Positions 1 to 64,000 of a stretch of 64,000 nucleotides of DNA are shown piece by piece. Both the position numbers and the translations under genes were made by a program. The DNA is from an uncultured Thermomicrobiales bacterium (GTDB lineage Bacteria > Chloroflexota > Chloroflexia > Thermomicrobiales > UBA6265). How positions within the stretch are numbered: the stretch's first letter is position 1; the number at the start of each line of letters is the position of its first letter. The stretch lies in assembly GCA_902806345.1 (NCBI GenBank), contig CADCWF010000148.1, forward strand, positions 6,724-70,723. The letters run 5' to 3'. The notes beneath the pieces were generated by a model. The model searched no databases, was not told the DNA's origin, and was given only the letters and a program-made list of their open reading frames with translations.

Positions 1-184
1 GGACGGTGGTGGTTGACGCGGCCGCCGAAGACGTCGAGGCGGAACAGGCGGCGGGCGAGTAGTCGGGACCGCCGCATCGGTTTCCGTAGGGGAGGGCCTT
101 GTGCCTCTCACGGCGCGAAGCGCCATATCCCGTGCGGCTGGGTGGAGCGGGCCTTCGGCCCGCGGGAGGGCACAAGGCCCTCCC

Positions 185-910
185 CTACAATGTGGTCGCC
201 CCTGCCCGCCTCAGCCGATGCAGCCCGACCACGACGCCGGCGTCCTTCGGGTCGGGCCACGGCCCGGGGTGCTCCTCCGACTCGATCTGCCAGCCGCGCC
301 GCCGGGCGGCATCCAGCCACGCCAGGGCCACCGCGCGGCCCGGCTCGGCGAGCCAAATCAGTCCGCCGGGCGACACCACCTGGTCCGCAAAGGCGAGCAG
401 CGGGTCCATGTCGCGCTGCTCGTAGAGGATGTCGGCGGCGAGGACCACCGGGAACGGACCGGCCAGCGCAGCCATCGTCCTCGGATCGGGGTTCCGCCAG
501 TTGAGCCGCACCGCGGCCGGCTCGGGGACGGCGTTGAGCCGGGCGTTCTCCCGGCATAGCGCGAGCGCCCCCGGGGCATAGTCGGTGACGGTCAGCTCGG
601 CCCCGGCGCGGAGCGCGGCGAACGCCGTCGTTCCGAGCCCGCAGCCAACTTCGAGCACGCGGACCCCGCGCCAGGCAGGCGCGTCTCGGGCGATCACATC
701 GGCCAGGGCGATCCCGCTCGGCCAGACCTCCGCCCAGTACGGCAGGTTCTGCTCGGGGTCGCCGGCGGCGAGATCGAGCAGATGGTCGATGTTGCCCGGC
801 CGGGCGATGTCGACCGTCGACCCCGACCAGGGAAGCGCGATCCGCTCTCGGACGAGCGGCCCGATCTGCTCAAGGATGTCTTCGGACGAGCCGCTCGGCA
901 CCTCGGGCAT
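185..910 (-). CDS. class I SAM-dependent methyltransferase (protein-lysine MTase-like)
   Basis: 241-aa ORF. SAM motif I VLEVGCGLGTTAFAA followed by acidic TVTDY. High GC3 frame, 4 nt downstream of the preceding ORF. Confidence 0.8.
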   Translation of the reverse strand: MPEVPSGSSEDILEQIGPLVRERIALPWSGSTVDIARPGNIDHLLDLAAGDPEQNLPYWAEVWPSGIALADVIARDAPAWRGVRVLEVGCGLGTTAFAALRAGAELTVTDYAPGALALCRENARLNAVPEPAAVRLNWRNPDPRTMAALAGPFPVVLAADILYEQRDMDPLLAFADQVVSPGGLIWLAEPGRAVALAWLDAARRRGWQIESEEHPGPWPDPKDAGVVVGLHRLRRAGATTL

Positions 911-913
911 GGT

Positions 914-1873
914 CTAGCCGGAAACCGGCCCACCAGCCGGCCGCGGTGCGGTCTCCACGTGCGGGCCGAACCGCGCCTCCAGCCACCGCTCGGCGAACCG
1001 ATGCAACCCGCGCGCCGGGAACAGGCAGGACGGCGCCACCGCGGCAATCCCCGACCGGCCGATGCCGACGGCCAAGGCCTGCCGCGCGATTGCGGCGAAG
1101 ACCTCCTCGCCCTCCGCCATCCCCGTGGTAGCGGCGACCTCGGCGGCGACGAGACCGTAGTCGAACGCGCCGTCGCTGGTGTCGATGTCCCGGAACTCGC
1201 GCCAGACGACGGAGGCGCCCTCCAGCAGCGGCATCCGGTAGGCGACCCGCCGCTTCGGCCCGGCCCTGGCCGTCGCCTCGGCATGGTGGAGCAACGTCAG
1301 CGTATCGAGCGGGGCTCCGAGCATCAGAACCTGACCGTCCGCCTCGACGAGCTTGGCGAGGGGCGAGCCGTGCCCGTAGGGGTCGTCCCAGGGGTGATCG
1401 GCGACCAGCCAGACCGCCCGCGGCCCGAGGGCCACTACGTTGGCCTCCGGGTGGCGGCTGCGCAGCGCCCCGGGCCAGGTGCGGATCCGCTCGGGCACCC
1501 GGCCGTGCTCGCGGACGGCCTCGGAGGTGGCGCGGTCGAACCCGGGCGTCTCCGCCTCGACCGCGACCCTCCAGGCCGGAGGCAGCGTCGCGAGGTCGAA
1601 GGTGTCGTCCTCCCAGCCGGCGTAGGCCATCACCGTCCCCGCCGGACCGAGCGCGTCCAGGAGCGCCCGGACGACCGTCTCCGACCCGCCGACGACCCAG
1701 CCGAGGGCGCTCATCCGGGTGTGGACCATCAGGAGGCCGCCCGGCTCGATCCCGAGGCGTTGGAGGTCGGCGGCAAGCCGGGATCGGGTCATCGGTGCCG
1801 CCCCGGCGGCGATCGCCTCGTCCCTCGAGCAGGTCACGATGGGACGACCGCGGGCACGGATTGGCCGGCGCAC
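914..1873 (-). CDS. aminoglycoside N3-acetyltransferase family protein (AAC(3)-like)
   Basis: 319-aa ORF. N-terminal LxxLGIxxGxxLMVHxxMSALGWVVGG and later HPEANVVALG/LMLGAPLDTLTLLHHAE are typical of the Antibiotic_NAT family. Confidence 0.8.
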   Translation of the reverse strand: MRRPIRARGRPIVTCSRDEAIAAGAAPMTRSRLAADLQRLGIEPGGLLMVHTRMSALGWVVGGSETVVRALLDALGPAGTVMAYAGWEDDTFDLATLPPAWRVAVEAETPGFDRATSEAVREHGRVPERIRTWPGALRSRHPEANVVALGPRAVWLVADHPWDDPYGHGSPLAKLVEADGQVLMLGAPLDTLTLLHHAEATARAGPKRRVAYRMPLLEGASVVWREFRDIDTSDGAFDYGLVAAEVAATTGMAEGEEVFAAIARQALAVGIGRSGIAAVAPSCLFPARGLHRFAERWLEARFGPHVETAPRPAGGPVSG

Positions 1874-1921
1874 GTCCCGCTTCCGCGGATCTCCTCGATG
1901 ACCGGCCTTCGCACGCGCATC

Positions 1922-2968
1922 CTAGCCGCTCCGCACCCCGAGCCGGCGGGCCAGCCGGCTCTGGAAGACGACGACGATCAGGAGGAAGACGCCCCGGATC
2001 ACGTTCTCCCAAAACGGGTTGATCTCGAAGGTGCCGAAGCCGCGCTCGAAGTTGAGCACGTTGAAGATCAGCCCGAGCAGGAGGACCCCGGCCAGGGTGC
2101 CGCCGACCGATCCGACGCCGCCGGTCAGCAGCGTGCCGCCGACGACGACAGCCGCGATCGCCGACAGCTCCCAGCCGAGGCCGCCGGTCGGCGCCCCGGA
2201 GTAAGAGATTGCCGCCAGAAAGGCCCCGGCCAGCCCGGCCAGGGCACCGCTCATCGCGTAGACGACGACCAGCGTCCGCGCGATCGGGAGCCCGGCCAAC
2301 CGGGCCGCCTCCTCGTTGCCGCCGATCGCCAAGACATGGCGGCCGAAGCGGGTCAGGTTGAGCAGCACCATGCCGAGCAGGAACAGTGCCGCCGAGACGA
2401 TGACCGGCACCGGCACCGGCGCCGTCGAGACCGGGCCGATCGCCTGTCCCGCCAGGTTCGGGAAGCCGGCGGCGAAGTCGACCATCACCGGCGCGTTGTT
2501 CGAGAGCACCAGCGCCATCCCCCGCGCCGCCAGCAGCATCGCCAGGGTGACGACGAAGGGCTGGAGACGGAACCGGCCGATCAGGAACCCGTTGATCACC
2601 CCGGCGGCAAGCCCGATCGCGACCGCGCCGAGCAGCGCCGGCAGGATTCCCTGGGGGCTGAGCCGCGCCGCTGCCACCGCCGCCATCGCCGCGACCGAGC
2701 CGACCGAGAGGTCGATGCCGCCGGTCATGATCACGAACGCCATCCCGAGGGCGATGACCATGAAGTAGGAGTTGCTGGTGAGGAACGCGGTGAAGACGTT
2801 GTAGGGAGCGGAGAAGTTGGCGCCGTAGCGGACGACCCCGAAGACGACCAGGGCGACCAGCGCCACCAGCGCCCCCTGCCGCTGGATGGCGGCGACGACC
2901 CTGCCACGCGCGCGGACATCCTCCTGGTACTCGCCGTAGCCGACCGAGAGGCTCGAAGTCGACATCAA
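1922..2968 (-). CDS. sugar ABC transporter permease (CUT2/ribose-type)
   Basis: 348-aa polytopic ORF. GGIDLSVGS and GGTxLTGG motifs typical of RbsC-like permeases. Confidence 0.85.
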   Translation of the reverse strand: MMSTSSLSVGYGEYQEDVRARGRVVAAIQRQGALVALVALVVFGVVRYGANFSAPYNVFTAFLTSNSYFMVIALGMAFVIMTGGIDLSVGSVAAMAAVAAARLSPQGILPALLGAVAIGLAAGVINGFLIGRFRLQPFVVTLAMLLAARGMALVLSNNAPVMVDFAAGFPNLAGQAIGPVSTAPVPVPVIVSAALFLLGMVLLNLTRFGRHVLAIGGNEEAARLAGLPIARTLVVVYAMSGALAGLAGAFLAAISYSGAPTGGLGWELSAIAAVVVGGTLLTGGVGSVGGTLAGVLLLGLIFNVLNFERGFGTFEINPFWENVIRGVFLLIVVVFQSRLARRLGVRSG

Positions 2969-2978
2969 CGTGCTCCGG

Positions 2979-4022
2979 CTACGAGGTCCGCTGCCGCTGG
3001 AGCAGCACCGCGACGACGATGACGGCGGCGATCACGATCCGGGCGACGCCGTCGCTGATGTTGTGGCTGATCAACGTGAACCGCAGCAACTGGATGATTA
3101 GCGCCCCAAGCAGGGTGCCGAGGATCGTCGCTCGGCCGCCGGAAAGCGGCGTGCCACCGACGGCGACTGCGGCGATCGCGTCCAGCTCCATCAACTCGCC
3201 GACGCGGTGGGGGTCGGACGAACGGTTGATCGCGACGACGATCAGGCCGGCGATCCCGGCCAACAAGCCGCTGATCGTGTAGACGGTTAGCTTCACCTTC
3301 TGGATCGGGACCCCGGCCAGCCGAGACGCCGCCTCGTTCCCGCCAGTCGCCAGCACATAGCGGCCGAAAACGGTCGCCCGCAAGGCCCATGCGGCGACGG
3401 CCACGACGACCGCCATGATCAGGATCTGGAAGCGGACGCCGGCGATGCCACCGAGGCCGATGAACTCGAACCCCGGGACGAGCGGCGAGCCGAGGTTGCG
3501 AAACTCCCGCAGCTCCCCGTTGACGATCACCTGGGCGATACCGCGGCCCGCCAGGAAGAGCACAAGTGTGGCGATGATCGGCTGCAGCCCGACCTTCGTG
3601 ACAAGGGTTCCGTTGAAGAGTCCGAACAGCGCCGTTACCGCCACCGGGACCGTGAAGGCCAGGACGAGGCCGACCCACGGCGCGCCGAACTGGCCGCCGG
3701 AAACCAGGAAGAGCGGCGCGAGGACGCCGGAGACCGCCATCAAGGAACCGACCGAGAGGTCGACGCCGCCGGTGGCGATGACGAAGGTCATGCCGACGGC
3801 GACGATGACGATCGTCGCGACCTGGGTCAGGTTGGCATTGAAGGTGCCAAGCGAGACGAAGTTGGTGGTGAACAGGACGTTGTAGACGAGCAACACCACC
3901 AACGCCGCCAGCGCCCGGGCGGTCTGGCTCGTCTGGAGCACCGCCCGCAGATCGAACCCGGGTCGTCGTGAGGCGGCCAGCGGTTCCATCGCCCGCGCCG
4001 GCCTCGGCGTCGGCACCGCCAT
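2979..4022 (-). CDS. sugar ABC transporter permease (CUT2/ribose-type)
   Basis: 347-aa polytopic ORF. GGVDLSVGS and VGGTPLSGG motifs; paralog of the downstream permease. Confidence 0.85.
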   Translation of the reverse strand: MAVPTPRPARAMEPLAASRRPGFDLRAVLQTSQTARALAALVVLLVYNVLFTTNFVSLGTFNANLTQVATIVIVAVGMTFVIATGGVDLSVGSLMAVSGVLAPLFLVSGGQFGAPWVGLVLAFTVPVAVTALFGLFNGTLVTKVGLQPIIATLVLFLAGRGIAQVIVNGELREFRNLGSPLVPGFEFIGLGGIAGVRFQILIMAVVVAVAAWALRATVFGRYVLATGGNEAASRLAGVPIQKVKLTVYTISGLLAGIAGLIVVAINRSSDPHRVGELMELDAIAAVAVGGTPLSGGRATILGTLLGALIIQLLRFTLISHNISDGVARIVIAAVIVVAVLLQRQRTS

Positions 4023-4025
4023 CGG

Positions 4026-5630
4026 CTACCGTCCTTCCGCCGTGACGGTCGCCGGGTCGGCGATCGGCCCGCCACCCGCGTGAGCAGCGATGCCGACGCG
4101 TTCGCCTTCACCGTGGGCCATCGCCGTCATCACCGCATCCTGGGAGATCTCGTCGCGGCCGAACTCGGCGACCGTCTTGCCGTCCCGGAGGACCACGACC
4201 CGGTCGGAGCCTTCGGTGATCTCCTCGATCTCGGAGGAGATCATCAGCACCCCCAGCCCGGCGTCGGCGAGTTCATCGATCAGCCCCTGAATCTCCGCCT
4301 TGGCCCCGACGTCGATGCCGCGGGTCGGCTCGTCGAGCAGCAGCAGTTTGGGGTTCAGGCAGAGCCAGCGGGCGAGCAGCACTTTCTGCTGGTTGCCGCC
4401 CGACAATTCGCGGATCGTCTGCTCCGGGCCGGCGGTCTTGATCCCGAGCCGCGAGATGAACCGGTCGACGATCTCGTCCTGCCGCTTGCGATCGACCACG
4501 CCGTTCTTCGCCAGCGTCGGCAGGGCGGCGAGCGTCAAGTTCTCGCGGACGGACATGTAGGGCACGATGCCGTCGGCCTTGCGGTCTTCGGCCAAGAAGC
4601 CGAATCCCTCCCGGATCGCGTCGCGCGGCGACCGCAACTTGGCCGGCTTGCCGTTGACCTCCATCTCGCCGCCCTCTGGGGCATCGGCGCCGAAGACGAT
4701 CCGCGCGACCTCGCTCCGCCCCGACCCGAGCAGCCCCGCCAGGCCGACGATCTCTCCCGGCCGCACGGCCAGGTCGGCGTCGTGGAGACGGGGCGCCAGC
4801 GCCGCGTCGTGCAGTTCGACCACCGGCAGCCCATCGGCCTGGGCCGTCCGTCGACCGAAGCCGGTGGCCCCGGAGCGGCGCACCTCGCCGACTTCCTTGC
4901 CGAGCATCAGGGCCACAAGCTCCAGCTTGCCGACCTCCCCCATCTCGCGGGCGGCGACCGTCTTGCCGTCGCGCATGATCGTGACCCGGTCGCAGACCGC
5001 GTAGAGCTCGTCGAGCCGGTGGGTGATGAAAACCACCGAGACGCCCCGCCCCTTCAGCTCCCGGATCACCCCGAAGAGCGTCTCCACCTCGCGGTCGTCG
5101 AGCGACGAGGTCGGCTCGTCCATGATGACCAGCTTGGTGTCGAACGAGACCGCCCGTGCGATCGCGACCATCTGCTGGAGCGCGATGTTGAGCTCGCCGA
5201 GCGGACGCCGGGGGTCGACCGAGACGCCCATCCGGCTGAGGATCTCCCACGCCTCGCGGTTCATCCGGCTCCAGTTGATGAGGCCGAACCGCCTCGGCTC
5301 CCGTCCCATGAAGACGTTCTCGGCGACGGAGCGGTAGGGGACGAGGTTGATCTCCTGAAAGATCGTGCTGACGCCGGCGAGCTGGGCCTCCTGGGTCGAG
5401 CCGAAGTCGACCGGCCGACCGTCGAACGTCACCGAGCCGCCGTCGCGGCGGTAGGCACCGTTCAGGATTTTCATGAGCGTGCTCTTACCGGCGCCGTTCT
5501 GGCCGACCACGGCGTGGACCTCGCCGCGGCCGACGCGGAGCGATGCCTCATCGAGCGCGAGCACGCCGGGGAAGGTTTTGACGACCCCATCCATCTCAAG
5601 GAGGGGAGGGTCGGCGTCAAGGTGGGTCAC
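4026..5630 (-). CDS. sugar ABC transporter ATP-binding protein (duplicated ATPase)
   Basis: Walker A GQNGAGKST, LSGGNQQK signature, and two Walker B sites (IMDEPT, LLLDEPT). Start set at GTG 5630, which has GGAGA 8 nt upstream; the ORF is open to 5708. Confidence 0.85.
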   Translation of the reverse strand: MTHLDADPPLLEMDGVVKTFPGVLALDEASLRVGRGEVHAVVGQNGAGKSTLMKILNGAYRRDGGSVTFDGRPVDFGSTQEAQLAGVSTIFQEINLVPYRSVAENVFMGREPRRFGLINWSRMNREAWEILSRMGVSVDPRRPLGELNIALQQMVAIARAVSFDTKLVIMDEPTSSLDDREVETLFGVIRELKGRGVSVVFITHRLDELYAVCDRVTIMRDGKTVAAREMGEVGKLELVALMLGKEVGEVRRSGATGFGRRTAQADGLPVVELHDAALAPRLHDADLAVRPGEIVGLAGLLGSGRSEVARIVFGADAPEGGEMEVNGKPAKLRSPRDAIREGFGFLAEDRKADGIVPYMSVRENLTLAALPTLAKNGVVDRKRQDEIVDRFISRLGIKTAGPEQTIRELSGGNQQKVLLARWLCLNPKLLLLDEPTRGIDVGAKAEIQGLIDELADAGLGVLMISSEIEEITEGSDRVVVLRDGKTVAEFGRDEISQDAVMTAMAHGEGERVGIAAHAGGGPIADPATVTAEGR

Positions 5631-5762
5631 GCGGCGTCTCCGGGAGGGTGACAACCCGAGCGGACCGACGCTGGCGACCAGCGTCGAGGGAGGAGGCACC
5701 GGGGCCAACGCCGGGGGCGGCCGTCGGCCGCCCCCGGCGTTCCGTTCCGAGAGGAGAACGAT

Positions 5763-6794
5763 CTAGTACTGGGTGCCCTGGAACTCCGCGGCGTTGCTCT
5801 CGTCGAAGAAACGATCCTCGACCTTGACCCAGTCGGGGATCTCCTCGCCGGCGATGTACTGGTCCATCGTCGCGAACGCGATCGGCCCGAAGAAGGGGCT
5901 CGACTCGACCGTGGCGCCGAGGGTGCCGTCGACGATCGCGTCCAGGGCGGCGTTGGAGCCGTCGATCGAGACGAGGGTGACGTCCTCGCCCGGGGCGCGG
6001 CCGGCCTCCTGCAGCGCCGCGATGGCACCGATCGCCATCTCGTCGTTGTGGGCGTAGACGGCGGTCACGTCCGGGTTGGCCTGCAGCAGCGTCTGCATCA
6101 CCTCGCGGCCCTGGTCGCGGGTGAAGTTGCCCGTCTGGGAGGCGATGATCTCCATCCCGGCGATGGGGCCGTCCGGCGTCGGCGACCCCTGGACCATGCC
6201 GGCCAGGTAGTCCTCGAACCCCTGCTGGCGGTCGATCGCCGGGTCGGCGCCGGTGGTGCCTTCGAGCTGGATGATCCGGGCCTCGCCGCCCGTCGCCTCG
6301 GCCAACCACTCGGCGGCACGGCGACCCTGGTCGATGAAGTCGGAGCCGATGAAGGTGACGTAGTCCTCGCCCGGCGCGGCGATCGAGTGGTCGACGTCAC
6401 GGTCGATCAGGATGACCGGGATGCCGGCGGCCTTGGCCTCCATCACCACGGGAGCCAGCGCCTGCGACTCGCGGGGCGGGAAGATCAGGATGTCGACCCC
6501 CTGAGCGATCAGCGACTTGACGTCGGCGATCTGCTTGGCGGTGTCCTCGTTGGCGTTGGTCTCGACCAGCGTGTAGCCACGGGCGGCGGCCTCGTCCTGC
6601 ATCGACTTCGACTCGGCGATCCGCCACGGGTTGTTGAGGTCGGTCTGGGCGAAGCCGATGGTGTAGGTGTCCTGTTGTTCCAGCGGTGGCGGCGCCGCGA
6701 AGGTCGTGCCGGTGAAGTAGCGGCCGGCGACGAACAACCCCGTGCCGGCGGCCGACAGCCGAAGGACGGAACGGCGGGTCAGGATCCGAGACAT
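5763..6794 (-). CDS. periplasmic sugar-binding protein (PBP type I) with Tat signal
   Basis: Start at ATG 6794 after AAGGAGA. Signal MSRILTRRSVLRLSAAGTG. The body resembles RbsB/LacI-type binding proteins (FAQTDLNNPWR, DILIFPP). Confidence 0.85.
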   Translation of the reverse strand: MSRILTRRSVLRLSAAGTGLFVAGRYFTGTTFAAPPPLEQQDTYTIGFAQTDLNNPWRIAESKSMQDEAAARGYTLVETNANEDTAKQIADVKSLIAQGVDILIFPPRESQALAPVVMEAKAAGIPVILIDRDVDHSIAAPGEDYVTFIGSDFIDQGRRAAEWLAEATGGEARIIQLEGTTGADPAIDRQQGFEDYLAGMVQGSPTPDGPIAGMEIIASQTGNFTRDQGREVMQTLLQANPDVTAVYAHNDEMAIGAIAALQEAGRAPGEDVTLVSIDGSNAALDAIVDGTLGATVESSPFFGPIAFATMDQYIAGEEIPDWVKVEDRFFDESNAAEFQGTQY

Positions 6795-7094
6795 CGCGTC
6801 GATCTCCTTTGCTCCGGCGAGGCGGTCTCGTCGTCGAGCCTCCCGCCGCCCGGCGCCCGAAGCCGGACGCCCAACCATTGCCGGCCCGGCCGATCGTCCC
6901 ATGGCGGAGTGCGCGACGAACCGGCAGGGCAGGTGACGGCCACCCGGATTCTACCGCCCGCCGGCTCCCCGTCAATCGCAGGGGGTGGCACGACCGCGGA
7001 AAGCGTTCCGGTTCCGAATCGAACATCGTAGACTCACGAGCAGATAGTCGTCGGGCCGCGTGCGACGAGACCGGGCCGGAGAGGGGAAAGGTTC

Positions 7095-8288
7095 GTGCGG
7101 ATCACCGAGGTGGAAACCCTCAAGCTGCGCTACGTGATGGACGTGCCGATGGCCGACGCCGTCCATTACATGCCGGAGCGCAATCTCCTGCTGGTCCAGG
7201 TCCACACAGACGAGGGCCACGTCGGTCTCGGGGAGTGTGCTGCCTACGGCGGCACCCTCGACAGCATGGAGGCGGTCGTCCTCGGCGACCTCCGGCCGAC
7301 GCTGCTCGGCGAGGACCCGTTCACCGTCGAGCGACTGTGGTCGAAGATGGCGTGGCGGAGCCATCAGCGTGGCCACCGCGGGATGCTGCCGATGGCGATC
7401 AGCGGGGTCGACATCGCCCTCTGGGACATCATCGGGCAGGCGACGAAGACGCCTCTCTACCGGCTGCTCGGCGCCTACCGCGACACCCTCGACGCCTACG
7501 CCAGTGCCGGCTTCTACGCCGGCAACAAGGGTGTCGCCGAGGTGGCCGAAGAGTTCGCCGGCTACGCCGCGCGAGGCTTCCGGTTCGGCAAGATGAAGGT
7601 CGGCCGCAACCCCGACGTGATGACCAACCCCCTCCACGACATGTGGGCCAGTGACTACGCCCTCTGCTCCCTGGACGAGGACGTCGAACGGGTCAAGGCG
7701 GTCCGCCGAGCCGTCGGCCCGGGGTTCAAGCTGGCGATCGACGTCAACAACGCCTGGACCCCAGCCGTGACCCTCCGCTTCATGCGGCAGGTTGACGACC
7801 AGGACATCTTCTGGCTGGAGGAGCCGGTGCCGACTGATGACGTCGCCGGCAGCGCCGAGATCGCCCATGTCCTCGACGTGCCCGTGGCCGGCTACGAGTC
7901 GGAGACGGGGCTTGGCGGCTTCCGCGACCTGATCGAGCGGAAGGCGGTCGACATCGTCCAGCCGGACGTGATCTGGACCGGCGGCATCACCGAGTGCAAG
8001 AAAGTGGCGGCGCTGGCCCACGCCCACCGGCTGCCGGTCATCCCCCACGTCTTCTCGTCGGCGGTCGCGGCGATCGCCAACATGCACTTCATCGCCTCGA
8101 TCCCGAACGGCGGCCTGCTGGAGTTCGACCAGAACCCGAACCCGCTCCGCTCGGAGCTGTTCGAGGAACCGATCGAGGTCGGCAGTGACGGCAGGGTGCC
8201 GTTGCCGGAGCGGCCGGGGCTCGGGGTGATGCTAAACCAGGCAACGGTCGACAGGTACCGGGTGGAGACGGACCCGACGCCGGTATAG
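7095..8288 (+). CDS. enolase-superfamily enzyme (mandelate racemase/muconate lactonizing family, probable sugar-acid dehydratase)
   Basis: 397-aa ORF. ISGVDIALWDIIGQATKTPLYRLLGA, KMKVG and FWLEEP are metal/catalytic region motifs. Confidence 0.9.
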   Translation: MRITEVETLKLRYVMDVPMADAVHYMPERNLLLVQVHTDEGHVGLGECAAYGGTLDSMEAVVLGDLRPTLLGEDPFTVERLWSKMAWRSHQRGHRGMLPMAISGVDIALWDIIGQATKTPLYRLLGAYRDTLDAYASAGFYAGNKGVAEVAEEFAGYAARGFRFGKMKVGRNPDVMTNPLHDMWASDYALCSLDEDVERVKAVRRAVGPGFKLAIDVNNAWTPAVTLRFMRQVDDQDIFWLEEPVPTDDVAGSAEIAHVLDVPVAGYESETGLGGFRDLIERKAVDIVQPDVIWTGGITECKKVAALAHAHRLPVIPHVFSSAVAAIANMHFIASIPNGGLLEFDQNPNPLRSELFEEPIEVGSDGRVPLPERPGLGVMLNQATVDRYRVETDPTPV

Positions 8289-8441
8289 CCGGTATCGCCG
8301 ATCTCGCCTCCATCGACAGCTTTGCAACGGATGGAGCGGGTGTGCGGCGCACGGGCGCTCCAAGCAGCACCCCTACCAGCGATCGCGATAGCGAACCGAG
8401 CCATAAACCTTGGATCGGCGACAACGGAGGAGGAGCAATCG

Positions 8442-9221
8442 GTGAAACTGCAAGGCAAGGTCGCCATCGTCACCGGCGCCGCGTCCGGCATGGGGCGGGC
8501 GATCGCCCACCGCTACGCGGCGGAGGGCGCCCGCGTCGTCGTCGCCGACGTGAACCTGGCTCAGGCGCAGAAGGTGGTCGACGAGATCGGTGGCGAGAAG
8601 GGCGAGGCCCTCGCGGTCGATGTCGATGTCCGCGACCAGGCGCGGGTGCAGGCGATGGTTGATCAGACGGTGGCGGCCCTTGGCGGGCTCGACATCCTGG
8701 TCAACAACGCCGGCGTCGGCAAGATCATCCCCTTCCTCGACACGACCGAAGCGGACTGGGACTTCATGTTCGACATCAACTGCAAGGGGCTGCTCTGGTG
8801 CTCCCAGGCGGCGGCCCGGCAGATGATCGCCCAGGGGCGGGGCGGCAAGATCGTGAACCTCGCCTCCCAGGCCGGCCGGCGGGGCGAGGCGTTCGTGCTC
8901 GCCTACTGCGCCTCCAAGGCGTGCGTCATCTCGATGACCCAGTCGATGGCGCTGGCGCTGGCCGAGCACAAGATCAACGTCAACGGGATCGCCCCCGGCG
9001 TCGTCGACACCCCCTTCTGGGACCAGGTCGACAAGCAGTTCGCGGCCCTGATGGGTCTGCCGGAGGGCGAGCCGAAGAAGCGCGCCGTCGCCTCGATCCC
9101 GCTCGGACGGATCGAGCAGCCGGAGGACGTGACCGGCGCCGCCGTCTTCCTCGCCTCGGCCGACTCCGACTACGTGACCCAGCAGACGCTCAACGTCGAC
9201 GGCGGCAACTGGCCTGGGTAG
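8442..9221 (+). CDS. SDR-family oxidoreductase
   Basis: GTG 8442 after GGAGGAGGAG. TGAASGMGRA Rossmann motif, NNAG, YCASKA catalytic motif. Confidence 0.9.
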   Translation: MKLQGKVAIVTGAASGMGRAIAHRYAAEGARVVVADVNLAQAQKVVDEIGGEKGEALAVDVDVRDQARVQAMVDQTVAALGGLDILVNNAGVGKIIPFLDTTEADWDFMFDINCKGLLWCSQAAARQMIAQGRGGKIVNLASQAGRRGEAFVLAYCASKACVISMTQSMALALAEHKINVNGIAPGVVDTPFWDQVDKQFAALMGLPEGEPKKRAVASIPLGRIEQPEDVTGAAVFLASADSDYVTQQTLNVDGGNWPG

Positions 9222-9235
9222 GGCGGGGGTACGGG

Positions 9236-9817
9236 ATGGCTCGGGAGCTCGCTTACCGCGGACGAACAGGGCGACGGCCGAGAGGCCTCGGCGCCGCCTC
9301 GCCAGCCACCATGTTCATCCAGGGCACGGGCTTTCCCGCCTGGGGTCCCGGCGGCATCTACTACGTCCGCCTCGGCCCCGAGTCGATCGTCGTCCGCGAC
9401 GTGCGGGCCGGGCGCGAGGTTGAGGACGTGCCGGTAGCGACGGTCGATGCCGACGGTCATGTCTTGGCCATCGGACGAGCAGCCGAGGGGCACGACGGCC
9501 GCGACGACGGACGGGCCACCCTCCGCCGACCGTTCGTCGGGCCCGCCGTCGCCGCTGCCGACCGGGAGGTCGCTGTGGAGATTCTGCGGCACCAGCTCTC
9601 CCGACTCAGGCGCGTCTCCTGGTTGCCGATGATGATCCGGGGCATGGTCGTCCACCACCTCGCGGCCGATTCAGAGGTCCTGGAGATTGACGCGCGGGAG
9701 GCGTTGCTGGCGGTGGCGAGGCAGGCGGGGGCCCGCGCTCCGATCGCCTGGGCCGGACGTCAGTTGTCCGACCAGGAGGTCATCGAGGCGATCGCGCCGC
9801 CGGCCTACCGGCTCTGA
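9236..9817 (+). CDS. hypothetical protein resembling the N-terminal half of an MreB/actin-fold protein
   Basis: 193-aa ORF with a coding-like codon-position GC pattern. By eye it aligns to MreB residues about 10-165 ([47 protein letters not shown]). It lacks the DxGT phosphate-1 motif and the whole C-terminal half. Confidence 0.5.
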   Translation: [193 protein letters not shown]

Positions 9818-10114
9818 TCGCATTCGCCTTGGAGGTCCAAGAGGCCGGCCAACGTTCGGGTTCTCGACGGTCGCCCGCGGCGAAGGGATCCGGATCGATT
9901 TCCGCACCCCCTGCTCCTCGCCAGCTGCGGAAGGAACGGGGAAATGCCGGCCACGCTGACTCACTTTCCGCGCCCTCCGAACGTGGGAGAAGGGCGGCGG
10001 GTGCGGGTGCTGTGGCGAAACCGCCGCGCATCTGGCCATTGCCCGACGTTGCCGGCTCGGCTACCCTGCCGGCCCGTCCTGGACCATCCGGGCGCTTCGG
10101 CGTGGAGATTGCCC

Positions 10115-11431
10115 ATGCTCGTCCGCCCACTGCTCGCGGTGCTCTTGATATTGCTTCTGCCGCTTGCCGGGACCGGCCGCCAAATGGTCACGGCGCAAGC
10201 CACCCCGGTCGCTACCGGCTGTGCGATCGACCTGCCGACGCATCGGGCGGTCGAGATCACCGAAGAAGCGCGCGCCCTCGTCGAGGGGATGACGACCGAG
10301 CAGAAGGTCGGCCAGATCATGATGGCCGGGGTCCAGGGCGTGGCCCTCGGCGACGACGAGGCCGCGCTCGTCCGAGACGGACACCTCGGCAACGCCATCC
10401 TGATGGGTCGCAACGTCGACGACCCGGCCCAGGTGCTGGCGCTCACCCAGGCCCTCCAGATCGAGGCCGAAGCGGCAAACGGGGTCGGGATGTTGATCGC
10501 CACCGACCAGGAGGGCGGGCTCGTCCAGCGCCTCAACTCGGTCAGCGGGTTCACGCCCTTGCCGGACGCCGCGACCGCAGGTCTCGCCGACTGCCCGGCG
10601 ACCCTCCTTGCCTACGGTCGGATGATGGGCGAGGAGATGGCGGCCGTCGGCGTCAACATGGCGATGGCCCCGGTGCTCGACACGAACCTCAACCCCGACA
10701 ACCCGGTCATCGGTCAGCTCGGCCGGGCCTGGGGGCGGACGCCGGACGAAGTGATCGCCGACACGCTGCCCGTCGTCGCCGGACTGCAAGAGGGAGGCGT
10801 GCTGGCGGTCGGCAAACACTTTCCCGGGCACGGCTCGACCACGACCGACTCCCACCAGGAGCTACCGGTCGTCGACAAGAGCCGAGCCGACCTCCTGGCT
10901 GAGGACGTCGTCCCCTTCGCCGCCGCCGTCGAGGCAGGGATCGACGCGATCATGCCGGCCCACGTCCTCTACCCCGCGCTCGATGCGGAGGACCGGCCGG
11001 CGACCGTCTCGCCCGCGATCCTGACCGGGCTGCTGCGCGATGACTTGGGCTTCGGCGGGCTGATCGCGACCGACGACATGGGGATGAAGGGGATCACCAG
11101 CCGCTACCCAGCCGAAGAAGCCGGCGTGGCGGCGGTCCTCGCGGGCGCCGACCTCGTCCTCTGCGTCCGGATGACGCTGGAGACGACCTGCACCCCTGCC
11201 ATGTTCGAGCAGCTCCGCCGGGGGCTCCTCGACGCCGTCGCCGACGGCCGCATCCCGGAGGAACGGCTCGACGCTTCTGCCGAACGGGTCGTCGCCGCCA
11301 AGCTCGCGCACCCCGTCGGTCCGGCCGCCGACGACGGGCTGCCGGCCGTCAAGGGCGCCGCCCACCTCCGTGTGCTCGCCGCTCTCTACGACGCCGTCGC
11401 CGACCACCAAGCCGCGAACAACAAGCCGTAG
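10115..11431 (+). CDS. secreted glycoside hydrolase family 3 (beta-N-acetylhexosaminidase-like)
   Basis: ATG 10115 gives the signal peptide MLVRPLLAVLLILLLPLAG. GH3 motifs KVGQIMMAG, IATDQEGG, KHFPGHG. Confidence 0.85.
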   Translation: MLVRPLLAVLLILLLPLAGTGRQMVTAQATPVATGCAIDLPTHRAVEITEEARALVEGMTTEQKVGQIMMAGVQGVALGDDEAALVRDGHLGNAILMGRNVDDPAQVLALTQALQIEAEAANGVGMLIATDQEGGLVQRLNSVSGFTPLPDAATAGLADCPATLLAYGRMMGEEMAAVGVNMAMAPVLDTNLNPDNPVIGQLGRAWGRTPDEVIADTLPVVAGLQEGGVLAVGKHFPGHGSTTTDSHQELPVVDKSRADLLAEDVVPFAAAVEAGIDAIMPAHVLYPALDAEDRPATVSPAILTGLLRDDLGFGGLIATDDMGMKGITSRYPAEEAGVAAVLAGADLVLCVRMTLETTCTPAMFEQLRRGLLDAVADGRIPEERLDASAERVVAAKLAHPVGPAADDGLPAVKGAAHLRVLAALYDAVADHQAANNKP

Positions 11432-11472
11432 TCTGACGGAGCGACCGCGAAGCAGCGCGGAGGAGCCCAAGC

Positions 11473-12750
11473 GTGGCCGATATTCTTCCTGTCGTGACCC
11501 CGGCGATCGAGCGACTCTGGGCGGAGATTGACCGCCGCGGGGACGAGTTGGTCCAGACCGTCGCCGAACTGGTCCGCTTCCCGAGCGTGCTCGGCGACGA
11601 GGCGGCGGCCCAGGCGTACGTCGCGGACCACCTCCGCGACTCGGGTCTCGAGACGGAGGTCTGGGATCTCGACGAGTCGCTCAAGGAGCTGCCCAACGCG
11701 GGCGATAGCGGTGTCCTGTTCGCGGGCCGACCGAACGTCGCCGGCACGCTACGCGGCGCCGGGAGTGGGCAGTCGCTGATCCTCAACGGCCACATCGACG
11801 TCGTCAGCCCGGAGCCGGTCGCCGCCTGGACCGTTGACCCTTGGGGCGGGGAGATCGTCGGCGACCGGCTCTACGGCCGCGGTGCCTACGACATGAAGAG
11901 CGGCGACGCGTTGAACATGCTGCTGCCGCGGTTCCTGCGCGACGCCGGCATCGGGCTCCGCGGAGACGTGGTTGTCCAGAGCGTGATCGAGGAGGAGTGC
12001 ACCGGCAACGGCGCCCTGGACGCCAGTCTCCGCTACCCGGCTGACGCGGCGCTCGTGACCGAGCCGACGGGCGGCAACTTCACGCGTGCCCACGTCGGGG
12101 TGCTCTGGTTTCGGGTCGCCCTCGCCGGGGTCTCATGGCACGCGATGCAGGCCTGGAAGGGTGTCAACGCGATCTCGAAGGCGGTCCCTATCATCCAGGC
12201 GCTGGAAGCGCTCGACGCCCGGCTGAATGCGCAGCCGGTCCACCCGGCGTTCGCCGGCATCGAGCACCCGATTAACCTCAACATCGGCGTCATCCGCGGC
12301 GGCGACTGGCCGAGCACCGTTCCCGGCGCCTGCGAGCTCCACTGCCGGCTCAGCCTCTATCCCGGCCAAACGGTGGCCGAGACGAGGACCGAGATCGAGC
12401 GGTCGATCGCGGAGGCGGCCGCGGCCGATCCCTGGCTGCGCGACCACCCGCCGGTCGTCACCTACGACGGCTTCGGCAGCGCCGGCTCCGAGGTATCGAT
12501 GGACGAGCCGGCGGTAACGCTCCTCTCGGCTTGGCACCAGAGTGTCTTCGGCGCCCCGATGCGTCCGGTCTCCGGCACCGGCATCAACGACATGCGCTAC
12601 TTCAACTTCCGCGGCATCCCGTCTGGCTGCTACGGCGCCGGCGGCGCCAACGCCCACGCTGCCGACGAGTGGCTCGACATTCCTTCGATGGTCCCGGCCG
12701 CGAAGGTGCTCGGAGCGTTCATGCTCGACTGGTGCGGAGTGGGCGAATAG
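11473..12750 (+). CDS. M20 family metallopeptidase (ArgE/DapE/ACY1-type)
   Basis: 425-aa ORF. LILNGHIDVV, GRGAYDMKSG and EEECTGNG are metal-binding motifs. Confidence 0.85.
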   Translation: MADILPVVTPAIERLWAEIDRRGDELVQTVAELVRFPSVLGDEAAAQAYVADHLRDSGLETEVWDLDESLKELPNAGDSGVLFAGRPNVAGTLRGAGSGQSLILNGHIDVVSPEPVAAWTVDPWGGEIVGDRLYGRGAYDMKSGDALNMLLPRFLRDAGIGLRGDVVVQSVIEEECTGNGALDASLRYPADAALVTEPTGGNFTRAHVGVLWFRVALAGVSWHAMQAWKGVNAISKAVPIIQALEALDARLNAQPVHPAFAGIEHPINLNIGVIRGGDWPSTVPGACELHCRLSLYPGQTVAETRTEIERSIAEAAAADPWLRDHPPVVTYDGFGSAGSEVSMDEPAVTLLSAWHQSVFGAPMRPVSGTGINDMRYFNFRGIPSGCYGAGGANAHAADEWLDIPSMVPAAKVLGAFMLDWCGVGE

Positions 12751-12957
12751 GACAGCGGCGCCCCCCTCGTCGGCCGGACCGGACGCGGACGCCTCCTCGC
12801 GGGCTCCTGCACGAATGACGGACGAGAGCGATGGGGCGGGTGATTCTTCGCCGTCGCTACGGATGACGGAGGACGGGCGCGACATCCCCCCGCGGTTCCG
12901 GGCCGGTTGGCTTCCTAACTCCGCCACCGGCGACACGCCAAGGGGGGACCAGGGGGC

Positions 12958-14097
12958 TTACTCCCAGCCCACGATCAGGTCGTCGAGCGGGAGCCGGGGG
13001 CGCCGCACCGGGTCTTTGGCCGCAAAGCCGACAGCGATCAGGGCGTGCGGGTCGAGGGCCTCGGCGAGGCCGAGCGAGCGCCGCACGACGTCCGGGCAAA
13101 AGAGCGGCGCGCACATCCACCCGGCGTCGAGGCCGGAGGCGTAGAGGCTCAGCAGCAGATTCTGGACAGCTGCGCCCAGGCTCTGGATTGCCATCGTCCG
13201 CTCGGCCTCCTGCCGGGCCAGGTCGGGGTAGACATCCAGATCCTCCAGGTAGAGGCAAGGCACGATCAGCAACGGCGCCGTGGTCAAGCGCTCCCGGCTG
13301 CGCCCCAGGCGGTGGGCCACCGTCGCCGCGTCCTGCCCGTCGAGGTCGAGCTGCTCCCGCCAGGTGGCCGCCATCGCTTCGGCGAGGGAGGCACGGCGGT
13401 CGGCCGTTTCGACCACCGCAAAGCGCCACGGCTGGCGGCCGTGGGGCGACGGCGCCCACCCCGCCGCAGCGATCGCCGCCTCGACCAGCGGACGCGGCAC
13501 CGGGCGCGGGTCGAAGGCGCGGACCGAGCGACGGCCGGCGATCGTCGCCTCGAGCTCCTCCACCCCTGGCCGTGGCAACGGGTGCTCACCTCCGTCCGAG
13601 CGTGCGCCGGAGCCGGACCAGGAGGAGGCGCGGAGGTCGCCGATGGCGACGACCGGCCGCTCCTCGATCGGCATCGCCCGGTACTGGGCGTACTTTTCCC
13701 GCAGGGCGGCGACCGCGTCGGTGTGCCCGGACTCCCCCGGCTCGATCAGCCGCGCCGCTCCGCGGACCCGAACCCACGACAGCCCGGCCCACTCCTCGAC
13801 GTAGTCGTCGACGAGGAGGGTCACCGTCGGGTTGCGCTCGATGTTGCGGACTCGCGCCAGCTCCCGGCCGTCGACCCGCTTCGGCTTGTCGTCGAGGGCC
13901 GAGACGATAACCGGTTCGCCCGCGAGGTCGATCCGCGTGAAGCAGATCGGCACCACCGACGGCGCTCCCTGGCCGTCGACCGTGGCGAGGCGTCCGACAC
14001 GGTGGCCATCCAGGTAGGCCAACTCCGCCGCAGACGGTGACTGCCCGCCACCCTGCCCGGACGCTGTCGCCGTCGACGGCGCAATCTCGGCGACCAC
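12958..14097 (-). CDS. fusion protein: PPOX-class (F420-dependent-type) split-barrel domain + FbiB C-terminal-like nitroreductase domain
   Basis: N-terminal part: GRLATVDGQGAPSVVPICF...NIERNPTVTLLVD...LSWVRVRG. C-terminal part: RRSVRAF, PSPHGRQPWRF, YPD..R.EAERTMAIQSLGAAVQNLLL. The GTG start directly abuts the TAG stop of the upstream SBP gene (GGGGGAAGGTTAGGTG). Confidence 0.85.
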   Translation of the reverse strand: MVAEIAPSTATASGQGGGQSPSAAELAYLDGHRVGRLATVDGQGAPSVVPICFTRIDLAGEPVIVSALDDKPKRVDGRELARVRNIERNPTVTLLVDDYVEEWAGLSWVRVRGAARLIEPGESGHTDAVAALREKYAQYRAMPIEERPVVAIGDLRASSWSGSGARSDGGEHPLPRPGVEELEATIAGRRSVRAFDPRPVPRPLVEAAIAAAGWAPSPHGRQPWRFAVVETADRRASLAEAMAATWREQLDLDGQDAATVAHRLGRSRERLTTAPLLIVPCLYLEDLDVYPDLARQEAERTMAIQSLGAAVQNLLLSLYASGLDAGWMCAPLFCPDVVRRSLGLAEALDPHALIAVGFAAKDPVRRPRLPLDDLIVGWE

Positions 14098-15699
14098 CTA
14101 ACCTTCCCCCGCCACGGTCGGGATCAGGTAATCGTCGGCCCGCGGCGTCCAGGCCGGAACCTCCGAGCCGACCCCGTAGAGCCCCGTCAGGTTGTAGAGG
14201 TAGATCGCCGCAGGCTCGTCTCGGAGGCGCCGGCCTAGATCACGGTAGAGCTTCTCGCGGATGGACGGGTCTGGCTCGACCGCGGCGGCTTCGAGGGTCT
14301 TCTGGATGCCGACGTTGTCGTGACGAGAGAGGAACCCGGTGCTGGAGATGACCAGGCTCAGGAGGGTGTACGGGTCGAACAGCGGTCGCCACGTCGCGAA
14401 GCGGAGGGGGGCCGCGTCGAGGTCGGTCCAGGTCGCGTTGAAGGTGGCGGTCTCGACCGGCCGCACCTCGGCCCGGATGCCGACCGCCTCGAGCTGTCCG
14501 GCGATGGCGAGGACGATCTCCTCGCGCTCGGACGCGGCGTACTCGATCGCGGTCTCGAACCCCTTGCCGTACCCGGCCTCGGTCAACAGCGCCCGTGCCT
14601 GCTCCGGGTCGTAGGCGTAGGGCTTCAGCCCAGGATCCCAGCCGAGTCCGCCCTCGACGAAGAAGTTGGGCAGCCGGGCGCCGTTGCCGGCTAGAAGCGC
14701 CGCCACGATCGCGTCGACGTCGACCGCGAAGTTGAGCGCCTGCCGGACCCGGACGTCGTCGAACGGGGCCACGTCGGTCGGGACCCGGACCCAGGCGGCA
14801 CCGGAGAGCGGCTGGGCAACGAGGACCGCATCCTCCTCGACCGCGTCGATCTGATCGACCGGCACGCCGCGGATCAGGCCAGAGGTGCCGGAGAGCAGGT
14901 CGGAGACGCGGGTGGTCGCGTCGGGCACCGGCCGGATTCGGATCACGTCGGCGATGGCGTTGCCCTTCGGACTGTCCCCGAATACGTCCGGGTTGGCCTC
15001 CAGCCGGATCTCCCGTCCGCGGTCCCAGGCGACGAAACGGTACGGCCCCGTGCCGACCGGCTCCGCGGCGAAGTCGTTGGAGGGGTCGGCGGCGTAGTCC
15101 GGGGGCAGCATCGCCAGCCAGCCCGCCATCTGGGCCGGCAGCCAAGGCGCCGGCGCGGCCAGGCGGAACCGGACCAGCAGCGGCTCGACCTCTTCGACCT
15201 CCTCGATGACCGCGAAATTGGCCGCCACCTGCGACCCCGTCGCCGGGTCCTGGATGTGGGCGACGGAGAAGGCGACGGAGGCGGCGTCGAACGGCTCCCC
15301 GTTGTGGAAGACGACGCCCGGGCGGAGGCGCGCCTCCCAGGTGAGGGGGTCGGTCTGCTCCAGCGATTCGGCGAGCAGCGGCTGCAGCTCGCCGTCCGGC
15401 CCGTACTGGACAAGCGCGTCGTAGACGGAGTGGACGACCGACCACGAGTCGGCGTCGTAGACCACGGCCGGGTCGAGCGTCGCGGGCTCGGTCGCCAAGT
15501 CGATCGTCAACTCGGGGATCCGGTCGCCTGCCTGCCAGCGACCCGTTCGCCAACCCGGCGAGATCGGTTCGACAAGGCCGGCAGTGGCGAGCGCCGGGAA
15601 CGGGGCGGCACCGACGGAGCCCGCCGCCAACAAGACGCCGCCGGTCGCCTTCAACAGGTCTCGTCGAGCGAGCGAGATCGAAGTCCGAGTGCGAACCAT
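14098..15699 (-). CDS. ABC transporter substrate-binding protein, family 5 (peptide/nickel/opine type) with Tat signal
   Basis: Start ATG 15699 after GGAAGGAG. Signal MVRTRTSISLARRDLLKATGGVLLAAG. Body typical of DppA/OppA-like SBPs. Confidence 0.85.
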   Translation of the reverse strand: MVRTRTSISLARRDLLKATGGVLLAAGSVGAAPFPALATAGLVEPISPGWRTGRWQAGDRIPELTIDLATEPATLDPAVVYDADSWSVVHSVYDALVQYGPDGELQPLLAESLEQTDPLTWEARLRPGVVFHNGEPFDAASVAFSVAHIQDPATGSQVAANFAVIEEVEEVEPLLVRFRLAAPAPWLPAQMAGWLAMLPPDYAADPSNDFAAEPVGTGPYRFVAWDRGREIRLEANPDVFGDSPKGNAIADVIRIRPVPDATTRVSDLLSGTSGLIRGVPVDQIDAVEEDAVLVAQPLSGAAWVRVPTDVAPFDDVRVRQALNFAVDVDAIVAALLAGNGARLPNFFVEGGLGWDPGLKPYAYDPEQARALLTEAGYGKGFETAIEYAASEREEIVLAIAGQLEAVGIRAEVRPVETATFNATWTDLDAAPLRFATWRPLFDPYTLLSLVISSTGFLSRHDNVGIQKTLEAAAVEPDPSIREKLYRDLGRRLRDEPAAIYLYNLTGLYGVGSEVPAWTPRADDYLIPTVAGEG

Positions 15700-15755
15700 C
15701 GTTGCTCCTTCCATGCGTGGATCCGGAGGTTTGTCGTCCGTCGATCCGATCATCG

Positions 15756-17102
15756 TCAGCGCTCCGCCGCCGCGTCCCCGAGGAGATTCAGACCGAGGAC
15801 CGTCAGCGCCACGGCGGCGCCCGGCACGGCCGACACCCACGGCGCCTTGAGCAGCGCCTCTTGCCCTTCCGCCGCCATCCCGCCCCACGTCACCGCCGTC
15901 CCCCCGAGGCCGAGGCCGAGGTAGCTCAGCGACGCTTCGTAGAGGATCATCGCCGAGACCTGCTGCGTCGCCAGGATGGCGACGGTGCCGAGCAGATGGG
16001 GGGCGACGTGGCGCAGCACGAGGCGAGGGGCTCCCACGCCCAGCGCGACCGCTGCCTCAACCCATGCCGCCCGAGCGATCGCCCGCGTCTGGAGCCGCAC
16101 CACCCTCGCATAGCCGACCCACCCGGTCAGGACCAGCGTCAGCAGCACCGGCACCAAGCCGAAGCCGAGCGCGGCGGTCGCGGCGATCGCGACGACGACG
16201 AACGGCAGCGCCGCCTGGACATCGGTCAGCCAGCCGAGCGCACGGTCGGCGGGACCACCGGACCACCCGGCGACGGCGCCGAGGGTCACGCCGATCGCCC
16301 CCGCCCCGGCCGTGGCAGCTAGCCCGACCAGGAGCGAGACCCGCGCCCCGGCGACCAGCCGGGCGAGCAGATCGCGGCCGAGAGCGTCGGTACCGAGCGG
16401 GTGGGCAACGGTGCCGCCGAACCCGAGCGGCGGGGCCAAGCGGCCGAGCAGGTCTTGCCGGTTCGGGTCGGTCCCGACCAGCCCTGGACCGAAAATCGCG
16501 GCGACCACGAGGACCAGGGCGATGGTCCCTCCGACCACCACGGCAACGCTGGGCCGCGCCCGATGGCGGGAATTCGCCCGGGGACGAATCGCTCGCGTTG
16601 CGCCTCGGATCGATCCGTCCTCGACCCGCCCCTCTTCCTCCAGACCCGATCGCCTGCGGCCGGCCTGCTGGCCAGGACCGGCAGCCGCGCTTTCGAACGC
16701 GACCGCTGCTGGCCGGGATGAAGCCGCGATTGTCCCCGACTCCGAGGGGATCAAATGGCTCGAAGCTGATGGCCGGGGTTGGGGCGACGATGCTTGTCCG
16801 CTGCTCAGGCAGGACTTCGCCCGAGGCTGATCGGAGGCCTGGAGGGCCTTCGTCACCCCCGCATAGAACGCCAGCCCCGGTCCGTCGCCGAGCACCGAAG
16901 TTCGCCCCAACTGGGGTAACTGCTCCCGACCATCGTCCGGTACGGGCCAGGTGGCCGCCTGCCGAACAGCCTGGGAACGGGTTCCGAGCGAAGCGCGGTG
17001 ACCGGCGTCCTTCGCCGCGGCCACCGTGACCGCTCGGCTCGGCAACTGGACGGAGGCACCGTTGACCGACCGTCCCGGAGACCCCGAACATTTGACGATC
17101 AC
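15756..17102 (-). CDS. ABC transporter permease, DppC/OppC-like (start uncertain)
   Basis: The conserved permease core starts near 16600 (HPLGTDALGRDLLARL; EAA-loop region EAAVALGVGAPR). No ATG/GTG lies just upstream of the core. The only well-placed start is GTG 17102, which overlaps the dppB-like stop (GTGA) after GGAGGG. That start adds about 150 low-complexity residues. Confidence 0.7.
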   Translation of the reverse strand: MIVKCSGSPGRSVNGASVQLPSRAVTVAAAKDAGHRASLGTRSQAVRQAATWPVPDDGREQLPQLGRTSVLGDGPGLAFYAGVTKALQASDQPRAKSCLSSGQASSPQPRPSASSHLIPSESGTIAASSRPAAVAFESAAAGPGQQAGRRRSGLEEEGRVEDGSIRGATRAIRPRANSRHRARPSVAVVVGGTIALVLVVAAIFGPGLVGTDPNRQDLLGRLAPPLGFGGTVAHPLGTDALGRDLLARLVAGARVSLLVGLAATAGAGAIGVTLGAVAGWSGGPADRALGWLTDVQAALPFVVVAIAATAALGFGLVPVLLTLVLTGWVGYARVVRLQTRAIARAAWVEAAVALGVGAPRLVLRHVAPHLLGTVAILATQQVSAMILYEASLSYLGLGLGGTAVTWGGMAAEGQEALLKAPWVSAVPGAAVALTVLGLNLLGDAAAER

Positions 17103-18049
17103 GATGGCCCTCCGATCCCCGGGTCGAGCCGGAGCCGGGGGTCGAGCGAGCGGGCCGCCAGATCGACCAGCAGGTTGATCCCCACCAGGAGCGTCGCGAC
17201 GACGGCGACGAACGCCTGGACCACGGGTAAGTCGCGATCGGCGACCGCGTTCAGCGCCAGCAGACCCAACCCGGGGTAGGCGAAGACGGCCTCGACGACC
17301 GCCGCCCCGCCGAGCAGGAACCCCGCCTGGAACCCGGCGAACGCCAGCGTCGGCTGCAGCGCGTTCCCGAGCACGTGGCGGCGGAGCAGGGCAAACTCGG
17401 CAAGCCCCTTGCCGCGCGCGGTGCGGACATAGTCGGCTGCCAGCACCTGCCGGGTCGAGGCGCGGACCAGGCGGGCCACCGTCGCCAGTGGGAATGCCGC
17501 AAGGGTGATGGCCGGGAGCATCACGGAGGCGGGACCGTCGAAACCGGAGGCGGGCAGCCAGTGGAGCCGCACCGCGAAGAGCAGGATCAACATCGTGCCG
17601 AGCCAGAAGGCCGGCAGAGCCTGTCCGCCGAGCGCGACGAGGCGCGTCCCGTGGTCCAGCCAGCCGCCCACGTTCGCCCCGGCGCCAAGGCCGAGCAGGA
17701 TGCCACCCCCGACTGAGAGGAGACTCGCCGAGCCGACCAGCGCCAGCGTCGCCGGCAGTCGCTCCAGCGTGGCCGCTAGCGCCGGCCGCCCCTGCCGCCA
17801 CGACTCCCCGAACTCGCCGCGGGCGGCGTCGGCCAGGAAGGCGGCGTACTGCTCGGGCAGCGGCCGGTCGAGCCCGTACGCCTGCCGCAGCGCCGCCACA
17901 TCGGCCGGAGCGCTGCCGGGTGGGACGAGACCGGAAAGCGGGTCGCCGACGACGCGGAGGAGGACGAACACGACCGTGGCCACGCCGAGCAGGGTCGACG
18001 CCGCGAGGGCGCCCCGCCCGATCAGCCAGTGGACCATGCCCGCGCCCAT
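17099..18049 (-). CDS. ABC transporter permease, DppB/OppB-like
   Basis: N-terminus MGAGMVHWLIGRGALAASTLLGVATVVFVLLRVVGDP is typical of DppB. The ORF is open to GTG 18118; alternative starts are 18037 and 18049. Confidence 0.85.
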   Translation of the reverse strand: MGAGMVHWLIGRGALAASTLLGVATVVFVLLRVVGDPLSGLVPPGSAPADVAALRQAYGLDRPLPEQYAAFLADAARGEFGESWRQGRPALAATLERLPATLALVGSASLLSVGGGILLGLGAGANVGGWLDHGTRLVALGGQALPAFWLGTMLILLFAVRLHWLPASGFDGPASVMLPAITLAAFPLATVARLVRASTRQVLAADYVRTARGKGLAEFALLRRHVLGNALQPTLAFAGFQAGFLLGGAAVVEAVFAYPGLGLLALNAVADRDLPVVQAFVAVVATLLVGINLLVDLAARSLDPRLRLDPGIGGPS

Positions 18050-18147
18050 ACCACGCCCCCGTCTACGCCGAGTCCGGTGCGCAACCGTTCGACGCCCGGT
18101 GCATCGACGCCCGGTCACCGCAACCGTCGGCTACCTCCCCGCGGCAC

Positions 18148-18179
18148 AAAAAAAACCCGGGGCACTCGGCCCTCGGGTC
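18148..18179 (-). terminator. intrinsic terminator (riboswitch expression platform)
   Basis: Minus strand ACCCGAGGGC-CGAGU-GCCCCGGGU forms 9 bp with 1 bulge and is followed by U8. It lies between the aptamer and the first permease gene. Confidence 0.7.
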
Positions 18180-18230
18180 TGGCGGCGGTTTCGGGAAGCA
18201 CGGCTACGCCGACGGCTACCGCCGCGGCGC

Positions 18231-18371
18231 GCCTTCTCCCATCCGGACTCTACCGTCGGCTCCGGAATCCCACCGGATCGTGCTCGCGCGACGTCGCGCG
18301 CTCGCTCGCGGGCTCTACCGCCGGTCAGGACTTGGCCGACTGGAACGCCGACCTCACCTCACCCCGAAGGC
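18231..18371 (-). promoter_or_regulatory. FMN riboswitch (RFN element) aptamer
   Basis: Minus strand GCCUUCGGGGUGAGGUGA[hairpin insert]AAGUCCUGACCGGCGGUAGAGCCCGCGAGC...GAUCCGGUGGGAUUCCGGAGCCGACGGUAGAGUCCGGAUGGGAGAAGGC. This matches the conserved RFN blocks as recalled from the B. subtilis ribD leader. P1 is GCCUUC/GAAGGC. Confidence 0.85.
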
Positions 18372-18382
18372 TCTGCTTACCA

Positions 18383-18411
18383 AGCATAAGCGCGGAGAGC
18401 GAGACCGTCAA
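18383..18411 (-). promoter_or_regulatory. sigma-70-type promoter for the riboswitch leader
   Basis: Minus strand TTGACG (18411-18406), 17-nt spacer, TATGCT (18388-18383), about 12 nt upstream of the aptamer P1. Confidence 0.55.
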
Positions 18412-18769
18412 ACGGCGCGTTCCGCCGATTCTAAGGGAGCAATTCCCAGCCGCGTTATGGATGCGCCGCGGGTGGTGATTGGGGTGAGGCGCAGCCAGGC
18501 ATGTTCGCCGACACGGACGCGGTCGTCGTTCCAATTGCCGTACTCCCGAAGGGACTTGCCGCGCCCACCGCACCTCGGGGTTGGAACGCACCACGGGCGT
18601 CCCCGGCCCGTCCCGCTGTCGATTGTCATCCCGGGGAGATGACCACGGCTGCGCCCCCTGCCCGTGCTCCAAGGAGACGGGCAAGGGACGAGATCTCGAG
18701 CGTGGCGGCGGCGTCTGCGATGTCCGTAACGGCTCCCCCGCGCCCGAGCGTTCGGAATCGACGAACGCC

Positions 18770-19282
18770 TCAGCACCCGTACTGGCAGACCCCTTGGGCG
18801 CCGGGAAGCCCTGGGTAGGAGGAGCAGCAGACGAGACCGAAGTCGCACGGCTGAAAGGTGCCGGAGGCGCAGGCGCAGCCGAGGCCGGTGCATCTGACCG
18901 TGTCGCAGGTGCCGTACTGGCCGCAGTAGCCGCTGCAGCAGCCAGGGCAGGTGTCGCCCCAGTTGCACGACCCGGAGCAGCCGCCGCCGTTCCCGGTGCA
19001 TGCCCCGCCGCAGTCGGCCGGGCTGGAGCAGACGCCTCCTCCCCCCGGAGTGCCGGGGCTGCTCGGGCAACAGACCAGGCCATTGCCGCAGGCATGGCGA
19101 GTCCCGGTGGCACAGCCGCAGCCGATGTAGTTGCAGTGGTCCGCCCGCGTCCCGTCGGGTGCCAACACGGCCCGTCCGAGCAGGGCAGCGACGGCGGCCA
19201 CGGCAACCCGGCGCAGAGCGCCGCGCCGGGAGGACGAGGACGCGAGACCGCGGGCGAGCGCGTCGAACCGTCGCGGTTCCAT
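18770..19282 (-). CDS. secreted cysteine-rich protein (24 Cys, duplicated Cys module + knottin-like core), Tat-type signal
   Basis: ATG 19282 lies 9 nt after GGAGGAGG. Signal MEPRRFDALARGLASSSSRRGALRRVAVAAVAALLGRAVLA. The mature part carries two copies of C-x4-C-x-C-x7-C-x5-CC-x12-C. Confidence 0.75.
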   Translation of the reverse strand: MEPRRFDALARGLASSSSRRGALRRVAVAAVAALLGRAVLAPDGTRADHCNYIGCGCATGTRHACGNGLVCCPSSPGTPGGGGVCSSPADCGGACTGNGGGCSGSCNWGDTCPGCCSGYCGQYGTCDTVRCTGLGCACASGTFQPCDFGLVCCSSYPGLPGAQGVCQYGC

Positions 19283-19454
19283 CGAGGAAGCCTCCTCCGG
19301 TATCAGTTGTCCCCCGAGGGGGTGAGGCTTGTAGGCTACGTGGGCACGAGCCGGACCGCAACCGCCATATCTGCCGCCGATCGCGGGCGATTCCAGCGAG
19401 TCTCGTCTGTCCGGATCGGCCCATCGGCGGCACAGGGGGACGCTCTCCGGTGCG

Positions 19455-20858
19455 TCACGATGGGGCACCTTCGGCGGCGGGACTCGTCTGCCACGATCCT
19501 GGGTCTGGGATGGGTACGGCCTCGCGCAGCGACCGCAGCGGCGAGAGCAGCAGCCAAGCGAACGCGACGAGCATTCCGAGCTCCCCTACCACCAGCGTTC
19601 CCGCCAGGCCGATAGCTCCGCCGAGCACGCCGCCGAGGAGCGATCCGATCGGACGCAGCCCCCAGACGAGGAAGCGGACCGTGCCGTTGACTCGGCCGGC
19701 GAGTCGATCCGGTACGATCGCCTGACGGAGGCTGATGGCGTTGACGTCGTAGGCGACGATGGCCATCCACTGGAGGAACTCCGAGGCGACGACGAGCGGC
19801 AACGCGCACCGCGGCGCGAGCACCGCCAGCGGCACCAGCAGCCCGGTTGCCCCGAACAGGAACATGGCGCCGACGATGGTCGGGCCCTGCCCGAAGCGAG
19901 CCCGCGCCGGTCCGGCGACGAGGCTCCCGGCCAGGGCGCCGACGCCTCCCGTCGCCAGGACCAGCCCGACCTCACCCGCGTCCAGACCGAGGTCCCGCGT
20001 CATGAACAGGACGTAGACGGCGAGGAAGGCAAAGCCCGCCACCTGGACCGTCGCCGAGGCGAAAACCAGCGCCCGAAGCACCTCGCTCCGCCGGACCACC
20101 GAGAGCCCCTCCCCGATCTCCGTCCAAACACCGGACCGCTCGGCGGCGGGAGTTCGCGCCGGTTCGGGCGACTTAATCCGCCAGAGCAGGGCGCCGGAAA
20201 CCACGAACGACGCTGCGTCGACCACCAGCGCAAACGGCCCGCCGAGGACCCGAACCAGCACCCCGCCGAGCCCCGGCCCGACAATCTGTGCGGCCGACGC
20301 GGTCGCCTCGAGCCGGCTGTTGCCGTCGACGAGCTGCCGGCGCTCGACCAGCGCCGGCAGGTAGGAGAGGTAGGCGACATCGAAGAAGACCGTCAGCGTG
20401 CCGGCCAGGAGGGCGACCGCGTAGAGCACCTCGATCGTCAAGGCGTTTAGCAGCCACGCCGCCGGGATGACGGCGAAAATGGCGGCCCGTCCGACGTCGG
20501 CGGCGATCATCACCGGCCGCCGTGGCCAGCGGTCGACCAGGACCCCGGCGAAGAGCCCGACGAGAAGGAACGGCAGCCAGCCGAGCGCGGCCAGCAGCCC
20601 GGTCTCGAACGGCGACGCCGCGAGCGTCGTCGCCGCGATCAGCGGCAGCGCCAATGCAGAGACGTGGGTGCCGAACTGCGACACCGCCTGGGCGCCCCAG
20701 AACCGGAGGAAATCTGGGTGCCGGAGCAGCGGCCGCGACGACTCGGGCGGAACGCCGCCGGATGACGGGAGCGGAACGCTCTGCCCGAGAGGAGACGGGC
20801 CAGCGTCGGAGGGCAGCCCGGGGACGACCCCGGGCTCGTCGTGGCTTGTCGAAGACAT
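19455..20858 (-). CDS. MFS transporter (EntS/MFS_3-like)
   Basis: About 467-aa polytopic protein. RHPDFLRFWGAQAVSQFGT is the typical N-terminus of this MFS subfamily. Start placed at ATG 20858; the ORF is open to 21083. Confidence 0.8.
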   Translation of the reverse strand: MSSTSHDEPGVVPGLPSDAGPSPLGQSVPLPSSGGVPPESSRPLLRHPDFLRFWGAQAVSQFGTHVSALALPLIAATTLAASPFETGLLAALGWLPFLLVGLFAGVLVDRWPRRPVMIAADVGRAAIFAVIPAAWLLNALTIEVLYAVALLAGTLTVFFDVAYLSYLPALVERRQLVDGNSRLEATASAAQIVGPGLGGVLVRVLGGPFALVVDAASFVVSGALLWRIKSPEPARTPAAERSGVWTEIGEGLSVVRRSEVLRALVFASATVQVAGFAFLAVYVLFMTRDLGLDAGEVGLVLATGGVGALAGSLVAGPARARFGQGPTIVGAMFLFGATGLLVPLAVLAPRCALPLVVASEFLQWMAIVAYDVNAISLRQAIVPDRLAGRVNGTVRFLVWGLRPIGSLLGGVLGGAIGLAGTLVVGELGMLVAFAWLLLSPLRSLREAVPIPDPGSWQTSPAAEGAPS

Positions 20859-21119
20859 GGAACGGAGACTCCCGGCATGCGGCCGGGGGAAGCGCGGCGC
20901 TCTCCCCCGCTGTCCAATGCGCCCGATCGTCAGGACAGCGGGGAATCCATCATGATGGTGGGGATCGGTCGGCCGTCGCGCTGCACCGGGAGTCCTCTTG
21001 CGCGTCATGAACATCGCCCGCCGGTACCGTAGCGGACGGTAGCTCGCCGCGCAAACACCCCCTCCCGTGTCTCCGGGGCACATATGTTCTGTACGTTCGT
21101 CCAGGTGTAAACTCCGGGC

Positions 21120-23576
21120 ATGAACCAGTCAGGCTTGGACGCACCGTGGTTCGCTGACCTGGCCGTGGATGGCGCACGGTCGGGCGGTGACCTCCTGACC
21201 TACGCGGTGCCGTCCTCGCTTGCCGGGAGCCTCCAGCTCGGCGACCTCGTCTGGGTCGGCGTCCGCAAGCGGTGGGGACTCGCCGTCGTCCTCCGCCTGC
21301 ACGACGAGGAGCCATCCTTCGCCACGAAACCGATCGAGGCGTTGGTCGACCCGCCCCTACGGCTCGCCCCGGACCGGATCGAGACGGCGCGCTGGATGGC
21401 CCGAGAGACGTCGTCGAGCCTCTTCGCCGCCTGCGCTCCCTTCCTGCCGCCGGGTTTGGCATCCAGCGCCTGCGAGACAGTCCGCCTGGCCGACCCCCTG
21501 CCGCCGCTGCCGGCATTGACGACCGCCCAGCGCCGCTTGGTCGAGTTCCTCGGAGAACGTGGCGAATCCCAACTGGAGGCGGCCCGCGCCGCCTTAGGAA
21601 GCAGCCTCGCCAGCGTCGTGCCGAAGCTGGACGACGCGGGAATCGTGGTCCGCTCGGTCCGCGGCGGCTGGGAGCCGCCGACCCCGAAGCCCCAACGCTT
21701 CGTCCGACTCCTCGCCCCGGTCGCGGTCGAGCGGGCGCCCCGCCAGCAGGCCGTCGTCGACGACCTGGTGCGCCGCTCTCGGCTCGCGCCCTCGGGCGAC
21801 CCCCCGCTCGTCCCCTTGCCGGACCTCCTCGCCCGGACCGGCAGCGACCACGCCGTCGTCGGCGCGCTCGCCCGGAAGGGCGTGGTCGAGGAAGTCACCG
21901 TGGCGCGGCCGCTCGCCCTCGTCTCCGAGTCGTCCGAACCGGTACCGACCCTGACCGCCGCCCAAGCCGGAGCGTGGCGCTCCATCGAGGACGCGCTCGC
22001 GGCCCGCGATCCGACCCCCTTCCTCCTCCACGGCGTCACCGGCAGCGGCAAGACGGAGGTCTACCTGCGGGCGATCGGCTGGTGTGTCCGCCACGACCGT
22101 TCGGCGATCGTGCTCGCCCCCGAGATCGCCCTCGCCTCTCAGGTGGTGCGGCGGGTGACGGCACGTTTTCCGGGTCGCGTCGCCGTGCTCCACTCGGCCC
22201 TCCCCGAGGCGGAGCGGGCGGCCACCTGGGCGGCCATCGCCGCCGGCCAGATGCCGGTCGTCGTCGGTCCCCGTTCGGCCCTCTTTGCCCCGGTCGACAA
22301 CCTCGGCCTGGTGGTGCTCGACGAGGAGCACGACGGCGCCTACAAGCAGGACGCCGAGCCGCGTTACCACGCCCGCGCCCTCGCCGAGGAGATCGGGCGG
22401 CGGCGCGGCGCCGTGGTCGTCCTCGGCAGCGCAACGCCGGCAGTCGAGACCACCTGGCGGGCCGAGGACGGCCAAGTCCGCCTCCTCCGCCTCCCCGACC
22501 GCGTCGGCCCTTCGAGGGCCGGCGGCGACGACCGCCGAACCGGGGAGGCCCTCGAACTGCCGCCGGTCGAGACGGTCGACCTCCGGCTGGAGCTCCACCG
22601 TGGCAACCCGTTGCTCCTGGGCGAACGGCTACTTGAGACCCTCCAGCGGACGCTGGCCCGCCGCGAGCAGGCGATCCTCTTCCTGAACCGGCGAGGGATG
22701 GCAACCGTCGTCCTTTGCCGCTCGTGCGGCCGAACCCTCCTCTGCCCCTACTGCGACATCCCCCTCGTCTACCACGCCGACCGCGGCTGGCTGCTCTGCC
22801 ACCGTTGCGACCTCCGGCAGCCGCCGGCGGCGGCGTGTTCCGAGTGTGGCGGCGGTCTGAACTACTTCGGGGCCGGCACCCAACGGGTCGAGCAAGAGGT
22901 GCGGCGGGTCCTCCCCGGCGCCCGCGTCCTGCGCTGGGATCAGGACACCGTCCGCCGGCGCGGGGGCCACGAAGCGCTCCTGCGCCAGGTCGAGCGCCAC
23001 GAGGTCGACATCGTCGTTGGCACCCAAATGATCGCCAAAGGGCTCGACCTACCGCTCGTCACGGCCGTCGGCGTCGTCAACGCCGACACCATGCTCCACC
23101 TGCCGGACTTCCGCTCGGCCGAGCGAACCTTCCAGCTCCTGACCCAGGTCGCCGGGCGGGCCGGCCGTCGCGGTCCCGGCTCGGTCGTCATCGTCCAGAG
23201 CTACACCCCCGACCACTACGCCATCCGGGCCGCCTCCCGCCACGACTACGCGGCGTTCTACGGCGAAGAGATCGCCTTCCGGCGGACCCATCGCTACCCG
23301 CCGTTCGTCCGCCTCGTCCGCTACCTCGTCCGTGACCCCGACGAGGCACGCTGCGCCGCCCAAGCCGACGAGATGGCCCGCCGCCTCGCTCGCCACGCCC
23401 GCGACCGCGGGGTGGAGATGGACCTTCTCGGTCCGACCCCGGCCTTCGCGACCAAGTCGCGGGGGCTCTACCAGTGGCAGATCGTCCTCCGCACCGAGGA
23501 TCTCGAGCGGCTGCTGGACGGACTCCCCGCCCCGCCCGGCTGGGCGGTTGATGTCGATCCCCAAAGCCTGCTCTGA
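21120..23576 (+). CDS. priA: primosomal protein N' (replication restart helicase)
   Basis: 818 aa. Walker A GVTGSGKTEVY, DEEHD, Cys-rich zinc region CRSCGRTLLCPYCD...CHRCD...CSECGG. Confidence 0.9.
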   Translation: MNQSGLDAPWFADLAVDGARSGGDLLTYAVPSSLAGSLQLGDLVWVGVRKRWGLAVVLRLHDEEPSFATKPIEALVDPPLRLAPDRIETARWMARETSSSLFAACAPFLPPGLASSACETVRLADPLPPLPALTTAQRRLVEFLGERGESQLEAARAALGSSLASVVPKLDDAGIVVRSVRGGWEPPTPKPQRFVRLLAPVAVERAPRQQAVVDDLVRRSRLAPSGDPPLVPLPDLLARTGSDHAVVGALARKGVVEEVTVARPLALVSESSEPVPTLTAAQAGAWRSIEDALAARDPTPFLLHGVTGSGKTEVYLRAIGWCVRHDRSAIVLAPEIALASQVVRRVTARFPGRVAVLHSALPEAERAATWAAIAAGQMPVVVGPRSALFAPVDNLGLVVLDEEHDGAYKQDAEPRYHARALAEEIGRRRGAVVVLGSATPAVETTWRAEDGQVRLLRLPDRVGPSRAGGDDRRTGEALELPPVETVDLRLELHRGNPLLLGERLLETLQRTLARREQAILFLNRRGMATVVLCRSCGRTLLCPYCDIPLVYHADRGWLLCHRCDLRQPPAAACSECGGGLNYFGAGTQRVEQEVRRVLPGARVLRWDQDTVRRRGGHEALLRQVERHEVDIVVGTQMIAKGLDLPLVTAVGVVNADTMLHLPDFRSAERTFQLLTQVAGRAGRRGPGSVVIVQSYTPDHYAIRAASRHDYAAFYGEEIAFRRTHRYPPFVRLVRYLVRDPDEARCAAQADEMARRLARHARDRGVEMDLLGPTPAFATKSRGLYQWQIVLRTEDLERLLDGLPAPPGWAVDVDPQSLL

Positions 23577-23677
23577 AACCGACGCGCCTACCGGCGCCTA
23601 ACCGGCGGCATAATGCGTGCGCCACCAGACGATGGAGCGTTACGGTTCAGCGGTATCGGATGCGAGGGGGAGCGAGC

Positions 23678-24223
23678 GTGGGGGAATCGGTGAAGAACGG
23701 TCGGTGGTCGTGGTCCCGCGGAGCCGGGATGGCGGTCGTCCTCGCCGCGACGCTTGCCGCCTGCGGCGGCGAGACCGCCCAGGAGGCCCAGGACGCGGCC
23801 GAAGACGGAGGGTCAGAGCCGGTCAGCACCGTCACCGAGGGCGTCACCGGCGAAACGGTCGTCCTCGCCTCGCCCAATCCCGACACCCGCGACATCGGGA
23901 TGGTCGCCACCCCGGCCGCCACGCCCGGACTGGAGAACACGGTCATCGAGGCCGAGGGCACCGTCGTCTCCCTCCAGGACGGTCAACTCGAACCGAACCG
24001 CCTGACCGGCACCCCGGGAGACTCCTTCGTCATGATCATCAACGGCGACGGCACCGAGCACACCCTCGAGATCGAGGGCTTGGTCGATTCGCAGACCATC
24101 GCCGCCGAGGGTCAGACCCAGGTCCAGTTCACCGTCGCTGAGCAGACGGGCGAGTTCCCGATTTTGATCGACGGCGAAGAAGCCGGCCTCTTTGCCTCCC
24201 AATCCGCGAGCGGGATCTCCTAA
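23678..24223 (+). CDS. lipoprotein with beta-sandwich (cupredoxin-like) domain, function unknown
   Basis: Lipobox LAAC after a hydrophobic stretch (MAVVLAATLAACGG). GTG 23678 follows GAGGGGGAG; alternative starts are 23660 and 23690. Confidence 0.65.
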   Translation: MGESVKNGRWSWSRGAGMAVVLAATLAACGGETAQEAQDAAEDGGSEPVSTVTEGVTGETVVLASPNPDTRDIGMVATPAATPGLENTVIEAEGTVVSLQDGQLEPNRLTGTPGDSFVMIINGDGTEHTLEIEGLVDSQTIAAEGQTQVQFTVAEQTGEFPILIDGEEAGLFASQSASGIS

Positions 24224-24368
24224 CGGGGGTACCGCCGAAGATGCCTGGCCTGCGCGATGAATCTCGGTCCGTGACGGTTGAGGATCGAGCCGGGATTGAT
24301 CGATAATTGAGATACTGTGAGCCGCCGAACGGGTGGTTCCCCGCCTCCATCCGACGGATTCCGACTGC

Positions 24369-24905
24369 ATGGCTATCCTCGACATCGTCCTCGAAGGCGA
24401 TCCCCGGTTGCGCCAGAAGGCGCACCGCATCCGGACGGTCGACGACTCGATCAGGCGTCTCGCCGCTGACATGCACGAGACCATGCTCGACGCCCCCGGC
24501 GTCGGGCTGGCTGCCCCCCAGGTCGGTATCCCCCTTCGCCTGTTCGTCGTCCACGTCCCGGAAAACTACGTCGAGGAGGGATCGCCGGAAACCACGCTGA
24601 CACTCGTTAACCCGGAGATCGTCAAGGCTCAGGGCCGGGTCCTCGGCTACGAAGGTTGCCTGAGCATCCCCGGCTGGACCGGCGAGGTGCCCCGCTCCGA
24701 CCGGGTCACGATCAAGGCGATCGGACTCGACAACCGGCCGCTCAAGATCAAGCACGAGGGTTGGGTTGCCCGCGTCCTCCAGCACGAGATCGACCACCTC
24801 GACGGCGTCCTGTTCCTCGATCGGGTCGAGGACCGCTCGACCATCCAGGAAGTGCCCGAGACGGAGGAGGCCGAGGGACCGGTCGAGGCCCTCAGCGCCG
24901 ATTGA
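24369..24905 (+). CDS. def: peptide deformylase
   Basis: Motifs GVGLAAPQVG, EGCLSIPG, HEIDHLDG. Start at MAILDIV. Confidence 0.9.
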   Translation: MAILDIVLEGDPRLRQKAHRIRTVDDSIRRLAADMHETMLDAPGVGLAAPQVGIPLRLFVVHVPENYVEEGSPETTLTLVNPEIVKAQGRVLGYEGCLSIPGWTGEVPRSDRVTIKAIGLDNRPLKIKHEGWVARVLQHEIDHLDGVLFLDRVEDRSTIQEVPETEEAEGPVEALSAD

Positions 24906-25009
24906 ACCCGGTGCCGGCGACGGCCGACCGGGTCACGGTCGGGATCCCGTATCGGAGTCAAGGGAACTGGAGCGACGACGCCGACCGGGGTCGTCGGCCG
25001 CAGTCCCCG

Positions 25010-25741
25010 CTAGATGTGAATCTCCGGCTGGCGGGAGCGAACGTGCTCTGCCTCGACGATGGCCGAGATCCGCTCGACCGCCGTCTCTACGCGCTCCGAC
25101 TCGTTGAAGATCACGTAGTCGAAGTCCGGTGCACTGGCGAGTTCCCGGCTGGCGGTGCCGAAGCGGCGCATCAGCACCTCGGGATCGTCCGACTTGCGGG
25201 AACGGAGCCGCTGGAGGAGGGCCGTCATCGACTCGGGCGCCAGGAAAATGCTCGTCACCCGCGGGACGAGGCGGCGAATGGCCTCGGCGCCCTGCACATC
25301 CACCTTGACGAAGACATCCTGGCCCCGCCTCAGCGCCGTTCGGATCGGCCCCCGCGGCACCCCGTACTGGTAGCCGTAGACGACCGCCGATTCCAGGAAC
25401 TCGCCGTCCTCCAGCCGCTCGGCGAACGCCGGGGCATCCATGAAGTAGTAGTGGAGCCCGTCGATCTCGCCCGGCCGGCGCGGTCGCGTCGTCGCCGTCA
25501 CCGCGAAGTGGGCTTCGCCGTAGCGCTGGCGCAGGGCCTCGATCACGGTATCTTTGCCAACGCCGGACGGCCCCGAAATGACGAACATTCGCGGCCGGCG
25601 CAGAGCCCGCAGGTCGTCGATCAGTCCGTCCGCGTGCTCTCCCAGGGCGTCCCCTTTGGCGCCGCGGGGCCCCGCTTCGTCCCGGTCGCTGGAAGGCGAC
25701 GCTTCGTCGGCCCGCTCGCGCAGATCCGTCTGCATCGCCAC
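25010..25741 (-). CDS. gmk: guanylate kinase
   Basis: P-loop ISGPSGVGKDT and the YYF.....F..... body. It has an N-terminal extension of about 50 aa, so the start is uncertain. Confidence 0.85.
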   Translation of the reverse strand: MAMQTDLRERADEASPSSDRDEAGPRGAKGDALGEHADGLIDDLRALRRPRMFVISGPSGVGKDTVIEALRQRYGEAHFAVTATTRPRRPGEIDGLHYYFMDAPAFAERLEDGEFLESAVVYGYQYGVPRGPIRTALRRGQDVFVKVDVQGAEAIRRLVPRVTSIFLAPESMTALLQRLRSRKSDDPEVLMRRFGTASRELASAPDFDYVIFNESERVETAVERISAIVEAEHVRSRQPEIHI

Positions 25742-25788
25742 CTCTCCGTCCGCACCCGCCCGCGTCGGCGGCTCGCCCGAGGAACACC

Positions 25789-27720
25789 GTGTTCGATGTC
25801 CTGACCGCCGCCGCCGTCGCCGACGAACTCGCCGCCACGGTACTGGACGGCCGCATCCAGAAGATCGGCCTGGTGGACCGCCGGACGATCGCCGCCGAGA
25901 TCTACGCCGGCGGCCACCGCCATGCCCTGGTTGCCAGCGCCGACGACCGGACGCCGCGGCTGCACCTCGCTCCGGGGATGCCGTCGCTCGATGCCGAACT
26001 CGTCACGCCGTTCGGACTACTCCTCCGCAAGTACCTGCGCGGCGGTGTTCTGGTCGGCATCGAGCAGCCGCCGCTGGAACGGCTGGTGCGGCTCAGTATA
26101 GCCAAGCACCTCCCCACAGACCACGAGCGGCGGGAGCGGCGGCGGGCCGGCCAGCCCATCTCGACGGAGGAGCCAGAGCCGCCTCTGGACAAGGAGGACG
26201 CGGAGGACGCGGAGGGCGAAGGGGACGCCACCTTCGTCCACCTCGCGGTCGAGGTGATGGGCCGTCACTCCAATCTGATCCTGATCGACGACGACGGAAC
26301 GATCATGGAGGCGGCCAAGCGCATCACCCCGGCGATGAGTCGGGTCCGCCCGATCGCGCCCCGCCTCCGCTACCTGCCGCCGCCGCCAATCGTCCGGCCG
26401 GACCCGAGGCGGCTGACCGCATCGTCCGCAGCCGACCTGCTGGCCGCGTTGCCGCCCCAGACCGAGCTTGCCCGCGGGCTCGTCTCCTCGCTCCGGGGTC
26501 TGAGTCCCCAGATGGGCCGGGAGATCGCGTTCCGGGCCGCCGGCTCCGCCACCGCTCGGGTTGGAGATGTGCTGGGCACACCGGACGGCGCGGCCGGGCT
26601 CGCTCGCGAGACGCGTGCGCTGCTCGAGCCGCTCCTCACCTCGGCCTGGTCACCGCGCCTCTACCGCGCGTTGACCCAAGACGACGACGCAGCCGGCCTG
26701 GAGATTGACGACTTGCCCGATTCGGCCGCGGGTGATGCGATCGCCTATGCGGCGCTACCCATGGCGCACCTGGACGCCTCACTGGCCGGGGAGCCGATCC
26801 CGACGATCTCCGCGGCGATCGCGCTCGTCGACGGCCGGGATGGCGGCGACGCGACGCCGGTTCGCCACGCCCAACGACGGGAACGCCTCCTGGGGATGAT
26901 CCGGGCCGCCCACGACAAGCAGGACCGCCGGCTCGCCGCGGTCCGCGAGCAGGGCGCCAAGGCGGCCGAGGCCGAGACGCTGCGCCACTGGGGCGAGCTG
27001 ATCTACGCCAACCTCTGGCAGATCCCGGCCGGTGCGGACTCCTTCGACGCCGACGGCGAGCGGATCGTCCTGCTCCCGGGCCTGGGAGCCAAGGAGACCG
27101 CCCAGGAGTATTTCGAGCGCTACCGGAAAGCGCAGAGCGCCGGGGTCCACCAGGGCGAGTTGGAGGCGGAGATCGCGGTCGAAGTCGCGTACCTCGACCA
27201 GATCGAGACCCTCGTCGCCCAGGCGGCCGGGTTCGCCCAACTGGAGGTGCTGGCGGGGGAGTGGGAAGCCCACGCCGGTCCGCAGCCGGGAACCGCCCGA
27301 CGCCGGAAGGCAATCTCCCCTAAGCGGCCCCGGCCGCTCCTCGACGACGACGGCAACGCGGTCTTCATCGGCCGCACCGCGGCCCAGAACGAGACCGTCA
27401 CCTTCGACCTCGTCGGTCCGGACGACACCTGGCTCCACGCCCGTGGCGCCGCAGGTTCGCACGTGGTCGTCCGCTGGCGGATACCGGGGACGGACGAGCG
27501 GCCCGAGACGATCGAGGCGGCGGCGCGGCTCGCGGCCTGGTACAGCGCCGGCCGCGAGGGCGCCCGGGTCGAGGTCGACATCGCTCGCCGGCGCCACGTC
27601 CGCAAGATCAAGGGCGGCCGCGCCGGGCTCGTCACCTATCGCAACGAGCGGACGATCGCCGTCCGCCCGGGGGACGAGCGCGCCGTCGGCGGGGTGCTGC
27701 GGCCGGGCGGGGAGCGGTGA
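25789..27720 (+). CDS. rqcH: ribosome quality-control protein RqcH / fibronectin-binding protein A family (NFACT)
   Basis: 643 aa. The NFACT-N type N-terminus (MFDVLT...L.GGRIQKI) and the C-terminal DUF814-like WLHARGAAGSHVVVR. Confidence 0.85.
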   Translation: MFDVLTAAAVADELAATVLDGRIQKIGLVDRRTIAAEIYAGGHRHALVASADDRTPRLHLAPGMPSLDAELVTPFGLLLRKYLRGGVLVGIEQPPLERLVRLSIAKHLPTDHERRERRRAGQPISTEEPEPPLDKEDAEDAEGEGDATFVHLAVEVMGRHSNLILIDDDGTIMEAAKRITPAMSRVRPIAPRLRYLPPPPIVRPDPRRLTASSAADLLAALPPQTELARGLVSSLRGLSPQMGREIAFRAAGSATARVGDVLGTPDGAAGLARETRALLEPLLTSAWSPRLYRALTQDDDAAGLEIDDLPDSAAGDAIAYAALPMAHLDASLAGEPIPTISAAIALVDGRDGGDATPVRHAQRRERLLGMIRAAHDKQDRRLAAVREQGAKAAEAETLRHWGELIYANLWQIPAGADSFDADGERIVLLPGLGAKETAQEYFERYRKAQSAGVHQGELEAEIAVEVAYLDQIETLVAQAAGFAQLEVLAGEWEAHAGPQPGTARRRKAISPKRPRPLLDDDGNAVFIGRTAAQNETVTFDLVGPDDTWLHARGAAGSHVVVRWRIPGTDERPETIEAAARLAAWYSAGREGARVEVDIARRRHVRKIKGGRAGLVTYRNERTIAVRPGDERAVGGVLRPGGER

Positions 27721-27867
27721 GGGCTCGCCGTCGGAGGCAACTGCCCAGCGCTCCTCCGGGCCAAAGCCCGGGGCGAGGGATCGGACTGCGCGAACTCGGC
27801 TCTTCGCCCCTTCCGGCGCTCCGCTGGGGGTGAGCCCTCACCCCCGGCGGGTGCAACTCATCGCTAC
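27721..27867. repeat. REP-like GC-rich palindromic intergenic element(s) / bidirectional terminator region
   Basis: Hairpins CCGGGC-CAAA-GCCCGG (27756-27773) and GGGGGTGAG..CTCACCCCC (27826-27845), plus a CTCTTCGCCCC core. The region lies between the convergent rqcH and tatC. Confidence 0.45.
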
Positions 27868-28689
27868 CTACGCCGGCGTCGGCGTTGGTGCCTTGGGATG
27901 GCCGCGGACGAAGAGGTAGGAGGTGAGGACGCCGAGCTCGTAGAGCAGCAGCAGGGGGATCGCCACCAGCGCCAGGTTGAACGGGTCCGACGACGGCGTG
28001 ATGACCGCCGCGACGACGAACATGATCAACACCGCGTACTTGCGGAACTCCCGCATCTTGCGCGGGGTCACCAAGTTGAGCTTGGCCAGGAGGAACATGA
28101 TCACCGGCAACTGGAAGGCCAACGCCAGGCCGATCATCAGCGTCAGGTAGAACGAGACGATCTGCTGGCCCTCGGGCGACCACTCGAAGAGGTCCGTGCG
28201 GAAGCCGGCGAGGAACGACAGGGCGCGGGGCGCCGCAATGAAAAAGGCGTAGGCCGCCCCTCCCAGGAAGAGCAGCGTGACGAACGGCAGGGACGAGTAG
28301 AGGATCCGCTTTTCTTTCCTCGTCAAGCCAGGGGAAAGGAACCCGAATATCTGCCAGAGGATGATCGGCATCGCGATCCCGATCGCGATGTAGAGCGCCA
28401 TCTTGAAGTACAGCCCGATGGTGTCGGTCGGGGAGACGACGTCGAACGGGGCGCCGGAGGATTCCTTCAACAGCTCGAGCAGCGGCCCCGACAGGAAAAT
28501 GCCGGCGATGAAGGCGACCCCGACCGCGATCACGATTTTGACGATGCGGTCGCGCAACTCGATCATGTGTTCGAGGAGCGTCATCTCCTCGAACACATCC
28601 GGCTCGTTCGGGTCCGGCAGGCGCGGCAAATTCGGCAACCTCCCGGCCAACTTGGCGGGGAGCTTCGGTGGTTTCAGGGCACGGGCCAT
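27868..28689 (-). CDS. tatC: twin-arginine translocase subunit TatC
   Basis: 273 aa, 6 TM segments. N-terminal MTLLEHMIELRDRIVK is the typical TatC motif. Confidence 0.9.
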   Translation of the reverse strand: MARALKPPKLPAKLAGRLPNLPRLPDPNEPDVFEEMTLLEHMIELRDRIVKIVIAVGVAFIAGIFLSGPLLELLKESSGAPFDVVSPTDTIGLYFKMALYIAIGIAMPIILWQIFGFLSPGLTRKEKRILYSSLPFVTLLFLGGAAYAFFIAAPRALSFLAGFRTDLFEWSPEGQQIVSFYLTLMIGLALAFQLPVIMFLLAKLNLVTPRKMREFRKYAVLIMFVVAAVITPSSDPFNLALVAIPLLLLYELGVLTSYLFVRGHPKAPTPTPA

Positions 28690-28807
28690 CGCGTTCCGTC
28701 CTTCGCTCGACCGTTCCGAAGCGGCTGCGCGGACTCACCGAACGAGAAGGCACCGTCGCCGGAGACCCGGGTGCCGTCCGGTCTCCATCCGGGCCGCGCC
28801 GGCAGCG

Positions 28808-29044
28808 TTAGCCGCCGTGCTCGGTGATGTACTGCACCGCATCGGACACGGTCCGGATGTTCTCAGCGTCCTCGTCCTTGATCTCGACGTTGAATTCCTG
28901 CTCCATCGCCATGATCACCTCGACCAAGTCGAGCGAGTCGGCGTTGAGGTCGCCGATGAACTCGGCCTCCATCGTCACCTTCTCATCGTCGACCCCGAGG
29001 CGTTCGGCGACGATGCCGCGCACGCGATCGTATACGGACGCCAC
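28808..29044 (-). CDS. acpP: acyl carrier protein
   Basis: GTG 29044 after GGAGGG. Phosphopantetheine site [12 protein letters not shown]. Confidence 0.9.
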
Positions 29045-29208
29045 CCCAGCTACCCTCCGGCGGCGAGGACCAACACCGCTGGTCCCTCGCCGCGTCTCCC
29101 CAACGGTACGTCGACCGGTCCCGCGACGCGCGGAGCGTCGCCCCGGAGATCCCCCTCTCCTGGCCGGTGGAACGCCGCCCGGATGATACACGACCCCCCG
29201 GCGGTCGC

Positions 29209-29811
29209 CTACCTCGGCGGGGTATTCGTGTCGCCCGACTTGGCGGCACCGCGCCCGGCGGCCAGTTCCTCGCGCCGATCCAGAACCCGGCCCAGCACGC
29301 CGTTGATGAACCCGCCCGACCGCTCCCCGCCGAAACGCTTCGCCAGCTCGACCGCCTCGTTGATCGCCACCTTCGGTGGCACCTCCCGCTCGTAGAGCAG
29401 CTCATAGGTCGCGAGGCGGAGGACGCTGCGGTCGACGGCCGGGGTCTGCTCCTTGTTGAAGGCCGGGGCGAACTCCTCGAGCAGGGGGTCGATCTTGTAG
29501 AGGTGGAGCAGCACCCCGTGGACCAGCCGCTCGACGTACCCCTGGACGACCGGGTGTAGCGCCAACCGTGCCTCGGTGTCCTCGACATCGGCGTCGTCGC
29601 CGACGCCCTCGATAATGTTTGCCAGCGCCTGGCGCGGCTCGTGCCCGGTCAACTCCACCTCGTAGAGTGCCTGTAAGGCAAGCGCCCGGGCCTGATGCCG
29701 GAGAAGACCCGGATTCGCCGTCGACCCGTCGCCGGAATTGCCGCTCCGTCTCCGCCGCGGGGCCCTCCCGTTGCTGCCCCGCTGGACCCCGGTCCCATTG
29801 CTCGTCGCCAC
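29209..29811 (-). CDS. nusB: transcription antitermination factor NusB
   Basis: [14 protein letters not shown] ... INGVLGRV. It has an Arg-rich N-terminal extension, so the start is uncertain. Confidence 0.85.
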
Positions 29812-29917
29812 GATCGTTCGCCTCCAAGCTCCGCGTCCGGCCGCCGATTGGCGACGAGCACGTCATCCCTCGCTGTTGATCCGTTCCGACGCTGCCGGCC
29901 TTGCGTGCTCGTCTCTG

Positions 29918-31306
29918 TCACCGGTCGCCCGTGGAGCCTGCCGGAGGCACCAACCGCTCCAGGTGGGTGGCCAGGAACCCGGTGTGCAGATCCGCCCGCC
30001 GGAAAGCCTCGTCGGCGACCAGCCGGCGCAGGAATGGTGCCGTCTGTGGCAGACCGGCGATCACCGTCTCGGTCAGCGCCCGCTCCATCCTTGCCGCGGC
30101 TTCGTCCCGGTCCTGGCCCCAGGTCACCACTTTGGCCAGCAGCGAATCGTAGAAGGGCGGCACCGCGTACCCCGTGTAGAGGTGGGAATCAACCCGGACG
30201 CCCGGTCCGCCAGGCGCCACGTAGGTCGCTATCGTCCCGACGCCCGGTGCGAAATCGGCGGCGGCGTCCTCGGCGGTGATCCGGCACTCGATCGCATGGC
30301 CGCGCGGCGGGAATGCCTCCTGCTCAATCGTCAGCGGCAGGCCGGCGGCGATCCGGATCTGCCAGGCGACCAGGTCGATCCCCGTCACTTCCTCCGTCAC
30401 CGGGTGCTCGACCTGGATCCGGGTGTTCATCTCCATGAAGTAGAAGCGGCCGTCGGCATCGAGCAGGAACTCGAGCGTCCCGGCGTTCTCGTAGCCCACC
30501 GAGCGGGCGCCGGCGACGGCGGCGGCGAACAGCGCCGCCCGGATTTCCCCGTCGAGCCCGGGTGCCGGCGCTTCCTCGAGCACCTTCTGATGCCGTCGCT
30601 GGATCGAGCAGTCCCGCTCGCCGACGGCGACGACGCGGCCGTGGGCATCGCCGAGCACCTGGACCTCGACGTGGCGCGGCTTCTCAAGGTAGCGCTCCAG
30701 GTAGACCTCGCCGTTGCCGAAGGCGGCCTGGGCCTCGGCCTGGGCGACCGGCAGCAGGCGGACGACCTCTCCGTCGTCGTTGGCGACCCGCATCCCGCGG
30801 CCGCCACCACCGGCGACCGCCTTGATCAGAACCGGGAAACCGATTGCCGCCGCCGCCTTCCGCGCCGCCCCCAAAGTCTCGACCGGGCCGTCGGTGCCGG
30901 GCACCAGCGGCACCCCGGCCGCCGCCATGGTCGAGCGGGCCGCCGCCTTGTTGCCCATCCGCTCGATCGTCTCCGGTCGCGGGCCGATGAAGGTGACGCC
31001 GACCTGGGCGCAGATTTCGGCGAGGTAGGCGTTCTCGGCCAGGAAGCCGTAGCCAGGGTGGAGCGCGTCGCAGCCAGTCAGGAGGGCGGCGCTGACGATG
31101 GCCGGAATGCTGTTGTAGGAGCGGGCGGCCGGCCCGGGGCCGATGCAGACCGCCTCGTCGGCGAGGCGGACGGGCAGCGATTCCCGATCGGCATCGCTGT
31201 AGGCGACCACCGCCCGGATCCCGAGGTCGTGGCAGGCGCGGAGGACCCGGAGCGCGATCTCACCCCGGTTGGCGATCAGCACCTTGCGAAACAAGCCGTC
31301 TGCCAT
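29918..31306 (-). CDS. accC: acetyl-CoA carboxylase biotin carboxylase subunit
   Basis: Start at MADGLFRKVLIANRGEIALR. ATP-grasp motifs GGGGRGMR and EMNTRIQVEHPVTE. No accB is adjacent. Confidence 0.9.
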   Translation of the reverse strand: MADGLFRKVLIANRGEIALRVLRACHDLGIRAVVAYSDADRESLPVRLADEAVCIGPGPAARSYNSIPAIVSAALLTGCDALHPGYGFLAENAYLAEICAQVGVTFIGPRPETIERMGNKAAARSTMAAAGVPLVPGTDGPVETLGAARKAAAAIGFPVLIKAVAGGGGRGMRVANDDGEVVRLLPVAQAEAQAAFGNGEVYLERYLEKPRHVEVQVLGDAHGRVVAVGERDCSIQRRHQKVLEEAPAPGLDGEIRAALFAAAVAGARSVGYENAGTLEFLLDADGRFYFMEMNTRIQVEHPVTEEVTGIDLVAWQIRIAAGLPLTIEQEAFPPRGHAIECRITAEDAAADFAPGVGTIATYVAPGGPGVRVDSHLYTGYAVPPFYDSLLAKVVTWGQDRDEAAARMERALTETVIAGLPQTAPFLRRLVADEAFRRADLHTGFLATHLERLVPPAGSTGDR

Positions 31307-31614
31307 CTGCCCGGGAACCCCTCCAACCCACGCTCGTCCTGGAAGCCGCCGAACCCGGCAAGCATAGACGACCACGATCCGGCGGTTAGGACTTCTTTCG
31401 CGATCTGGATGACACCGTTTTGACACGCCGGGGTGGGGTATCGGTAATCACGAAGGGGCTCGCGTAAACGCGGCTCCCGGAACACAGTCGTTGTTCGACC
31501 GTGGTCGCCTAGAGGACGCCGGACGCCGCCGTCCCCGCGCGACCCGGCGCAGGGTCCGCGATACCCCGGCGACGAGACGGCGGTGCCGTCCGCTCCGGCA
31601 GAGAGGACCCGAGC

Positions 31615-33945
31615 ATGCTCCAGACTCGCCCCCGGCTGCTCCCGGTTGATCCGCTCGACCCCTGCCGATCGCCCGCGGCGACCGGCTCGGCGTTTTCGCG
31701 GATCGACCTCCACCTCCACTCCCGGGCCTCCGGCGCCGCCGCCAACTGGTGGGTCAAGAGCCTCGGCCTCGGCTTCGAGACGCGGGAGTCGTATACCGAC
31801 CCGGAGGCCGCCTACGGGATGGTCAAGGCGGCCGGGATGGACTTCGCCACTCTGACGGACCACGAGACGATCGACGGCGCACTCGAACTGCTCGACCGCC
31901 CCGATTTCGTGATCGGCGAAGAAGTCAACGCCCGGTTCCCGGAAGACCGTTCGAGCGTCGACGTCCTCGTCTATGGAGTGACCGAGGCCCACCACCCGGA
32001 ACTCCAGGCCCGCCGGGGTGATGTCTACGCCCTGGTCGACTTCCTCCGCGAGACGCGGCTGGTTGCCGTGCTCGCCCACCCCGTCTTCGAGATGGACGCC
32101 CGCCTCGACCGCCCGATGATCGAAAAGCGGCTCCTCCTCTTCGGGCTCTGGGAATTCATCAACGGTTCCCGGCCGGCGAGCCAGAACTCGCTGACGGGAC
32201 GGATCGCGGCGGGTGTCGATGCCGCGACGCTCCGCCAGCTCGCGGCGATCCACGGTCTGCCCGTGCCTCCCCATCGCCGCATCGCCGGCACCGGCGGCTC
32301 CGACGACCACGGCAGCATGTACGGCGGGACGACCCACACCCTCATGCCGAAGGTGGAGACAACCGGCGATCTGCTTGAGGCGCTGCGGGCCAGTGAGGTT
32401 TGGCCCTCCGGCGAAGACGGCCACGTCGACAAGATGGCCCACACCGGCTTCAAGATCGCCGGCCTCGCCTTCAAGGAGAGCGGGTCGGTCCAGCCAAGCG
32501 AGGGCGTCGAGTCGAGGCTCTTCGAGTACCTGCCTCTGCTGGCGATGTTCTCCGGCACTCAGATCCGGCGAGCCATTACCGGCCGCTACGAGACGCGGAT
32601 CGCGGAATCGCTCGCGGCGACCAGAGGCAATGCCCCGATCCTGAAGGCGTTGACCCGGGTCGGCAGCCTCGTCGATGCCCACCTCTTCCTGGCGCCGTAC
32701 CTCGGCGTCCACGGCTATTTCGGGCGGGAACGGCAGAAGGCCCGCCGCCTCTCCGACACCCTCGCCCTCGGGCCGGAGCGGCCGTTGCGGATCGGCGTCT
32801 TCGTCGACGACCTCGACGAGGTCCACGGCGTCGCCACGATGTACGCGAACCTGGAGCAGACCGACGGCGCCGTCCACGGCGTCGAGTTGGAGATGATCCG
32901 CTGCGGCGCTCCCGATTCCGCAGCCCACCTCCGATCGATCGCCACCCTGCCGATGCCGCTCTACGCCGGCCGCAGCCTCGGCATGCCGTCGCTGATCGAC
33001 GTCCTCGACCTGATCGCCGAGCGCGAGTTCGATGTCCTCCACATCTCGGCGCCGGGGCCGCTCGGCCTAAGCGCGATGGCCGCCGGTCTCACCCTGGGCA
33101 TCCCGCTGGTCGGCGCCTACCACACCGAGTTCGGCCGCTACGCCCACTTTCTCTCGGGCGACGCGATGCTGGGCGACATCGTCGAGGTTCTCGTCCGCGG
33201 CTTCTACGAGCGGTGCGCGACCGTCGCAGTGCCATCCGCCCGGACGGCCGACGCGCTACGGAGCCGGGGCTACCGGATCGACCGCTTTGATGTATTGCGC
33301 AACGGCGTTGACACAGACCTCTACTCGCCGGCTCGGCGCGACGAGGCTCTCCACCGCCGGCTCGGCGGCGGCAAGACGCTCCTGCTCTACGCGGGTCGGA
33401 TCAGCGTCGAGAAAGGGTTGGATCGTCTCGCCGAGCAGTATCGGACCCTGCGGTCCCGCCGCGACGATGTCCACCTCGTCCTGGTCGGCGACGGTCCCGA
33501 CCGCGCGGCGATGGCCGCCCTCCTCGACGACTCGGCCACCTTCACGGGCTTCCTGCGCGGGGAGGAATTGGCGAGGACGGTCGCCTCGGCCGATCTCTTC
33601 GCCTTCCCCAGCCGGACCGACACCCTCGGCCGGGCCGTCATCGAAGCGCAGGCGTGTGGGCTGCCTGCCGTCGTCTTCGGCACCGGCGGTCCCCAGGAGT
33701 GCATCATCCCCGGCGTCACCGGCCTCGTGGCCGGGAACGACGCCGAGTTCGGCGCCCTCCTTGAATGGCTGCTCGACGACGCTGACCTGCGGGCCGAGAT
33801 GGGCGCCGCCGCCGCCGCCTTCGCCGCCGATCTGACCTCGGACCGGGTCATGGCGGGGCTCGCCGCCCTCTACCGGGAGGTCGCGCGAATGCCGGTCCCG
33901 CCCGTCGCCGATCCGCTGGCCGCGGTGGTGCCGGCGTTCGCCTGA
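31615..33945 (+). CDS. fusion protein: N-terminal PHP-type metal-dependent phosphoesterase domain + C-terminal GT4 (group 1) glycosyltransferase
   Basis: N-terminal part: IDLHLHSRAS, TLTDHETIDG, GGSDDHG. C-terminal part: VGRISVEKG, FAFPSRTDTLGRAVIEAQACGLPAV (the E-x7-E region). Confidence 0.8.
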   Translation: MLQTRPRLLPVDPLDPCRSPAATGSAFSRIDLHLHSRASGAAANWWVKSLGLGFETRESYTDPEAAYGMVKAAGMDFATLTDHETIDGALELLDRPDFVIGEEVNARFPEDRSSVDVLVYGVTEAHHPELQARRGDVYALVDFLRETRLVAVLAHPVFEMDARLDRPMIEKRLLLFGLWEFINGSRPASQNSLTGRIAAGVDAATLRQLAAIHGLPVPPHRRIAGTGGSDDHGSMYGGTTHTLMPKVETTGDLLEALRASEVWPSGEDGHVDKMAHTGFKIAGLAFKESGSVQPSEGVESRLFEYLPLLAMFSGTQIRRAITGRYETRIAESLAATRGNAPILKALTRVGSLVDAHLFLAPYLGVHGYFGRERQKARRLSDTLALGPERPLRIGVFVDDLDEVHGVATMYANLEQTDGAVHGVELEMIRCGAPDSAAHLRSIATLPMPLYAGRSLGMPSLIDVLDLIAEREFDVLHISAPGPLGLSAMAAGLTLGIPLVGAYHTEFGRYAHFLSGDAMLGDIVEVLVRGFYERCATVAVPSARTADALRSRGYRIDRFDVLRNGVDTDLYSPARRDEALHRRLGGGKTLLLYAGRISVEKGLDRLAEQYRTLRSRRDDVHLVLVGDGPDRAAMAALLDDSATFTGFLRGEELARTVASADLFAFPSRTDTLGRAVIEAQACGLPAVVFGTGGPQECIIPGVTGLVAGNDAEFGALLEWLLDDADLRAEMGAAAAAFAADLTSDRVMAGLAALYREVARMPVPPVADPLAAVVPAFA

Positions 33946-33976
33946 GGGCAGGCCCGGCCGCCGATGATCGACGCGT

Positions 33977-34750
33977 TTAGACCATGAAGAGGCCGCCGTC
34001 CACGGTCAGGATGTGGCCGGTGATGAACCCGGCATCGGGCGACGCCAGGAAGGCGACCGCCGACGCTACGTCCTCCGGGGCACCGAACCGGCCGAGCGGG
34101 GTCTGCTTGAGCAGTCCCTGCTTCAGCTCGTCGGTCAGGTTCTCCGTCATCCGGGTCTCGATAAAGCCAGGGGCGACGGCGTTGACGGTGATCCCGCGCG
34201 AGCCGACCTCCTTCGCCAGCGACTTTGTGAACCCGACCAGCCCAGCCTTGGCGGCGGCGTAGTTCGCCTGGCCGGCGTTGCCGACGAGACCGACGACGGA
34301 GGTGATGCTCACGATCCGACCGGAACGCTGGCGGAGCATCGGCCGGATCGCCGCTTTCGAACAGAGGAAGACCCCTTTCAGGTTCGTCGTCAGGACCCCG
34401 TCCCAATCCTCCTCGGTCATTCGCAGCAGCAGGGAGTCGCGGGTGATGCCGGCGTTGTTCACAAGCACGTCGATCCGACCCAGACGCTCGACGGCGGTCT
34501 CGATGGTGCGGGCCGCGCCCTCCCCCGTCGAGATATCGGCTTGCAGCGTCTCGACTCGGCGGTCACCTCCGGCGAGCGTCTCGACGGCATCGGCGGCGGC
34601 CGCCTCGTCTCCCTTGTAGGTCAGCAGCAGATCGTGACCGTCGGCGGCCAGCCGCCTCGCCACCGCGAGACCGATCCCCCGCGTTCCGCCGGTGACCACC
34701 GCGACCGGCATCACCCCTCGTTCCGCCACGGCTCCTTCCGGCTCAGACAC
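33977..34750 (-). CDS. fabG: 3-oxoacyl-ACP reductase
   Basis: TGGTRGIG, NNAG, YAAAKAG. Overlaps the fabH stop by 8 nt. Confidence 0.9.
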   Translation of the reverse strand: MSEPEGAVAERGVMPVAVVTGGTRGIGLAVARRLAADGHDLLLTYKGDEAAAADAVETLAGGDRRVETLQADISTGEGAARTIETAVERLGRIDVLVNNAGITRDSLLLRMTEEDWDGVLTTNLKGVFLCSKAAIRPMLRQRSGRIVSITSVVGLVGNAGQANYAAAKAGLVGFTKSLAKEVGSRGITVNAVAPGFIETRMTENLTDELKQGLLKQTPLGRFGAPEDVASAVAFLASPDAGFITGHILTVDGGLFMV

Positions 34751-35843
34751 CGGCCACCTCGACGGCGCGGCCGTTCGCGGCCGCCCCCGTTGCGATCCTA
34801 CGTCCGCCGCCGTCGACGGCCGTCCCGACGCCCCCGGGGGGGACGGTGCGCTTCACCCCGGCGATCCCCCAGCGAACGACTCCTGCGGCCCATGAGAGAC
34901 CGGCGCCGAACGCGACGAGCACCAGGTTGTCGCCTTCGGCGAACCGTCCTGTCGCCTCGGCCTCGGCCAGCGCGATCGGCACCGAGGCGGCCGAGGTGTT
35001 GCCGTAGCGGTCGAGGTTGCTCCAGACCTTCTCCAGCGGGAGGTCGAGTCGACGGGCCGCGGCGTCGATGATCCGGGCGTTGGCCTGGTGGGGAATTAGC
35101 ATCTCGACGTCGCCGAACCCGAGCCCGGCCCGCTCGACCGCCTCGGCGGCGGCGTCCCCCATTGCCCGCACCGCGAACCGGAACACCTCTTGCCCGTTCA
35201 TCTGGAGATAGGGGCGGAACTCCGGGAAAAGGGCGGCCGATTCCGGCACGACAGCGCCCCAGCCGGGCGCGTAGAGGTGGCGGTTGCCGGCGCCATCGGC
35301 GCCGAGGACGGTGCTAAGGAGGCCCCGCGGCTCGTCGCTCGCCTCAAGCACCACCGCCCCGGCGCCGTCGCCAAAGAGAATGCAGGTCGAGCGGTCGGTG
35401 TAGTCGACGAACCGCGTCAGCGTGTCGGCGCCGATGACGAGGACCCGCTCGTGGATGCCGTGCTGGACGAAGAGCGAGGCGACCGAGAGGGCGTAGACGA
35501 ACCCGGAACAAGCGGCGCCGACATCGAAGGCGGCGGCCCGACCGCCGAGTTCGGCCTGGACGAGGCACGCCTCGGAGACGACGAACTGGTCGGGGGTGCA
35601 GGTCGCGACAACGATCAGGTCGATCTCATCGGGGGTCAGATCGGCACGCGCCAGCGCCTGGCGGGCGGCGGCCGCAGAGAGCGAGGTGGTCGAGTCGTCG
35701 GGGCCGACGACCCGCCGCTCCCGGATCCCGGTTCGGCTAACGATCCACTCGTCGGAGGTGTCGACCATCCGCTCGAGGTCGGCGTTGGTGAGGACGCGCT
35801 CCGGAACCGACATCCCCCAGCCGGTGATCGCCGCGTACCGCAT
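34743..35843 (-). CDS. fabH: 3-oxoacyl-ACP synthase III
   Basis: ATG 35843 (MRYAAITGWG). Active-site GAACSGF, HQAN, GNTSAAS. It has a C-terminal extension of about 35 aa. Confidence 0.9.
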   Translation of the reverse strand: MRYAAITGWGMSVPERVLTNADLERMVDTSDEWIVSRTGIRERRVVGPDDSTTSLSAAAARQALARADLTPDEIDLIVVATCTPDQFVVSEACLVQAELGGRAAAFDVGAACSGFVYALSVASLFVQHGIHERVLVIGADTLTRFVDYTDRSTCILFGDGAGAVVLEASDEPRGLLSTVLGADGAGNRHLYAPGWGAVVPESAALFPEFRPYLQMNGQEVFRFAVRAMGDAAAEAVERAGLGFGDVEMLIPHQANARIIDAAARRLDLPLEKVWSNLDRYGNTSAASVPIALAEAEATGRFAEGDNLVLVAFGAGLSWAAGVVRWGIAGVKRTVPPGGVGTAVDGGGRRIATGAAANGRAVEVAGV

Positions 35844-36037
35844 GGCCTTCTCCCCGGAGCCCACCGGACGCTGCGCGCCGGTCTCCGGCGACGTGCTGGG
35901 GCGCGGCCTGGTACCGCGCGGACCGGCAGTGTGCCGCGAACGGGCCGGCCGGCGCAACGGCCGGGCAACACCGACGGAGGGCGGGCGGCTCGCCCGCCCT
36001 CCGCTCCGAAGGCACGATCGTCGGCGGTCTCGACCGC

Positions 36038-36235
36038 CTACTCCGCCTTGCGCCGCGCCTGGATCTGGATCACCTGCCGCCCGCGGTAAACACCGCAAGT
36101 GGGACAGACGTGATGCGAGAGCTTCTTCTCGCCACAACTGCGGCACGGCACCAGATTCAGGTCCGGGATGAAGTGGAGGCGACGGCGATTCCCCCTCCGT
36201 CTTCGACTGATCTTCTGCTTCGGCAGCGCGCCCAT
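36038..36235 (-). CDS. rpmF: 50S ribosomal protein L32
   Basis: 65 aa, MGALPKQKISRRRRGNRR, zinc ribbon CRSCG...CPTCG. Only the last third of the 202-aa track ORF is real. Confidence 0.9.
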   Translation of the reverse strand: MGALPKQKISRRRRGNRRRLHFIPDLNLVPCRSCGEKKLSHHVCPTCGVYRGRQVIQIQARRKAE

Positions 36236-36275
36236 CTCGATCTCCTCCGCGGGACCACCGGTCCCACCGCTCCAT

Positions 36276-36869
36276 CTATCGCCGGGGATCCGATCCCCGA
36301 CCGATTTCATCCATCTCGTCGCCCAGCAACAGGGCAAGCGCCGCCAACCGGTCGTCGACCGCCCTGTTCGCTGGTGCGTCCTCGGCCGCTCCAACAACCA
36401 GGACTCCCGGTCCCGGACAGCGTTCGCCGCAATCGGGCCGCATCGGCAGCGCCACCAGGATCTCCTGCCGCAGCACCTCGCCGAGGTCCAACTCGTGGTT
36501 CTCGTCGATCCAGGCGGTGTGGTCGTCCTCGTCGCCGTTCGGCAGGAGATCGATCCCCGTCCGCACGTCGACCATCTGACGGAATTCCTCGTCGAACGCC
36601 GTCGCGAATCGCTCGTCGTACTCCCGCAGGCATCGGGCGCACTCAAGCTCCACGGTGCCCTCGACGGCGACCTTGGCGATGATGCCGTCCCGCAGGCGGG
36701 TCAAGCGGACATCGCCCACGACATCGTCGGCAACGAGCTCGTCGTCAAGCGGGAAGCGGTCCAGGACGAGCCGGTAGGTCCGGACGGCTCCGGTCGCGCC
36801 CTTGAGCAGCCCGGCGACGTTGACCGCGGTGTCGTTGCGGATTTCCTGCTCGTGCCCGCGGTCTGTCAT
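36276..36869 (-). CDS. yceD: DUF177/YceD family protein (large-subunit rRNA accumulation)
   Basis: 197 aa, with CARCL...CPG Cys pairs and the conserved position directly upstream of rpmF. Confidence 0.85.
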   Translation of the reverse strand: MTDRGHEQEIRNDTAVNVAGLLKGATGAVRTYRLVLDRFPLDDELVADDVVGDVRLTRLRDGIIAKVAVEGTVELECARCLREYDERFATAFDEEFRQMVDVRTGIDLLPNGDEDDHTAWIDENHELDLGEVLRQEILVALPMRPDCGERCPGPGVLVVGAAEDAPANRAVDDRLAALALLLGDEMDEIGRGSDPRR

Positions 36870-36996
36870 GAGATCCGTCGCTAGATCATACCGAACCGAA
36901 GCGCCGGATTGCTCCGGCGCAACTTACGTAGTTTAGTGCAAGGAGAGGATCGTCAACCAGTCGGCGAGTGGTAGGTCGTGAAGCGTGAGGCGGGGG

Positions 36997-37542
36997 CTAC
37001 TCGCCGATGTGGCGCTTGGCGGATTCCATCTCTGCGGTCGACTCGCGGACGGCGTCGAGGATGATCTGCATCCCCTGCTGGATGGCGTCCTCGACGCGGG
37101 TGAACTGCTGGAGGGCGTACTGGTCGATCTGGCCGAGCGAGCGCTTGTGCTCCTGCTCCACCTGGCGCAGGAGCTCTTCCCCGCGCTGCCGCGCCTCGTT
37201 GAGGACGCCCTGCTGGGACACGATGTACTCGGCCTGCTGCCGCGCCACGTCGAGGATCTTGGCGGCCTCCGCCTGGGCTTCGGCGACGATCGCCTCCCGC
37301 TCGCCGATCACGCGCTGGGCCTGCCGAATCTCGTTCGGCACCGTCGCCCGCAGTTGGTCGACCAGGGCCAGGAAATCGACCTCCTCGACCATCACCCGGT
37401 TGCTGAAAGGCACCCGCTTGCCGATGCCGACCAATTCTTCCAGGCGGTCGACCAGGTAGAGGATGTCGGCCGCGCCGTCGGCCGGGACGTCGGCAACGCC
37501 GTCCTCCGCCGCCCGTCCCACTCCCGGACCCCCCTCACGCAT
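36997..37542 (-). CDS. coiled-coil protein (ATP synthase b / V-ATPase subunit H-like), function unknown
   Basis: A long heptad-like Q/E/A-rich helix (EAIVAEAQAEAAKILDVARQQAEYIV...). Its start overlaps the coaD stop by 8 nt. Confidence 0.65.
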   Translation of the reverse strand: MREGGPGVGRAAEDGVADVPADGAADILYLVDRLEELVGIGKRVPFSNRVMVEEVDFLALVDQLRATVPNEIRQAQRVIGEREAIVAEAQAEAAKILDVARQQAEYIVSQQGVLNEARQRGEELLRQVEQEHKRSLGQIDQYALQQFTRVEDAIQQGMQIILDAVRESTAEMESAKRHIGE

Positions 37543-38050
37543 GGTCGCCTCCCCGTCCGGCCGGCCCCGTCCCGGCAAACCGGGCCCGCAACGCCTGCCG
37601 CACGTGGGGCGGCACCAGCCCATCGACGTCGCCGCCGAGGGAGGCGACCTCGCGGATCATGCTGGAACTGATGAAGGAATGGCGGGAGGAGGTCATCAGG
37701 CAGACCACCTCGACCTCGGGTGCCAGGTGATCATTCATGTGGGCGAGCTTGAACTCGTACTCGAAGTCGGAGACGGCGCGCAGCCCGCGAACGATCGTCT
37801 CTGCCCCCTTCGCCCGGGCGTACTCGACCGTCAGCCCGGAAAAGCTATCGACGCGGACGCACGCCGCGTCGGCGAAGCTGGACTCGGCGAGGGCAATCCG
37901 CTCCTCGGTCGAGAAGAGGGCGTTCGGCTTGTGGCCGCCAGCGTAGACCGCGACGACCACCTCGTCGAACAGCTTGGCTGCCCGGAGCGCCACGTCGATG
38001 TGCCCGTAGGTGATCGGGTCGAAGCTGCCCGGGTAGATCGCTCGCCGCAT
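37535..38050 (-). CDS. coaD: pantetheine-phosphate adenylyltransferase
   Basis: MRRAIYPGSFDPITYGHIDV (the H/TxGH motif) and ISSSMIRE. Confidence 0.9.
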   Translation of the reverse strand: MRRAIYPGSFDPITYGHIDVALRAAKLFDEVVVAVYAGGHKPNALFSTEERIALAESSFADAACVRVDSFSGLTVEYARAKGAETIVRGLRAVSDFEYEFKLAHMNDHLAPEVEVVCLMTSSRHSFISSSMIREVASLGGDVDGLVPPHVRQALRARFAGTGPAGRGGDHA

Positions 38051-38684
38051 CCTCGTCCGTCTCGTCCACTGCGCCGCCCGCCGCGGGCGGCGCGGCACCG
38101 CCGGCGCTGGCCTGGCCGCGTTCGGTGACGTCGTAGAGCGAGAAGCAGCTGTCGCCGTGGCAGCGCTCCCGGAGCCGCTCCAACCGCCCCAGCCGCTCGG
38201 GCAGGGTCACCCGCGGCGAGTGGCCGATCGCGACGACCGTGCCGGATTGTACCAGCGGCGAGTCTCCGACCCGCTCCAGCGTCGTCACAATCTCGGGGTC
38301 GGCATAGGGCGGGTCCATGATGACGAGGTCGTAGGGCTTCTGGCCCCCGCCGCCTCGCTCCGCCCGCGGCAGGAACGACGCCACCGGCGCCAGGTAGACC
38401 CTGGCCCGGTCGGCCATCTTGGTGTGCGCCAGGTTGGTCTTGACCACCGCCGCCGCTGCGGCGTTCTGCTCGACGAAATCGGCCCAGGCGGCGCCGCGCG
38501 AAAGCGCCTCAATGCCGATGCTGCCGGTGCCGGCATAGAGGTCGAGGACGCGCTCCGGCTCGACCCCGAGCGAGGCGAGCATCGAGAAGAGGGCGCCCTT
38601 GATCTTGTCGGCCATCGGCCGGGTGAAGGGACCGGCCGGCCCCGTCAGGCGGAACCCCTTGGCCTCCCCTCCGATTACGCGCAC
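37845..38684 (-). CDS. rsmD: 16S rRNA (guanine966-N2)-methyltransferase RsmD with an aberrant 3' extension into coaD
   Basis: GTG 38684 after GGAGGG. TRPMADKIKGALFSML, DLYAGTGSIGIEALSRG, IMDPPY. The canonical domain ends near 38130, but there is no stop until 37845. Confidence 0.8.
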   Translation of the reverse strand: MRVIGGEAKGFRLTGPAGPFTRPMADKIKGALFSMLASLGVEPERVLDLYAGTGSIGIEALSRGAAWADFVEQNAAAAAVVKTNLAHTKMADRARVYLAPVASFLPRAERGGGGQKPYDLVIMDPPYADPEIVTTLERVGDSPLVQSGTVVAIGHSPRVTLPERLGRLERLRERCHGDSCFSLYDVTERGQASAGGAAPPAAGGAVDETDEDAASDLPGQLRPDHLRAHRRGAPGSQAVRRGGRRGLRWRPQAERPLLDRGADCPRRVQLRRRGVRPRR

Positions 38685-38705
38685 ATCGCCCTCCGTTGGA
38701 GAGCT

Positions 38706-38737
38706 GTCGAGGAGTCGAGGGGTCGAGGGGTCGAGGA
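38706..38737 (+). repeat. 4 tandem octamers GTCGAGG(A/G)
   Basis: GTCGAGGA GTCGAGGG GTCGAGGG GTCGAGGA. The inverted partner CTCGACTCCTCGAC at 38793-38806 is an exact reverse complement of 38706-38719. Confidence 0.7.
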
Positions 38738-38740
38738 GAG

Positions 38741-38770
38741 AGAAACGGGGCGGCGAATCATGGCCGCCCC
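38741..38770 (-). terminator. possible terminator hairpin downstream of the 38941-39288 ORF
   Basis: GGGGCGGC-8nt-GCCGCCCC is a perfect 8-bp stem. It is followed on the minus strand by GTTTCTCTCTCC. Confidence 0.4.
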
Positions 38771-38940
38771 GGGCTGGTCGTCCATCATCCTTCTCGACTC
38801 CTCGACTCGGCCGCACAAACACGAACCCGGCCACCGTGGGCCGGGCTCGTGCGGGAAGGGGAGGGATTTTTGGAGCGTTGGGGACGCTCCTGGGGTTTTG
38901 GGGAGGGTTCCGGCTTGGGACCGGATCCTCTTGCCCCTAT

Positions 38941-39288
38941 CTACGCCGGGCTCGCCGGATCGGATGCATCGGCGGCGGGGTCGATCCAGCGGCGGCGGGC
39001 GCCGTCGTAGTAGCGGTCGTCCGGACGCCGGGTCGGGGTCGGGATCTCCGGCTCCGGCAACCGGTGCGGCGCCATCCGCAGGGTCCGCCGCCGGGGGTGC
39101 ATCCAGACACGCCACTCGAGACCGGCCAGGTCGTCGAGGATCGTGCCAATGGCCCACCAGCCGTTGCGGCGGGGGAGCGGCCGGCCCGGCATCCCCACCA
39201 CCTGCTCCTGCAGGGCGGCCAGGGTGTAGTGATCGTACCGCTCGTCACCACGGTAGCCGGCCACCCGGACGGCGACGGCGCGGCGCAT
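38941..39288 (-). CDS. hypothetical protein
   Basis: GC3 is about 95% in this frame in a sampled 60-nt stretch. 115 aa from ATG 39288 (MRRAVAVRVAGYRGDERYDHYTLAALQEQ...). No family recognised. Confidence 0.5.
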   Translation of the reverse strand: MRRAVAVRVAGYRGDERYDHYTLAALQEQVVGMPGRPLPRRNGWWAIGTILDDLAGLEWRVWMHPRRRTLRMAPHRLPEPEIPTPTRRPDDRYYDGARRRWIDPAADASDPASPA

Positions 39289-39537
39289 CGCGGCGGCGAC
39301 GAGATCGGGCGGTGGACTGACGGTCGCGGAGGCGGGACCGAGACAGGGCGTGACCACGGCGGAACCCCGGTGAGCGGGGCGATGGTGGCCCCGGCGGTGG
39401 TCCCTACCGGTCGGCGCTCGAGCGCTCCGGGCCGATACGATCATATGTTCTGTTTGGGTTATCCGCAAGCGTTGCCTGGATGGCACGGATACGAACCGAT
39501 CGTCCCCCCTGCACCCGCTCCGTCAGAGCGGCTCGCG

Positions 39538-40845
39538 TTAGAAGGCGACCGGCAAGGTCTCTACCCCTCGGATCAGCGAACCCCGCCGCCAGCGCAGCGC
39601 CTCGCGCGGGGCATCGAGCCGCAGACCCGGCATCCGGCCCAGCAGCGTCGAGAAGGCGACCTGCCCCTCGATCCGGGCCAGCGGTGCGCCAAGGCAGACG
39701 TGGATGCCCATCCCGAACGCGAGGTGGCGGACCGGTTCTCGCCCGATGTCGAACCGCTCCGGGTCGGCGACGAGGGTCTCGTCGCGGTCGGCCGAGGCGA
39801 GGAGCACGATCACCTGCTCGCCCCGCCGGATCGTCTGCCCGTGGAGTTCGATGTCCTCCCGCGCCCAGCGCGAGAGTGAGTGCTCGACCGGCCCCGAGTA
39901 GCGGAGGATCTCCTCGATCGCCCCCTTCATCAGGTCGGGGGACGGCTCCACCTTCAGTCGGGCGAGCTGCTCCGGGTGCTCGAAGAGCGTCAGCATCCCG
40001 TTGCCGATCAGGTTGACCGTCGTCTCGTGGCCGGCGACGATCAGGAGGAAGATCATCGCCACCAACTCGTCTTCCGACAGGCGGTCTCCCTCCGACTCGG
40101 CCTCCACCAGCCCGCTCACCAGGTCGTCCGCCGGCGCTTCTCGTTTCTTGGCGATCAGCCCCCGGAGGTACTCGACGAACTCGAAGAGCAGGTCGTTCTG
40201 CCCTGGATCGCCGGGCTCGGCGGGGTTGAACGCGACGGCGGCGTGCGACCAGACCCGGAACCGCTCCCGCATCCCGACCGGGATGCCGAGCATCTCGGCG
40301 ATCACCGTCAGCGGCAGCGGAAAAGCGAAGGCCTCGATCAGGTCGAAGCGCCGCTCCCCGGACGCCGCCGCCCGCGCCTCGATCTCGTCGACCAGGCCGT
40401 CGGCGATCTGCTGCACCCGCAGCCGCAACCCCTCCACAAATCGCGGAGTGAAGCTCTGCGAGACGAGCCTGCGGAGGCGGGAGTGGTTCGGAGGATCGAC
40501 CCCGAGCAGGTGACGGCTGATCGCCCGGTCCACCTCGGCCACTCGGGCCTGCTGTTCGGGCGTCAGGCGGGACAGCCACCCGGCGTACATCGCCTCCAGC
40601 TGGTCCTGGCTGAAGACGTTGCCGGGGTCGTTGCCGAAGCGGGCGTGGTCGCGCAGCACGGTGAGGGTGTCGTCGTAGCGGGCGACGAACCACATCGTCC
40701 GCCCATCCGGCATCCGGGCGCTGCTGACCGGGTCGGCGGCGCGCAGATCGGCGTAGACGGCGTAGGCGCGGTCCTTGAAGGTCGGGTCGGCGAAGGCCTC
40801 GGCGGCGGCGGTGCCGAGGTCTTGGCCGTGGCTCCGGGTCTGCAT
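39538..40845 (-). CDS. cytochrome P450
   Basis: Heme loop FGMGIHVCLGAPLA, ExxR (EEILR), I-helix AGHETT. Start ATG 40845. Confidence 0.9.
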   Translation of the reverse strand: MQTRSHGQDLGTAAAEAFADPTFKDRAYAVYADLRAADPVSSARMPDGRTMWFVARYDDTLTVLRDHARFGNDPGNVFSQDQLEAMYAGWLSRLTPEQQARVAEVDRAISRHLLGVDPPNHSRLRRLVSQSFTPRFVEGLRLRVQQIADGLVDEIEARAAASGERRFDLIEAFAFPLPLTVIAEMLGIPVGMRERFRVWSHAAVAFNPAEPGDPGQNDLLFEFVEYLRGLIAKKREAPADDLVSGLVEAESEGDRLSEDELVAMIFLLIVAGHETTVNLIGNGMLTLFEHPEQLARLKVEPSPDLMKGAIEEILRYSGPVEHSLSRWAREDIELHGQTIRRGEQVIVLLASADRDETLVADPERFDIGREPVRHLAFGMGIHVCLGAPLARIEGQVAFSTLLGRMPGLRLDAPREALRWRRGSLIRGVETLPVAF

Positions 40846-40960
40846 CCGAACGATCCTTCCGGACGTCCCCGCGGCGACCCGAAGCGGCTGCCGCGATGGC
40901 ACGTCCGGTCGCCAATCTACCACCCGGCACCGTCGCGCTTCCCCGCCGAAACGCAGAATC

Positions 40961-40988
40961 GGCCGCAACCGGTTCGCCGGTTGCGGCC
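40961..40988 (-). terminator. perfect 12-bp hairpin after the Gly/Asn-rich gene
   Basis: GGCCGCAACCGG-(4 nt)-CCGGTTGCGGCC lies 48 nt after the stop codon. The U tract is weak (GAUUCUGCGUUUC). Confidence 0.5.
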
Positions 40989-41035
40989 AATGGGCCCCCA
41001 GGGGTCGCCCCGAGGAGCGCCGGTTGCGTCAGCGC

Positions 41036-41317
41036 CTAGCTGACGAAGGCGACGTTGTAGTTGCCGCCGGAAGCGTCGGCGATGCCGGTGCCGCCGTTGA
41101 GCGACAGGCTCAGGTTGGTGCCGTTGGCGACATCGCCGCCAGCGACCGCGACGTTGCCGTGGGTGTCGCCGACGCCGACGACGTTGCCGGCGTTGGAGCC
41201 GCTGTTGATGTCGCCGACGACGCCCGCGCCGCCGTTGGCCGACGCGACCGCGCCGCCGCCGTTGCCCGCGGCGGCCGTCTCGATGAAGCCGTCGTCCTGC
41301 CCGAAGAGCAGATTCAT
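41036..41317 (-). CDS. Gly/Asn/Val/Ala-rich 93-aa repeat protein (no Lys, Arg, Pro, Cys, Trp)
   Basis: ATG 41317 lies 8 nt after GGGGAGGA. The sequence has quasi-repeats of about 9-12 aa that begin with N-G-G, and the gene is followed by a hairpin. Confidence 0.7.
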   Translation of the reverse strand: MNLLFGQDDGFIETAAAGNGGGAVASANGGAGVVGDINSGSNAGNVVGVGDTHGNVAVAGGDVANGTNLSLSLNGGTGIADASGGNYNVAFVS

Positions 41318-41693
41318 GCCGTGTTCCTCCCCAAACCGAGAACCCCCACTGCCCTCCCCGGACAGCTTCTCTAGTGGTTTACCACAACTCCGTCGGGAAG
41401 TCGATACCTGTGCAACCGGCGCGCGGCGCCACCTTGCAACGTGCTCCGGCACGGGCAGAACCACCCGCCCGATCGATTCGAGCGTGCTTGGTGGACCACT
41501 CATGGAAGCATTGTCGCGGCCCTGCGAGCCCCCTTCGGTCGGGAGGGGACGGCCCGGGGAGGGATGGGCCCGTGCCCGGAGCCGAGCACTTCACTTGTTC
41601 TCGGACGCTACCCTTGCGGGATCGCCGGCTCCGAACGCCGGGCGGGTCTCGAAACGTCCCGTGAGCGACGCCCCAGGGAGCCTTGGCAGATCG

Positions 41694-43010
41694 ATGAGCG
41701 AGCCCGCCGAGCGAAGCTACCGCGCGCTGCGCCACCGTGACTTCCGTCTCCTCTGGGGCGCCGAGCTGCTCTCGGGGGTCGGCACCCAGGGGTTGCGGGT
41801 CGGCGTCGCCTGGCAGATCTTCGCGCTGACCGGCGACCCGCTCCAGTTGGGCCTGCTCGGGCTCGCTCGCTTCGTCCCGCTGCTTCTGCTCGGTTTGGTC
41901 GGCGGCGTCGTCGCCGACAGGGGGGATCGCCGGCGCACCCTCCTCCTCGCCCAGATCGCGCTGCTCGCCACCTCGGCTACCCTCGCCGGGCTCGCCGCGG
42001 CTGGCCGGGTGACCCCGCTCGTCATCTACGGTGCGACCGGCCTCGCCGCTGCCTTCGGCACCGTCGCCGGGCCGACCCGCCAAGCGCTCGTTCCGGGCCT
42101 CGTCCCCAGTGCCAACCTGCCGGGAGCGTTGGCAATGACCACGCTGGCCCACCAGGTTGGCGGCGTCGTCGGCCCGGCACTCGGGGGGCTGCTCATCGCC
42201 ACCCGCGGCCCTGCCGCCGTCTACCTGCTCGACGCCGTCTCCTTCGGCGTCGTCGCCGTCGCTCTGGCCTCGATGCGGACGCGCCCGTTCGTCGCGCCAA
42301 CGACGCAGCGTGGCTGGGCGGCGGTCCGCGAGGGACTCGCCTTCCTCCGGGGGACGCCGATCCTGCTCGGCGTCATGGGGCTCGATTTCCTGGCGACCTT
42401 CTTCGGCGCCGCGACCGTGCTGATGCCGGTCTTCGCCGAGCAGGTACTCGGGGGCGGGCCAACAACGCTCGGCTTGCTGCTGGCGGCACCGGCGGCAGGG
42501 GCGGTGACCGGTGGGGTGGCCGTTGCCGCCGTCCGGTTGCCGGACCGGCCGGGCCTCGGGGTCCTCGTCGCGGTCGCCGCCTACGGGGCGTTCGTCCTCG
42601 GCTTCGGGCTCAGCACCGCCTTGCCCGTCTCGCTCGCGTTGCTGGCGGCCAGCGGTGCCGCCGACGCGGTCAGCATGGCGTTCCGCCACACGCTTCGGAC
42701 CCTGGTCACACCGGACCGCCTCCGCGGCCGAGTCGCCGCCGCCCACTCGACCTTTGCAATGGGCGGCCCCCAGCTCGGCGAGTTCGAGGCCGGGCTGGCG
42801 GCGGCGGCCTTCGGTGCTCCCGTTGCGGTCGCCACCGGCGGCATCGGCGTCGTCCTGACCGCGGCGGCGGTGGCCTGGAAGGTGCCCGGTATCGCCGCCT
42901 ACCGGATCGTCGCAGGAAGTCCACCCGACCCCTCGGCCGAATCCGACGCCGTGCCGGAAGCGCCTCTCGCCGTCGGGGACCCCACGCCGTCCGCGGCCCG
43001 CCATCGATAG
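41694..43010 (+). CDS. MFS transporter
   Basis: Start MSEPAERSYRALRHRDFRLLWGAELLSGVG. 438-aa polytopic protein, divergent from the Gly-rich gene. Confidence 0.85.
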   Translation: MSEPAERSYRALRHRDFRLLWGAELLSGVGTQGLRVGVAWQIFALTGDPLQLGLLGLARFVPLLLLGLVGGVVADRGDRRRTLLLAQIALLATSATLAGLAAAGRVTPLVIYGATGLAAAFGTVAGPTRQALVPGLVPSANLPGALAMTTLAHQVGGVVGPALGGLLIATRGPAAVYLLDAVSFGVVAVALASMRTRPFVAPTTQRGWAAVREGLAFLRGTPILLGVMGLDFLATFFGAATVLMPVFAEQVLGGGPTTLGLLLAAPAAGAVTGGVAVAAVRLPDRPGLGVLVAVAAYGAFVLGFGLSTALPVSLALLAASGAADAVSMAFRHTLRTLVTPDRLRGRVAAAHSTFAMGGPQLGEFEAGLAAAAFGAPVAVATGGIGVVLTAAAVAWKVPGIAAYRIVAGSPPDPSAESDAVPEAPLAVGDPTPSAARHR

Positions 43011-43111
43011 TCGGCAGTGGTCGACGTCCGGGCGGACACCAGCCCCTGCCGCCAGGAACCGCCACCCCGGCGATCTGTGGTGGACGCCGCACGCTCCCCG
43101 CTCGACCGCCA

Positions 43112-43876
43112 TCACGCCCGCTGCGAAAATCTGGCTCGGTGGCGGGCATCGGGCCGCCCTTCACTCCCTCCGTGTCGCAGAGGGGAGCTTTCAACCAGCG
43201 AGGGTCGGTGGTCTTCAACCCCGGCGTCGCAGGCGGGCTTTGGTTGGGCCCGGTGGCGGCGCATCACGCCACCCCGATCCCGTTCCCCGCCGCCCCCGAC
43301 CCGAGCGAGTGCCGCGTCGAGGAGGGGCCACTCGCCGAGGCGGTCGCAGGAGACGGGACCCCAACTGCGAACCAGAGCCCGCCGGAGCGACAGCACGACC
43401 TCGTTCGTGGACCAGGAAGGCGCTCCAATCGATGCGGCGACGGCAGCCGCCGTCTCGTCCACCCTCTTGGAGCTCTTTGCCTGCACCAACGGCGGGGCTT
43501 TCTCCGCATCGATGCCCGCTTCGCCGACGACTTCGTTCGAGGGTACTTCGCCGGCACGCCCCTCTTCGGAAGAGGTGCTTCGGTTGTTCGGCCCCCCCAA
43601 CCCCTGCCAAATGCAGAGCGGCGGGTGATCGTCCGCCTCGGTGGGCCAAGCCGATTGGACGACGGCCGGGTCGGCATCCAAATCGTCCTGGACGAACCGG
43701 CCGCCCGCCGAGCGGAAGAACCCGGCTACGGCATCCATCGAGTCAACTGCCGGCTGCTGGCCCGTCGACGAGATCGACGAGGACGTGGACCAGGGTGAGT
43801 CGGCGGCTACTCCCGCGGTGTAGCTCGACCGGACCCGCGCAGGTGCGGCGCCAATCCGCAGTCGGACACCGGGCAC
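43112..43876 (-). CDS. hypothetical protein, possibly decayed
   Basis: A GC3 sample at 43441-43500 favours this frame, but a sample at 43201-43260 favours another. No recognisable domain. Confidence 0.3.
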   Translation of the reverse strand: MPGVRLRIGAAPARVRSSYTAGVAADSPWSTSSSISSTGQQPAVDSMDAVAGFFRSAGGRFVQDDLDADPAVVQSAWPTEADDHPPLCIWQGLGGPNNRSTSSEEGRAGEVPSNEVVGEAGIDAEKAPPLVQAKSSKRVDETAAAVAASIGAPSWSTNEVVLSLRRALVRSWGPVSCDRLGEWPLLDAALARVGGGGERDRGGVMRRHRAQPKPACDAGVEDHRPSLVESSPLRHGGSEGRPDARHRARFSQRA

Positions 43877-44042
43877 CCGGGAACGCTGGGCTGAACCTCA
43901 GTCGGCCCCGAATTGACCGGGTTCGGGGACCGACCTATAGTAGCCCGGCTCACAGATCCGCAACGATGTCGGATTCCGCCGTCCCCGGATCCGACCCGAG
44001 CGCCGGTCGCCGTCGACCGCGAACGCCGAGAGGAGCCCTCCG

Positions 44043-45404
44043 ATGTCGAACCGGACATTGAATCGACGGCGGCTGCTGCAGACCGGGGCCGCCACGGGCG
44101 TCGTCGCCGGGGTCGGTTCGGCGCTGCCGAACCGGTCGACCTTCGCTGCCCCAGCCATGATCCAGGGTGGGCCGGTGACGCTTCGACTGATGACCCACAA
44201 CACCCTGGAGCAGCCGGCCGGCGAGTTCTTCCGCCAGATGATCGCCGAGTTCGAAGAAGCGAACCCGGACATCACGATCCAGATCGAAGAGGTCCCGAAC
44301 GCCGACATCCTGACCAAGCTGACGGCCTACGCCGAGGGCAACGACCTGCCCGACGTCATCGATGGCCAGTTCGGCCTGGCCAGCTTCGTCAACCTCGACG
44401 CGGCGCTCGACATCACGGATCGGGTCGAGGCCGAGGGGCTGCGGGAGTCGTTCATCCCGGTCGCCCTCCAGGCCGGGATCGACGGCGAGGGCCGCATCCT
44501 CGGCCTGCCCTTCTACACCGGCACCGACGCCCTCTACTACCGGACGGACCACTTCGAGGAGGCCGGGCTCGACCCGAACGCGCCCCCGAAGACGTGGCAG
44601 GAGCTGGCCGACACTGCCAAGGCCCTGACCAACCCCCGCGCCGGCCGCTACGGCTTCGGCATGTACGGCAAGACCCACACCATCCGCGTCGTCCACTTCA
44701 TGCAGAACAACGGGCCGGACGGCGACATGCTGCGGCTCAACCGCGACACCGGCATCTGGACGATCCTGGTTAACAGCCCGGAATCGATCGAGGCCATCGA
44801 GTACATGGTTTCGCTGGCGCGGGAGCACAAGGTGGTGCCCCCGAACGTCGTCGAGATGGACTACCCGGCCAACGTCGCCGCCTTCGCCGCCGGCAACACC
44901 TCGATGCTGACCACCGGCCCCTGGGGTGCCCAGACCTTCATCAGCACCAACCCCGAGATCGAGGGCAAGTTCGGCGTGGCCCTCCACCCGACCCCCGACG
45001 GCGAGACCCCGGTCCTCCGCCAGGGCTCCCTCATCTACGCGGTCGGCCGCACCACGGAGCACCCCGACGAGGCGTTCCGCTTCCTCAAGTGGTTCACCCA
45101 CGACCGGCAGCCCTTCTTCGCCGCCAACGCCAAGTACGGCCCGACCACCAAGGCCGCGCTGGAAGATCCGGCGATCGCCGAGGATCCGTTCCTCTCCGTC
45201 TTCCTTGAACAGTCGTTGAGCGCTGTCGTCGAGCCCTACGAGGTCGAACTCGGCGACTGGAACCGGATGAAGGACCAGTTCGACCCCGAGTGGCAGGCGG
45301 CACTGATCGGGTCCAAGGACGTGACGACCGCCCTCAACACCGCCGCCAGTCGGTTCGCCGAGATCCTGGGCGACCGCGGGGAGCTGAAGTATCCGGTGTC
45401 GTAG
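44043..45404 (+). CDS. sugar ABC transporter substrate-binding protein (CUT1, family 1) with Tat signal
   Basis: MSNRTLNRRRLLQTGAATGVVAG. Body typical of MalE/UgpB-like SBPs. Confidence 0.9.
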   Translation: MSNRTLNRRRLLQTGAATGVVAGVGSALPNRSTFAAPAMIQGGPVTLRLMTHNTLEQPAGEFFRQMIAEFEEANPDITIQIEEVPNADILTKLTAYAEGNDLPDVIDGQFGLASFVNLDAALDITDRVEAEGLRESFIPVALQAGIDGEGRILGLPFYTGTDALYYRTDHFEEAGLDPNAPPKTWQELADTAKALTNPRAGRYGFGMYGKTHTIRVVHFMQNNGPDGDMLRLNRDTGIWTILVNSPESIEAIEYMVSLAREHKVVPPNVVEMDYPANVAAFAAGNTSMLTTGPWGAQTFISTNPEIEGKFGVALHPTPDGETPVLRQGSLIYAVGRTTEHPDEAFRFLKWFTHDRQPFFAANAKYGPTTKAALEDPAIAEDPFLSVFLEQSLSAVVEPYEVELGDWNRMKDQFDPEWQAALIGSKDVTTALNTAASRFAEILGDRGELKYPVS

Positions 45405-45569
45405 GCGATGGGTGATAGGACATAGGACGTAGGATGTCGTGGTCGGCCGGCTGGTTGGCCGGCCGCGGCGCCGCTTGAGGCTCCCTGCCGTCCTGTAGTC
45501 ACGGAGCCGCTCGGTCCGGCTTCCCCGGCGCATTCCGCGGGGCGCCGGTTTTCCGATGGAGGGCGTTCC

Positions 45570-46490
45570 ATGTCGGCAACGAGCCGGGCGACGCCGCTCC
45601 CGAAACGGGCCACGGCACAGCGCCTCGCCCCAAAGGCCCGGATTCACCCGTTCCTCTTCGTCCTGCCCTCGGTGGTGATGCTGGCGGTGCTGCTGGCGCT
45701 GCCGATCGGGCAGGCGCTGCTCCGCACGTTCCAGTCGGACACCGGCTGGGGGCTCGACAACTACGTGCGGGCCCTCCGCGACGACCACCTGGCGCGGCTG
45801 GCGATCGGACACACCTTCTCGTTCGCCTTCTTTTCGGTCGTCGGCCAGTACATCCTCGGCTTCGGCGTCGCCCTAATCCTCAGCGGCAAGTTGCCGTTTC
45901 GGGCGATGTTCCGGGTGCTCTTCCTGCTCCCCTGGATGTTCCCGGCGGTCGTCCCGGGCATCGTCTGGCGGTGGATCTTCGACGGCCTCTTCGGCGTCCT
46001 CAACGAGGCGCTCTACCGCGTCGGCTACTACGCCGAGACCGACGTCCCGATCGCCTGGCTCGGGCAGACGAGCACCGCCCTCGGCGCCACCATCGTCGCC
46101 AACATCTGGCGCGGCTTCCCGTTCATGATGATCCTCCTCCTGGCCGGGCTCCAGGCGGTCAACCACGAGCTGTACGAGGCGGCCTCGGTCGACGGCGCCA
46201 ACGCCTTCCGCCGCTTCAGGGACATCACCCTGCCGGCGATGAAGGGAATCTCCTTCGTGGCCATCCTGCTGGCCTGGATCGGCAGCTTCATGAACTTCGC
46301 GATCGTCCAGGTGATGACCGCGGGCGGCCCGGCCAACGCGAGCGAGGTCTTCGCGACCCTCGTCTACAAGAACGCCTTCCTCTACGCCGACGCCAACTAC
46401 GCCGCCACGCTCGGCATCCTGCTGCTGTTGCTGCTGATGGTCCCCGGCGGCCTCTACGTCCGGGCCACCATCCGGTCCGGCCGCGACTGA
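45570..46490 (+). CDS. sugar ABC transporter permease (MalF/UgpA-like)
   Basis: 306 aa. EAA loop YEAASVDGANAFRRFRDITLP. Confidence 0.9.
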   Translation: MSATSRATPLPKRATAQRLAPKARIHPFLFVLPSVVMLAVLLALPIGQALLRTFQSDTGWGLDNYVRALRDDHLARLAIGHTFSFAFFSVVGQYILGFGVALILSGKLPFRAMFRVLFLLPWMFPAVVPGIVWRWIFDGLFGVLNEALYRVGYYAETDVPIAWLGQTSTALGATIVANIWRGFPFMMILLLAGLQAVNHELYEAASVDGANAFRRFRDITLPAMKGISFVAILLAWIGSFMNFAIVQVMTAGGPANASEVFATLVYKNAFLYADANYAATLGILLLLLLMVPGGLYVRATIRSGRD

Positions 46491-46538
46491 GGCGAGTGCC
46501 GAAGCGAGCAGACCCGACCGGGGGAGACTGAACCGACG

Positions 46539-47420
46539 ATGGCCACGACCGCTCCGATGACCGCAAACGCACCGAGCGGGCTCTCCCGCGCGGGCAAGGA
46601 TCGCCTCGGCACGGGCGTCAAGGTGGCGATTGCGCTGCTCCTGCTGGTGGTCACCCTGTTCCCGATGTACTGGATCATCATCTCCTCGCTCAAGACCAAC
46701 CTCGAGACCCACTCCGTCCCGGTCACCTTCCTGCCGGCGGTCTGGACCCTCGACGCCTACCAGGAGATCTTCGAGCGCCGCAACTTCGCCAAGTACCTCT
46801 CCAACGCGATGGTCGTCGCCGTCGCGACCACGCTCTGGGGGGTGGCGGTCGCGGCTTGGTCTGGCTACGGCTTCGCGCGCTACGACTTCAGGTACAAGGG
46901 CGCGCTGATGGCCTTCGTCCTGATCGCCCAGTCGTTCCCCCGCATCCTGCTCGTCATCCCCTACTTCGAGCTGGCCAACCGGTTCGGCCTGAAGGACACC
47001 TACCTCGGTCTGATCCTCGCCTACAGCACCTTCATCCAACCGCTCTGCCTCTGGATCATGAAGGAGTACTTCGAGCAGATCCCGCGCGAACTCGACGAGG
47101 CGGCGCTGGTCGATGGCGCCACGCCCTACCGGGCCTTCTGGGACATCATCCTGCCGCTGGCCCGGCCGGCCCTCGGGGCGACGGCGATCATTGGCTTTCT
47201 GACGGCCTGGAACGAGTACGAGTTCGCCCTCGTCCTGACGACGACCGAGCGGGTGCGCACCATCTCCGTCGCCATCGCCTCCTTCATCGGCGAGTTCACG
47301 ACCGAGTGGAACCTTGTGATGGCGGCGGCTGCCGTCGGCACCGTCCCCGTGGTCATCATCTTCCTCTTCTTCCAGCGCCAACTGATGCACGGGCTGACCG
47401 GCGGGGCGGTCAAGGGGTAA
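46539..47420 (+). CDS. sugar ABC transporter permease (MalG/UgpE-like)
   Basis: 293 aa. EAA loop DEAALVDGATPYRAFWDIILP. Confidence 0.9.
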   Translation: MATTAPMTANAPSGLSRAGKDRLGTGVKVAIALLLLVVTLFPMYWIIISSLKTNLETHSVPVTFLPAVWTLDAYQEIFERRNFAKYLSNAMVVAVATTLWGVAVAAWSGYGFARYDFRYKGALMAFVLIAQSFPRILLVIPYFELANRFGLKDTYLGLILAYSTFIQPLCLWIMKEYFEQIPRELDEAALVDGATPYRAFWDIILPLARPALGATAIIGFLTAWNEYEFALVLTTTERVRTISVAIASFIGEFTTEWNLVMAAAAVGTVPVVIIFLFFQRQLMHGLTGGAVKG

Positions 47421-47501
47421 GACATTGATGGCGGACTTGGGCATGACGGGCGATCGTCGCAACGCTGCGGTTGCGCGACGGCCGGGGGCCGAAGGTCCGT
47501 G

Positions 47502-47600
47502 CTGAGGCGACGAAGTCCCCCCGGAACTGGGCATGGGGCCAGAGAGCGGTCGCAGCCTCGGGGACACTTCGTTCCCTGAGCCCGGGGCCAAAGGCCCGGG
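47502..47600. repeat. REP-like GC-rich palindromic intergenic element
   Basis: An imperfect inverted repeat, CTGAGGCGACGAAGTCCCC (47502-47520) against GGGGACACTTCGTTCCCTGAG (47560-47580). It is followed by the hairpin CCCGGGGCC-AAA-GGCCCGGG (47581-47600). Confidence 0.5.
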
Positions 47601-47698
47601 CAACGTCGGGCGGGTGACCGCCTCGAACACGGAAGCGACGCGGCGCGTCCGCGACCACGACGGGTAGCGCGAAGGCCGATCGAAACGGGGGAAGCGTT

Positions 47699-48850
47699 TT
47701 GGCCCGACCGACGAAGATCACGAGGGTCCGCACCGTCGCGGTCGGCGCAGGCTGGCGGAACTATCTCTACGTCCTGCTCGACACCAGCGACGGATTGACC
47801 GGACTCGGGGAGGCGTCGCTCGGCGGCCAGACCAACGCCGTGCTCGGCGCGATCAAGGACCTCGAACCGCTCCTCCTCGGCGCCGATCCGTCACGGATCG
47901 AGCACCTCTGGCAGCAGGCCTATCGGCACGCCTTCTGGCACGGCGGCGTCACCTTCCTCAGCGCCCTCGCCGGCGTCGAGGTGGCGCTGTGGGACATCAA
48001 GGGCAAGGCGCTCGGCGTCCCCATCCACCGGCTGCTCGGCGGACCCGTCCGCGACCGCATCCGGGCCTACGCCAACGGGCCGCGCGGCGAGACGCCGGAG
48101 GAGCTGGCCCACTCCGCCGCCGACATCGTCGATCGGGGCTTCTCCGCCCTCAAGCTGGCTCCGTTCGAGGCGACCCCGATGCTGGCCGGCAAGCGCGTCG
48201 TCGATGCCGGGGTCGCAAAGGTGCGCGCCGTCCGGGACGCGGTCGGACCCGATGTCGAAATTATGGTCGACGCCCACGGGCGGCTCTCGCCGGCCCTCGC
48301 CGTCCGCGCCGCCGAGGCGTTGGCGCCGCTCGGGATCATGTTCTTCGAGGAGCCGTGTCTACCGGAGCACGTGCCGGCGCTGACCCGGCTCGCCCGCAAA
48401 TCGCCGATCCCGATCGCGGTCGGCGAGCGCCACTATTCGCGCTGGGCCTACCCCGAGCTGCTCGCCTCGCGGACGATCGGTGTCCTCCAGCCGGACATCG
48501 TCCAGAGCGGTGGCCTGGGCGAGGCGCGCAAGGTCGCGGCCCTGGCCGAGATGCACTTCGTCGCGGTCGCGCCGCACAACCCATGGAGTTGGGTCAACAC
48601 CGTCGCCTCTCTGCACCTCGACGCGGTGATACCGAACTTCCTGATCCAAGAGATCATCACCGACACTGAGCCGTGGAAGGACGAGGTCGTCGTGAATGCG
48701 CCGGCGATCGACGCGGACGGCTACTTCACCCTGCCCGCGACGCCCGGCCTCGGTATCGAGCTTGACCTGGAGGCCGCGAAGCGCTTCCCGCCGGTCACGG
48801 GGCGGCCGCCAGCACTGTGGCACGACGACGGCGCGGTCGCCGACTGGTAG
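47699..48850 (+). CDS. enolase-superfamily dehydratase (D-galactonate/D-mannonate dehydratase ManD-RspA subgroup-like)
   Basis: IEHLWQQAYRHAFWHGGVTFLSALAGVEVALWDIKGKALGVPIHRLLGG and FFEEP. Confidence 0.9.
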   Translation: MARPTKITRVRTVAVGAGWRNYLYVLLDTSDGLTGLGEASLGGQTNAVLGAIKDLEPLLLGADPSRIEHLWQQAYRHAFWHGGVTFLSALAGVEVALWDIKGKALGVPIHRLLGGPVRDRIRAYANGPRGETPEELAHSAADIVDRGFSALKLAPFEATPMLAGKRVVDAGVAKVRAVRDAVGPDVEIMVDAHGRLSPALAVRAAEALAPLGIMFFEEPCLPEHVPALTRLARKSPIPIAVGERHYSRWAYPELLASRTIGVLQPDIVQSGGLGEARKVAALAEMHFVAVAPHNPWSWVNTVASLHLDAVIPNFLIQEIITDTEPWKDEVVVNAPAIDADGYFTLPATPGLGIELDLEAAKRFPPVTGRPPALWHDDGAVADW

Positions 48851-48864
48851 GGGTAGAGCGCGGC

Positions 48865-50082
48865 ATGGACATGGAAAGCACGAACACAACGACTAGCAGC
48901 ACGACACCGACCGTCGAGCGACGCGATCTCAAGCTCAAGGTGACCGAGGTCATCCCGCACGTCCTCTTCGCCGGCCGGACCAACCTGGTCTTCGTCGAGG
49001 TCCGGACCGACGCCGGCATCGTCGGGCTCGGCGAGGCCAGCCTCGAGGGCAAGACGGAGGCGGTCGTCGGCGCCATCAACGACGTCAAGGAGTACCTGAT
49101 CGGCCAGGACCCGACCCGGATCGAGCACCACTGGCAAACGATTTACCGCCACTCCTTCTGGCGTGGCGGCGTCGTTATCGGCAGCGCCATCTCGGGCATC
49201 GAGCAGGCGCTCTGGGACATCCTCGGCAAGGCGCTCGGGGTTCCCGTCTACGAACTGCTCGGCGGCCGGGTCCGCGATCGGGTCCGCCTCTACGCCAACG
49301 GCCCCCGCGGCGACACCCCTGAAGCCGTCGCAGAGTCGTGCGCCAGATTGGTCGAGGCGGGCTGGGGCGCGCTCAAGCTTGCCCCGTTCGACGCGGTTCC
49401 GGGCGTCGCCGGCCGCCCTGAACTCGTAGCTGCCCGGCGCCAAATGGGGTTGATCCGGGACGCCGTCGGACCCGACATCGATATCCTGATCGACTGCCAC
49501 GGTCGGCTGTCACCGACTTCGGCGATCCAGATGGCCGACGCCCTGGAGGAGTTCGACATCTTCTTCTTCGAGGAGCCGGTCCTGCCCGAGGACCCGCGGG
49601 CGATGGCCGAGGTCGCGGCCTCGATCTCGATCCCGGTCGCGACCGGCGAGCGCCTCTTCACGAAATGGGGGTTCCGCGACATCCTCGAGGTCGGCGCGGC
49701 CGCCGTCCTCCAGCCGGACCTCGCCCACTGTGGCGGCATCTGGGAGGGGCGCAAGATCGCCGCGGCGGCCGAGGTGTCGTACGTCGCCGTTGCGCCGCAC
49801 AACCCCTACTCCTGGCTGCTGACGATGACGAGCCTCCAGCTCGACTTCGCGACCCCGAACTTCCTGATCCAGGAGTTCCTGGTCGACCACCCGCCGGCGG
49901 TCGAGCGCCTCTTCACCGAGCGGTTCACCTGGCTCCCCGGCGGGTGGGTCGAGCCGCCGACGGCGCCGGGTCTCGGCGTCGAACTCGACTGGGACGCCGT
50001 CCGCGCCCACGAGCAACTCCCCTACACCCGCACCTACCAGCCGTCGCTCTGGCACGTCGACGGGTCGGTGGCGGACTGGTAG
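48865..50082 (+). CDS. enolase-superfamily dehydratase (ManD/RspA subgroup-like), paralog of the upstream gene
   Basis: IEHHWQTIYRHSFWRGGVVIGSAISGIEQALWDILGKALGVPVYELLGG and FFFEEP. Start placed at MDMESTN. Confidence 0.9.
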   Translation: MDMESTNTTTSSTTPTVERRDLKLKVTEVIPHVLFAGRTNLVFVEVRTDAGIVGLGEASLEGKTEAVVGAINDVKEYLIGQDPTRIEHHWQTIYRHSFWRGGVVIGSAISGIEQALWDILGKALGVPVYELLGGRVRDRVRLYANGPRGDTPEAVAESCARLVEAGWGALKLAPFDAVPGVAGRPELVAARRQMGLIRDAVGPDIDILIDCHGRLSPTSAIQMADALEEFDIFFFEEPVLPEDPRAMAEVAASISIPVATGERLFTKWGFRDILEVGAAAVLQPDLAHCGGIWEGRKIAAAAEVSYVAVAPHNPYSWLLTMTSLQLDFATPNFLIQEFLVDHPPAVERLFTERFTWLPGGWVEPPTAPGLGVELDWDAVRAHEQLPYTRTYQPSLWHVDGSVADW

Positions 50083-50396
50083 GGCGGGTTCTGAAGGAAC
50101 GTTGCTGCCCCCTGCGTCTCTTCGAACAACTGAGGGCCCTCGATCCGGTCGCAGTGGCGGTGGTTACGCGTCATGAGGGTGAGGTCGTAGGCGAGCCCGG
50201 TCTCGGCGACAAAGAGATCGAAATCAGGGACGAGACGGCCCTGGGATCGGAGCTTCACCCTCGTCCGGGCAATCAGGGTCGACCAGAAACGATGCACTCG
50301 ATCGACCGGACGGCTCCCGTCCTTCCGCGCCCGGTTGATCATTTCCTTCCAGCGCTCCGCCTCCTCGGGATCGAGCGCTCGGCCAGAGCGGCGCAA
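50034..50396 (-). pseudogene. PIN-domain (VapC-like) toxin remnant lacking the N-terminal catalytic half
   Basis: C-terminal part DFDLFVAETGLAYDLTLMTRNHRHCDRIEG matches the VapC pattern D.lIAAtAl...LvTrN..hF.ri. There is no N-terminal LDTNV-type acidic motif. TTG start lies 4 nt after the upstream stop. Confidence 0.55.
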
Positions 50397-50399
50397 CCC

Positions 50400-50570
50400 T
50401 TACCAGAGACGCTCGACGTCGTGGGACATCTCCGACCCCTCAGGTTCTCGTTCGAGCCGGAAACGAACGCCATTCAGCTTGAGGACGATCGAGGCTTACT
50501 CGGCTTGAGCGAGAAATTTGCCAACTTCGCTTTCGGGATCAACGTCGACTTTGATCGACACCAATTCCAT
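50400..50570 (-). pseudogene. Phd/YefM-like antitoxin interrupted by an in-frame TAA
   Basis: After GGAGG the reading is MELVSIKVDVDPESEVGKFLAQAE*ASIVLKLNGVRFRLEREPEGSEMSHDVERLW*, with the in-frame stop at 50496-50498. Local GC is visibly lower (about 55%). Confidence 0.45.
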
Positions 50571-50611
50571 TGCAATCTTGAGCCTCCGCCCACCTGCACA
50601 TCTCCTAAAGC

Positions 50612-53158
50612 CTATACCGCCACGTCCGGCGCCGCCCGCTTCCAGAAGACCTCCAGCTGATCGGCGAGCAGGCGGTGCTCCGGCCGGGAGAGTTCGGGGT
50701 CACTCGTCAGGAGGTCGTCGGCGATGCGGCGTGCACGGTCGAGCAGAAGCATGTCGAAGGCGCCGTCGATCCAGGTCATCTCCGGCAGGCCGCTCTGGCG
50801 GGTGCCGATGAAGTCGCCGGGACCGCGCAGTTCCAGGTCCTTCTCGGCCAGGGCGAAGCCATCGTCCGTCTCGACCATCATCCGCAGCCGCTCCTCGCCC
50901 TGCGGGGTCGCCTCGTCGGCCAGGAGCAGGCACCACGAGGCGTCGCCGCCGCGGCCGACCCGGCCCCGGAACTGGTGGAGCTGGGCCAGGCCGAACCGGT
51001 CCGCGCCCTCGATCAGCATCACGGTCGCGTTCGGCACATCGATCCCGACCTCAATCACCGAAGTCGAGACGAGGATGTCGGACTCGCGCTCGCGGAAGGC
51101 GGTCATCACCCGGTCCTTCTCCTTGCCGCTCATCCGCCCGTGCAGCGTCGCGATCCGGAGGTCGGGAAAGACCTCGGCCTGGAGCCGGGCCGCCTCCTCG
51201 ACCGCCGCCTTCGCCTCCGTCGCCTCGCTGGCCTCGACCAGCGGGCAGATGACGAAGACCTGCCGCCCTGCCTCCACCTGCCGCCGAACCAGGGCGTACG
51301 CCTCGTCCCGCTCCCGGCCGACGTAGCGGCAGGTCTCGACGGGCGTCCGTCCCGGTGGCCGCTCGGCGATGACCGAGACTTCGATGTCGCCGTGGAGCAC
51401 CTGGTTGAGCGTCCGCGGGATCGGCGTCGCCGTCATCGAGAGGAGGTGCGGTACCTTGCCGGTCGCCTTGTCCGGCAGCGTCGCCCGCTGGCGAACCCCG
51501 AAGCGGTGCTGCTCGTCGACCACCGTCAGCCCGAGCCGGGCGAACCCGACCGCTTCCTCCAGCAGGGCGTGGGTGCCGACCAGGATGTCCACCACGCCCG
51601 CCGCCACGGCCGCCAGCGTCTCCCGCCGTGCCTTGGCCTGGGTGTTGCCTGTCAGTAGTTCTAGCCGCGGCTCGAGTTCCTCGGGCAGCCCCGCGAACAG
51701 GGCGCGCAAACCGCGCTCGTGCTGCTCGGCCAGCACCTGCGTCGGCGCCAGCATCGCCGACTGGTAGCCGCTGGTCTTGGCGACCAGCATCGCCGCGGCG
51801 GCGACCGCCGTCTTGCCGCTGCCGACGTCGCCCTGGAGCAGCCTCGCCATCGGCCGCGGCCGGGCAAGGTCGGCCTCGATCTCGTCCAGCGCCCGCTGCT
51901 GCGCTCCGGTCAGCTCGAACGGCAGCGCCGCCCGGAACGCCGCCAGCGTCGCCGGATCTGCCGCCATGACGGGGCCTTCGACGGCGCTCCGCTCGAGCCG
52001 CCGCCGCCCGAGACCGATCTGGAGCAGGAGCAGGTCGTCGAAGGCGAAGCGCCGCTCGGCCGCCTCCTTCTCGCTCTGCGTCGCCGGGTAGTGGAGCATC
52101 TCGTAGGCGTCGACCAGCGTCGGCGACCGAACACCGTCCGCCAGCCGGATCGCGTCTGGCAGATGCTCCTCCAGCGTCCCCTTCGTCGCGTCGAGGGCGG
52201 CCCGGGTCAGGGGTCGCAGCGTCTTCTGGTGGATGCCCTCGGTCAGCGGGTAGACCGGCGTCAAGCGCCCGGTCGAGAGGTTGCGCGCCTTTGGACCGGA
52301 GACGTGCTCCCACTCGGGTGAGGTGAAGCTGAGGGGCCCGTAACCCGTCTCGACCTCGCCGGAAACGGCGATCTCGTCGCCGATCGCGATCTGGCCGACG
52401 AGGTAGCGGTTGAACCACGTCGCCCGCACCCAGCCGGTGCCATCAGCGATCTTGGCGACGACCCGCGGCGTCCCCGCTCCCCGGACGAGTTGGACATCGA
52501 CCACCTCGCCGCGGACGGTGACCAACTCGCCCGGTGGCCGCAGTAGGATGTCGCAGATCTTCGAAGTCTTCGAGTAGTCGATGTGGTCGCGCGGCCGGTA
52601 GCGGAGGACGTCGCCGACGGTCTCCAGCTTCAGCTTCTTCAGCTTCTTGGCGACCATGTCCCCGACCCGCGGCAGGACCGTGACCGGATCATCCTGGTCG
52701 GCCTGGCGGACAGGCGCGACGACCCGCGTTCCCTCGGCGGAGCGGTCCGCTTTGGCCGCCGCAGTCCGTTTCGCCTCGGCTCTCGAGGGCGCGACCGCCC
52801 GCTCAAGGAGCCCGAGCGGGGTGGGTGGCGTGGCGGGCTCCCGAAGCAGTGGCTTCAGCCCCTTGAGGAGGTCGGCGATGCGGGGCAGTTCGGCCCGGCG
52901 GCCATCCGCGTCGAGCAAGCGGTAGGCGGCGAACCGCCCCTCGATCTCGTCCACCGCGGCCGCCGCCTGGAGGGTGGCGGCGGCAGCCCGCAGGTGCTTC
53001 ATCTGCGAGGCGGCGATGGCGAAGCTCTGGCCCCCGGCGCAGCCCCGCCGCCACTCCTCTCGCAGCCGCTCCAGCACGGCGTCGACCGGGTCGGCGGGCA
53101 GGGCTGCCTGGAGGTCGGTTCGGCGAGAGCGCTGGCCGGTTCGCTGGGGCGTACTCAA
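50612..53158 (-). CDS. recG: ATP-dependent DNA helicase RecG
   Basis: 848 aa. GDVGSGKT, DEQHRFG, wedge/OB region, TRG motif region QLHQFRGRVGRG. It has a long N-terminal extension. Confidence 0.9.
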   Translation of the reverse strand: MSTPQRTGQRSRRTDLQAALPADPVDAVLERLREEWRRGCAGGQSFAIAASQMKHLRAAAATLQAAAAVDEIEGRFAAYRLLDADGRRAELPRIADLLKGLKPLLREPATPPTPLGLLERAVAPSRAEAKRTAAAKADRSAEGTRVVAPVRQADQDDPVTVLPRVGDMVAKKLKKLKLETVGDVLRYRPRDHIDYSKTSKICDILLRPPGELVTVRGEVVDVQLVRGAGTPRVVAKIADGTGWVRATWFNRYLVGQIAIGDEIAVSGEVETGYGPLSFTSPEWEHVSGPKARNLSTGRLTPVYPLTEGIHQKTLRPLTRAALDATKGTLEEHLPDAIRLADGVRSPTLVDAYEMLHYPATQSEKEAAERRFAFDDLLLLQIGLGRRRLERSAVEGPVMAADPATLAAFRAALPFELTGAQQRALDEIEADLARPRPMARLLQGDVGSGKTAVAAAAMLVAKTSGYQSAMLAPTQVLAEQHERGLRALFAGLPEELEPRLELLTGNTQAKARRETLAAVAAGVVDILVGTHALLEEAVGFARLGLTVVDEQHRFGVRQRATLPDKATGKVPHLLSMTATPIPRTLNQVLHGDIEVSVIAERPPGRTPVETCRYVGRERDEAYALVRRQVEAGRQVFVICPLVEASEATEAKAAVEEAARLQAEVFPDLRIATLHGRMSGKEKDRVMTAFRERESDILVSTSVIEVGIDVPNATVMLIEGADRFGLAQLHQFRGRVGRGGDASWCLLLADEATPQGEERLRMMVETDDGFALAEKDLELRGPGDFIGTRQSGLPEMTWIDGAFDMLLLDRARRIADDLLTSDPELSRPEHRLLADQLEVFWKRAAPDVAV

Positions 53159-53246
53159 GGGTCGTCGACATCCGTCCTAGCGGAGGCGCGGCCGGCTCGG
53201 GATGCGGGGCTCCGAGTGTACCCCAGTCGCGGGACTCCGAGCCGGG

Positions 53247-54098
53247 CTACGGCACCGCTTCGACCACGGCGATACCCATCGCACCCGGCCCGATACGGGT
53301 CGCCACCGTCGGCCCGATCTGGGCCACGACCACCTGTTCCCGGGGGAGGGAGAGCTCGGAGGCGATCCGGTCGGCAAACGCGATGCCCTCGGTGCGGTCG
53401 GAGCTGTAGAGCGCCGCCACCCGCTCGATCGCCGGCAACCCCCTGGCGACGTCGATCTGACCGGCGAGGGCGCGCGAGCGCGTCCGCGTTCGCTCCCACG
53501 GCACGACCTGACCCTCGTCGATCCGCAGCATTGGCTTGAGCTGGAGCATGCCGCTGATGAGGGCGACAGCCCGCCCGATCCTGCCGCCGGGCTGGAGGTA
53601 CTCGAGCGTGTAGACGAAGAAGACGACTTGGTGGCGTTGCACCTCGGCCCGAAGCGCTTCGGCGATTGCCGGCGCGTCGGTCCCCGCCGCGAGCTCGGCC
53701 GCCCGCAGCCCCTGGAACCCGAGCGCCACCGAGCCGGACCGCGAATCGACCAGCTCGATCGGGACCAGCGGCGCCACCGCCGCCGTGGCGACCGCGGCCG
53801 AGTTGAGCATACCGCTCAGCTTCGCAGAGAGCAGCACCGCGACGATCGCGTCGTGGTCCACCGCCAGGGCACGGAACACCTCCTCGAAGCGGGCCGGCGA
53901 CGGCTGCGACGTTCCCGGCGACAACTTGACTCGCGCCAGCCGCTCCATGAACGCGTCGTTCGTGAGGTCGACCCCGTCGCGGAACGATTCGTCGCCGAAG
54001 CGGACGTCAAGCGGGACGACCGTGATCCCGACGGCGGCGCGCAGATCCTCCGGCAGATCGGCGGTCGAATAGGTGACGACGGCGATCCTCTGCCTCAT
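53247..54098 (-). CDS. DegV family fatty-acid-binding protein
   Basis: ATG 54098 (MRQRIAVVTYSTADLP). Typical DegV body. Stop/start are tightly packed with yloV. Confidence 0.9.
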   Translation of the reverse strand: MRQRIAVVTYSTADLPEDLRAAVGITVVPLDVRFGDESFRDGVDLTNDAFMERLARVKLSPGTSQPSPARFEEVFRALAVDHDAIVAVLLSAKLSGMLNSAAVATAAVAPLVPIELVDSRSGSVALGFQGLRAAELAAGTDAPAIAEALRAEVQRHQVVFFVYTLEYLQPGGRIGRAVALISGMLQLKPMLRIDEGQVVPWERTRTRSRALAGQIDVARGLPAIERVAALYSSDRTEGIAFADRIASELSLPREQVVVAQIGPTVATRIGPGAMGIAVVEAVP

Positions 54099-54102
54099 CC
54101 GG

Positions 54103-55792
54103 TTACTCCACCGCGGTGAGGAACCGGTAGAAGGGCTGATTACCTCGGTGGAGCTCGACCGCCGCGGTTGGCGCCAACTCGGCGAGCAGCTCGACCACCG
54201 CTTGGGCCTCGTCACCCGTGACCTCGTCCCCGCTGACGATCGTGACGAGCTCAGCCCGGCCGATCCCGGCGAGGTCCAACGCGCGGCGCACCACGTCCGC
54301 TTCGTCGGGTCCGGCCGCGACCAACCGCTCGTCGAGCAGGGCGACGACATCGCCCTCGCCGACCCCCACCCCGTCCTTTTCGGCGTCGCGGATCGCCCGC
54401 GTCACCTCGATGGTGCGGACGACGGCGAGCGACTCGGTCATCCGGGCGAGGTTGGTTTCGAGCGGGTCGGCGGCGGAGAAGGTGGCGAGGGCTGCCATCC
54501 CCTGCGGCACCGACCGGCTCGGCACGACGGCGACCGATCGCGACGCCAAATCCGGCACCCGCGCCGCCGTCACCAGGATGTTCGGATTGTTTGGGAGGAG
54601 GATCACGGCGCGATCGGGCAGCGCCTCGACGGCAGCCAGCAGATCGGCGACGCTCGGGTTCGTCGTCTGGTCCCCAGCCACGACCGTGGACGTCCCCAGT
54701 TCCCGCAAGGCTTCGGCCAGGCCTTCGCCCGCGGCCACCGAGACGACCCCGATCGCGGCAGTCGGTGCTGCGTCAGGGGTGGACCCCGTCGCCCCCCGGG
54801 AGGGACCGAGCTCGGGGCCGGAGCCGGCGGTCGCCTCGCGAGCGCCGGCTCGGCGGCGGGTCTCGATCTCCGTGTTGTCGATCCGGACCTGGTCCAGCTC
54901 GCCGAGGCCCAGCGCCCAGGAGAGGACCTCGCCGGGCTCGCGGGTGTGGACGTGGACCTTCAACAGATCGGGCTCGCCGACGACGACGGCCGAGCTGCCG
55001 AGGGCCAGCGGTCGGCAGCGGGCATCTTCGACGTCGAGCCCCTCGCCGTGGACGACGAAGTTGGTGCAGTAGCGCCGCGCCTCCTCGTCGTGGTCGTAGG
55101 CGACGTGCGCCTGCAAGTCAGGCCTGCCGTTTGGCGCCGCGGCAACGGTCTCGACGGCCTCCACGGTCTCACCCCGCCAGGCGAACGGCGCCCCTGCAAG
55201 GAGGATGACGATGCCCTGGCCGCCCACGTCGACGACCCCGGCCCGGCGCAGCGCCCCCGCGCCGCGGCGAGCGCCGCCTCCAAGGCATCGCCGATCGACC
55301 CGCCGCCAAGGCCGACGCCCGACAGCCATCCGCCGCCGACCGCATTACCGAGCGCATGGTGCCCTCGACCGGGTTGGCGACCGCCTTTTGGGCCAGCGCC
55401 CCGCCGCCTCCCATTGCCCGCGCCAGCGAGGCGGCATCGCCCCCGCCTCCCTCGCCCGCCAACCCGCGCAGCCACTGGGACAGGATGACGCCAGAGTTGC
55501 CAATGGCACCAAGCAATGCGCCACGGGTCATCGCGACGGCCAGCTCGGCCTGCGTCGCTCGCGCGACCGTGGCGGCCCGCCCGGCCTCGACCGCGGCGCG
55601 CATCGTCAGGGTCCTGTTGGTGCCGGTGTCACCGTCATGGGCGGGGTAGACGTTGAGGCGGTCGATCGCGTCGCGGTTCCGCTCGAGGAGGTCGGCGGCG
55701 GCTCCGACGGCCTCGAGGAGGGCGGCGGCGCGATCGGGGTCGGGGCCGTCGTCGGCGACGGCAGCGGCGGTCGGCGTCGCCGCCAGTGTCAT
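54103..55792 (-). pseudogene. yloV: DAK2-domain fusion protein YloV, reading frame broken around 55250-55330
   Basis: The N-terminal Dak2 part (NVYPAHDGDTGTN, GNSGVILSQ, NPVEGTM) is in the frame of ORF 55169-55846. The remainder (LRRAGVVDVGGQG to the C-terminus) is in the frame of ORF 54103-55329. Confidence 0.8.
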
Positions 55793-56001
55793 CGTCGAGC
55801 GCCTTTCCAGATCCCGCCGGAGGGACAAGGACCGTGCCATCACCACCGCGGGAACCGTTGTTGCCGCCCGAAGCGCGTGTTACAGTGAAATGACATGCGA
55901 CCATCGTCCATGTCCATTAGTCGTCTGGAGCGTCGATCGATCGGGCTCCGACCACTCCACCTAGCATAGAGCGAAGGCACATCCAACGGGAGGAATCAGC
56001 G

Positions 56002-56187
56002 GTGTCCGGCAAGTGTGATGTCTGCGGCAAGACGACGGTTTTCGGCCACAATGTGAGCTTTTCAAAGCGACGGACCAACCGTACGTTCAAGCCCAACGTT
56101 CACCGCAAGGCGGTCGTCGTCGACGGCGTCACGAAGCGGATCAACATGTGCACCCGCTGCCTGCGGACATCGGTCAAGACCTCCTAA
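56002..56187 (+). CDS. rpmB: 50S ribosomal protein L28
   Basis: GTG start after GGGAGGAA. MSGKCDVCGKTTVFGHNVSFSKRRTNRTFKPN. Confidence 0.9.
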   Translation: MSGKCDVCGKTTVFGHNVSFSKRRTNRTFKPNVHRKAVVVDGVTKRINMCTRCLRTSVKTS

Positions 56188-56198
56188 CCGACGAAGGG

Positions 56199-56244
56199 AT
56201 CGCCGCCCCCGTCCCGGCACCGCCGGGCGGGGGCGATTTTCGTT
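56199..56244 (+). terminator. intrinsic terminator after rpmB
   Basis: An imperfect GC-rich stem, ATCGCCGCCCCCGTCCCGG...CCGGGCGGGGGCGAT, followed by TTTTCGTT. Confidence 0.55.
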
Positions 56245-56261
56245 GCAGAGAGAAGGGATCG

Positions 56262-57497
56262 ATGAGCGCCATGGACCGCCGCGCCGGACCCAGCTTCGTC
56301 GGCGAGACGATCGAGACGACGGTCGAGCGGCTGGTGGCCGGCGGAGTCGGGCTCGCCCACGCCCCCGGGAAGACGCTCTTCGTCGCCGCCGCCGCGCCTG
56401 GCGACCGGGTCCGGGTCCGCATCGAGCGCGACCAGGGCAAGGTCGCCCACGCCCGCATCGTCGACCTCCTCGAGCCTTCGAGCGACCGGATCGAGCCGCC
56501 CTTCCCCGGGCTCGCCGCCAGCGGTGCCGCCGGCTTCGCCCACCTGCGCTACCCCGCCCAGCTCGCGGCCAAGCAAACAATCGTCCACGACGCGCTCCGC
56601 CGGATCGGCGGCATCCCGCTCGAGGCGCCGCCGGAGATCGTCCCGTCGCCGCGGGAGTGGGGCTACCGCATCCGCGCCGAGTGGCACTACGACCCGGTCC
56701 AGCCGGCGCTCGGGTTTCTAGCGGCCGGCAGCCGCCGCGTCGTCGACCTGCCCGACGACCCCCTCGTCGTGCCGGAGCTGGCGCTTGCCTACGCCGACAT
56801 CCGGGCGACGATGATGGCCGGCCGCCTCGGCGACGAGGCGCTGACGATCCAGGCGGCGACGGCGGGCGGCGACGTGTCGCTGCACCCCGATCCGGACGGC
56901 GGCGAGCCGCGAGAAATCGTCGCCGAGGTGGCGGGGGAGCGGCTCGCCTTCGATGCCCGCTGCTTCTTCCAAGGCAACGGAAGTCTGCTGGAGCCGCTCG
57001 TCGAGGAGGCGATGCGGTTCGCCGATGTCCCCTCGGCCGAGTCGCCAGCGCTCGACCTCTTTTGCGGGGTCGGGTTCTTCACCCTGCCGCTGGCCCGCCG
57101 CCACCGCCGGGTGATCGGCCTCGAGCTCGATCCGCACTCGGCCATCTTCGCCCAGCGCAACGCCGACGAGGCCGGACTTCGCGGCGTCCGCATCGCCGCC
57201 CAATCGGTCGAGGATTGGGGCAAGGAGGCGTTCCGCTCGTACGGCCGGCCGGCGTTCCTCCTGCTCGACCCGCCCCGTGGCGGCCTCGCTCCGAGCGCCG
57301 CCCGCGGCCTGCTCAAGCTGCGGCCCGGCCGCGTCACCTATGTCTCCTGCGACCCGGCGACGCTGGCGCGCGACCTGAAGCTGCTGATGGGCGACGGCTA
57401 CGTGCTGGAGCGGTTGGTCGCCTTCGACCTCTTCCCGCAGACGCCCCACGTCGAGGTCGTCGCCCACCTGACGCGGACCACGGAAGAGGCCGGCTAG
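56262..57497 (+). CDS. TRAM-domain 23S rRNA (uracil-5)-methyltransferase (RumA/RlmD family)
   Basis: N-terminal TRAM domain (GETIETTVERLVAGGVGLAH), SAM motif LDLFCGVGFFTLPLA, and catalytic DPPRGG...YVSCDPATLARD. Confidence 0.85.
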   Translation: MSAMDRRAGPSFVGETIETTVERLVAGGVGLAHAPGKTLFVAAAAPGDRVRVRIERDQGKVAHARIVDLLEPSSDRIEPPFPGLAASGAAGFAHLRYPAQLAAKQTIVHDALRRIGGIPLEAPPEIVPSPREWGYRIRAEWHYDPVQPALGFLAAGSRRVVDLPDDPLVVPELALAYADIRATMMAGRLGDEALTIQAATAGGDVSLHPDPDGGEPREIVAEVAGERLAFDARCFFQGNGSLLEPLVEEAMRFADVPSAESPALDLFCGVGFFTLPLARRHRRVIGLELDPHSAIFAQRNADEAGLRGVRIAAQSVEDWGKEAFRSYGRPAFLLLDPPRGGLAPSAARGLLKLRPGRVTYVSCDPATLARDLKLLMGDGYVLERLVAFDLFPQTPHVEVVAHLTRTTEEAG

Positions 57498-57637
57498 CGC
57501 TGCGGCGATCGTGATTGGCCGACGACGATCCGGTGGCTGCGCCCCCGAGTCCGGCAAACATTGACCGGGCCGGAGCGACGAAGCCCCGTGGAAGGGGCTG
57601 AGGACGGCGCTACCAGCCCTCACCCCGGCCGCGTCGC

Positions 57638-58583
57638 ACCAATAGGCAACGAACTCGTCGAGCCCAAGGTCGTCGCAGGGGGCCAGGGCCAGCCGCAGCT
57701 CCCACTCCCAGACCCACCGCATCCGCTCGATGTCGTCCGGGTTGGCGCACCACTCGCCGGCGACGTAGAGGCTCTGGATCGCGCAGAACCGGTAATCGCG
57801 CCAGAGGTCGGCCTCGCCGTAGGCAATGCCCCTGGCCGCGAGCTCGTCCTGGTAGGCGGCAAGGACCGACCGTTCCAACGACCGCTACGCCTCGGTCGGC
57901 CACGGGGTCACCATCAGGTACGCCAGGTCGCTGGCGCCGAGCCAGACGGTCAGCGACCTTTCGAACGGCTGGCGGTCGATCAGGTAGAGCAGGCCCGACC
58001 ACCGGCGTGGCAGCAGCAGGTTGCCGAGGTTTGAGTCGCCGTGGACGACAGCCTGGCCCTGGAGGTCGGCAGCGCGGGACTGGATCGCCGCCGGGTAGCG
58101 GGCGAAAACCCTTCGGAGGGTCTTCGTCTGACCGGGATGGAGGTCTCCCTGGGTCGCTTCCAGGAGACGCTGGAAACCGGCCGCAGACGTTACCGCATAG
58201 CGGTCGATCGCTGCGGCAGTCGGCGCGACGGCGCCGATCTCCCGCCACCTCACGGCCCCCCAGCGGAACGCGCGCAGGCGGCAAACGGCCCGCCCGAACG
58301 CCTCGGCGTAGGCCGGGTCGGGCTCAACATCGTGGGCGTTGCGGTGGCTCGCCGAGACATCTTCCAGCAGGAGGTGGTACCCCTCGAGGACCGCGTCGTA
58401 GCAGGCGTCGTAGCAGTGGGGAATCGGCACCTGCGCCAACCCACAGTAATCGCGCCGGTAGTAGTCCACCTCGGACGGACCGAACGGCGATTGCTCAGAC
58501 GAAAGCTTCAGCCAGAGCGAGGCCGGAAGCCGACCGCTAGCCCGGGGGGAGTAGGTCGGCGCCAGGGGGCCGCACGCGACCAT
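57638..58583 (-). pseudogene. phosphotransferase (APH/CHK kinase-like) pseudogene: 5'-truncated, in-frame TAG, no native stop
   Basis: Catalytic loop VVHGDSNLGNLL and LIDRQ. The amber codon at 57885-57887 splits WPTEA*RSLERSVLAAYQDEL. The Gly-rich N-lobe is absent, and the downstream frame runs antisense through the methyltransferase gene to 56718. Confidence 0.7.
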
Positions 58584-58722
58584 GCTCCATCAACGGGCTT
58601 GTACGCGACCGCCTCGACCTGGCCGGCGGCAAGCGATCCACTGGCTCGAAGAACCGACGTCGGCCGCGGCGGCAAGAGGTCGGAGTACCGGCGGATGAGG
58701 CGGCATGGACGGTCGCCGGCGC

Positions 58723-59121
58723 CTACCCCCACGGATCGTCGCCCTCGGGCAGGCGGCCCCCGAAGTGCCCCGCCTCGCCGCGGTCGGCCTCGGCCAACGC
58801 CACGAGGATGTCGAGGAAAGGATCGAGCCCGGCTTCCGGGTGGTGGAACCGGAACCGGCCGAGCTCGTAGAGGACGCGCTGGTCGGGCAGGAAGTCGTCG
58901 CCGAGGCCGGCCAGCCGGGCGAGGTCGCGCAGCCGGGCATCGTCGGGCCGGAGCGACAGCACGTGGTCGGCCAGTTCGTCCAGGGCCGCCGCCGTTCGCA
59001 GGTTGCGGGCGTCACGGTCGTACTCCTCGGCCTTCCGGCGCCGCCAGTCGGCCGTACTCCGGCAGAACTCGGCTACCGACCGCTGGAAGGCGGCGAGCCC
59101 CGCCTCAGCCCGCGGTTCCAT
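58723..59121 (-). CDS. hypothetical protein (132 aa)
   Basis: Balanced, helix-rich composition that is not Arg/Pro shadow-like. Overlaps the upstream small ORF by 17 nt. No family recognised. Confidence 0.6.
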   Translation of the reverse strand: MEPRAEAGLAAFQRSVAEFCRSTADWRRRKAEEYDRDARNLRTAAALDELADHVLSLRPDDARLRDLARLAGLGDDFLPDQRVLYELGRFRFHHPEAGLDPFLDILVALAEADRGEAGHFGGRLPEGDDPWG

Positions 59122-59422
59122 CGGGATCGCCGGTGGCGGGCGGGGTCGCGTCCGCGTCCGAGTCGGTCGAGGTCGCCGGCCGGAGCACGCCCTGGTCGAG
59201 CAGGTAGCGGGCGACGAAGGCGTTGTTGGCCTCGATCAGCTTGATCGCGTAGGTCGACGCCGCGCGGGCGCTGGCGAAGCCGACCGAGGCGAGTTCCTCT
59301 TCCGGGGTCGTGCCCCGTTGCTGGGCGGCCTCCGTCGCCTCCTCAAGCAGCACCTCGTCGAGGTAGACCATCATCTCCTCGGCCGTCAGCCCGATCGTCT
59401 CCCGCGGCGCCGGTTCGCCCAT
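59105..59422 (-). CDS. hypothetical protein (105 aa)
   Basis: ATG 59422 after GAGGGGGGG..GAGG. An acidic helical N-terminal part (TAEEMMVYLDEVLLEEATEAAQQ) and a disordered acidic tail. Confidence 0.55.
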   Translation of the reverse strand: MGEPAPRETIGLTAEEMMVYLDEVLLEEATEAAQQRGTTPEEELASVGFASARAASTYAIKLIEANNAFVARYLLDQGVLRPATSTDSDADATPPATGDPDGTAG

Positions 59423-59845
59423 CCTCGGTCCCCCCCTCGTCGCCTCGCGGCCATGCGGGTTCGCCGCGGGCGGATCGCCACCGATGGTAGCACGCGGCTC
59501 GACCCCCCAGCGGCCGCGGATTCCGGCGGCGCGACCGCGCATCTTGTCGTCGCTGACGGGCGGTGTTCGCACCGAGATCCGCCGTCCAGCGGCGGAGGGA
59601 CCTGCCCCCACCCCGCCGATGACGGCCATGGCGACGATGCCTCACCTACTCCCGGAGCCAGTCGGGTCGTCCGTCTTCGGGAAGGACTTCAGCCAGGGCT
59701 TGGTCGGCGGTGACGCCAAGGGCTAGGATCCCATAGAGCGGCAGGCGGATCGTGACCGGCGGAACGCAGCCGACCCGACCGGCTCGGGCAATCGACGTTT
59801 GGACCATTGCCGCGCCCCCGGCATCCGAGTTCGGAGACGCGCATC

Positions 59846-60541
59846 ATGCGGCAGACCACCGACGGGCGGACGGTGACGATCGCGGCCATCGCCGCGGTGG
59901 CCGTGCTCCTGGCGCTCGGCCTCCTCGTCGCACTGCACCCTCGCGGCCGCGTCTCCTGCCCGACCGGTTCGGCCGCGGTGGTCTTCGACCCCGGCCACGG
60001 CGGCGAGGACCCCGGCGCGATCAACGAGGCGTACGGGCTGGTCGAGAAGGAGCTGACGCTGGAGATCGCGCGCCGTGCCGCCGATCTCCTGCGGCAGGAG
60101 GGCTACCTCGTCGCCCTGACCCGGAACGACGACCGGACCATCGCCGCCAACAGCCCGCGCGGTGAAGTCGCCAACGTTTGCGGGGCTGGCGTCTACGTCT
60201 CGGTTCACCTCAACGCCTTCGGCGACCCCGACCCCAACTACGTCCTGACGCTCTGGGGGATCGAGGAGAAGGACCGTGCCTTCGCCGCGACGATGCAGGC
60301 GGCGCTGGCCACCGAGCTCCGCCCCGGCACTGATCTCGGGGACTCCGGACTCGACCAGTTGGAAAACGGCGGACTGCTGACGGCGCGGATGCCGGCGGTG
60401 CTGGTCGAGCCCGTGTTCCTGACCAACCCGGCGGAGGCCGCCCGCCTGGGCAACCCGGACGGCAGGCGGCGCGAGCAGATCGCCCGCGCGATCGCCGCCG
60501 GCGTCGCGAAGTGGTTCCGGGCCAGCGAAGCCACTTCTTAA
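59846..60541 (+). CDS. N-acetylmuramoyl-L-alanine amidase (Amidase_3)
   Basis: Membrane anchor TVTIAAIAAVAVLLALGLLV. DPGHGGEDPG, VSVHLNA, LVEPVFLTN. Confidence 0.85.
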   Translation: MRQTTDGRTVTIAAIAAVAVLLALGLLVALHPRGRVSCPTGSAAVVFDPGHGGEDPGAINEAYGLVEKELTLEIARRAADLLRQEGYLVALTRNDDRTIAANSPRGEVANVCGAGVYVSVHLNAFGDPDPNYVLTLWGIEEKDRAFAATMQAALATELRPGTDLGDSGLDQLENGGLLTARMPAVLVEPVFLTNPAEAARLGNPDGRRREQIARAIAAGVAKWFRASEATS

Positions 60542-60801
60542 TGCGATTTCGCAACCACCGGGTACGTTCCGAGACCTGCCGAGTGGCCCGGGGTTCGGTT
60601 CCTGGACCCGACGAGGATGCACGCCGTGGGTGCCGAGCCCCGGCACGGTCAGGAGCCGACTCTTGCTATACTTGCCGGTGCCCGCGAGTTCGTCACCGAC
60701 GAGCGCTTGTGCGGTTCCCAGCGGGCCCCAGGGACCCCATGCGTTCGCCGCCCTCCCCAGGGGCGGCCGGTTGCCCGCCTACGGGCACGAGGTGTCTCGC
60801 G

Positions 60802-61044
60802 ATGGCCTACGTGATCGCCCAGCCGTGCATCGGCGTCAAGGACAACTCCTGCGTCGAGGTCTGCCCGGTCGACTGCATCCACTCGACCGACGACGCCGAG
60901 CAGTACTTCATCAACCCCGACGAGTGCATCGACTGCGGCGTCTGCGCCGAGGTCTGCCCCGTCGAGGCGATCTTCTTCGAGGACGACCTGCCGGAGCAGT
61001 GGGCCGCCTTCAAGGAGACCAACGCGGTCTTCTTCAAGAACTAG
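60802..61044 (+). CDS. fdxA: ferredoxin (2 x Fe-S cluster, FdxA-type)
   Basis: MAYVIAQPCIGVKDNSCVEVCPVDCI ... CIDCGVCAEVCPVEAI. Confidence 0.9.
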   Translation: MAYVIAQPCIGVKDNSCVEVCPVDCIHSTDDAEQYFINPDECIDCGVCAEVCPVEAIFFEDDLPEQWAAFKETNAVFFKN

Positions 61045-61123
61045 GCCGTACGCCAGAGGCCGGGCTGCCCCGGCGGCACGGGACGGCGAACCCGATCCCG
61101 CGGCGCCGGGGGAGGCCGCGAAC

Positions 61124-61771
61124 CTACGAGTGGGCGGGCCCCCGATCCGGGTCGCCCGCCGCGGCAGGTCGTTCGCGTTCCTGTGACGAGCGCATCCCGC
61201 CGAGAAGGTCGAACACGGCCTCGAACAGTTGGTGGCCACCGACGGCCGGGTCGTTGTGGGCGACGCGCTGGGCAGCCCGGAGCGACCCGAAGATGGCCCC
61301 CGCGGTCAGCCGCGCCCGCAGCAGCGCGTCGGGTCCGGCGTCCGGCGAGGAGGCGAGCACCTCGGCTATCGCGTCCTCGTAGTCCTCGATCAATCGGGAG
61401 TGGTGGGCCCTCACCGCAGGCACCTCTCCCGCCAACGTCGCCTGGCGACGGCGCCGGTTATCCCCGCCGCCCGGCCGTTCAACGGCCAACATCGCCCGCC
61501 GCACCCGCTCCACGTTCGGCAGCGACGGGTCGGTCGCGGCGAGCGCCATCCTCAGGCGCTGGACTGCCCTCTGGTGGTCGCCGAAGACGACCGCCTCCTT
61601 CGACGGGAAGTAGCGAAAAAAGGTGCGCGTCGATACGCCGGCGGCGACCGCGATCTGGTCGATCGTCGTCGCCTCGTAGCCCCGCTCCCCGAACAGGGCG
61701 AAGGCCGCTTCCTCGATCTCCTCGGCAGTGCGCTGCCTCAGCCGTTCCCGCAGCGGCCTCGTCTCGCCCAT
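61124..61771 (-). CDS. TetR family transcriptional regulator
   Basis: HTH region TTIDQIAVAAGVSTRTFFRYFPSKE. Confidence 0.9.
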   Translation of the reverse strand: MGETRPLRERLRQRTAEEIEEAAFALFGERGYEATTIDQIAVAAGVSTRTFFRYFPSKEAVVFGDHQRAVQRLRMALAATDPSLPNVERVRRAMLAVERPGGGDNRRRRQATLAGEVPAVRAHHSRLIEDYEDAIAEVLASSPDAGPDALLRARLTAGAIFGSLRAAQRVAHNDPAVGGHQLFEAVFDLLGGMRSSQERERPAAAGDPDRGPAHS

Positions 61772-61803
61772 GCCCGCAGTCTCCCAAGTTTGGCGTTCTC
61801 CGT

Positions 61804-61843
61804 CTGTATGACAGACTACTGCATACTGGCACTCACTGTCATA
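61804..61843. promoter_or_regulatory. candidate TetR operator / divergent promoter region
   Basis: An AT-richer island with the palindrome CTGTATGACAG (61804-61814) and the inverted repeat TATGACAG (61807-61814) / CTGTCATA (61836-61843). Confidence 0.35.
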
Positions 61844-61967
61844 TTGTCTTCCGGAGAACTCCGAGGAGCGCCGAGGATCGGCTGCGAGACCGGGACCGCT
61901 CCCTGTAGTGGGCGGGTCGGCTCATCCCGGCTATCTAGCCTCGCCCTCGCCCGGAAAGGAGGACCGT

Positions 61968-62780
61968 GTGGATCGTGGCGCACCAGCGACGAGCGACCGC
62001 ATTCGTCAAGTCGTCGTTGCCGTTCTCGCCATCGCCCAGGCGGTCGTCACCACGGTGACGGGGGCACGCATTCGGGAGCAGGTCGACGGTGGCCAGCGGT
62101 CCCCGGTCGAGCCCGCCGCCTGGGCCTTCGCGATCTGGGGGCTCATCTTCGCGCTCTGTATCGGCTACGGCGTCTGGCAGGCACGCCCGTCGGCGGCGAC
62201 CGCTTCCCTCCTCCGCCGGGTCGGCTGGCCGACCGCCGGCGCCTTTCTGACAATCGTCGGTTGGTCGCTCGCCGTCCCACTCGGGCTCTTCTGGCTCGCC
62301 CAGCTCGTGCTGCTCGCCACCTGGGCGTTCCTCGCGGTCGCCGCGTTTCGACTTGCCGACGAGGCCGTCCGCCGCCCGCTCTCGGCAGCCGAGCAATGGT
62401 GCGTCGCGCTGCCCCTGGCGCCTTTTTTCGGCTGGGTGACGGCGGCGAACGGGGTCAGCCTCCACGGCCAGGCGATCGACCTCGGCGTTGTCGGGCCGGA
62501 GGGGCTCGCCAGTCGCCTCCTCGGGGCGACGCTGCTCCTCGCCGCCGGGGCCGTCGCCGCCTACATCGTCGTTCGCACCCGGGTCGGCCCTCCCCTTTTC
62601 TGCGGGATCTACTCAGCGACCATTGGGTGGGCAATCGTCGGCATCGTCGTCGCTCAGTGGGGCGTCGAGCCACTGATTGTTGCGGCGGCCGTCGTCGCGG
62701 CAGTGCCGACGATGGTGGCTGTCGTCCGCGTCGGGTCGCTGCCCCAACCGCCGCCGGCGCAGGGCACCGGCGCGGCATGA
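61968..62780 (+). CDS. integral membrane protein (weak TspO/MBR-like motif)
   Basis: GTG 61968 lies 4 nt after GGAAAGGAGGA. About 7 hydrophobic segments. PAAWAFAIWGLIFALCIGYGVW recalls the TspO W-rich motif. Confidence 0.7.
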   Translation: MDRGAPATSDRIRQVVVAVLAIAQAVVTTVTGARIREQVDGGQRSPVEPAAWAFAIWGLIFALCIGYGVWQARPSAATASLLRRVGWPTAGAFLTIVGWSLAVPLGLFWLAQLVLLATWAFLAVAAFRLADEAVRRPLSAAEQWCVALPLAPFFGWVTAANGVSLHGQAIDLGVVGPEGLASRLLGATLLLAAGAVAAYIVVRTRVGPPLFCGIYSATIGWAIVGIVVAQWGVEPLIVAAAVVAAVPTMVAVVRVGSLPQPPPAQGTGAA

Positions 62781-63093
62781 TCGGCAGTCCCGCAAACCGA
62801 TCGTCCGCCGCCGGTCGGACACCGGGCCATCCAGTCAAATGCGGACTGGTTCTGACCGCATTCTCGGCTATCCTGTGGCTTGGCGGCGAACACTTGTTCT
62901 TGACCGAGCGGCGAAGGGGGAGCCGTCGGCAACGAACCGAAGGCGGGACCGCCGAGCCTCCCCGCGCAATCGTTTTGATCGTCACCGGTGCTGCTTCGCG
63001 GCGGTGCCGGCGGGCCGCTGCTGTGCGCGATGGCAGCGGCGTAGGAGTCGGCGCGGCGATCGGTTGCCGCGCCGACAGGATCGGGGGCAACGC

Positions 63094-64000
63094 TTGGAGA
63101 TCGCACGGGACGAGGGGGAATTGGCAATCGAGGCCAGCGGGTTGTCCCGAAGGTTCGGCGATTTCGTCGCCGTCGACGGGATCGATCTGGCTGTCCGCAG
63201 GGGCGAGATCTACGGCTTCCTGGGGCCGAACGGGGCGGGCAAGTCGACCACCACGCGGATGCTCTGCACCCTAACCGCGCCCAGCGGCGGCAGCGCGACG
63301 GTGGCCGGGTTCGATGTCGCGCGGCAGCCGAGCGCGGTCCGCTTGCGGATCGGGGCCGCGCTCCAGGCAACAGCGCTCGACCTCCAGCAGACGGGGACCG
63401 AACTGCTGCGCCAGCAAGGACGCTACTACGGACTCCCTAAAGCCGCGATCGACCGCCGGATCCGCGATCTGCGTAGCCTGATCGACATCGGGGAGGCCCT
63501 CGACCAGCGGATCAAAACCTACTCCGGCGGCATGAAACGGCGTGTCGACCTCGCCGCCGCCCTTATCCACAACCCGGAGGTGCTCTTCCTTGACGAACCG
63601 ACGACCGGACTCGACCCGGCCTCCCGGGCCAAGGTCTGGGAGGAAGTGCGACGGCTCAACACCGATCTCGGGATGACCATCTTCCTGACGACGCAGTACT
63701 TGGAAGAAGCCGACGCCCTCGCCGACCGGGTCGGCATCATCGACCGCGGCACGATCGTCGCCGAGGGCACCCCGGCGGACCTCAAGCGGTCGATCGGGGC
63801 CGACGTGGTGGCGGTCCGCGTCGACGACGTCGAACGCGCCGGACCGGTCATCCGAGCGGTGCCGGGGGTCGACGCGGTCGAGACCCGCGGCGACGAGATC
63901 TTGGCGGCCTCCGCCGACGGCCCGGCCACCGTTTCGCCGATCGCGGTCGCCCTCGCCGACGCCGATGTTCGCGTGCGCGCCCTGACGCTGCGCGAGCCGA
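63094..64000 (+). CDS. ABC transporter ATP-binding protein (DrrA/ABC-2 type), 3' partial at window end
   Basis: Not in the ORF track because it is open at the window end. GPNGAGKSTTTRML, YSGGMKRRV, LFLDEPTTGLD. TTG start at 63094 (alternative 63121). Confidence 0.85.
   Translation, partial: MEIARDEGELAIEASGLSRRFGDFVAVDGIDLAVRRGEIYGFLGPNGAGKSTTTRMLCTLTAPSGGSATVAGFDVARQPSAVRLRIGAALQATALDLQQTGTELLRQQGRYYGLPKAAIDRRIRDLRSLIDIGEALDQRIKTYSGGMKRRVDLAAALIHNPEVLFLDEPTTGLDPASRAKVWEEVRRLNTDLGMTIFLTTQYLEEADALADRVGIIDRGTIVAEGTPADLKRSIGADVVAVRVDDVERAGPVIRAVPGVDAVETRGDEILAASADGPATVSPIAVALADADVRVRALTLREP

Follow-up and report, generated by a model that had tools for sequence, protein, structure and literature searches.

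The window (the whole 64 kb stretch of DNA analysed here) belongs to a metagenome-assembled genome of an uncultured soil member of the Thermomicrobiales (Chloroflexota), and a B. subtilis/actinomycete frame for this DNA is therefore wrong; the first-pass annotation did not name the phylum. On the minus strand lies a four-gene operon that follows an FMN element and encodes two permeases, a binding protein (SBP) and a PPOX–nitroreductase fusion. Riboswitch, promoter, terminator and genes are all found where that annotation had placed them:

18383..18411 (-): promoter-like site TTGACG-17 nt-TATGCT, 7 nt before the Rfam match
18227..18375 (-): FMN riboswitch aptamer (RF00050), Rfam match to the full model, 1-138
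18334..18353 (-): 20-nt P2 hairpin insertion, GGUCGGC-GUUCCA-GUCGGCC, extending P2
18148..18179 (-): intrinsic terminator, GC-rich hairpin plus U8, predicted by folding
18169..18177 (-): terminator stem 5' half, CCCGAGGGC, proposed antiterminator strand
17099..18037 (-): permease B, DppB/NikB-like (BPD_transp_1_N and BPD_transp_1)
16755..17098 (-): inter-permease spacer, no coding signal
15756..16754 (-): permease C, DppC/NikC-like (OppC_N and BPD_transp_1)
14098..15699 (-): family-5 SBP, 533 aa, twin-arginine signal ARRDLLK (SBP_bac_5)
12958..14097 (-): fusion protein, 379 aa (PNPOx_N and Nitroreductase)
~14019-13618 (-): residues 27-160 of the fusion, PPOX-class F420-dependent domain (TIGR03668)
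~13542-12970 (-): residues 186-376 of the fusion, FbiB-C/FbiE-type nitroreductase domain (by similarity to FbiB-C)

A convergent M20 peptidase gene adjoins the cassette in the window and at the related loci L018, L104 and L105.

The operon appears to be separately promoted. TTGACG-17-TATGCT, the promoter of the first-pass annotation (18411-18383), is the sole sigma-70-like site within 12000-19500, where shuffled sequence gives 0.2. Its layout (TTGACN, 17-18 nt, TATNNT, 7-9 nt, then the aptamer) is kept in most related loci, with -35 and -10 boxes at equal distance in L020, L006, L031, L008, L004, L002, L038, L042, L039, L104 and L105.

The FMN riboswitch and its expression platform

A search of the window against Rfam matched RF00050 at 18375-18227 (-) with 84.6 bits (E 8.5e-18; gathering score 66.2) and no other family. 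P1 is formed by GCCUUC (18371-18366) and GAAGGC (18236-18231). The P2 insertion region spans 24 nt, compared with 4 in the Rfam consensus, and among 16 distinct homologues compensatory changes at 5/7 pairs support the 20-nt hairpin that had been noted within it. Over the whole aptamer 97.9% of cells are paired and both-sided changes occur at 9 pairs, a result that none of 500 shuffles matched. The nine ligand-contact nucleotides listed in PMC6298564 (G10, G11, G12, G32, A48, G62, G84, A85 and A99) are all canonical and invariant across 16 distinct sequences. Score, P1, covariation and FMN-contacting nucleotides agree, and on this sequence evidence we conclude, with the first-pass annotation, that this is a genuine FMN riboswitch of canonical form.

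Its associated genes are atypical of the class, as were those of the C. difficile variants (PMC6298564), and the element is located within an F420 cluster; both observations would fit a specificity variant of the FMN class that responds to a deazaflavin (FO or an F420 species) or to a product of flavin breakdown, not to FMN. We consider this reading very improbable. The known variants deviate exactly at the ribityl- and phosphate-binding guanosines, all of which are canonical here; the RF00050 score is well over the gathering threshold; and the platform here is of the OFF type, while characterised variants of subtype 2 function as ON switches.

The terminator hairpin with its U8 tract has a folding energy of -16.6 to -17.8 kcal/mol. 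A simple terminator scan missed the hairpin at 18179-18148, presumably owing to a bulge in the stem; a like hairpin with a U-rich tail stands at the equivalent position in related leaders. CCCGAGGGC is complementary to GCCUUCGGG, the P1 5' strand together with J1/2 (18371-18363). When the 3' half of the terminator was blocked in folding, the CCCGAGGGC segment paired with aptamer positions 8-16 in 10/15 leaders (the window and nine others), and in L020 and L104 the antiterminator pairing is present already in the unconstrained minimum-free-energy structure. A terminator 5' half that can pair with the P1 5' strand implies an OFF switch. The conserved hairpin and U-tract, along with the alternative pairing predicted by folding, thus favor the transcriptional OFF platform proposed in the first-pass annotation, through which FMN would turn the operon off.

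Transport proteins and the fusion enzyme

Permease B, starting at ATG 18037 or ATG 18049, finds its best match in the Opp2B nickel permease (260 bits, below the cut-off of 350) and is 63% identical to its L020 counterpart from residue 1. The start of permease C is uncertain (TTG 16754 or GTG 16541); it scores 204 bits against Opp2C (cut-off 300) and is 61% identical to permC of L020. The spacer between the two genes, which does not appear in the first-pass annotation, measures 340-480 nt, according to which start is taken for permease C. It shows no period-3 GC3 signal, is apparently non-coding, holds no notable repeats and has no similarity to related loci, in which permB and permC abut.

The SBP matches SBP_bac_5 with 249 bits in a profile search; its sequence is that of P0121 (533 aa), and its relatives at E<=1e-30 number 1336. 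GGAAGGAG precedes its start (ATG 15699) and the SRRxxL twin-arginine motif is at least 90% conserved among 42 orthologues. The operon holds no ABC ATPase gene, and only two ATPase-like genes exist in the window: 4110-5603 (-), of ribose type, and ~63094-63789 (+). Domains and gene list thus agree with the earlier description of DppB-like and DppC-like permeases and a Tat-signal family-5 SBP lacking ATPases; likewise, the domains of the four proteins match none of the named riboflavin transporter families, and the operon stands outside them.

The fusion gene is translationally coupled to the SBP gene, as previously proposed: the SBP stop (TAG 14100-14098) abuts the fusion start (GTG 14097), with GGGGGAAGG just 5'. 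The protein reaches 138.8 bits on TIGR03668 (cut-off 119.15) and 168.1 bits on TIGR03553, below the cut-off of 249.55. Its best PDB match is 4xom, the C-terminal domain of M. tuberculosis FbiB (E 5.6e-32). Between the C-half and the stand-alone nitroreductase (NTR) encoded in the cofD-cofC operon of Thermomicrobium roseum (T. roseum) identity reaches 61%, and between the CofD proteins of the same two organisms 64%; this NTR itself scores 163 bits on TIGR03553, comparable to the fusion. The dehydro-F420 reductase of T. roseum is a stand-alone FbiB-C homologue, FbiE (reviewed in PMC8498797 and PMC8764529; enzyme of Braga et al. 2020, as cited in PMC8498797), and the enzyme assayed may be the NTR at TRD_RS12805. 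The flavoenzyme fusion of the first-pass annotation therefore keeps its PPOX and nitroreductase domains but is no longer anonymous: by similarity its C-half is an FbiE-type dehydro-F420-0 reductase domain, with the corresponding activity predicted. Many loci in other lineages carry the fusion gene without transporter or riboswitch, which argues against the further suggestion that the fusion is the transporter's dedicated processing partner.

Conceivably the fusion works on the transporter's cargo, reducing or repairing an imported flavin analogue for instance, while a separate stand-alone FbiE serves F420 synthesis. The shortfall on TIGR03553, a weak similarity to BluB (66 bits), the tight coupling to the SBP gene, which suggests a functional pair, and the oddity of FMN repressing an essential pathway step would all fit. 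We think this improbable, given that the C-half resembles the T. roseum NTR on a par with the CofD orthologues, that the window and the flanks examined contain no second NTR paralogue, and that at many loci the same fusion, minus the transporter, stands beside F420-type LLM genes.

Recurrence of the cassette and the F420 gene neighbourhood

In all 21 related loci with the leader on the contig the FMN element lies 5' of permB-permC-SBP-fusion; an orthologous operon devoid of the element, the observation that would have told against the first-pass annotation, was found in none of them (0/21). In the SBP-seeded set the fusion gene follows the SBP gene at 11/11 loci.

This recurrence bears on the view that the operon encodes an ordinary peptide, nickel or opine importer unrelated to flavins, the riboswitch serving the fusion and the transporter genes being passengers. 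By Pfam and NCBIfam all three transporter components are of the peptide/nickel family, the source annotations read 'peptide/nickel transport system', and the M20 peptidase gene lies beside the cassette at the loci named above. Structural neighbours bind peptide, glutathione or nickel; the SBP is at most 27% identical to any binding protein of solved structure, and the ligands of its nearest relatives among these are glutathione, peptides, Ni-His, opines or sialic acid, never a flavin. Against this, the SBP reaches no NikA, DppA, OppA, GsiB or other equivalog cut-off (best 137 vs 594 bits). The riboswitch directly precedes the transporter genes in every case (21/21) and never accompanies the lone fusion gene of other lineages, so the element travels with the transporter, not the enzyme, and FMN riboswitches 5' of transporters consistently mark flavin carriers. 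An importer unconnected with flavins is thus unlikely.

The cassette lies directly 3' of cofD-cofC-cofE in 12/14 related loci; in the window itself and in L039 it does not adjoin cof genes. CofD, CofC and CofE score above their NCBIfam equivalog cut-offs, and an F420-type LLM gene belongs to the same upstream group. In T. roseum, where the gene order is cofD-cofC-DMT-NTR, the equivalent slot is filled by a DMT transporter gene that overlaps cofC by 4 nt and has no riboswitch; L072 and L081, like T. roseum, have a DMT/EamA transporter gene beside the gene for the NTR or the fusion. Together with the FbiE-type C-half of the fusion, the cof genes strengthen the idea, already put forward in the first-pass annotation, of a flavin or deazaflavin-precursor module. 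A single insertion in an ancestor, not repeated selection, may of course account for the linkage to cof genes in the cassette clade. None of the four operon proteins was found in the published lists of FMN-riboswitch-associated genes that were consulted, and we found no description in the literature of an FMN riboswitch associated with a PepT-type importer and an F420 enzyme.

Alternatively, the importer could be specific for FO that F420 producers nearby release or that the cell itself loses through leakage. The FMN riboswitch would then report indirectly on a shortage of 5-amino-6-ribitylaminouracil, the precursor that flavins and FO share. With flavin in short supply, FO would be imported, not made, and passed through CofD, FbiE and CofE. 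FO is made from a riboflavin precursor (PMC8498797), the cassette usually ends the cofD-cofC-cofE cluster, and the genes for its transporter invariably share a transcript with the FbiE-type fusion. A non-orthologous DMT occupies the T. roseum slot, DMT and fusion genes are paired in L072 and L081, and no cofG/cofH/fbiC-like genes were seen in the flanks of the loci examined. However, the full FMN-type phosphate-binding pocket of the aptamer means that the signal is FMN, not a deazaflavin; FO reportedly passes membranes by diffusion (PMC8498797), which leaves the need for an importer of its own less than obvious; and T. roseum makes F420 in pure culture while still possessing a transporter in the slot, so that presence of the transporter does not imply FO auxotrophy. 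Dedicated FO salvage is possible, if somewhat doubtful, and would sharpen, not contradict, the explanation that we prefer. To our knowledge all characterised importers under FMN-riboswitch control carry riboflavin, which also counts against FO specificity.

A proposed role and its place among known systems

Our preferred explanation, to which we assign a probability of roughly 0.55, is an FMN-repressed importer of ribityl-flavins (riboflavin and/or FO) controlled by a canonical riboswitch and accessory to the Thermomicrobiales F420 cluster. Transcription would start ~7 nt past TATGCT. At high FMN the aptamer, to judge from folding and conservation, would close P1 and lock G10-G12, allowing hairpin and U8 to form and transcription to terminate; when FMN is low, the 5' strand of P1 would be left free to pair with the 5' half of the terminator and permit read-through. 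The resulting mRNA would yield the Tat-exported SBP and the two PepT-type permeases, which, given the absence of ATPase genes from the operon, probably borrow Dpp/Opp-type ATPases encoded elsewhere. Riboswitch logic and gene neighbourhood point to a compound of ribityl-flavin type as the cargo. The fusion, through its FbiE-type FMN-dependent reductase domain and its PPOX F420-binding domain, would complete F420-0 synthesis, the PPOX domain plausibly passing electrons from F420H2 to FMN. In sum, a demand for flavin, sensed through low FMN, would turn on uptake together with the FMN-requiring step of F420 maturation.

Flavins of the riboflavin/FMN type seem to us the likeliest substrates, followed closely by FO, the 5-deaza analogue that forms the head group of F420. 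A single transporter might serve for the two; in yeast, FO and riboflavin are thought likely to use common transport routes (PMC8859854). Several points speak against the preferred explanation: repression by FMN of an FMN-dependent biosynthetic enzyme is counter-intuitive, the curated TIGR03553 cut-off is not reached and the solved SBP relatives bind no flavin. If correct, it points to an undescribed uptake system for flavins or deazaflavins and to a regulatory link between both cofactors.

The closest precedent is RibXY of Chloroflexi, a predicted ATPase-less riboflavin ABC module under FMN-riboswitch control (Sun et al. 2013, PMC3766115). Phylum, riboswitch and an SBP-dependent ABC module without ATPase gene are shared, and for RibXY, too, function was assigned from riboswitch logic alone; the "new type" of the first-pass annotation therefore has to be qualified, an ATPase-less, riboswitch-controlled design being on record already. 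RibY is an NMT1/THI5-type SBP and RibX a single TauC-type permease, whereas the present operon has a family 5 (cluster C) SBP with a Tat signal and two PepT-type permeases; RibXY also has no enzyme gene and no F420 gene link. RfuABCD of spirochaetes likewise takes up flavin by a binding-protein-dependent ABC route, and a Spirochaeta homologue is preceded by an FMN riboswitch. It differs in that RfuA is a BMP/PnrA-family lipoprotein, RfuC and RfuD are BPD_transp_2-type permeases, the RfuB ATPase gene lies inside the operon, and an F420 context is absent. With the PepT-family systems Nik, Dpp, Opp and Gsi the operon shares a family-5 SBP and two permeases with BPD_transp_1_N and OppC_N segments, but it lacks DppD/DppF-type ATPases, its proteins fall well under every substrate-specific NCBIfam cut-off, and control is by an FMN riboswitch, not by NikR or peptide-related regulation.

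The B. subtilis ribD riboswitch has the same aptamer architecture, binding-pocket nucleotides and intrinsic-terminator OFF platform; here, however, the antiterminator uses the P1 5' strand and not the 3' side, P2 carries the extra 20-nt hairpin, and the genes controlled are neither rib genes nor known riboflavin transporters. The cofD-cofC-DMT-NTR cluster of T. roseum differs in having a DMT/EamA transporter in place of an ABC system, an NTR without a PPOX domain and no FMN riboswitch, yet it comes from an organism of the same order, the Thermomicrobiales, and shows a reductase 61% identical to the fusion C-half and a transporter gene immediately before the reductase gene in an F420 gene cluster.

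The leader and its FMN riboswitch

The first-pass annotation described an aptamer, a promoter, a terminator and four genes on the minus strand between 18411 and 12958, and all are present. The genes encode a DppB-like permease (permB), a DppC-like permease (permC), a family-5 substrate-binding protein (SBP) and a fusion of PPOX and nitroreductase (NTR) domains; together with the leader they are referred to as the cassette. The features discussed in the window are as follows.

19455-21083, minus strand: MFS gene
18412-19450: interval of about 1 kb separating the MFS gene from the riboswitch promoter
18411-18383, minus strand: promoter-like TTGACG-17-TATGCT
18375-18227, minus strand: match to RF00050, the FMN riboswitch model
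18371-18366 and 18236-18231: P1, in which GCCUUC pairs with GAAGGC
18353-18334: extra 20-nt hairpin extending P2
18179-18148: terminator hairpin followed by U8
18177-18169: 5' half of the terminator, CCCGAGGGC
16755-17098: permB–permC spacer (16542-17098 if permC starts at GTG 16541)
4110-5603, minus strand: ABC ATPase-like gene
about 63094-63789, plus strand: ABC ATPase-like gene

The leader contains the sole Rfam match within the 64-kb window, a hit to the full-length RF00050 model that scores 84.6 bits (E 8.5e-18) against a gathering score of 66.2, and the earlier call of an FMN riboswitch is thereby borne out. Elements in twelve related loci score between 80.8 and 91.6 bits (Rfam). In the aptamer alignment 97.9% of cells are paired, compared to 24–52% when the alignment is slid out of register as a control, and nine pairs have changed on both sides, against a shuffle mean of 3.0; none of 500 shuffles reached nine. 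Five of the nine belong to the P2 extension hairpin: the core helices are mostly invariant and variation is concentrated in the P2 extension, P3 and P4. The covariation supports the six-helix junction of the FMN class.

The nucleotides that contact the ligand are G10, G11, G12, G32, A48, G62, G84, A85 and A99 in F. nucleatum numbering, with A48, A85 and A99 contacting the isoalloxazine ring of FMN, and G10, G11, G32, G62 and G84 the ribityl-phosphate (PMC6298564). In the specificity variants described by Atilho et al. the guanosines that contact the ribityl-phosphate are replaced (PMC6298564). All nine contact nucleotides, G12 included, are canonical in the window and invariant across the homologue alignment. 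The numbering was placed on the window by way of what we take to be the 3F2Q sequence, and the right base stands at every numbered position. Because the contact positions are canonical in the window as in all homologues, the effector of the riboswitch is most probably FMN itself. An aptamer of altered specificity was rejected on the same grounds, the guanosines and adenosines of the pocket all being canonical.

No other site like the promoter occurs in 7.5 kb (shuffled sequence gives 0.2), and the promoter is kept in relatives at a fixed 7–9 nt before the aptamer, which argues that the cassette is its own transcription unit. In several related loci tandem repeats of 8 nt, perfect or nearly so, take the place of the -35 region. 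These comprise (CTTGCCGT)x4.9 and (AGACGGCG)x3.8 in locus L019 (5939-5968 and 6029-6067) and arrays of CTCGACTT/CGACTGAC in L103 (7747-7794); others, in L018, L035 and L036, lie just upstream of the -10 box. The repeats may serve as sites for protein binding or as promoter spacers prone to slippage.

The terminator hairpin (-16.6 to -17.8 kcal/mol) is found again in other leaders, where sequence changes preserve the stem. With the 3' half made unavailable in the folding computation, the 5' half pairs with aptamer positions 8–16, that is, with the 5' strand of P1 and the G10–G12 run. Of 15 leaders, 10 allow this alternative pairing, and for two leaders it is the minimum even without constraint; by computation, terminator and antiterminator are mutually exclusive. 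Since folding allows the 5' half of the terminator and positions 8–16 to pair, the platform appears to have the transcriptional OFF architecture first proposed for it: FMN would lock P1, the terminator would form and transcription would stop. The opposite arrangement, an ON-switch, is difficult to reconcile with a terminator that is self-contained, lies approximately 50 nt after P1 and has a 5' half competing for the P1 5' strand, and was rejected.

The transport proteins and the fused enzyme

The transport genes have the make-up of the PepT family, a family-5 SBP with two permeases of the DppB/DppC BPD_transp_1 type. PermB has the domains BPD_transp_1_N and BPD_transp_1, and permC has OppC_N and BPD_transp_1; the SBP (533 aa) matches SBP_bac_5 at 249 bits and bears a twin-arginine signal, ARRDLLK. 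None of the transport proteins reaches a substrate-specific NCBIfam cut-off (NikA, DppA, OppA, GsiB, CntA and others): the SBP scores 137 bits against 594 for GsiB, 132 against 393 for NikA and 78 against 1005 for DppA, and the permeases 260 against 350 for Opp2B and 204 against 300 for Opp2C. AlphaFold (AF2) models the SBP with confidence (pLDDT 85.4), and in Foldseek and sequence searches the protein resembles only generic cluster-C SBPs; its identity to SBPs of solved structure does not exceed 27%. Ligands of these relatives include glutathione, peptides, Ni-His, opines and sialic acid; given relatives so generic and ligands so diverse, reading the ligand off the model was abandoned.

The first-pass annotation placed the system outside the known riboflavin transporter families, and for the families compared by domain make-up this view stands: only SBP_bac_5 and PepT-type BPD_transp_1 domains were found, unlike what is seen in RibU/ECF, RibM-PnuX, RibN/ImpX, RfnT, RibXY and RfuABCD. 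The transporter families published in association with FMN riboswitches are COG3601, COG0697, COG3201 and TauC, none of them PepT-type, and the published association lists (RibU, DMT-type, PnuX, TauC/RibXY, Rfu homologues and a few others) include no PepT-type system.

As originally noted, no ABC ATPase is encoded within the operon. Searches with tblastn detected no DppD/DppF-type ATPase gene there, nor in the cassette or flanks of any related locus, and the only two ABC ATPase-like genes of the window are unrelated to the cassette; judging by gene content, ATPases would have to come in trans. The minus-strand gene of the two encodes the fused double ATPase of a ribose-type system, is 69% identical to the gene in L105 and is syntenic with the downstream neighborhood of the cassette; the other sits at the window edge.

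Some peculiarities of individual loci deserve mention. The 340–480 nt between permB and permC show no period-3 GC3 signal, no Rfam match, no notable repeats and no homology to any related locus; in those loci little or nothing separates the two permease genes. In some loci (L020 12251-13972, L105 12712-14424 and L106 4814-6526, all minus strand) the fusion gene is followed closely by another SBP_bac_5 gene, an orphan in convergent orientation; in L020/L021 it shares just 28% identity with the cassette SBP. The cassette of L047 has two tandem SBP genes.

The fusion protein (379 aa, PNPOx_N and Nitroreductase) begins at a GTG that adjoins the TAG stop of the SBP gene, with GGGGGAAGG just upstream. 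Residues 27–160 pass TIGR03668, the Rv0121 family of PPOX-class F420-dependent proteins, at 138.8 bits (cut-off 119.15), and fusions without a transporter score 166–169. The nitroreductase domain matches PF00881 at 106.6 bits. For residues 186–376 the closest PDB entry is the C-terminal domain of M. tuberculosis FbiB (4xom, E 5.6e-32), followed by the next-best nitroreductase at 7.6e-17. This C-terminal half scores 168.1 bits against the curated cut-off of 249.55 for TIGR03553 (FbiB C-terminal); the NTR of the Thermomicrobium roseum cofD–cofC operon fails likewise at 163.4 bits, and the cut-off therefore appears tuned to actinobacterial FbiB. According to reviews, T. roseum reduces dehydro-F420 with FbiE, a stand-alone homologue of the FbiB C-terminal domain (PMC8498797, PMC8764529). 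Given this, and the 61% identity between the T. roseum NTR and the C-terminal half of the fusion, the latter is very probably an FbiE orthologue.

Fusion genes no more than 56% identical to that of the window exist with neither transporter, cof genes nor riboswitch (L054 8709-10798, L078, L086, L089 and L075), and constitute a second conserved context. They usually overlap the end of the luciferase-like (LLM) gene that precedes them, and in many a two-domain rhodanese gene lies downstream. Since these transporter-less fusions lack a riboswitch, the riboswitch travels with the transporter genes and not with the enzyme. In L072 and L081 the fusion is followed by a DMT/EamA gene with 51% identity to the T. 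roseum one. In L095 the fusion is neighbored by a Vut_1 gene, considered as a third transporter family but discounted, since it passes the equivalog for a queuosine-precursor transporter; the adjacency is probably coincidental. An NTR gene on a Paraburkholderia plasmid has neither cof genes nor a transporter in its context.

Distribution of the cassette and the F420 gene neighborhood

Related loci were gathered in three ways: by searches of species-representative genomes with the SBP as seed, by searches of metagenomes with the fusion as seed, and by exact look-up of long contigs. The metagenome scan returned 569 confirmed relatives, of which 80 were kept; the databases hold 3220 relatives of the fusion protein and 1336 of the SBP (E<=1e-30). 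Those that are named and placeable are Thermomicrobiales or Chloroflexota MAGs throughout, which led us to reject an actinobacterial origin and to leave the Gram-positive context suggested by the original comparison with B. subtilis ribD.

A covariance model built from eight related loci detected the FMN element in nine more. The leader region is on the contig in 21 loci (approximately 18 distinct sequences), and in every one the FMN element lies directly upstream of permB–permC–SBP–fusion. A search for orthologous operons without the element thus found none among these 21, and wherever RF00050 precedes the PepT-family genes it co-occurs with the fusion (21/21). The remaining cassette loci end before the leader and so provide no counter-example. 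The fusion gene directly follows the SBP gene in 11 of 11 SBP-seeded loci.

Where enough upstream DNA is available, the cassette stands immediately after a conserved block of F420 genes in 12 of 14 loci. The block consists of a PPOX-class gene (TIGR03618), cofD, cofC and cofE, each above its equivalog cut-off, and a gene for an LLM protein of the F420 glucose-6-phosphate dehydrogenase family (TIGR03557). The two exceptions are L039 and the window itself, whose 64 kb contain no cofC, cofD or cofE; as to FO synthase, the sole ORF with a CxxxCxxC motif overlaps a region without convincing coding signal. The stretch from the riboswitch promoter to the MFS gene has no Pfam match and, in any long ORF, no convincing coding GC3 pattern, and because the cofD–cofC–cofE–LLM block fills this position in most relatives, it may be a rearrangement scar. 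Downstream, synteny is kept (an M20 peptidase and a ribose-type ABC system).

The LLM gene of L020 (4653-5642, 329 aa), orthologues of which lie directly upstream of the riboswitch, passes TIGR03557 at 313 bits. Its top match is TIGR03885, the FMN-dependent 'flavin_revert' LLM family, at 362 bits, short of the cut-off of 398.7. As TIGR03557 is passed but TIGR03885 scores higher, the preference for F420 or FMN is ambiguous.

Substrate and relation to known systems

Bacterial riboflavin transporters have mainly been discovered by following FMN riboswitches, and to our knowledge an importer preceded by a canonical FMN riboswitch has proved a riboflavin carrier in every characterized case. Here the transporter invariably shares its transcript with an enzyme of F420 maturation and is usually inside an F420 cluster; in T. 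roseum a non-orthologous transporter occupies the slot. Because the riboswitch marks riboflavin carriers and the transporter is tied to F420 genes, we read the operon as a putative FMN-repressed module for uptake of a ribityl-flavin, coupled to an FMN-dependent step of F420 synthesis. For a riboflavin/FMN-type flavin as predicted substrate we estimate a probability of about 0.4.

FO, the deazaflavin head group of F420, is a slightly less probable candidate. It is a close structural analogue of riboflavin, is built from a riboflavin precursor and is the only freely exchanged intermediate of the F420 pathway (PMC8498797); in yeast the two are thought likely to share carriers (PMC8859854). FO is also said to cross membranes unaided (PMC8498797), and the linkage to cof genes may reflect one ancestral insertion. 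Some other substrate is given the same weight as FO, and flavin and FO may both be substrates of a single carrier. More speculatively, this could be the first dedicated FO (or dual riboflavin/FO) importer, with the FMN riboswitch shifting a flavin-scarce cell from making FO to scavenging it, and with the PPOX–FbiE fusion using F420H2 for FMN-dependent reduction of dehydro-F420-0; we regard this proposal as tentative and rather unlikely. That FMN should repress an FMN-dependent biosynthetic enzyme is odd, and basal read-through may suffice.

Under the preferred reading, uptake of a ribityl-flavin, a conserved canonical FMN riboswitch before a PepT-type ABC module nominates a further, structurally unrelated family for flavin uptake, one abundant in soil Thermomicrobiales (more than 1300 SBP relatives, and more than 560 fusion relatives in one metagenome scan). 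The position behind cofD–cofC–cofE and the coupling to an FbiE-type enzyme make two ideas testable: active bacterial import of FO, and coordination of F420 synthesis with flavin status. Were the transporter to import FO, the operon would be the first example of regulation linking the cell's flavin economy to that of F420, and FO would be an exchanged public good in soil communities. The analysis also identifies a widespread PPOX–FbiE fusion with an N-terminal domain of the Rv0121 family.

We found no description in the literature of an FO transporter, of an FMN riboswitch located in a cluster of F420 genes or of an FMN-controlled PepT-type system. The components are all of known kinds; it is their combination and the regulatory link that are new. 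The closest parallel on the F420 side is the megaplasmid of T. roseum (NC_011961.1 9333-12546), which carries a tight operon of cofD, cofC, a DMT transporter and a nitroreductase, with cofC and the DMT gene overlapping by 4 nt. Its CofD and the CofD encoded next to the cassette are 64% identical, but its NTR lacks the PPOX domain and the locus lacks an FMN riboswitch. This transporter, inside the F420 operon of a cultured producer, is seemingly not discussed in the F420 reviews consulted. On the flavin side the parallel is RibXY of Chloroflexi, a published FMN-controlled ABC module likewise without an ATPase (PMC3766115); the present operon would be the second case, after RibXY, of an ATPase-less vitamin ABC module in Chloroflexota.

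Follow-up and report, generated by a model that had tools for sequence, protein, structure and literature searches.

The window, by which we mean the whole 64-kb stretch of DNA analysed here, contains a minus-strand operon that begins with a canonical FMN riboswitch and whose last gene encodes a PPOX-class domain fused to a nitroreductase (NTR) domain. The features are given below in the order of transcription, followed by the parts of the fusion protein.

18383..18411, minus strand: promoter-like site, TTGACG-17-TATGCT, shortly before the aptamer
18227..18375, minus strand: FMN riboswitch aptamer (RF00050), scoring 84.6 bits (gathering score 66.2), with canonical conserved cores
18148..18177, minus strand: terminator-like hairpin followed by eight U, read from the sequence
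17099..18049, minus strand: ABC permease 1 (DppB-like), likely start ATG 18049 or 18037
16600..17098, minus strand: spacer of about 450–500 nt between the permease genes, present in this window only
15756..16541, minus strand: ABC permease 2 (OppC/DppC-like), start uncertain (GTG 16541 or TTG 16754)
14098..15753, minus strand: family-5 (Dpp/Opp/Nik-type) binding protein (SBP) with a twin-arginine signal, conserved upstream of the fusion at 25 loci
12958..14097, minus strand: PPOX (TIGR03668/FDOR-B2)–NTR (FbiE-like) fusion gene, 379 aa, GTG start, assigned from profile searches, structure matches and the predicted structure
About residues 27–161 of the fusion: N-domain
Residues 166–177 of the fusion: disordered linker joining both domains
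About residues 186–376 of the fusion: NTR domain

The GTG of the fusion lies directly after the TAG of the SBP gene, and the junction on the coding strand reads GGGGGAAGG-T-TAG-GTG, with an SD-like GGAAGG 4 nt upstream of the GTG. The preliminary description had recognised both this contiguous stop and start and the two-domain ORF, which is real, but its range of 12958–14100 took in the SBP stop codon at 14098–14100. The same fusion start was also called independently in another assembly. The maximal ORF of the SBP extends to 15888 with the likely ATG at 15753, 2 nt past the permease 2 stop, while that of permease 1 extends to 18118. No repeat, Rfam family or coding signal was found in the spacer between the two permease genes.

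We note that the hairpin, which is probably the expression platform of the riboswitch, was omitted by a simple terminator scan because of a bulge in its stem, and that MFE folding of the riboswitch leader left the terminator and antiterminator alternatives unseparated. An FMN riboswitch of variant specificity was considered and rejected, as far as can be judged from the sequence, since the aptamer cores are all canonical. The scan found terminator-like sites within the operon at no more than chance level, and the aptamer lies upstream of the fusion on the same strand without an intervening terminator; the fusion is probably co-transcribed with the transporter genes and probably coupled to them in translation as well. 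The coupling to an FMN-regulated transporter proposed earlier is borne out by the RF00050 score and by the retention of this arrangement in 25 of 80 related loci, the 25 falling in one Thermomicrobiales subclade that includes the window.

Two permeases and one binding protein make up the transporter cassette, which lacks an ATPase and is probably a flavin importer. The published riboflavin importers under FMN riboswitches (RibU, RibM, RibN, ImpX, RfnT, RibZ, RibV, RfuABCD and RibXY; PMC4418817) likewise have a canonical FMN aptamer before the transporter genes, and in RibXY the ATPase gene is also absent from the operon. However, no system on that list combines DppB/DppC-type permeases with a family-5 binding protein, and unlike those importers, the operon in the window ends with a predicted F420-pathway enzyme.

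Pfam profile searches of the fusion protein placed PNPOx_N at residues 27–138 (6e-13) and Nitroreductase PF00881 at residues 186–357 (2e-30). With the NCBIfam models, the N-terminal half scored 138.8 bits for TIGR03668 (Rv0121-type PPOX), above the cutoff of 119.15, and the N-domain matched PDB 4ZKY and 5JV4 (E 2e-16) with a Foldseek TM of 0.86 against the F420-bound 5JV4. These results and the predicted structure agree in making the N-terminal half an Rv0121-type PPOX protein as first described, and by family membership it would bind F420. The identification of the C-terminal half as an FbiB-C-terminal-like nitroreductase was upheld by Pfam, the closest solved structures and the predicted structure (the best PDB match of the NTR half was the FbiB C-domain with E 6e-32 and a Foldseek TM of 0.81–0.86), although TIGR03553 for the FbiB C-terminal domain gave 168.1 bits, below its cutoff of 249.55. 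Every motif quoted in the preliminary description is present in the translation, with VGRLATV (34–40), VVPICF (48–53), NIERNPTVTLLVD (85–97) and WVRVRG (108–113) in the N-terminal half, and RRSVRAF (189–195), PSPHGRQPWRF (216–226), WREQLDLDG (246–254), YPDLARQEAERTMAIQSLGAAVQNLLL (290–316) and DLIVGW (373–378) in the C-terminal half. FbiB-type matches dominated when rival subfamilies were considered, with the BluB model TIGR02476 reaching 66.1 bits, far under its 150-bit cutoff. Profile searches gave no PF01996 or TIGR01916 match for a CofE domain in the fusion, and the NF009810 match spans model positions 257–447 only. The AlphaFold model (pTM 0.57) has no confident inter-domain interface.

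The SBP and fusion ORFs share one frame in the window with a lone TAG between them, and this raises the question of whether the fusion is a single gene, or instead two genes falsely joined or an extension of the SBP produced by read-through. Both domains are present in all 120 of the best database homologues, which are 347–391 aa long, and the fusion is encoded, with its two-domain ORF unbroken, in the genomes of at least 582 species; it is therefore not an assembly artefact, and the separate halves that would have undone the preliminary description did not materialise. Junctions in relatives have short gaps or overlaps of varying spacing and share a frame in just two of 25 cases, and the enzyme domains are of cytoplasmic type, unlike the SBP with its export signal. 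We discarded a single SBP–fusion polypeptide made by read-through on these grounds, and consider any reading as other than one gene to be hardly credible.

The stand-alone DF420 reductase of Thermomicrobia was reportedly described by Braga et al. in 2020. According to reviews, T. roseum reduces DF420 by a stand-alone homologue of the FbiB C-domain called FbiE (PMC8498797, PMC8764529), and T. roseum WP_012643075 is likely to be an example of this type of reductase. It has the NTR fold, comes from the same phylum, and occupies the position in an F420 cluster that the fusion has in relatives. However, it is a single-domain protein of 225 aa, whereas the fusion adds a 165-aa TIGR03668 domain and the linker in front; in T. 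roseum the TIGR03668 protein has its own gene on the megaplasmid, about 555 kb distant and, as in actinobacteria, unlinked to F420 genes. A search of the T. roseum NTR locus found no riboswitch, unlike the operon in the window. The NTR half of the fusion shares 61.3% identity with the T. roseum nitroreductase of the cofD-cofC-DMT-NTR cluster, which also scored under the TIGR03553 cutoff (163.4 bits) and suggests that a score such as that of the fusion is normal for Thermomicrobia. Other PPOX–NTR and CofC–NTR fusions scanned were also under this cutoff, and only one complete FbiB-type sequence passed (322 bits), so the cutoff looks tuned to FbiB proper.

Among solved structures the FbiB C-domain is the best match in both sequence and fold (about 39–41% identity to the fusion NTR), and FMN-dependent chemistry is presumably common to the two. 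FbiB differs in having a CofE ligase domain at the N-terminus where the fusion has a member of a PPOX-class F420-binding family, and in relatives CofE has its own gene. In the FbiB model DF420-0 is held by P289, R337 and M372 (PMC6450877), which align to P218, R266 and M302 of the fusion. Across 40 homologues P218 and M302 never vary, while position 266 is mostly K (R in the window protein). Members of TIGR03668/FDOR-B2 (Rv0121c; MSMEG_6526, PDB 4ZKY, and 5JV4 with F420) are about 140 aa long, like the N-domain; known members stand alone, whereas the domain in the fusion is covalently tied to a predicted DF420 reductase. The literature searched gives no functional assignment for TIGR03668/FDOR-B2 (Rv0121c) and does not mention such a fusion.

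The genomes that encode the fusion belong to the Thermomicrobiales, other Chloroflexota and Rubrobacter, complete ones among them being Rubrobacter marinus CP045121 and Ktedonobacterales CP126532, and it is undescribed rather than rare. The earlier view that this architecture is not a described enzyme stands for the literature searched (Braga et al. 2020 lies outside that search), but databases contain many examples of it under generic annotations. We also note that database names given to homologues, such as 'F420-0:L-glutamate ligase', are over-annotation.

The fusion is often found inside F420 gene clusters or adjoining fbiC, with cofC, cofD, cofE or fbiC nearby in 27 of 80 related loci and in 23 of the 35 which have at least 6 kb of upstream sequence, typically in the order cofD-cofC-cofE-LLM-fusion (the cof and fbi genes of relatives were verified by NCBIfam equivalog models over cutoff). 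CofE is a single-domain protein in these clusters, and a separate reductase is therefore needed. The F420 link made in the preliminary description is strengthened by this context and by the identity to the T. roseum NTR. The F420 genes it had thought worth looking for were found in these relatives, but tblastn with verified CofC, CofD, CofE, FbiC and LLM representatives found no cof or fbi gene in the 64-kb window, and F420 synthesis in the source genome is therefore inferred from the relatives. An FMN aptamer is present at 13 related loci, among them every one of the nine cassette loci that have sufficient upstream sequence. At five cassette loci the riboswitch comes directly after cof genes, which suggests insertion of the cassette into an F420 cluster.

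Fusion partners of this NTR clade in other lineages are CofC, CofD or CofE, all of them enzymes that make F420, which leaves TIGR03668 as the only identified partner without a known role in the F420 pathway (a few other extensions in the clade have no match to F420 families). Two further candidates were discarded: a split PPOX and NTR gene pair beside the closest stand-alone NTR (P0121), where the upstream ORF proved unrelated, and a reversed-order NTR–PPOX fusion (P0125), for which NCBIfam gave no support.

From homology, the conserved substrate-pocket residues and gene context, we think it very probable that the NTR domain finishes F420 by reducing dehydro-F420-0 (DF420-0), and the pairing with a PPOX domain hints at the source of the electrons. 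On balance we favour an FbiE-type DF420-0 reductase in which the N-domain, fed by F420H2, re-reduces FMN, and which is co-transcribed with an importer under FMN riboswitch control. The FMN-dependent NTR domain would use FMNH2 to reduce the enolpyruvyl methylene of DF420-0 by hydride transfer, yielding F420-0, and the fused N-domain on its flexible linker would bind F420H2 (or DF420H2) and re-reduce the FMN, a step suggested by the pattern of fusions, so that the enzyme would carry its own electron supply. In this lineage the cassette separates the reductase gene from the cof genes, and low FMN would switch on reductase and importer in a single transcript. The literature searched names no physiological donor of FMNH2 to FbiB or FbiE, and the in-vitro FbiB/FbiE assay uses E. 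coli Fre as the source of reductant. The favoured reading is weakened by the logic, odd for a housekeeping step of biosynthesis, of an OFF-type riboswitch which would repress an FMN-dependent enzyme when FMN is plentiful. The sub-cutoff TIGR03553 score, the window without cof or fbi genes, the TIGR03668 proteins unlinked to F420 genes in T. roseum and actinobacteria, and the lack of a confident inter-domain interface also count against it. In addition, heterologous F420 production has been reported with FbiB, and the abstract of Braga et al. 2020 is said to report it with only the stand-alone NTR, so the PPOX half is dispensable.

The F420 domain might have a different part to play if the C-domain is a DF420-0 reductase and the TIGR03668 domain binds and hands on DF420-0 or F420-0 (for example to CofE), or carries out some other F420H2-dependent reduction. 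MSMEG_6526 was crystallised with F420 and has weak and promiscuous reductase activity, the FbiB C-domain has an F420 site of its own, and the lack of a predicted inter-domain interface would suit a carrier. However, the FbiB NTR domain binds DF420 directly and no need for a carrier was found, FDOR-B enzymes are catalytic hydride transferases, and the other identified fusion partners of the NTR clade are pathway enzymes; we regard this as rather unlikely.

It is more doubtful still that the fusion acts outside F420 biosynthesis on an imported flavin or analogue, by processing, salvage, detoxification or BluB-like cleavage. Such a role would fit the operon coupling to the importer and FMN riboswitch kept in 25 loci, the window without cof genes and the weak match to the BluB model, but that score is far below cutoff and FbiB-type matches dominate, the fusion occurs without the transporter in 55 of the 80 loci, many of these within cof clusters, and the cof genes directly upstream of the riboswitch in five cassette loci also argue against it. 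Promiscuity is well known in the NTR and FDOR families, and in a few loci MarR, YceI and NADPH-FMN-reductase-like genes flank the fusion on the opposite strand, as might be expected of a general detoxification enzyme of the nitroreductase type that depends on F420H2 or NAD(P)H and serves no particular pathway. This seems very improbable given that the nearest relatives are specifically FbiB-C and FbiE, that the fusion retains the DF420 pocket residues, and that its place in cof clusters is conserved.

Returning to the self-supplied DF420-0 reductase, the fusion may tentatively be read as a Rosetta stone in which the orphan TIGR03668/FDOR-B2 family (in M. tuberculosis, Rv0121c) is the missing physiological electron partner of DF420 reductases, an F420H2 (or DF420H2):FMN oxidoreductase, with, as a separate matter, this step and a hitherto undescribed Dpp-type flavin importer placed under FMN riboswitch control in a Thermomicrobiales clade; we offer this wider proposal as possible rather than probable. 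F420 has roles in the activation of tuberculosis drugs (pretomanid and delamanid), antibiotic biosynthesis, methanogenesis and biocatalysis, and the conserved fusion of these two modules provides a concrete and cheap hypothesis on the electron supply of FbiB and FbiE. The cassette may also represent a new family of ABC importers for flavins. If the proposal is true, F420 maturation would be self-priming, and a single self-sufficient reductase could make F420 easier to produce in heterologous hosts. To our knowledge, control of a deazaflavin-pathway gene by FMN sensing would be without precedent, and through the riboswitch it would tie production of the deazaflavin cofactor directly to flavin status, as a form of regulatory cross-talk.

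The gene directly downstream of the family-5 solute-binding protein (SBP) gene encodes a fusion of a PPOX-class (Rv0121-type) N-terminal half with an FbiB-C-like nitroreductase (NTR), as the preliminary description had proposed from motifs that are all found in the translation. The gene and the regulatory elements ahead of its operon are as follows:

12958–14097, minus strand: fusion ORF, 379 aa, GTG start
18148–18177, minus strand: GC-rich hairpin with a bulge, then eight U, downstream of the aptamer
18227–18375, minus strand: FMN riboswitch aptamer (Rfam), conserved cores all canonical

Pfam places PNPOx_N at residues 27–138 and Nitroreductase at residues 186–357, and in the NCBIfam searches the N-terminal half passes TIGR03668 (Rv0121 family; 138.8 bits vs a cutoff of 119.15) and the C-terminal half is below the cutoff of TIGR03553 (FbiB C-terminal domain; 168.1 vs 249.55 bits). 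BluB was rejected as the identity of the C-terminal half, with only 66 bits vs a cutoff of 150. Amongst solved structures, the C-terminal half is closest in sequence to the C-terminal domain of M. tuberculosis FbiB (4XOM/4XOO/4XOQ; E 6e-32), and the N-terminal half to the F420-binding FDOR-B2 protein MSMEG_6526 (4ZKY/5JV4; E 2e-16). An AlphaFold2 model based on an alignment of 40 homologues has two confident domains (pLDDT >90) joined by a disordered linker (residues 166–177), with no confidence in their mutual orientation and no predicted inter-domain interface (pTM 0.57), and its best Foldseek matches are again FbiB-C (target TM 0.81–0.86) and the F420-bound 5JV4 (0.86).

In a tblastn search of plasmid records, the C-terminal half showed 61.3% identity to a protein of 225 aa on the Thermomicrobium roseum megaplasmid, annotated as 'nitroreductase family protein', the gene for which lies in a cofD–cofC–DMT transporter–NTR cluster. 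In T. roseum, dehydro-F420 is reduced by FbiE, an independent homologue of FbiB's C-terminal domain (PMC8498797, PMC8764529), and this locus is likely to be the source of FbiE. As a control, the T. roseum NTR scored 163.4 bits on TIGR03553, practically equal to the window protein, and since it is also below the cutoff, failure on this model does not set the window protein apart from the likely FbiE. In the FbiB model of Bashiri et al., the methylene of dehydro-F420-0 (DF420-0) sits in a P289 and M372 pocket with the carboxylate on R337 (PMC6450877); in a HMMER alignment P289, R337 and M372 correspond to P218, R266 and M302 of the fusion protein, with P218 and M302 invariant in 40 homologues and position 266 mostly K (R in the window protein). 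TIGR03668, fused in the window protein, is in contrast a separate 143-aa protein encoded elsewhere on the T. roseum megaplasmid, and is present in mycobacteria as Rv0121c/MSMEG_6526. We note that the stand-alone TIGR03668 gene and the cofD–cofC–DMT–NTR cluster each have metallophosphoesterase, nucleotidyltransferase and HEPN genes as neighbours (NC_011961; loci L081 2800–6899 and L082 6803–8632), and this duplicated module may mark a rearrangement that parted the two.

When the NTR half by itself was used as the profile for an exhaustive search, 87 of 1.84 billion cluster representatives matched at E <1e-30. The nearest unfused relatives are stand-alone proteins about 216–226 aa long, with identities of 63% and 57%; one is encoded inside a cofE–NTR–cofD–cofC cluster, and approximately 99 of the best 150 representatives are stand-alone. 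The fused proteins amongst these 150 include CofE–NTR (FbiB), CofC–NTR (P0130, P0235), NTR–CofD (P0137) and TIGR03668–NTR (P0020, P0187, P0252); a few further extensions match no F420 family, and we found no discussion of CofC–NTR or NTR–CofD, which belong to other lineages, in the literature searched. All identifiable partners are F420-biosynthesis enzymes save the TIGR03668 domain, and because it is the sole identified exception we propose a pathway role for it too. In one locus with a stand-alone NTR (L085 187–2592; GCA_003967575.1, BIFT01000001), an FMN riboswitch (116.5 bits), RibX/RibY-like permease and NMT1 binding protein lie ~1.6 kb from cofE–NTR–cofD–cofC, placing a second, unrelated flavin transporter near F420 genes.

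The fusion is widely distributed, with all 120 of the best matches in a 5.8-billion-protein collection having both domains (about 350–390 aa) and relatives encoded in at least 582 genomes (one genome per species), the best 80 loci of which are from Thermomicrobiales, Sphaerobacteraceae, other Chloroflexia, Ktedonobacterales and Rubrobacter. Most of the 120 are unnamed or bear generic names, and some are wrongly named as F420 glutamate ligases; many homologues with JGI names are called 'coenzyme F420-0:L-glutamate ligase' despite having no CofE domain, a mis-annotation propagated from FbiB. Neighbours were mapped by clustering flanking ORFs and by tblastn with representatives verified above the cutoffs of NCBIfam equivalog models (CofD, CofC, CofE, FbiC and the TIGR03557 LLM-class F420-dependent oxidoreductase). 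Three layouts recur: cofD–cofC–cofE–LLM–fusion in many Chloroflexota, the fusion adjoining fbiC in Rubrobacter, and two permeases followed by SBP–fusion in 25 loci that are the window's closest relatives. An LLM dehydrogenase-like gene, F420-dependent by family model, is immediately upstream of the fusion in 37 loci (L040 1159–2169 and 36 others); it passes TIGR03557 (F420 G6PDH-like family), and TIGR03885 'flavin_revert' (FMN-dependent) scores higher yet remains below its own cutoff. The F420 pathway genes (cofC, cofD, cofE, fbiC) whose presence had been made a check on the fusion are thus found near it in relatives, but tblastn found no cof or fbi gene within the 64-kb window and, as in three other cassette loci, none adjoins the cassette. 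In five cassette loci cofD–cofC–cofE–LLM is directly upstream of the riboswitch, and the cassette therefore looks like an insertion separating the reductase gene from the F420 genes.

The coupling to an FMN-regulated transporter described earlier was also confirmed. The FMN aptamer, the sole Rfam family in the window, is full-length (84.6 bits vs a gathering score of 66.2) with a promoter-like TTGACG-17-TATGCT upstream, and the hairpin and U-run downstream are the usual OFF-type attenuator layout. Then come DppB-like and OppC/DppC-like permeases, the SBP, which carries a twin-arginine signal, and the fusion, followed by a convergent M20 peptidase gene; the operon has no ATPase gene, as is also the case for RibXY. 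The permeases have an FMN aptamer ahead of them in 9/9 cassette loci with enough upstream sequence, and in 13 loci overall. On the coding strand the SBP stop and fusion start are contiguous (GGGGGAAGG-T-TAG-GTG), with a Shine-Dalgarno-like GGAAGG 4 nt upstream of the GTG. SBP–fusion spacing is tight across the clade (mostly –8 to +113 nt), which supports co-transcription. The two ORFs share one reading frame, with the TAG (14098–14100) alone between them and the fusion starting from 14097, and as a shared frame is seen in only 2/25 related junctions we regard this as coincidence. A spacer of ~450–500 nt (16600–17098, minus strand) separates the permease 1 stop from the conserved part of permease 2; it has no standout coding frame (GC3 0.65–0.73 in all three), repeat or Rfam match, and is missing from related loci, where the permease genes abut. 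Just 5' of the riboswitch, in a position occupied by cof genes in several relatives, lies a gene (18770–19468, minus strand) for a 232-aa protein that is rich in cysteine, carries a twin-arginine-type signal and matches no Pfam family. No Dpp-type system is included amongst published FMN-riboswitch riboflavin transporters (PMC4418817, PMC3766115), making the importer itself a candidate new flavin transporter, and the ABC operon (14098–18118, minus strand; loci L001–L024 and L061) may represent a new family of flavin (or FO) importers.

Homology and gene context support a role for the C-terminal domain as a putative FMN-dependent DF420-0 reductase, which would act after CofC/CofD and before or alongside single-domain CofE. 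The link to F420-type chemistry suggested earlier is supported by the cof/fbiC neighbours of relatives, the identity to the T. roseum cluster NTR and the kept pocket residues. We infer that the N-terminal domain might supply electrons, drawing on F420H2 to restore the FMNH2 that the tethered NTR domain uses; the E0' of F420H2 is about –340 mV, more negative than that of FMN. In favour of this, FbiB depended in vitro on E. coli Fre as an outside flavin reductase (PMC6450877), its physiological donor is not described in the reviews consulted, up to 2026, FDOR-B enzymes transfer hydride from F420H2 (PMC8498797), and the upstream LLM gene also counts towards it. Against it are the unlinked TIGR03668 gene in T. 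roseum and mycobacteria and the lack of a predicted inter-domain interface, and the domain is reportedly dispensable in heterologous systems.

We found no description of a PPOX–NTR fusion in the literature searched. Our analyses support it as a probable, widespread variant of the dehydro-F420 reductase with a fused orphan F420-binding domain, and support its control in this lineage by an FMN riboswitch. Behind an OFF-type switch, the reductase would be produced along with the importer at low FMN, and we speculate that this might make up for poor FMN loading of the reductase or reflect co-induction with flavin (or FO) salvage.
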